This document shows, piece after piece, positions 1 through 12,401 of a stretch of 12,401 nt of DNA. The DNA comes from Archangium sp. (GTDB lineage: Bacteria; Myxococcota; Myxococcia; Myxococcales; Myxococcaceae), in the NCBI GenBank assembly GCA_031367385.1, contig JANLPS010000216.1:1-12401 (forward strand). The letters are read 5' to 3'. A program made the translations under genes and the position numbers. Positions within the stretch are counted from its first letter, which is position 1. Each line of letters begins with the position of its first letter. The notes below the pieces were generated by a model, which made no database searches, was not told the origin of the DNA, and saw only the letters and a list, made by a program, of their open reading frames with translations.

Positions 1-842
1 ATCACCGCCATGCCGCTGAGCATTCGCGCGGTGAGCGGCTCGTTGAGCAGCGCCACTCCCAGCAGCACTGACACCAGCGGGTTGACCACGCCGAAGCTCC
101 CGGCGCGCGCGGCCGGCCAATCGCGAACGACCATCGCATAAGCCACGAAGCCGCCCACCGAGGCCACGGTGCTCAACACCACCATCGCCGAGAGTGAGGT
201 GACCGTGACCTGCGCGTGAACGAACCCAACGCCGCTCAGCAGCGCAAGGCTCGCCGCCGCCGCCGAGCCGGCCGCCATCTGTACGCAGATTTGCGCGAAC
301 AGCCCCACCGGCCGCAACGACTGCGCTCGCTTCTGCACCAGGCTCCCGCCCGCGAAGAAGAAGGTCGCCACCAGCAACGCGGCAATGCCCAATGCATCGG
401 CATGAACCCCCTCGCGATCGGGCCAAAGCAGGAGCGCGACCCCCAACACGCCTCCGGCCACGCCCCACCAGGTGCGCCCGGGAGTTCGAGGGGCCGCCGG
501 GTCCCACCAGCCGAGGCTGCCGAGGGCTGCGAGCCACACCGACCCCAGCGAGTGCACGACGCCGGTGATGCCCGAAGCGACGGTGCGCTGCGCGAAGGCA
601 GTCAAAGCGTTGCTGCCGCTCATCAACAGCACGCCCACCAATGCGAACCGGGCCAGCTGCCACCCGCGGGGAAACACGTCGCCTCGAAGCCGCGCCATCG
701 CCAGGCAAATCATCGAAGCGACGACGCACCGAATCGCCACCAACCCGAAGGGCGTGAACGAACCGAGTGCGAGCCGAATGAAGAGGTAGCTCGAGCCCCA
801 CGCGGCCACGACGGTGAAAAACGCGAACCAGGTACGACGCAC
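1..842 (-). CDS. EamA/DMT-family (drug/metabolite) transporter, 3' end runs off the window
   Basis: Manual minus-strand translation from GTG at 842 (in-frame TAG just upstream at 854-852): VRRTWFAFFTVVAAWGSSYLFIRLALGSFTPFGLVAIR...AFAQRTVASGITGVV...GFVAYAMVVRDWPAARAGSFGVVNPLVSVLLGVALLNEPLT. Multiple hydrophobic helices with typical EamA motifs (WGSSY, NP...LG..LL.E). Absent from the ORF track, probably because it has no stop inside the window. Confidence 0.9.
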   Translation of the reverse strand, partial: MRRTWFAFFTVVAAWGSSYLFIRLALGSFTPFGLVAIRCVVASMICLAMARLRGDVFPRGWQLARFALVGVLLMSGSNALTAFAQRTVASGITGVVHSLGSVWLAALGSLGWWDPAAPRTPGRTWWGVAGGVLGVALLLWPDREGVHADALGIAALLVATFFFAGGSLVQKRAQSLRPVGLFAQICVQMAAGSAAAASLALLSGVGFVHAQVTVTSLSAMVVLSTVASVGGFVAYAMVVRDWPAARAGSFGVVNPLVSVLLGVALLNEPLTARMLSGMAV

Positions 843-862
843 ACGGCGGGGCTACCACACCC

Positions 863-885
863 CCGTTCGTCCTGAGCGAAGTCGA
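863..885. repeat. Intact copy of a short REP-like intergenic repeat (CCGTTCGTCCTGAGCGAAGTCGA)
   Basis: 23/23 identical to the sequence made by joining 7724-7738 to 9369-9376. It lies in a 50-bp intergenic gap, 7 bp past the stop of the 893..2563 gene. Confidence 0.9.
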
Positions 886-892
886 GAAACCC

Positions 893-2563
893 CTACCGCC
901 CGGTCACATTCAACGCGCCGCCCGTCAGAGAAAACACCCGCCCCTGCCGGTCGATCGCCACCGGCGTGTACGCAGCAGCCCAGGTCGCGTGCAGCACCCG
1001 GGAGTCACGCAGCGAGCCATCGGGCTTGATCGCGTAGAGCGAGCCATCTTCATTGTTCGCGTACGCCACGCCCTTCGAATCGATCGCGACAGAATTCACG
1101 CACCACTCGAACCCATTCTGATTTTTCTCCGACGTGCTCTTGTTGTGAAACCCGCTCTCGACGGTGAGCTCGGGTGAAAGCCTCGTGATCGCAAAGGGCC
1201 CGTTGCCGCTCGAGTCGCGCAGCCCGTAGTGGTTGTCTTTGAGCACGATGGAGTACGTGCCGTCATGACTCACCACCGCCGGAGTCACGTCCCACCCGAA
1301 GTCGTACGTGCCGAGCACTTCACCGCTCGAGCCGAAGTGAAAGAGGTGGCCCCGCGCCTCATTGTAAAGCGTCTCAGCGCCATAGAGCACCGTGCCATCG
1401 GGCAACACCACCGGGCTCGAGGTCGCATCGTCATCAGCCGCACCCGCCGGCAACTGGTTTGTCCACGGGTCGACGCCCTTGGTCGAGCCGATGCAGCAGT
1501 GGCCTCGAGTCGGTTTCCCACCGTCAGGAGCGGGGCATTGGGCATCATCGGGCACCCGTTCACCGCACCCGTCGGCCAGCTGGCCGCGAAGCGACGTGGC
1601 CCACTTCACCTTGAGGTCTGGCGTCAACGCGACGACCCACGCATACAGCGGCGAGTCATCGGTTCGGCTGACGGTGAAGATCGTGCCGTCGGGCCCAATC
1701 GCCGGAGCCACGTTGAAAGGAGCTCGCTGTCGCCCGCACGAAGTGGTGGGCGTGGGCCGAACACCTCCGTCGGCGTACAGCGCGGGGATGGGCCCAGTGT
1801 AGAAATGCACGCACAAGTCGTCGGCTCCGGGCGCTTGCGCAACCATGGAGTCGTACGGCACCGAGCTCACCTCGCCCGACCCGCTCACACGCACGAGGTG
1901 GGCGGTCGGAGCGCTCGAGTCGTAGACCAAGACGTTGAAAAAGACCGAGCCCGTCGAATCGATGGTCAGGGGGCCGGTGACGAACCGTTCGGCGCGCTCG
2001 TCTCCGGGCAGCGATGGCGTGATCTTCGCCAACATCGTGCCGGAGCGCCGATCGACTTTGAAGATCGAGCCATTGCTCCCGGGCACATAGAGAAAATCGC
2101 CGAACACCGCCGGGTGAAAAAGGGCCTCCCACTTCGTCAAGAACAGGGGCACCGGCTTCCAGTCGCTCTCGAAGCGCCAGGCTTTCGCGAGCGTGCCATT
2201 CGACCAGACCAGGTGCGTCTCACCCCACGTCACCTCAGCCCAGGCACCGAACCCGCAGTCACCTTGCGTCGTGTCGTCGCATTCGGGCTGCGTGCCGATC
2301 TTCTCCAGCATGTAGATGTCGTCGCCGACCAGCAGCGGCGATTGGTAGTGCACCGGCAAGTACCCCAATTGCCGCGCGACCTGCCCGGCAAAGGGGTCTG
2401 CGGTGAAAGAACCCAATTCACGGTTGAGTGGTTGCCCCTCGACACAGCCCTGCTGACTGGTGTGGCTCGAGTCGCGCCCCGATTGCGACCAGTCGCAGAG
2501 GGGGTTGGAGGCTGTCGTGCACGCCGCGAGAAACACCGTCATTGCGACAGGCGAGGTCTTCAC
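893..2563 (-). CDS. Putative lipoprotein with beta-propeller-like (PQQ/BamB-like) repeats, function unknown
   Basis: 556-aa ORF with N-terminal lipobox VFLAAC and recurring blade-like motifs (PLLVGDDIYM, PAVFGDFLYV, PAIGPDGTIFT, SSPVVLPDGTVLYG, VAIDSKGVAYA..DGSLYAIKPDG, PVAIDRQGRVFS). Several Cys clusters. Start uncertain (GTG 2563). Confidence 0.75.
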   Translation of the reverse strand: MKTSPVAMTVFLAACTTASNPLCDWSQSGRDSSHTSQQGCVEGQPLNRELGSFTADPFAGQVARQLGYLPVHYQSPLLVGDDIYMLEKIGTQPECDDTTQGDCGFGAWAEVTWGETHLVWSNGTLAKAWRFESDWKPVPLFLTKWEALFHPAVFGDFLYVPGSNGSIFKVDRRSGTMLAKITPSLPGDERAERFVTGPLTIDSTGSVFFNVLVYDSSAPTAHLVRVSGSGEVSSVPYDSMVAQAPGADDLCVHFYTGPIPALYADGGVRPTPTTSCGRQRAPFNVAPAIGPDGTIFTVSRTDDSPLYAWVVALTPDLKVKWATSLRGQLADGCGERVPDDAQCPAPDGGKPTRGHCCIGSTKGVDPWTNQLPAGAADDDATSSPVVLPDGTVLYGAETLYNEARGHLFHFGSSGEVLGTYDFGWDVTPAVVSHDGTYSIVLKDNHYGLRDSSGNGPFAITRLSPELTVESGFHNKSTSEKNQNGFEWCVNSVAIDSKGVAYANNEDGSLYAIKPDGSLRDSRVLHATWAAAYTPVAIDRQGRVFSLTGGALNVTGR

Positions 2564-2607
2564 TCCAGACAGATCGCGCCAAACGGCATCGCATATCGAA
2601 GAAAGTT

Positions 2608-4152
2608 TCAGATCACCGGCGGCCGACGCAGCTGCGTGCCCTGCTCGTAGGCATACCCGAGCCGGAGCAGCGTGCCTTCGCTCCAGGGCCCGGCGAAGAA
2701 CAGCAACCCCACCGGCAGGCCCTGCACCTCACCCATCGGCACCGTCAGTGACGGGTACCCCGCCACCGCAGCGATCGAGTACGACGACGCCCCGCCCACG
2801 TCTCCGTAAACCGGGTCAATCAGCCACGCGGGGTCCATCGTCGGAGCGATGATCGCGTCGAGCCGGTGCTTCTTCATCACCGCATCGATGCCCTTGCCCC
2901 GCGACAGCGTGCGGCAGGTCTCCAGCGCCTGCTTGTAGGCCTGACCGCTCAGCGGCCCCTTCGCCTGGGCCTGCTCGAAGAGCTCTTGACCGAACTGCGG
3001 CAGCTCGCGCTCAGCGTTCTTCGCATTGAAGGCGATGACGTCGGCCAGCGTCTTCACTGCCGCCCCGGGCCGTCGTGACGCCAGGTACGAGGCCATGCCC
3101 GCCTTCAGCTCGGTCAGCAGCACCTCGACCTCAGGCTTGTTCAGCGCCTCGACCGGCAGCTCGATCGGGTCGACCAGCACCGCTCCCAGCCGCTTCAAGT
3201 CGGCCCGCGCCGCATCGAGCAGCCGCACGACTCCAGGCATCGCGCTCATCAGCTTCACCGCGATACCGATGCGCGCACCCTTGAGCCCGTCGCGATCGAG
3301 AAACCGGGCGTAGTCTTTCTCGGCCTTGCGGCTCGCCACGCGCGTCGCCGCGTCTTCGGCGTCGTCACCCACCATCGCACCCAACAGCAGCGCGGCATCT
3401 TCGACCGTTCGAGTCATCGGGCCCGGCGTGTCTTGGCTGGCGGAGATGGGAATGATGCCGCTGCGGCTCAGCAACCCCACCGTCGGCTTGAGCCCCACCA
3501 AGCCCTGCGCCGAGGCCGGAGCCACGATCGACCCATCGGTCTCGGTGCCCACGGCCGCCGCGCACAGATCAGCCGCCACCGCGATGCCAGACCCCGAGCT
3601 CGAACCCAACGGGCTGCGCTCGAGCGCATAGGGGTTGCGACCCTGCCCGCCTCGCGCGCTCCAACCCGAGGTCGAACGGGTCGACCGAATGTTCGCCCAC
3701 TCCGACAAGTTGCTCTTGGCCAGCACCACCGCGCCCGCCGCTCGCAGCGCCGCCACGACGAACGCGTCTCTGGGCGCCTTCGACCCGAGCAGCGCCAGCG
3801 AGCCCGCCGTGGTCTCCATCTGATCGCCAGTGTCGAGGTTGTCTTTCACCACCACGGGGATGCCGTGCATCGGGCCCCGCACTTTCTTCTCTGCCCGCTC
3901 GCGATCGAGCCCATCGGCGATGCTCAACGCCTCGGGGTTCACCTCGAGAATCGCGTTTAGCTTCGGGTTCAACGCGGTGATTCGCGACAAGTACGCTTCG
4001 CACAACGCCCGAGAGGTCGTCTTGCCGCTCGCCATCGCCTCGCCCAGCGCCCGCAGGGTCGCGTTCTTGAACCCGAGCTCGGCCGACCACCCCACGCTCG
4101 GTATCAACGCCGCGGCCACTGACCACTGCAGCACCGAGCGCCGCGCGATCAT
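2608..4152 (-). CDS. Amidase-signature family enzyme with predicted Tat signal peptide
   Basis: Motifs HGIPVVVKDN (catalytic Lys), GSSSGS (cis-Ser region) and GTETDGS (nucleophile Ser), plus GLKPTVG and QDTPGPM. Start moved from 4188 to ATG 4152, which overlaps the upstream stop (ATGA) and gives MIARRSVLQWSVAAALIPSVGWSA. Confidence 0.92.
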   Translation of the reverse strand: MIARRSVLQWSVAAALIPSVGWSAELGFKNATLRALGEAMASGKTTSRALCEAYLSRITALNPKLNAILEVNPEALSIADGLDRERAEKKVRGPMHGIPVVVKDNLDTGDQMETTAGSLALLGSKAPRDAFVVAALRAAGAVVLAKSNLSEWANIRSTRSTSGWSARGGQGRNPYALERSPLGSSSGSGIAVAADLCAAAVGTETDGSIVAPASAQGLVGLKPTVGLLSRSGIIPISASQDTPGPMTRTVEDAALLLGAMVGDDAEDAATRVASRKAEKDYARFLDRDGLKGARIGIAVKLMSAMPGVVRLLDAARADLKRLGAVLVDPIELPVEALNKPEVEVLLTELKAGMASYLASRRPGAAVKTLADVIAFNAKNAERELPQFGQELFEQAQAKGPLSGQAYKQALETCRTLSRGKGIDAVMKKHRLDAIIAPTMDPAWLIDPVYGDVGGASSYSIAAVAGYPSLTVPMGEVQGLPVGLLFFAGPWSEGTLLRLGYAYEQGTQLRRPPVI

Positions 4153-5003
4153 CGCTTGACCACGCAGTACCCGCTCTTCTGATCGCACACGGTGTTGGCG
4201 AAGCAGGTGAACCCGGGGTTGTCACAGCGCGGTATGCAGATGCCGCTGCCGAATGACGCGGGGCTGGCCTCGCAGTTGTACCCGGGCCGACAGGTCGACT
4301 GGCCCTGCCTCGGCGCCCGGCAGCTCGCAAGGCACAGGTTGGAGCCCCCATCGGCCCCGCCGGTGTTCACGCACTGCGAGGCCTCGGGGCACGAGTTGGG
4401 GCCCTTGCACGCCGCCGTGCAGTACCCGCCCGGCCACCCGGTCGACATCATCAAGACCGACTCGGGTATGCAGAGCCCGTTGTTCGGAGGCTGGCACTGC
4501 CCGTCGAACAGGCATGGCGACCCGATGCCACCGTCGAGCGGGGGCTTCATGTCGGGCACGCACCCGGCTGGGCTGCAGACCTCGCCCGAGCCACACGCCG
4601 CGCACACCTGCCCCTTGGCGCCACAGACGAAGTTCGTCTGCGCTTGGGCGTCGAGGCAGAAGCTGCCCACGCAACAGCCATTGCAGGCGCCGGGGCCGCA
4701 CACCATCGGGCCGCCGCCACCGCCAGCGCCACCGCCAGCGCCCCCGCCGGTCGGCTTACCGCCGCCCCCTCCCCCAGACCCGCCGCCAGAACCCCCTCCC
4801 GGGCCTCCCCCTTTGCCTCCCGCGATGCCGCCGCCGGTACCCCCGCCGATTCCTCCCCCACCACCTGTGGCGCCGCCGCCGCCCGAGCCGCCGTCACGGA
4901 TACCGCCGCCGCCCTCGAACCCGCCGTCAGACAGCCGCTCTTCAACGGCTTGAAAACAACTGGTGACGGCGATCGCGGCGATGAGCAGGGCAAGGCGCTT
5001 CAT
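4149..5003 (-). CDS. Gly-rich/Cys-rich lipoprotein, function unknown
   Basis: MKRLALLIAAIAVTSC lipoprotein signal, GGAG 5 nt upstream of the ATG, a long poly-Gly linker, then Cys-rich modules (CNGCC, CAAC, WPGGYCTAAC, CRPGYNC). Confidence 0.82.
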   Translation of the reverse strand: MKRLALLIAAIAVTSCFQAVEERLSDGGFEGGGGIRDGGSGGGGATGGGGGIGGGTGGGIAGGKGGGPGGGSGGGSGGGGGGKPTGGGAGGGAGGGGGPMVCGPGACNGCCVGSFCLDAQAQTNFVCGAKGQVCAACGSGEVCSPAGCVPDMKPPLDGGIGSPCLFDGQCQPPNNGLCIPESVLMMSTGWPGGYCTAACKGPNSCPEASQCVNTGGADGGSNLCLASCRAPRQGQSTCRPGYNCEASPASFGSGICIPRCDNPGFTCFANTVCDQKSGYCVVKR

Positions 5004-5035
5004 GCAGACTCCAGGGGCGTCAAGAAAACGCGCGC

Positions 5036-5095
5036 AGCATACACAGCCCGTGGCCGAAACAGGGGTAAAGCCCCGTTTTTTCTCGCACTTACAAT
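5036..5095. promoter_or_regulatory. Candidate divergent promoter region with central inverted repeat
   Basis: AT-richer gap between divergent genes. -10-like TATGCT on the minus strand (5041-5036) and TACAAT on the plus strand (5090-5095) flank AAAC-A-GGGG-TAAAG-CCCC-GTTT (5057-5078). No convincing -35 boxes. Confidence 0.35.
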
Positions 5096-5132
5096 GTAGG
5101 CAACTTCATCGCGCAGCGGTCGACAACCTCGC

Positions 5133-5525
5133 ATGTCCAAAATCTCCGACACCCCCTCGGCCCGCACCTTCACCAAAGCATTGATGAAAGAGTTCGCTCC
5201 CGAAGCCCGTGAAGCGGCCGGCGACGACGCGATTCTCACCCGCGCAGAGGCGAAGACCATGATTGGCGTCGGAGGCTCGACCGCCCTGGTTGACCTCGCC
5301 GTCAGCTTCTTCGACCGCAAGGGCTGCGACTCGGCCCCCCTGAGCGAAGTGCTCAACGACGTCGACATGTTCGTTCAGCGCCGCGTGGCCAAAGAGGCCG
5401 TCAGCATCGCTGGCAGCACCACCGACAAGATTCTGTCGGCGGCCGATGCCCAACGTCTGCCCAAAGAAATCAAGGGCGCGTATGACTACCTGAAGAGCCT
5501 GCCGGGCACGCCTTCAGCCGACTGA
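5133..5525 (+). CDS. Hypothetical protein (130 aa) with two degenerate EF-hand-like repeats
   Basis: ORF with GC-rich third positions filling the gap before fusA. Internal repeat AAGDDAILTRAEAKTM / IAGSTTDKILSAADAQRL. Confidence 0.7.
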   Translation: MSKISDTPSARTFTKALMKEFAPEAREAAGDDAILTRAEAKTMIGVGGSTALVDLAVSFFDRKGCDSAPLSEVLNDVDMFVQRRVAKEAVSIAGSTTDKILSAADAQRLPKEIKGAYDYLKSLPGTPSAD

Positions 5526-5587
5526 TTGCGCACCCTTCGCCATAGCGCTTGTCTTTGGCCGCGCAGTTCAGTACTCGCGGCGGCGCT

Positions 5588-7723
5588 ATGGCTAACATTC
5601 CTCTCGACCGCATTCGCAACATCGGCATCTCTGCCCACATCGATTCGGGCAAGACCACTCTGACCGAACGCATTCTCTTCTACACGGGTCGCATTCACGC
5701 GATTCACGAGGTGCGCGGCAAAGACGAAGTCGGCGCCACGATGGACTCGATGGACCTCGAGCGCGAGAAGGGCATCACCATTCAGTCTGCCGCCACCTAC
5801 TGTGTGTGGCCGGGCTCGAAGAAGCAGTTCGAAGACTTCAACATCAACATCATCGACACCCCTGGGCACGTCGACTTCACCATCGAGGTCGAGCGGGCCT
5901 TGCGCGTGCTCGACGGCGCCATCTTGGTGCTCGACTCAGGCAAGGGCGTTCAGTCGCAGTCGATCACGGTCGACAAGCAGATGAAGCGCTACAGCGTGCC
6001 CCGCATCGCCTACGTCAACAAGATGGACAACCCGGGCGCGAACTACGACCGCGTCGCCGAGATGCTCAAAGAGAAGCTCGGCCACCGGCCGGTCAAGCTC
6101 CAGGTGCCGATTGGCGCCGAAGAGAAGTTCGAGGGCGTGATCGACGCCATCACCGGCAAGGCCTACTTCTTCGACGGCGAGAACGGCGAGAACATTCGCG
6201 AAGAGGCGATACCCGCTGACTACGTCGAGAAGACCAAGGCCGCTCGCATCGAGCTCATCGCCCGTGTCGCCGACCACGACGACATGTTGGCCGAGAAGTT
6301 CATCAACGAAGAGCCGGTGAGCGACGACGAGCTGCGCGCCGCCATTCGCCGCGCGACCCTGGCCCTCAAAGTGACCCCGGTCATGTGTGGCTCGGCCTAC
6401 CGCAACAAGGGCGTTCAGCTCTTGCTCGACGGCGTGGTGCACTACCTGCCCAACCCGATGCAGGTCACCAACCAGGCCCACGACCAGAACAAGGGCGAAG
6501 AGAAGGTCGTTCTCGACTCTGACCCGAAGAAGCCTTTCGTCGGCCTCGCGTTCAAGCTGCTGCAAGACAAGTACGGCCAGCTGACCTTCTTCCGCATCTA
6601 CCAGGGCACGGTTGCGACCGGCGACACCATCGTCAACACGAGCAACCAGTCGCGCAAGGTTCGCGTGTCGCGCATGTTCCGCATGCACTCCGACAAGCGC
6701 GAAGAAATCACCTCGGCGCAGGCCGGTGACATCGTCGCGATGACCGGCGTCGAGGCCTCGTCGGGCGAGACCTTCACCGACGGCAAGGTCAACTACACCT
6801 TGACGTCGATGTTCATCCCCGCGGCCGTGATCTCGCTGTCGGTGGCACCCAAAGACCGCGTGAACGAGATCAACTTCTCGAAGGCATTGAACCGCTTCAC
6901 CAAAGAAGACCCCACCTTCCGCGTGCGCCAAGACGAAGAGTCGGCGCAGACCATCATCAGCGGCATGGGCGAGCTCCACCTCGAGATTTACATGGAGCGC
7001 ATGAAGCGCGAGTACAACTGCGAGGTCGTCTCGGGCAAGCCTCAGGTCGCCTACCGCGAGACCATCACCCAGCGCGGTGAGTTCGCCTACACCCACAAGA
7101 AGCAGACCGGCGGCTCGGGCCAGTTCGCCCGCGTCTGCGGCTACCTCGAGCCCCTGCCGGTCGACTCGGTCGAGGCGTACGAGTTCGTCGACGACATCGT
7201 GGGCGGCTCGATTCCCCGCGAGTTCATCCCCGCGTGCGACAAGGGCTTCCGTGAGGCGGTCAAGAAGGGCGCGCTGATCGGCTTCCCCGTCGTGGGCGTT
7301 CGCTGCCTCATCAACGACGGCCAGTCACACGACGTCGACTCGTCTGAGCAGGCGTTCAAGACCGCCGCCATCATGGGCTTTCGTGAAGGGTACGCGGCTG
7401 CCAAGCCCACCATTCTCGAGCCGATCATGAAGGTCGAAGTCGAAGCGCCGATCGAGTTTCAGGGCTCGGTCGTCGGCCAGGTCAACCAGCGCCGCGGCGT
7501 CATTCTCGAGACCACCTCGGATGAAGGCAACGTGGTCGTGTTGGCCGAAGTGCCCTTGAACATGATGTTCGGGTACTCGACCGACCTGCGCTCGGCGACC
7601 CAGGGCAAGGGCAACTTCACGATGGAGTTCGCCAAGTACATGGCGGTGCCCCGCGGAGAGCAGGAAGAAATGGTCAAGAAGCACCGCGAGAAGATGGCGC
7701 TCGAGCAGGCTGCCCGAAAATAA
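5588..7723 (+). CDS. fusA: Elongation factor G (spdEFG1/mtEFG1-like subtype), outside the str operon
   Basis: [15 protein letters not shown] (G1), [15 protein letters not shown] (G3), NKMD (G4), [42 protein letters not shown]. Start taken as ATG 5588 ([11 protein letters not shown], 711 aa) rather than 5549. Confidence 0.98.
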
Positions 7724-7738
7724 CCGTTCGTCCTGAGC
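7724..7738. repeat. Left half of the REP-like repeat disrupted by IS110 (CCGTTCGTCCT-GAGC)
   Basis: Begins at the first base after the fusA TAA. Identical to 863-877. Confidence 0.9.
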
Positions 7739-7840
7739 AGGGGGACCGGCTTGGCGCCGGTTATTTCCGGTGAAGGAACAGATTTTCTGCGGACCGAGTA
7801 GACCGACGCGCGCGTGAGAGCAGCCGAGACCGCCGTCGCA

Positions 7841-7991
7841 ATGGTGCAGAGTTCGATGCCCGATCCTGAGCCTGGTTCTGGAGGCTGTGACTATTTCATT
7901 GGTGAAGGCGGTGAGCGGATTGGGTCCGCTCACCGCTTATCCCGTTTAGGAGACTGCTTAACTTCGTCCCCTCTGGGCTTTCACGCACCAT
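7841..7991 (+). ncRNA. Candidate IS110 bridge RNA core (target-binding loop, central hairpin, donor-binding loop)
   Basis: TCCTGAGC at 7864-7871 equals target-left plus core (7731-7738). TTAGGAG at 7946-7952 equals donor-left plus core (9361-9367). 12-bp perfect stem 7908-7919/7925-7936. Closing helix ATGGTGC 7841-7847 / GCACCAT 7985-7991. Transcript ends are unknown. Confidence 0.75.
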
Positions 7992-8017
7992 CCAAAGTGC
8001 GAAACGAGAGCTAGCGA

Positions 8018-9364
8018 ATGATGAATGAAAAGTCGAAGAAAACCAGGGTAGGCCTGGCGAGTTTGAATCCAAAGGCGGCAGGAATCGACCTTGGGTCCAA
8101 GACGCATTGGGTTGCGATTCCACCGGGCAGCGCAGACGAGACGGTCCGTTCGTTTGATTGCTTCACGACCGACCTCGAGAAGATGGCGAGTTGGCTTCGC
8201 GAGCACGGAATCACTACCGTCGCGATGGAGTCGACCGGCGTGTACTGGATTCCGGTTTTCGAAATGTTGGCGACTCGCGGCTTCGACGTGCAGCTTGTCA
8301 GCACGAAACACCTCAAGGGCGTGCCGGGCAGAAAGACCGACGTGCTCGACTGCCAGTGGATTCAACATCTGCACGAATGCGGCTTGCTGCGTGGCTCGTT
8401 TCGACCGGAAGACGCCATTTGTGTCGTGCGTGGCTATGTCCGTCATCGAGACACGCTGACGGAAGAGGCATCGAAGTACCTTCTGCGCATGCAGAAGTCG
8501 CTCGACCAGATGAACATCCATCTGCACAAGGTGCTCAGCGACCTCACTGGTAAGACAGGCATGGCCATCCTCGACGCGATTCTTGCGGGTGAGCGCGACG
8601 CAATGAAGTTGGCAGAGCTTCGCGACTACAGATGTCGCACACCCGAAAGCATCATCATCAAGGCTTTGTCGGGCAACTTCAGAGAAGAGCATCTGTTTTG
8701 CCTGCGGCAAAACCTCGACGCGTACCGTTTCGTGCAAGCGCAAATCGACGTCTGCAACTCAGAGATTCTCGTGCGGATGAAAGCCTTTCAGAACAAAGCG
8801 GGCGAGCTCACTCCGCCACCGCCGAAGAATAAGCGAGACAATGGCGAGGTGCGGCTCGCACTCTTTCGCGCCGCCGGCGCCGATTTGTCGCTCATCCCTG
8901 GGCTCGGCTCGAAGAATTTGCAGACGCTCTTCGCTGAAGTCGGCTTCGACCTTCAAAAATTTCCGAGCGAAAAGGCCTTCGCGGCCTGGGCTTCGCTCGC
9001 ACCCAAAAACAACATCACCGGTGGGAAGCAACGCCGAGGTCCGCGCACGACTTCTTCGACCAGTCGTGTCGCTCAAGCCTTTCGCATAGCCGCCCAAACA
9101 CTCGCCAATAGCCGCTCTGCCCTCGGCGCCTTCTATCGACGCATGCGTGGCCGCAAAGGCCCCACCTTCGCCAATGCAGTCACCGCTCACAAAATCGCGA
9201 AGCTCTTCTATCGAATGATGAAGCACGGCGACCAGTACAAGGACCCAGGCGTCGACTTCTACGAGCAAAGGTACAAGGCACAGCGCAAAACCTCAGCGCT
9301 CAAGACACTCGCAAGCCTCGGTTTTCACGCCACCCTGCGGGAGATTCCGAGCACTGTTCCTTAG
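8018..9364 (+). CDS. IS110-family transposase/recombinase (RuvC-like DEDD domain plus C-terminal Tnp domain)
   Basis: GID24LG, AME71STGVYW and KTD108VLD111 form an intact DEDD tetrad. The C-terminal domain has IPGLG...FPSEKAFAAWASLAP...ITGGK...AHKIAKLFYRMM. GAGAG at 8006-8010 is a possible RBS. No frameshifts or internal stops. Confidence 0.97.
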   Translation: MMNEKSKKTRVGLASLNPKAAGIDLGSKTHWVAIPPGSADETVRSFDCFTTDLEKMASWLREHGITTVAMESTGVYWIPVFEMLATRGFDVQLVSTKHLKGVPGRKTDVLDCQWIQHLHECGLLRGSFRPEDAICVVRGYVRHRDTLTEEASKYLLRMQKSLDQMNIHLHKVLSDLTGKTGMAILDAILAGERDAMKLAELRDYRCRTPESIIIKALSGNFREEHLFCLRQNLDAYRFVQAQIDVCNSEILVRMKAFQNKAGELTPPPPKNKRDNGEVRLALFRAAGADLSLIPGLGSKNLQTLFAEVGFDLQKFPSEKAFAAWASLAPKNNITGGKQRRGPRTTSSTSRVAQAFRIAAQTLANSRSALGAFYRRMRGRKGPTFANAVTAHKIAKLFYRMMKHGDQYKDPGVDFYEQRYKAQRKTSALKTLASLGFHATLREIPSTVP

Positions 9365-9381
9365 GAGCGAAGTCGAAGGAC
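9365..9381. repeat. Right half of the disrupted REP-like repeat (GAGC-GAAGTCGAAGGAC)
   Basis: 9365-9376 is identical to 874-885. AGGAC (9377-9381) is the reverse complement of GTCCT (7730-7734) and closes the palindrome of the empty site. Confidence 0.9.
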
Positions 9382-9390
9382 CCGCTCCCC

Positions 9391-9427
9391 AACCCTCTCT
9401 CCTTCACTGGGGAGGGGGTTTTCTTTT
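9391..9427 (+). terminator. Probable intrinsic terminator (originally for fusA)
   Basis: AACCCTCTCTCC-TTCACT-GGGGAGGGGGTT forms a 12-bp stem (2 G:U pairs) followed by TTCTTTT. Confidence 0.75.
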
Positions 9428-9475
9428 GAAGAATCAATGCAGCACTTTCGGGCCGGCCCTCTCATCAAGGCACCT

Positions 9476-11374
9476 ATGCGATTTCAGCTGATTGTGACCT
9501 TTGCGATGCTGCTGGCAGCGGGCTGCTTTCAAGGAGCGACCGAGTTCAAGTGCGACCCGGTGACCGGGCAAGACTGCGACGGCACCCGCGATGGAGGCAA
9601 GACCGGGTCGCCTGACGGCGCGGTGATGGGTGACGCAGGAGCGCTGGCGGGCGACGCCGGCACCTCGGGAGGCGACGCCGGCACCTCGGGAGGCGACGCA
9701 GGCACTGTGGAGTGCGTCGACAAGTACGACTGCCCCTTCAAGGCCGACAGCCTCATCACGTGCATCGAAAACCGGTGCGTGTACACGCACGACGACGCGG
9801 GCGCCCCTCCGTCGCACCTGAACGATGGCGGCGCTGTCACCCGCCGCGATGCCGGCAGCGTGCAGCCCAACCCCCAGGCCGAGCTGGCGGTCGACCGCCT
9901 CGAGGTGACCTTCGGCCGCGAGTTCGGCAGCGCCACCTGGCTGGGCACCGCACCCCAGGAGACCCTGCTGCTCACCAACATCGGGCTCACCGCCCTGACC
10001 ATCACCTCGGCGACGGTTCAAGGCGCCGACGCCGCGGCCTTCACCCTGAGCCGGCCCACGCTGACCCCCTCTCTGGCGCTGTATGAGCAGACCTTCATTC
10101 GGGTCATTTTCACGCCCACGGCGGGGCGCTCGTACGCCGCGACGCTCACCATCGCCTCAGACGGAGTCAACCCATCGATCACCGTGCCGCTGACCGGCCG
10201 TGGCATCGCACCGGCGTCTCCCGCGAGCCACGGCTTGTACGACAACCCCGAGTGCCTGGGGTCTGACCGCTGCTTCACGCCCGTCGAGACCGGTGGAGGC
10301 TGCGGCAGCAACTCGGCCGTCTGGGTCGGGTACCTCGAAGATCGCTCCCTGGCCTACCGCGACGATGCCGACGGCGACGGCGCGGCCGATGACGTCGACA
10401 ACTGCCCGTACGCGAGCAACCGAGATCAACTCGACGCCGACGGTGATGGCGTCGGCAACAGCTGCGACAACTGCGCGGCGGCGAGCAACATTCTTCAAGC
10501 TGACCTCGATGGCGATGGCGCGGGCGACCTCTGCGACGCCGACCTCGATGGTGACGGCATCGCCAACGCGGTCGACAACTGCCCTTCTCTGCCGAACCCG
10601 AGCCAGGCCGACCTCGACAACGACGCCGCGGGAAACCGCTGCGACGCCGACGCCGATGGCGATGGGTTTCCAAACGTCTCCGACGTCTGCCCGCTTCTCG
10701 CTCACACGCCGAACGAGGTCGTGCTCGACAACAACGGCATGGTGCACCCCCAGTGCAACCCCGACGTTGACGGCGACGGCGTCGGAGATGCCACTGACAA
10801 TTGCCCCGACGTGGCAAACACGAATCAGCTCGACACCGACGGAGATGTGCTCGGCGACGTCTGCGACCGCGACATCGACGGCGATGGCGTTCTTAACCTG
10901 GCCGACAACTGCTCGAAGGTGGCCAACCGAGACCAGCGTGACGATGACGGCGATGGCATCGGCGACGCCTGCGACGCGAAGTATTGCTTCGTCGTCGACC
11001 CCTCGAACCGCGCAGACTGCCTCGACCCCCAGGGGCCCTTTCGAGTGCACAGCGGCGGCAGCTTTTCGCTGCGCACCGGCGAGTCGGTTCGGTTGCCCTT
11101 CTTCGCCAATCGCAATGGCGCGGGCATCACGTTCATCTGGACGATCAGCAAGCGCCCGGCTGCCAGCCTCGCCGCGGTCGACCAGCCCACTGGCTCGGTG
11201 GTGCTGAGCAGGCACTTCACCTACGCGTACCCAGACCGGCAGGTGCCGTTCTTCACGCCCGACGTCGCCGGCGACTACACACTGCAGCTGCAATCAACGC
11301 TCACCATTGCCGACCGGGTGTACCCTGATCAGAAGCAATCGGTCTCAGCGATGATCATCCACGCCACGCCCTGA
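9476..11374 (+). CDS. Lipoprotein with Ig-like (ASH/choice-of-anchor D-like) domain and thrombospondin type 3 Ca-binding repeats, MtsC-like C-terminal part
   Basis: Start taken as ATG 9476 (AAGG upstream, MRFQLIVTFAMLLAAGC lipobox). LLLTNIG..LTIT...F...VIFTP....Y.ATLTI.SD....VPLTGRG is Ig-like. Many DxDGDGxGDxCDNCP/NxDQxD repeats. The MtsC resemblance is from memory, not from a search. Confidence 0.88.
   Translation: MRFQLIVTFAMLLAAGCFQGATEFKCDPVTGQDCDGTRDGGKTGSPDGAVMGDAGALAGDAGTSGGDAGTSGGDAGTVECVDKYDCPFKADSLITCIENRCVYTHDDAGAPPSHLNDGGAVTRRDAGSVQPNPQAELAVDRLEVTFGREFGSATWLGTAPQETLLLTNIGLTALTITSATVQGADAAAFTLSRPTLTPSLALYEQTFIRVIFTPTAGRSYAATLTIASDGVNPSITVPLTGRGIAPASPASHGLYDNPECLGSDRCFTPVETGGGCGSNSAVWVGYLEDRSLAYRDDADGDGAADDVDNCPYASNRDQLDADGDGVGNSCDNCAAASNILQADLDGDGAGDLCDADLDGDGIANAVDNCPSLPNPSQADLDNDAAGNRCDADADGDGFPNVSDVCPLLAHTPNEVVLDNNGMVHPQCNPDVDGDGVGDATDNCPDVANTNQLDTDGDVLGDVCDRDIDGDGVLNLADNCSKVANRDQRDDDGDGIGDACDAKYCFVVDPSNRADCLDPQGPFRVHSGGSFSLRTGESVRLPFFANRNGAGITFIWTISKRPAASLAAVDQPTGSVVLSRHFTYAYPDRQVPFFTPDVAGDYTLQLQSTLTIADRVYPDQKQSVSAMIIHATP
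9629..9705 (+). repeat. In-frame 21-bp tandem repeat (GDAGTSG), about 3.7 units
   Basis: GGCGACGCCGGCACCTCGGGA is exact at 9650-9670 and 9671-9691, degenerate at 9629-9649 and partial at 9692-9705. Confidence 0.9.
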
Positions 11375-11381
11375 CTTCGAG

Positions 11382-12401
11382 TCACTTCGCGACGGTGCGG
11401 CTCCACATCGTCAGCACCGCGCGCACCACGGCCCCCGGAGGCGTTTCGGCGACCGGTGGCAGCTCGACCTTGATGCCGTTGCCGACCAGCTTGTTGAACG
11501 GGTTGGCCGGGTCGGCCGACTTGAGTGGCACGGTGGGGTCTGAGGGTCGAAACCCGAGGCGCAGCGCCTGCTCCTGCATCGGGCGGCTCCTCAAGAAGGC
11601 GACCCATTTTCGGGCGGCGGCCTTCTGCTCTGGCGTCGCGGCCGAGAAGAGCGCGACCGGGTGGTCGCTCCACACCGTCAAGTCTGGGTAGTACACATGC
11701 AGGTCGCCCCACCGGCCCTGGGCGTTCTCGACCTGGGCGATGGCGAGGTTCTCGTACACCACGGCGATGTCGTATTTGCTCGGCCCGTACAGCACCATCT
11801 CGGTCATGAAGGTGCCGGTCGAGGTCTCGAACTTGGTGACCCCCTTCTCGGTCTCTTTGATGAAGGTCTGGTAGTCGGCGTTGAGCACGTCGCCGACCTC
11901 GAGGCCTCCGCGCTTGCCGTAGAACTCGAGCGTCATCAGCAGCAGGGCTTGCAAGCCCGAGTTCGAGCGCGTTGGGTCGGTGTGGCCGAGCTTGACGAAG
12001 CCCCACTCCTTGTTGCCGCCCACCGCGGGCCAGCCTTGCGGCGAGGCGACCGCTTTGTGAATCGCCTTCCAATTCACCACGCCGCCACCTGACTTCTGCA
12101 GCGCCTGGGCGCGGTCAGCCCACGCCACCCACACCAGCGGAGTGAGCACCAGGGGCCTCGGCGCATCATCACCGGCCTCCCACAGCGAGCCATTGCCACG
12201 GGCGCGGTAATCGGAGTCGGCCAGGGCCAACACCGTCGAGTCGGCAGGGCTCCAGAGCGTGGGCTTGACCTTACCGTCAGCGACGGCCGCTGCTGAGTCG
12301 AGTGACCCTTGGGCCTGCAGGGTCAGCTTGATGCCTGGCTCTGCCTGACGAAAGGCCGCCGCGCAGAAGTCGATCCACTCCTTCTTCTCGGTCGAGTACA
12401 A
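11382..12401 (-). CDS. Extracellular solute-binding-type protein (of the kind often found with VWA-domain genes), 5' end outside the window
   Basis: Open frame to the window edge: YSTEKKEW, GSLDS, PTLWSPADS, PLVLTPLV, KLGHTDPTRSNSGL, AVVYENLAI, YYP..TVWSDHP, FLRS...Q..AL..GFRP. The ORF track's first Met is probably an artefact of the window edge. Confidence 0.8.
   Translation of the reverse strand: MYSTEKKEWIDFCAAAFRQAEPGIKLTLQAQGSLDSAAAVADGKVKPTLWSPADSTVLALADSDYRARGNGSLWEAGDDAPRPLVLTPLVWVAWADRAQALQKSGGGVVNWKAIHKAVASPQGWPAVGGNKEWGFVKLGHTDPTRSNSGLQALLLMTLEFYGKRGGLEVGDVLNADYQTFIKETEKGVTKFETSTGTFMTEMVLYGPSKYDIAVVYENLAIAQVENAQGRWGDLHVYYPDLTVWSDHPVALFSAATPEQKAAARKWVAFLRSRPMQEQALRLGFRPSDPTVPLKSADPANPFNKLVGNGIKVELPPVAETPPGAVVRAVLTMWSRTVAK

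What the first reader, a model, noticed from the sequence alone, without database searches (positions are those of the whole stretch)
7724..9381. IS110 inserted into a palindromic REP-like repeat, with the empty-site control in the same window
Joining 7724-7738 to 9369-9376 gives a 23/23 match to 863-885, which fixes the IS ends to within the shared GAGC. The rebuilt site is an imperfect palindrome (GTCCT-GAGC-GAA-GTC-GA-AGGAC). Known: several IS110 members, including IS621, target REP sequences, and IS110 elements recombine through a short shared core rather than making a true target duplication. Inference: this element uses this repeat family as a multi-copy intergenic landing pad.
Basis: partly seen in the sequence, partly recalled or inferred. 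Interest (0 to 1): 0.8.

Follow-up and report, generated by a model that had tools for sequence, protein, structure and literature searches.

The report
RNA-guided jumping gene, fold-back donor
This is an RNA-guided jumping gene sitting in one of its host's many short hairpin repeats, a known habit; what appears new is that its guide RNA recognises the element's own ends on a single DNA strand that can fold back on itself, which suggests this group inserts straight from a single-stranded circle.

Summary
A 1,630-bp IS110 element (7738-9367, 448-aa transposase) splits a REP-like repeat that has at least 55 copies in the genome. It is the only copy in the assembly, but two other repeats (possibly five) carry IS-end scars at the same spot. 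Homologues fix the core to AG. REP targeting by IS110 is known (IS621, ISPpu9, ISPpu10), and this scan has noted it on other DNA.

The new part is the left end. It encodes an IS621-type two-loop bridge RNA read on the opposite strand. Its 5' donor guide does not match the bases beside the core (mean 4.3 of 6 mismatches). It matches, in the same sense, a site 22-38 bp inside the left end past a hairpin (57 of 71 elements within one mismatch; swapped guides 5%).

With a covarying subterminal inverted repeat, one strand of the circle junction folds into a pre-melted pseudo-duplex shaped like the IS621 donor. I infer a single-stranded donor (about 55%). ISPpu9's published ends share the layout, and a related genome has about 300 mini-elements built from this module. 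Eight paper searches found no description. Nothing was tested at the bench.

The parts
863..890 (+). Second, partly decayed copy of the REP-like repeat (right arm has 3 mismatches to the rebuilt site)
5549..7723 (+). fusA-like gene (elongation factor G); the split repeat begins at the base after its stop codon
7724..7735 (+). Left arm of the target repeat
7736..7737 (+). Left AG core (CT on the other strand)
   Evidence: homologue junctions
7738..7744 (+). 7-nt linker of the IS left end; predicted unpaired side of the donor bubble
7745..7761 (.). Left-end DNA hairpin (6-bp stem, 5-nt loop); inner stem of the fold-back donor
   Evidence: stem of 5 bp or more in 52 of 71 elements vs 15% of shuffles
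7762..7767 (+). Internal site identical to the 5' donor guide; the guide can pair only with the minus strand here
7775..7781 (+). Left-end copy of the subterminal inverted repeat (reverse complement of 9354-9360)
7818..7984 (+). Predicted bridge RNA, two loop modules; exact ends and expression not shown
   Evidence: alignment and consensus fold, (17 of 24 pairs with a compensatory change); no Rfam match
7833..7839 (+). 5' target guide; complementary to core G plus right arm of the repeat (plus strand)
   Evidence: 2.08 of 4 paired vs 1.11 permuted, 0 of 5000, n=59
7863..7870 (+). 3' target guide; same sense as left arm plus core
   Evidence: exact 7-mer upstream in 53 of 79 vs 1.7% swapped
7871..7871 (+). 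Handshake-like base; equals the first base of the IS left end
   Evidence: 69 of 71 (56 C/C, 13 T/T)
7892..7897 (+). 5' donor guide (matches 7762-7767, not the bases beside the core)
7946..7952 (+). 3' donor guide; same sense as IS right end plus core (9361-9367)
8018..9364 (+). IS110 transposase, 448 aa; D24/E71/D108/D111 invariant; Thr334 at the position of the IS621 catalytic serine
9354..9360 (+). Right-end copy of the subterminal inverted repeat
9361..9367 (+). Right donor half-site with the AG core at 9366-9367; contains the transposase stop codon
9368..9381 (+). Right arm of the target repeat
9391..9428 (+). Intrinsic-terminator-like hairpin, originally just downstream of fusA
   Evidence: similar hairpin after fusA in G046

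Best explanation
An AG-core (ISPpu9-like) IS110 element used its bridge RNA to insert into a host REP-like repeat behind fusA. Shown from sequence: the two target guides spell the repeat, and the RNA has the IS621 loop order (5' guide, inner stem, 3' guide, handshake base), but reads the DNA sites on the strand opposite to the gene, so AG is the IS621 CT core flipped. Shown by covariation: both donor guides are the same sense as the plus strand, so both pair with the minus strand, one at the right end and core, the other about 25-30 bp inside the left end past a hairpin. Inferred: the minus strand of the excised circle folds on itself. The subterminal inverted repeats form the outer stem, the left-end hairpin forms the inner stem, and a 14 x 13 nt bubble between them presents the two guide sites in the geometry of the melted IS621 donor. 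The single-stranded circle would then be a ready-made donor, needing no second-strand synthesis and no junction promoter. One strand is joined to the target and host replication or repair completes the insertion.
For: 5' donor guide vs own left end (+22 to +38): 57 of 71 within one mismatch and 33 exact, vs 5.2% and 0.3% for swapped guides. One element per distinct guide (38): mean 0.92 vs 2.44 permuted, 0 of 5000. At the canonical position the mean is 4.3 of 6 mismatches. 17 different 6-mers match exactly, spread over many branches of the protein tree. Subterminal 5-mers are exact reverse complements in 56 of 59 across six motif types (7-mer mean 6.34 vs 4.93 permuted, 0 of 3000). The best left-end hairpin, found without using the guide, is centred 0-2.5 nt from the fold-back axis in 39 of 59 vs 17% of shuffles. 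The query junction folds this way at -13.7 kcal/mol, 0 of 1000 base shuffles as low. ISPpu9's 43-bp A box and 16-bp B box show the same layout by eye (supplement Table S2 of PMC12288879), and ISPpu9 forms no junction promoter. IS621 and CazIS110-1 excise only one strand, as a single-stranded circle or a precursor of one; by the IS621 convention that is the strand reading CT at the core, which here is the guide-paired strand. In G047 about 300 mini-units keep hairpin, guide site and subterminal repeat. Against the resident IS they have a compensatory stem change, 7/7 identity at the guide site and 2/6 in the unguided gap (by eye).
Against: No experiment and no RNA data. An ISPpu9 mutant in the A-box inverted repeat still gave minicircles by end-point PCR (the mutated bases are in a figure I could not see). 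CazIS110-1 prefers double-stranded donors about 20-fold at one junction. 14 of 71 elements have two or more mismatches. In 11 held-out plasmid and phage loci, 7 parsed: 2 had one mismatch and 5 had two, four of those five in the AA-core subclade; of 4 unparsed, 2 matched by eye and 2 distant ones showed no such layout. A crude linker-length vs post-hairpin-length correlation was not significant (rho 0.14, p 0.37, n=43). Subterminal covariation could reflect symmetric protein recognition, and my right-end finder required a GT there. Minimum-energy folds of many homologue junctions pair bases inside the bubble, and some do not form the outer stem. The G047 mini-unit ends in a target arm, and its junction does not form the outer stem. 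Within those units the guide site is barely more conserved than the gap (0.905 vs 0.883, n=27).
Confidence: 0.6

Rival explanations
1. Same RNA-DNA pairing, but on a double-stranded circle or on the chromosome: the ribonucleoprotein and supercoiling, transcription or a replication fork extrude the hairpin locally, so the fold-back is a transient cruciform-like state, used mainly for excision.
For: Explains all the covariation equally well. Double-stranded circles are reported for IS110 in vivo. In G047 the left-end module alone amplifies in tandem, which points to a role at the chromosomal left junction.
Against: The 60-bp duplex is -87.3 kcal/mol, against -13.7 and -15.1 for the two folded strands, a large gap. 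The outer stem needs right and left ends on one joined strand.
Confidence: 0.25
2. The internal site is a regulatory parking site. The donor loop binds it to repress the element's own promoter or to recruit the enzyme, while recombination needs only the 3' donor guide, the core and the handshake base (half-match).
For: Half-match recombination is reported for IS621. ISPpu9 has a native promoter in its left end. The inverted-repeat mutant of ISPpu9 still circularised.
Against: Does not explain why the hairpin is centred on the axis between the two subterminal repeats, why the guide site ends 5-7 nt before the repeat (42 of 43), or why promoter-less 78-bp units keep the module.
Confidence: 0.1
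3. An ordinary IS621-like element in a REP; the internal match is a chance or ancestral duplication without function.
For: REP targeting alone is well known. The matches are only 6-10 nt, and related elements are not independent.
Against: 17 different exact 6-mers, swapped controls, and no pairing at the canonical donor position.
Confidence: 0.05

Closest known systems
ISPpu9 of Pseudomonas putida KT2440 (IS110 group; PMC12288879, PMC8450116)
   Same: AG core, REP target, long left end and short right end, a hairpin in the left-end box, mobilised non-autonomous derivatives. By eye its A and B boxes have the same linker, hairpin, 7-nt slot ending in C, 6-nt gap and inverted-repeat layout.
   Different: Different repeat family and host. 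The parts I read do not map guides, do not note the A/B inverted repeat, and do not test circle strandedness. I could not obtain ISPpu9 DNA, so protein identity and its own 5' donor guide are untested.
IS621 / ISCro4 bridge recombinases (Durrant 2024 PMC11208160; Hiraizumi 2024 PMC11208158; PMC13626964)
   Same: DEDD RuvC plus C-terminal Tnp domain; two-loop RNA in the left end with 5' guide, 3' guide and handshake base; 7+2+5 site geometry; REP targets.
   Different: Sites are read on the opposite strand relative to the gene. The 3' guides are long (7-8 nt) and the 5' target guide is weak. The 5' donor guide is displaced and pairs with the same strand as the 3' guide. The subterminal repeat is 7-9 bp and asymmetric, not 2-3 bp. 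The protein is 448 aa vs 326-341 and only distantly alike (E 4e-10), with Thr at the serine position.
ISPpu10 (10.64898/2026.03.19.712850)
   Same: REP-targeting IS110 in which a DNA stem-loop adds to RNA pairing.
   Different: There the stem-loop is in the target and the core is CT; here the conserved hairpin is in the donor end.
IS200/IS605 single-strand 'peel-and-paste' elements (recalled, not read here)
   Same: Strand-specific single-stranded circle recognised through subterminal hairpins, if the inference holds.
   Different: Unrelated HUH tyrosine enzyme with DNA guides; no bridge RNA.
CGTC-tagged REP families (Di Nocera 2013, PMC3733652)
   Same: Short intergenic imperfect palindromes near gene ends with no RAYT gene.
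   Different: That paper gives 8-9-bp stems and 4-5-nt loops; this repeat has a 5-bp outer stem and a larger variable middle, and lies beside small GIY-YIG genes.

Membership tests
IS110 family | [quoted passage not shown] | tested here: met
   E 8.7e-19; D24, E71, D108, D111 invariant in 88 of 88 aligned
IS110 family | C-terminal PF02371 domain with catalytic serine | tested here: inconclusive
   Domain present, but Thr334 aligns to IS621 S241. Thr occurs in 21 of 99 motif-matched rows of 168, including a five-copy group; activity untested.
IS110 family | No terminal inverted repeats or true target duplication; short shared core | tested here: met
   the core co-varies AG/AA in both 3' guides
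IS110 group | Long left end holding the RNA, short right end | tested here: met
   280 bp left, 3 bp right of the stop codon
Bridge-RNA systems | Two internal loops with guides complementary to target and donor | tested here: met
Bridge-RNA systems | The RNA is expressed and bound by the recombinase | not testable with these tools
   No RNA holder listed
IS621-type donor recognition | The two donor guides pair with opposite strands directly on either side of the core | tested here: not met
   Mean 4.3 of 6 mismatches at the canonical position; same-sense match 22-38 bp inside the left end instead
IS621-type | CT core on the strand of the gene | tested here: not met
   Core reads AG on the gene strand
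IS1111 group | Subterminal inverted repeats of 7-17 bp | tested here: met
   9354-9360 and 7775-7781, 7 bp exact; but the left copy lies 37 bp from the core
IS1111 group | RNA in a long right end | tested here: not met
   Right end is 3 bp
ISPpu9-like subgroup | AG core, REP target, A-box hairpin | tested here: met
ISPpu9-like subgroup | Transposase closely related to ISPpu9; antisense RNA over the leader | not tested
   ISPpu9 DNA not found in the collections tried
RAYT-associated (GTAG) REP | Y1/RAYT transposase gene flanked by the repeat | tested here: not met
   No PF01797 match in this 98%-complete genome; the control rang in 6 of 14 genomes
CGTC REP families 1-4 | 8-9-bp stem and 4-5-nt loop after a CGTC-type tag | tested here: not met
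   Definition from passages; repeat copies

The most novel reading that the evidence does not exclude
A widespread AG-core IS110 clade (ISPpu9 and homologues in several phyla) has replaced the double-stranded donor by a one-strand fold-back donor. Its bridge RNA reads two sites on the same DNA strand about 25-30 nt apart, and the excised single-stranded circle inserts directly. The 40-nt left-end module is enough to drive repeat families of hundreds of copies.
Probability: 0.55. Interest if true: 0.87.

Novelty: new variant of a known kind. Interest (0 to 1): 0.72.

Why it matters
Whether IS110 circles are single- or double-stranded, and which form inserts, is a current dispute. This clade carries sequence evidence for a built-in solution: a donor that works on one strand. 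It gives exact bases to mutate and rescue, including in ISPpu9, a laboratory system already in use. If true, a short folded oligonucleotide or single-stranded circle could serve as donor for programmable insertion, and guide-prediction pipelines that look only beside the core would mis-assign this whole clade. It would also explain why ISPpu9 needs a 43-bp left box and has no junction promoter. The REP landing-pad result alone is ordinary.

Tried and rejected
Other full IS copies in the genome: none, so position-in-repeat could only be tested through scars and homologues.

First guess that the CCCCT at about 7968 is a donor guide: rejected; it lies in a conserved closing stem.

Guide pairing at the canonical left-end position, and in reverse-complement sense within the window: rejected (means 4.3 and 2.4 of 6 mismatches).

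An inversion between the core and the internal site as the way to restore a canonical donor: rejected by eye, because no conserved second core exists there.

RNA-RNA partner for the 5' donor guide: none seen in the alignment.

No circle junction among the joints in four public runs (contigs only, so no evidence either way). No RNA holder listed. Rfam: no match. Sigma-70 promoter scan: 0 sites. The whole left end folded alone was unremarkable (z -1.05; target module z 0.51, donor module z -3.24).

ISPpu9 DNA was sought in viral contigs (6 hits, none beside an IS110) and plasmids without success.

A structure prediction had not finished at the last collection, so nothing is claimed on the extra protein segments. 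The careful tree did not finish; the quick tree was used.

The REP profile did not detect the L163 or L168 targets at a useful E-value, so their kinship to this repeat is by eye only.

Not-in-print statements rest on searches (IS110; repeat). Subscription papers, figures, bioRxiv supplements, the Durrant supplementary tables and the seekRNA paper were not seen and may bear on novelty.

Full report
1. Observation. The repeat is genome-wide. The rebuilt 28-mer is exact in 4 other contigs and has 31 hits within 6 mismatches, the window copy and the IS right junction included. A profile finds 55 hits at E<=0.01 and 77 at E<=0.1, none in a shuffled genome at those cut-offs. Many copies lie within tens of bases of a stop codon. 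The family is patchy among relatives: 13 of 150 family genomes have a match within one mismatch, a few with 21-75 copies, and the congener G046 has none. The copy at 863-885 is a decayed family member, not this locus's empty allele. The element is 57.7% GC against 65.2% for the genome.

2. The locus is polymorphic. In public contigs (4 runs of 9 listed, 2 studies) run X1, possibly the source, spans both junctions and X4 spans the left one. X5 has almost no cover of the element apart from short conserved stretches shared with other organisms. One of its contigs starts exactly at 9365 with 8 unmatched letters, and its depth table implies cover ending near 7738; I read this as the empty-repeat allele (inference, letters not shown). 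An X2 contig joins 7725 to 9391 through 24 other letters, an allele with neither the IS nor an intact repeat. G046 has neither after fusA. So the repeat arrived behind fusA recently and the IS followed.

3. Repeated use of the repeat. There is one IS copy in the assembly. Two empty repeats (C498, C92) carry the IS right-end heptamer in place of the end of the left arm; that heptamer occurs only 31 times in the genome. Three more (C413, C492, C536) carry a left-end-like 5-mer after the core; these could also be repeat variants. I read the first two as imprecise-excision scars (inference). The nearest homologue (L163, 57% aa, sister to the query at SH-aLRT 99 in a quick tree) sits at the same AG of a longer repeat with similar arms, and L168 sits at another AG of a similar repeat (by eye). 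Rebuilt targets of 15 of 54 homologues fold better than z -2.

4. The bridge RNA. Data set: 79 loci, 80, 8, and the query, 168 in all. 151 had enough upstream DNA and fell into 100 clusters; 79 parsed; 71 had a left junction and 59 had both. An independent alignment of 36 of these puts the guides in the same columns. Its consensus fold has two modules with all guide slots unpaired and compensatory changes in 17 of 24 pairs. The 3' target guide has an exact 7-mer upstream in 53 of 79 elements vs 1.7% for swapped guides. The base after it equals the first base of the element in 69 of 71, like the IS621 handshake base (passages). The matching base in the donor loop equals the first target base in only 20 of 59. 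The 5' target guide pairs canonically with the target's right side (2.08 of 4 vs 1.11, 0 of 5000 permutations). The order is thus IS621's, with the DNA read on the other strand: AG is CT flipped, as in ISPpu9. Multi-copy groups define the same ends without using guides.

5. The anomaly. The 5' donor guide should be complementary to the first bases of the left end. It is not (mean 4.3 of 6 mismatches). It is identical in sense to a site ending 22-38 bases inside the left end: 33 of 71 exact and 57 within one mismatch, vs 0.3% and 5.2% for swapped guides. With one element per distinct guide the mean is 0.92 vs 2.44, 0 of 5000. In the query this is 7892-7897 and 7762-7767. Same-sense sequences cannot pair with each other, so the partner must be the minus DNA strand, the strand that the 3' donor guide also pairs with. 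Between core and site lies a hairpin (52 of 71 vs 15% of shuffles). Five to seven bases after the site lies the reverse complement of the motif that precedes the right-end half-site (56 of 59 exact 5-mers). The hairpin sits on the axis between these two repeats in 39 of 59 (17% in shuffles) and moves with it (rho 0.37, p 0.004). Folding the minus strand of the query's circle junction gives outer stem, bubble and inner stem, with 7 + 2 + 5 bases on the core side, the IS621 numbering (passages). Kin are not independent, and exceptions exist: 14 of 71 in the main set, and weaker matches in the held-out set, mostly its AA-core members.

6. Outside support. ISPpu9's A box reads, by eye, core, 6-nt linker, 6-bp hairpin, 7 bases ending in C, 6-nt gap, then the reverse complement of the B-box motif, where the box ends. 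The common A' variant differs in the gap; one rarer variant also changes the linker and a stem base. Deleting either box abolished circles, but changing the inverted repeat did not, by end-point PCR, which counts against a strict need in excision. Two preprints report single-strand excision by IS110 enzymes. In G047, 300 matches (control 1) mark a 78-bp unit made of this left-end module, a spacer and the repeat's left arm, single or tandem at the repeat's AG. 192 of 227 hairpin-plus-repeat matches keep the exact guide site. One transposase copy was found in that genome. Tandem units keeping one donor half were reported in general terms (section 8 of 10.64898/2026.08.14.744561).

7. Mechanism. 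Shown: element, ends, core, repeat family, guide-target and guide-donor covariation, hairpin and inverted repeat. Inferred: RNA expression, same-strand pairing (about 0.9), a fold-back single-stranded donor (about 0.55), activity of the Thr334 enzyme, and the order of events at the locus. Rivals are local extrusion in duplex DNA, a regulatory site, or chance.

8. What is known. IS110 insertion into REPs and bridge-RNA targeting are established. Earlier notes of this scan describe the same habit on other DNA; none was found on a displaced donor guide or this protein. Searches found no paper on an AG-core bridge RNA or a one-strand donor.

What I saw of each paper: PMC11208160 passages; PMC11208158 passages; PMC13626964 passages; PMC12288879 abstract, passages, sections 13, 17 and part 1 of 18, supplement parts 1-2 of 3; PMC8450116 passages; 10.64898/2026.08.31.748434 passages; 10.1101/2025.10.25.684509 passages; 10.64898/2026.03.19.712850 abstract and section 7; 10.64898/2026.08.14.744561 passages and section 8; 10.1101/2025.05.14.653916 passages; 10.1101/2024.06.21.599552 part 1 of 5; PMC12045711 passages; PMC3733652 passages. 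IS200/IS605 mechanism is recalled.

9. Verdict. The finding as written is correct and ordinary. The element behind it belongs to an IS110 clade whose donor recognition departs from the IS621 model in a way I could not find in print and which is directly testable: new variant of a known kind, interest 0.72.

Noticed in passing
G000:C321:30703-31027 (L193) and G000:C388 around 19220-19435 (L194): Small stand-alone GIY-YIG genes lie beside this repeat family: one copy at the 3' end of the C321 gene, and a sister repeat on both sides of the C388 gene. The genome has no RAYT. A candidate mobiliser for the repeats; a paper search found nothing.
   Followed up: partly
G047, e.g. L163:1040-1200 and L216-L235: About 300 copies of a 78-bp non-autonomous unit made of the IS left-end module plus the repeat's left arm, single or in tandem inside the host repeat.
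   Followed up: partly
G000:C498:13293-13327, C92:7750-7776, C413:12859, C492:2285-2320, C536:18300-18332: Empty repeats carrying short pieces of the IS right or left end at the insertion point; probable excision scars.
   Followed up: partly
window 7724-7730 vs 9354-9360: The repeat's left arm resembles the IS subterminal motif at the same 7-nt distance from the core, which may help the enzyme recognise this target; seen in the query and partly in L163, not generally.
   Followed up: no
L164, L165, L166, L170, L199, L201, L202, L210, L215: An AA-core subclade whose target guide spells an A-rich site; several sit in IS3-like transposase genes at what looks like the frameshift motif (recalled; IS3 neighbour annotated for L202).
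   Followed up: no
L064, L137, L157, L053: Extra or tandem copies of the left-end module beside the element; in L064 a second left end follows the right end directly.
   Followed up: no
plasmid collection: A 44%-identical homologue is common on Citrobacter, Enterobacter and Klebsiella plasmids; neighbours not examined. Another lies in Wolbachia phage WO.
   Followed up: no
window 9437-11374 and 4149-5003: A probable secreted or lipoprotein with thrombospondin type 3 repeats and an Ig-like domain, and a Gly/Cys-rich protein with no Pfam match.
   Followed up: no
window 893-2563 (-) and 5133-5525 (+): 556-aa and 130-aa reading frames with no Pfam match.
   Followed up: no

Follow-up and report, generated by a model that had tools for sequence, protein, structure and literature searches.

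We identified an intact insertion sequence of the IS110 family, of the ISPpu9/ISWpi13 type, at positions 7738-9367 of the window, by which we mean the whole 12,401-nucleotide stretch of the Archangium sp. contig that was analysed. The element appears to encode an RNA-guided IS110-family recombinase together with a two-loop bridge RNA in its left end, in which the guides would stand in mirror order to those of IS621. One of the four guides, the 5' guide of the donor loop, seems to copy an internal site of the left end, and the bottom strand of the joined ends may fold back so that this site comes to lie opposite the core. We regard this explanation as a whole (reversed-order bridge RNA, internal-site donor guide and folded-back strand) as probable, and the guide assignments within it, which were made from sequence comparison, as very probable. 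The features on which the argument draws are as follows.

7724-7737, + strand: left half of the REP-like target repeat, defined from empty genomic copies
7731-7735, + strand: left target, followed by the AG core at 7736-7737 (core deduced from homologues)
7738-9367, + strand: IS110-family element of the ISPpu9/ISWpi13 type; the coordinates include one AG core (9366-9367)
7745-7761, no strand assigned: left-end DNA hairpin, centred near the axis of the sub-terminal inverted repeats
7761-7767, - strand: putative internal site, its bottom strand complementary to the 5' donor-loop guide at 6/7 positions
7773-7781, + strand: left copy of the sub-terminal inverted repeat, lying 35 nt inward from the left junction
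7812-7986, + strand: bridge RNA, extent predicted from covariation and a constrained fold
7812-7821 with 7977-7986, + strand: predicted closing stem, from covariation of 7815-7821 with 7977-7983
7833-7839, + strand: putative right target guide, 5' side of the target loop
7843-7861, + strand: predicted inner stem-loop of the target loop, helix 3 of the covariation fold
7864-7870, + strand: putative left target guide on the 3' side of the target loop, 5 nt followed by AG
7871, + strand: handshake-like base, matching the first base of the element (7738)
7891-7897, + strand: putative 5' guide of the donor loop, a copy of the internal left-end site and not of sequence beside the core
7901-7943, + strand: predicted inner stem-loop of the donor loop, containing a long variable hairpin (7906-7938)
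7946-7952, + strand: putative left donor guide, 3' side of the donor loop, matching 9361-9367
8018-9364, + strand: recombinase of 448 amino acids, with D24, E71, D108 and D111, and Thr334 at the catalytic serine position
Residues about 165-222 of the recombinase: long helical variable region in the predicted structure
Residues 412-433 of the recombinase: C-terminal helix in the predicted structure
9354-9362, + strand: right copy of the sub-terminal inverted repeat, separated from the right end by 5 nt with the core counted in
9368-9383, + strand: right half of the target repeat, defined from empty genomic copies

The element is the only IS110 copy in the assembly, and it is inserted at an AG core within a REP-like repeat, directly 3' of the stop codon of an EF-G gene (5549-7723). 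Both junctions read as the preliminary description had claimed, at 7724-7738 and 9356-9378, and the empty target that it reconstructed is real, since its 27 bp occur as exact copies in four other contigs of the same genome. A 21-mer of this target has 5 exact genomic matches and 26 in total at up to three mismatches, and a 30-bp version has 28 matches at up to five mismatches. These exact empty sites point to site-specific insertion at a short core without further duplication, a trait of the IS110 family. In contigs of two sequencing runs from another study, the match to our sequence ends at 7724 and exactly at 9367, which fits other insertions of the element and a right end at 9367. In a related strain the end of the EF-G gene is joined to position 9391, with neither the repeat nor the element present, and a DNA-level search of 40 kin genomes returned mostly fusA matches and two partial matches to the element. 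No circle junction was found in the assembly or in the contigs of four DNA runs, contigs being a form of data that drops rare forms. None of the runs listed as containing the element is an RNA run. Comparison with the available text of PMC3733652 gave no named REP family for the target repeat.

Several further observations were made in the surroundings. A second, empty copy of the target repeat lies between two converging genes at 863-886, and a terminator-like hairpin with a T run (about 9385-9425) is located just past the repeat that holds the element. The segment 2608-4188 encodes an amidase and 9437-11374 a thrombospondin type 3 repeat protein; the ORFs at 893-2563 (- strand), 4149-5003 (- strand) and 5133-5525 (+ strand) are without a Pfam match. 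A 13-nt inverted repeat (92%) pairs 7714-7726, at the end of the EF-G gene, with 7758-7770, at the internal guide site; it probably arose by chance because the flank is host DNA. A scan for sigma-70-like promoters gave no site above 6/12, and a search of Rfam gave no match on the bridge RNA and two weak ones (E 2.1), both downstream of the element.

The 448-residue protein carries the two IS110 domains, PF01548 and PF02371 (DEDD RuvC-like and Transposase_20), and reaches 246 bits against a cut-off of 140 with NCBIfam NF033542. D24, E71, D108 and D111 are invariant among 169 aligned proteins, in which the catalytic serine position is occupied by Ser in 145, by Thr in 23 and by a gap in one; TG is a listed variant of the S(t)G motif in the available part of PMC11187229. 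The structure was predicted with a mean pLDDT of 91.6, and its best structural matches are the recombinases of IS621 and ISCro4, at 16-18% identity. The helical region at about 165-222 and the helix at 412-433 are absent from IS621 and are, in the predicted model, candidates for binding the inverted repeats or the hairpin; folded alone, the variable region gave a pLDDT of 54. The transposase stop codon (9362-9364) lies inside the sequence that the left donor guide would read.

Homologues with 42-57% identity were collected from genome and metagenome collections and from kin genomes. The initial 195 loci were reduced to 176 with a usable gene start, 133 distinct upstream regions and 120 with a related RNA, and from there to 91 with both junctions and 82 with a repeat matching at 7/8 or better. 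The structure alignment comprised 72 left ends, and plasmid and viral-collection loci served as a held-out set, in which 15/20 were resolvable and 5/20 were not. For multi-copy families, the element boundaries were taken from diverging flanks and were thus independent of the guides. The core, which had been suspected to lie within GAG, is the dinucleotide AG, with AG/AG in 114 of the 120 homologues and AA/AA in the other six.

In 120 of the 133 left ends the bridge RNA lies upstream of the transposase gene. Members of the same clade have it downstream (loci L112, L128, L132, L135, L137, L140, L150, L152, L153, L158, L174, L108 and L191-L195), so that the RNA appears to have moved between ends without a change of guide order. 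In an AA-core sub-clade (L182, L183, L187, L190, L197-L202, L205, L206 and L210-L212) the target guide is a run of A, the internal-site match is only partial, and the flanks look like the frameshift region of IS3-family elements. In six loci (L062, L196, L053, L054, L155 and L175) the target guide corresponds to the right end of an identical or related element, giving tandem or nested insertions. L203 holds two related elements in tandem whose guides differ; by eye, each shows a partial match to its internal site.

The window itself is enough for reading both left guides, as the preliminary description had put forward, with TCCTGAGC at 7864 and TTAGGAG at 7946. The two 7-mers occur in this order in 0.075% of 20,000 dinucleotide shuffles of the 228-nt left end. 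That description had also proposed a comparison of guides with targets and element ends across homologues, and this came out in favour of both guides: the left target guide matched its own left flank at 6.5/7 or better in 88 of 120 homologues (7.8 for foreign guides), and the left donor guide matched its own right end at that level in 105 of 120 (8.4 for foreign guides). The boundaries of the multi-copy families agree with these matches. Across the 120 homologues there are 75 distinct left target guides and 39 distinct left donor guides, and with 75 different target guides natural reprogramming is evident. The target match had been given as eight of eight bases; seven of these stand, while the eighth, C7871, agrees with the element's first base in 85 of 87 homologues (three independent pairs only) and matches the target base only at chance, 17%. 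At the handshake position the signal is clear in the target loop and weak in the donor loop, at 0.32 against 0.26.

The right target guide would act on the other side of the core. Its TCGC (7836-7839) is complementary to the top-strand core G and three target bases, and among 95 homologues the guide matched 3.33 of 6 positions compared with 2.20 for permuted pairs, in one register only and with a signal that fades beyond about 5 nt.

The claim that the left end encodes a bridge RNA of an IS110-family recombinase, with a target loop followed by a donor loop, is supported by the guide matches and by a covariation fold, although the structure originally drawn for it is not. The stems CCGAT/ATTGG, CCT/AGG, CCCG/TGGG and AC/GT are present in the sequence, and most of them appear in one single-sequence fold; in the 72 aligned left ends they are paired in 53.8% of cells compared with 55.6% for shuffles. 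An alternative fold consists of a closing stem (7815-7821 with 7977-7983) and, for each of the two loops, an outer stem and an inner stem-loop. It is paired in 93.3% of cells, compared with 80.2% for shuffles, figures that lean its way as it was drawn by eye from the same 72-sequence alignment of kin. It shows two-sided changes in 20 of 24 pairs and drops sharply when slid, and it is its contrast with the earlier stems that matters. The alternative fold would put both left guides on the 3' side of their loops, and not on the 5' side where they had been placed. The RNA would begin near 7812, so that the extent first given, 7841-7991, had left out the closing stem and the right target guide. An architecture of the IS621 kind was thus abandoned on three grounds: its stems fail in covariation, the guides stand in the opposite order, and the fourth of them is no right donor guide of the IS621 type.

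We scanned for this fourth guide over the whole junction region and both strands, with the register set from the repeats alone in 82 elements. The guide at 7891-7897 would be a same-sense copy of the 7-mer just before the left inverted repeat, in the register set by the repeats; in the window, 7761-7767 is its unique best match among 208 junction-region positions. The best match fell at the repeat-defined register in 59 of the 82 elements and at the canonical position in one (chance about 1.3%). With three registers allowed, as the register shifts by one base either way, the numbers are 63 of 80 AG-core elements and 0 of 80, respectively; the window element belongs to a rare register class (3/80). 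Identity to the internal site is 0.68-0.90 over seven positions and then falls to 0.29 and 0.22. The 82 elements hold 40 distinct hexamers at this guide, and when relatives with different guides were compared in 35 disjoint pairs, some of which may share branches, an element's own guide fitted better than its neighbour's in 31 (one worse, three ties). Column-wise tests on 3-7 independent pairs pointed in the same direction, none of the results listed reaching a median p of 0.05. The held-out loci gave weaker support: the best match was at the register in 3 of 4 elements with an AG core, in only 2 of 11 with an AA core, and never at the canonical position, with an AA-core mean of 4.3/7 at the register compared with 2.6 at the canonical one; a first pass, with several junctions mis-set, had given 6 of 24. 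Based on these comparisons, the sequence rule for the fourth guide is well supported in the AG-core majority.

Other placements were tried for the fourth guide. A canonical right donor guide, reading the top strand beside the core, gave 1.72/6 compared with 1.86 for permuted pairs, and positions 3' of the left donor guide or homologous to the canonical one were both rejected. In the accessible text of the IS110 literature, we found no description of a donor guide that copies an internal site. Deviant RNA structures are mentioned, with a figure, in the available text of 10.64898/2026.10.21.760802.

The sub-terminal inverted repeats agree at seven or eight of eight positions in 82 of the 91 homologues for which both ends are available, the left copy lying 29-40 nt into the element. 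Of 79 distinct ends, 66 have a hairpin whose centre is no more than 2.5 nt away from the repeat axis, compared with 16.5 in shuffled ones, and the 12 positions between repeat and hairpin are mostly mismatched in these ends. As a single strand, the window junction is predicted to take a folded shape (z -4.5 for the bottom strand and -3.9 for the top) that sets the internal site across from the core, at the place expected for the action of a right donor guide. The fourth guide is identical to the top strand and would pair with the bottom strand, so that both donor guides would share one strand, on which their sites are about 25 nt apart. For one loop to hold both, the joined ends would need a bottom strand that doubles back at the hairpin. 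In such a fold the inverted repeats would meet on one side and the hairpin would close the other; between them, a mismatched bubble of about 12 nt would contain the internal site, facing the core. The resulting pseudo-duplex would consist of the inverted-repeat stem, the bubble and the inner hairpin. We consider a folded-back bottom strand, in some form, likely.

The order of exchange may follow by analogy with IS621, in which cleavage begins with the strand that the 3' guides hold and the handshake bases come after these guides, as described in PMC11208158. In our element the 3' guide of each loop, 7 nt ending in the AG core, reads a bottom strand, that of the left target or that of the right end. 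Here the bottom strands would be exchanged first, and a base after the left target guide that tracks the donor is what a handshake base would do on the strand exchanged first. Among the 82 elements none has a junction at the internal site, so that perhaps only the bottom strands are exchanged and replication completes the event. A free single-stranded donor with one-strand exchange is accordingly offered as a tentative proposal, to which we give somewhat under an even chance. Single-strand excision or insertion has been reported for IS621 (10.64898/2026.08.31.748434) and for CazIS110-1 (10.1101/2025.10.25.684509), in the parts of those reports available. Two published results count against a folded strand: at one junction CazIS110-1 preferred a double-stranded donor about 20-fold (10.1101/2025.10.25.684509, available text), and an ISPpu9 mutant in the left-end hairpin gave correct minicircles by end-point PCR (PMC12288879, available text). 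In the same account of ISPpu9, deletion of the left box or changed bases after the AG left no correct minicircles.

The same four guides could serve a donor that stays double-stranded, with protein bound to both inverted repeats and the DNA looped or locally melted between them; the fourth guide would then be a separate anchor check, and exchange would be the usual two-strand one through a Holliday junction. The strand-bias test, which was negative for a folded bottom strand in both wobble pairs and folding energy, agrees with such a donor: wobble at the repeat edges favours the top strand (49 against 20, kin not being independent), and of 79 ends only 33 show better folding of the bottom strand, against 41. 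The repeat core is also perfectly Watson-Crick, which would suit symmetrical sites bound by protein, minicircles of ISPpu9 did not require the hairpin in the assay just cited, and the extra helical regions of the modelled recombinase could bind the repeats. A double-stranded donor nevertheless leaves unexplained why the hairpin is centred on the repeat axis (66/79) and why the internal site ends within one base opposite the core, and we think it unlikely.

Two other readings fare worse. The internal match might not reflect DNA recognition at all, being a relic of duplication or part of an RNA switch in which identical segments compete; the match is partly decayed in the AA-core sub-clade, and ISPpu9 has antisense and 5'-UTR regulation according to the available text of PMC8450116. 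However, the match ends abruptly after 7 nt, which is also how long the other guides are, and changes in step between relatives, and a search for a switch partner found no perfect complement in the element's own left end in any of the 82, which together make a relic or switch very improbable. An ordinary bridge RNA of the IS621 type, with left guides on the 5' side and right guides on the 3' side beside the core, draws on the stems of the single-sequence fold and on the complementarity of 7966-7971 to 7741-7746 in the window element. Yet those stems pair no better than shuffles, 7966-7976 forms one arm of the donor-loop outer stem, and the canonical position was best for the fourth guide in none of 80 elements; we regard this reading as extremely unlikely. 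The reversed-order bridge RNA with an internal-site donor guide and a folded-back strand is the explanation that we carry into the comparison with known systems.

The closest structural relatives are IS621 and ISCro4 (PMC11208160, PMC11208158; PDB 8WT6, 8WT9, 9T56), as described in the available parts of those sources. By the predicted structure, the element shares with them the DEDD RuvC and Tnp fold; it also shares a left-end RNA in which the target loop precedes the donor loop, the order stem-guide-stem-loop-guide within each loop, a dinucleotide core, a handshake-like base and a REP target. It differs in the length of the recombinase (448 amino acids against about 326), in the core (AG against CT), in the left guides (7 nt against 8-9) and in the sub-terminal repeats (9 bp, or 8-9 in the clade, against 2-3 bp). 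The guide order is reversed, since in IS621 the 5' side pairs with the bottom strand and the 3' side with the top strand, and the fourth guide copies an internal site, whereas in IS621 and ISCro4 it reads the top strand beside the core.

With the IS1111 elements and their seekRNAs, as described in PMC11187229, the element has in common that the top-strand match precedes the bottom-strand match in the RNA, that the inverted repeats are sub-terminal, and that Thr is tolerated in the S(t)G motif. The guide order is thus that of the IS1111 seekRNA, and not that of IS621 or ISEc21 (PMC11187229, PMC11208160, available text). The IS1111 repeats, however, are 11-13 bp long and lie 7 and 3 bp from the ends, compared with 9 bp at 35 and 5 nt here; the IS1111 non-coding region is downstream, while the RNA here is upstream (downstream in a sub-clade); and the IS1111 transposase has 330-350 amino acids against 448.

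ISPpu9, ISWpi13 and ISPsy35 form one cluster in Supplementary Table 1 of PMC11208160, as far as that table is available. The AG core, a left box with a hairpin, a short right box and a REP-type target were all found in our element and are traits of the ISPpu9/ISWpi13 clade. ISPpu9 of Pseudomonas putida (PMC12288879, PMC8450116, available text) likewise has an AG core and a REP target, with a 43-bp left box containing a hairpin and a 16-bp right box (PMC12288879). By eye, its printed box sequences show the same spacing of hairpin and inverted repeat as here, and the printed ISPpu9 and ISWpi13 proteins share the clade motifs. The available text of the two ISPpu9 papers (PMC12288879, PMC8450116) makes no guide assignment, leaves the hairpin unexplained and describes the group as having no inverted repeats.

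Papers from 2025-2026, in so far as their text is available, disagree on whether the circles of IS110 elements consist of one strand or two, and on whether exchange involves a single strand or both. The clade would be a sharp test of the strand question, as it has a guide able to pair only with the strand of its partner guide, and a folded strand would explain the left-box hairpin of ISPpu9 in a tractable system. For genome editing, the clade may offer recombinases with an AG core and different design rules, and a design copied from IS621 would misplace three of the four guides. Potentially, the ISPpu9/ISWpi13 clade uses a folded single-strand donor that is exchanged alone into a double-stranded target at RNA-programmed sites, a proposal that we put forward with some reserve and hold at a little below an even chance.

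A single folded DNA strand is the recombination substrate at the attC sites of integrons and at the ends of IS200/IS605 elements. The enzymes of these systems differ from the recombinase of our element, and strand bias is typical of their sites; the attC-like preferential folding of one strand was not seen here in the strand-bias test. We know of no RNA guide for the folded site in either system. In conclusion, if the proposal for the clade is true, the donor would be used as integrons use attC, but at sites programmed by RNA. Bridge RNAs as such have been known since 2024; what is new here is that the guides are reversed in an RNA lying upstream, that the left repeat is displaced and that a donor guide copies an internal site.
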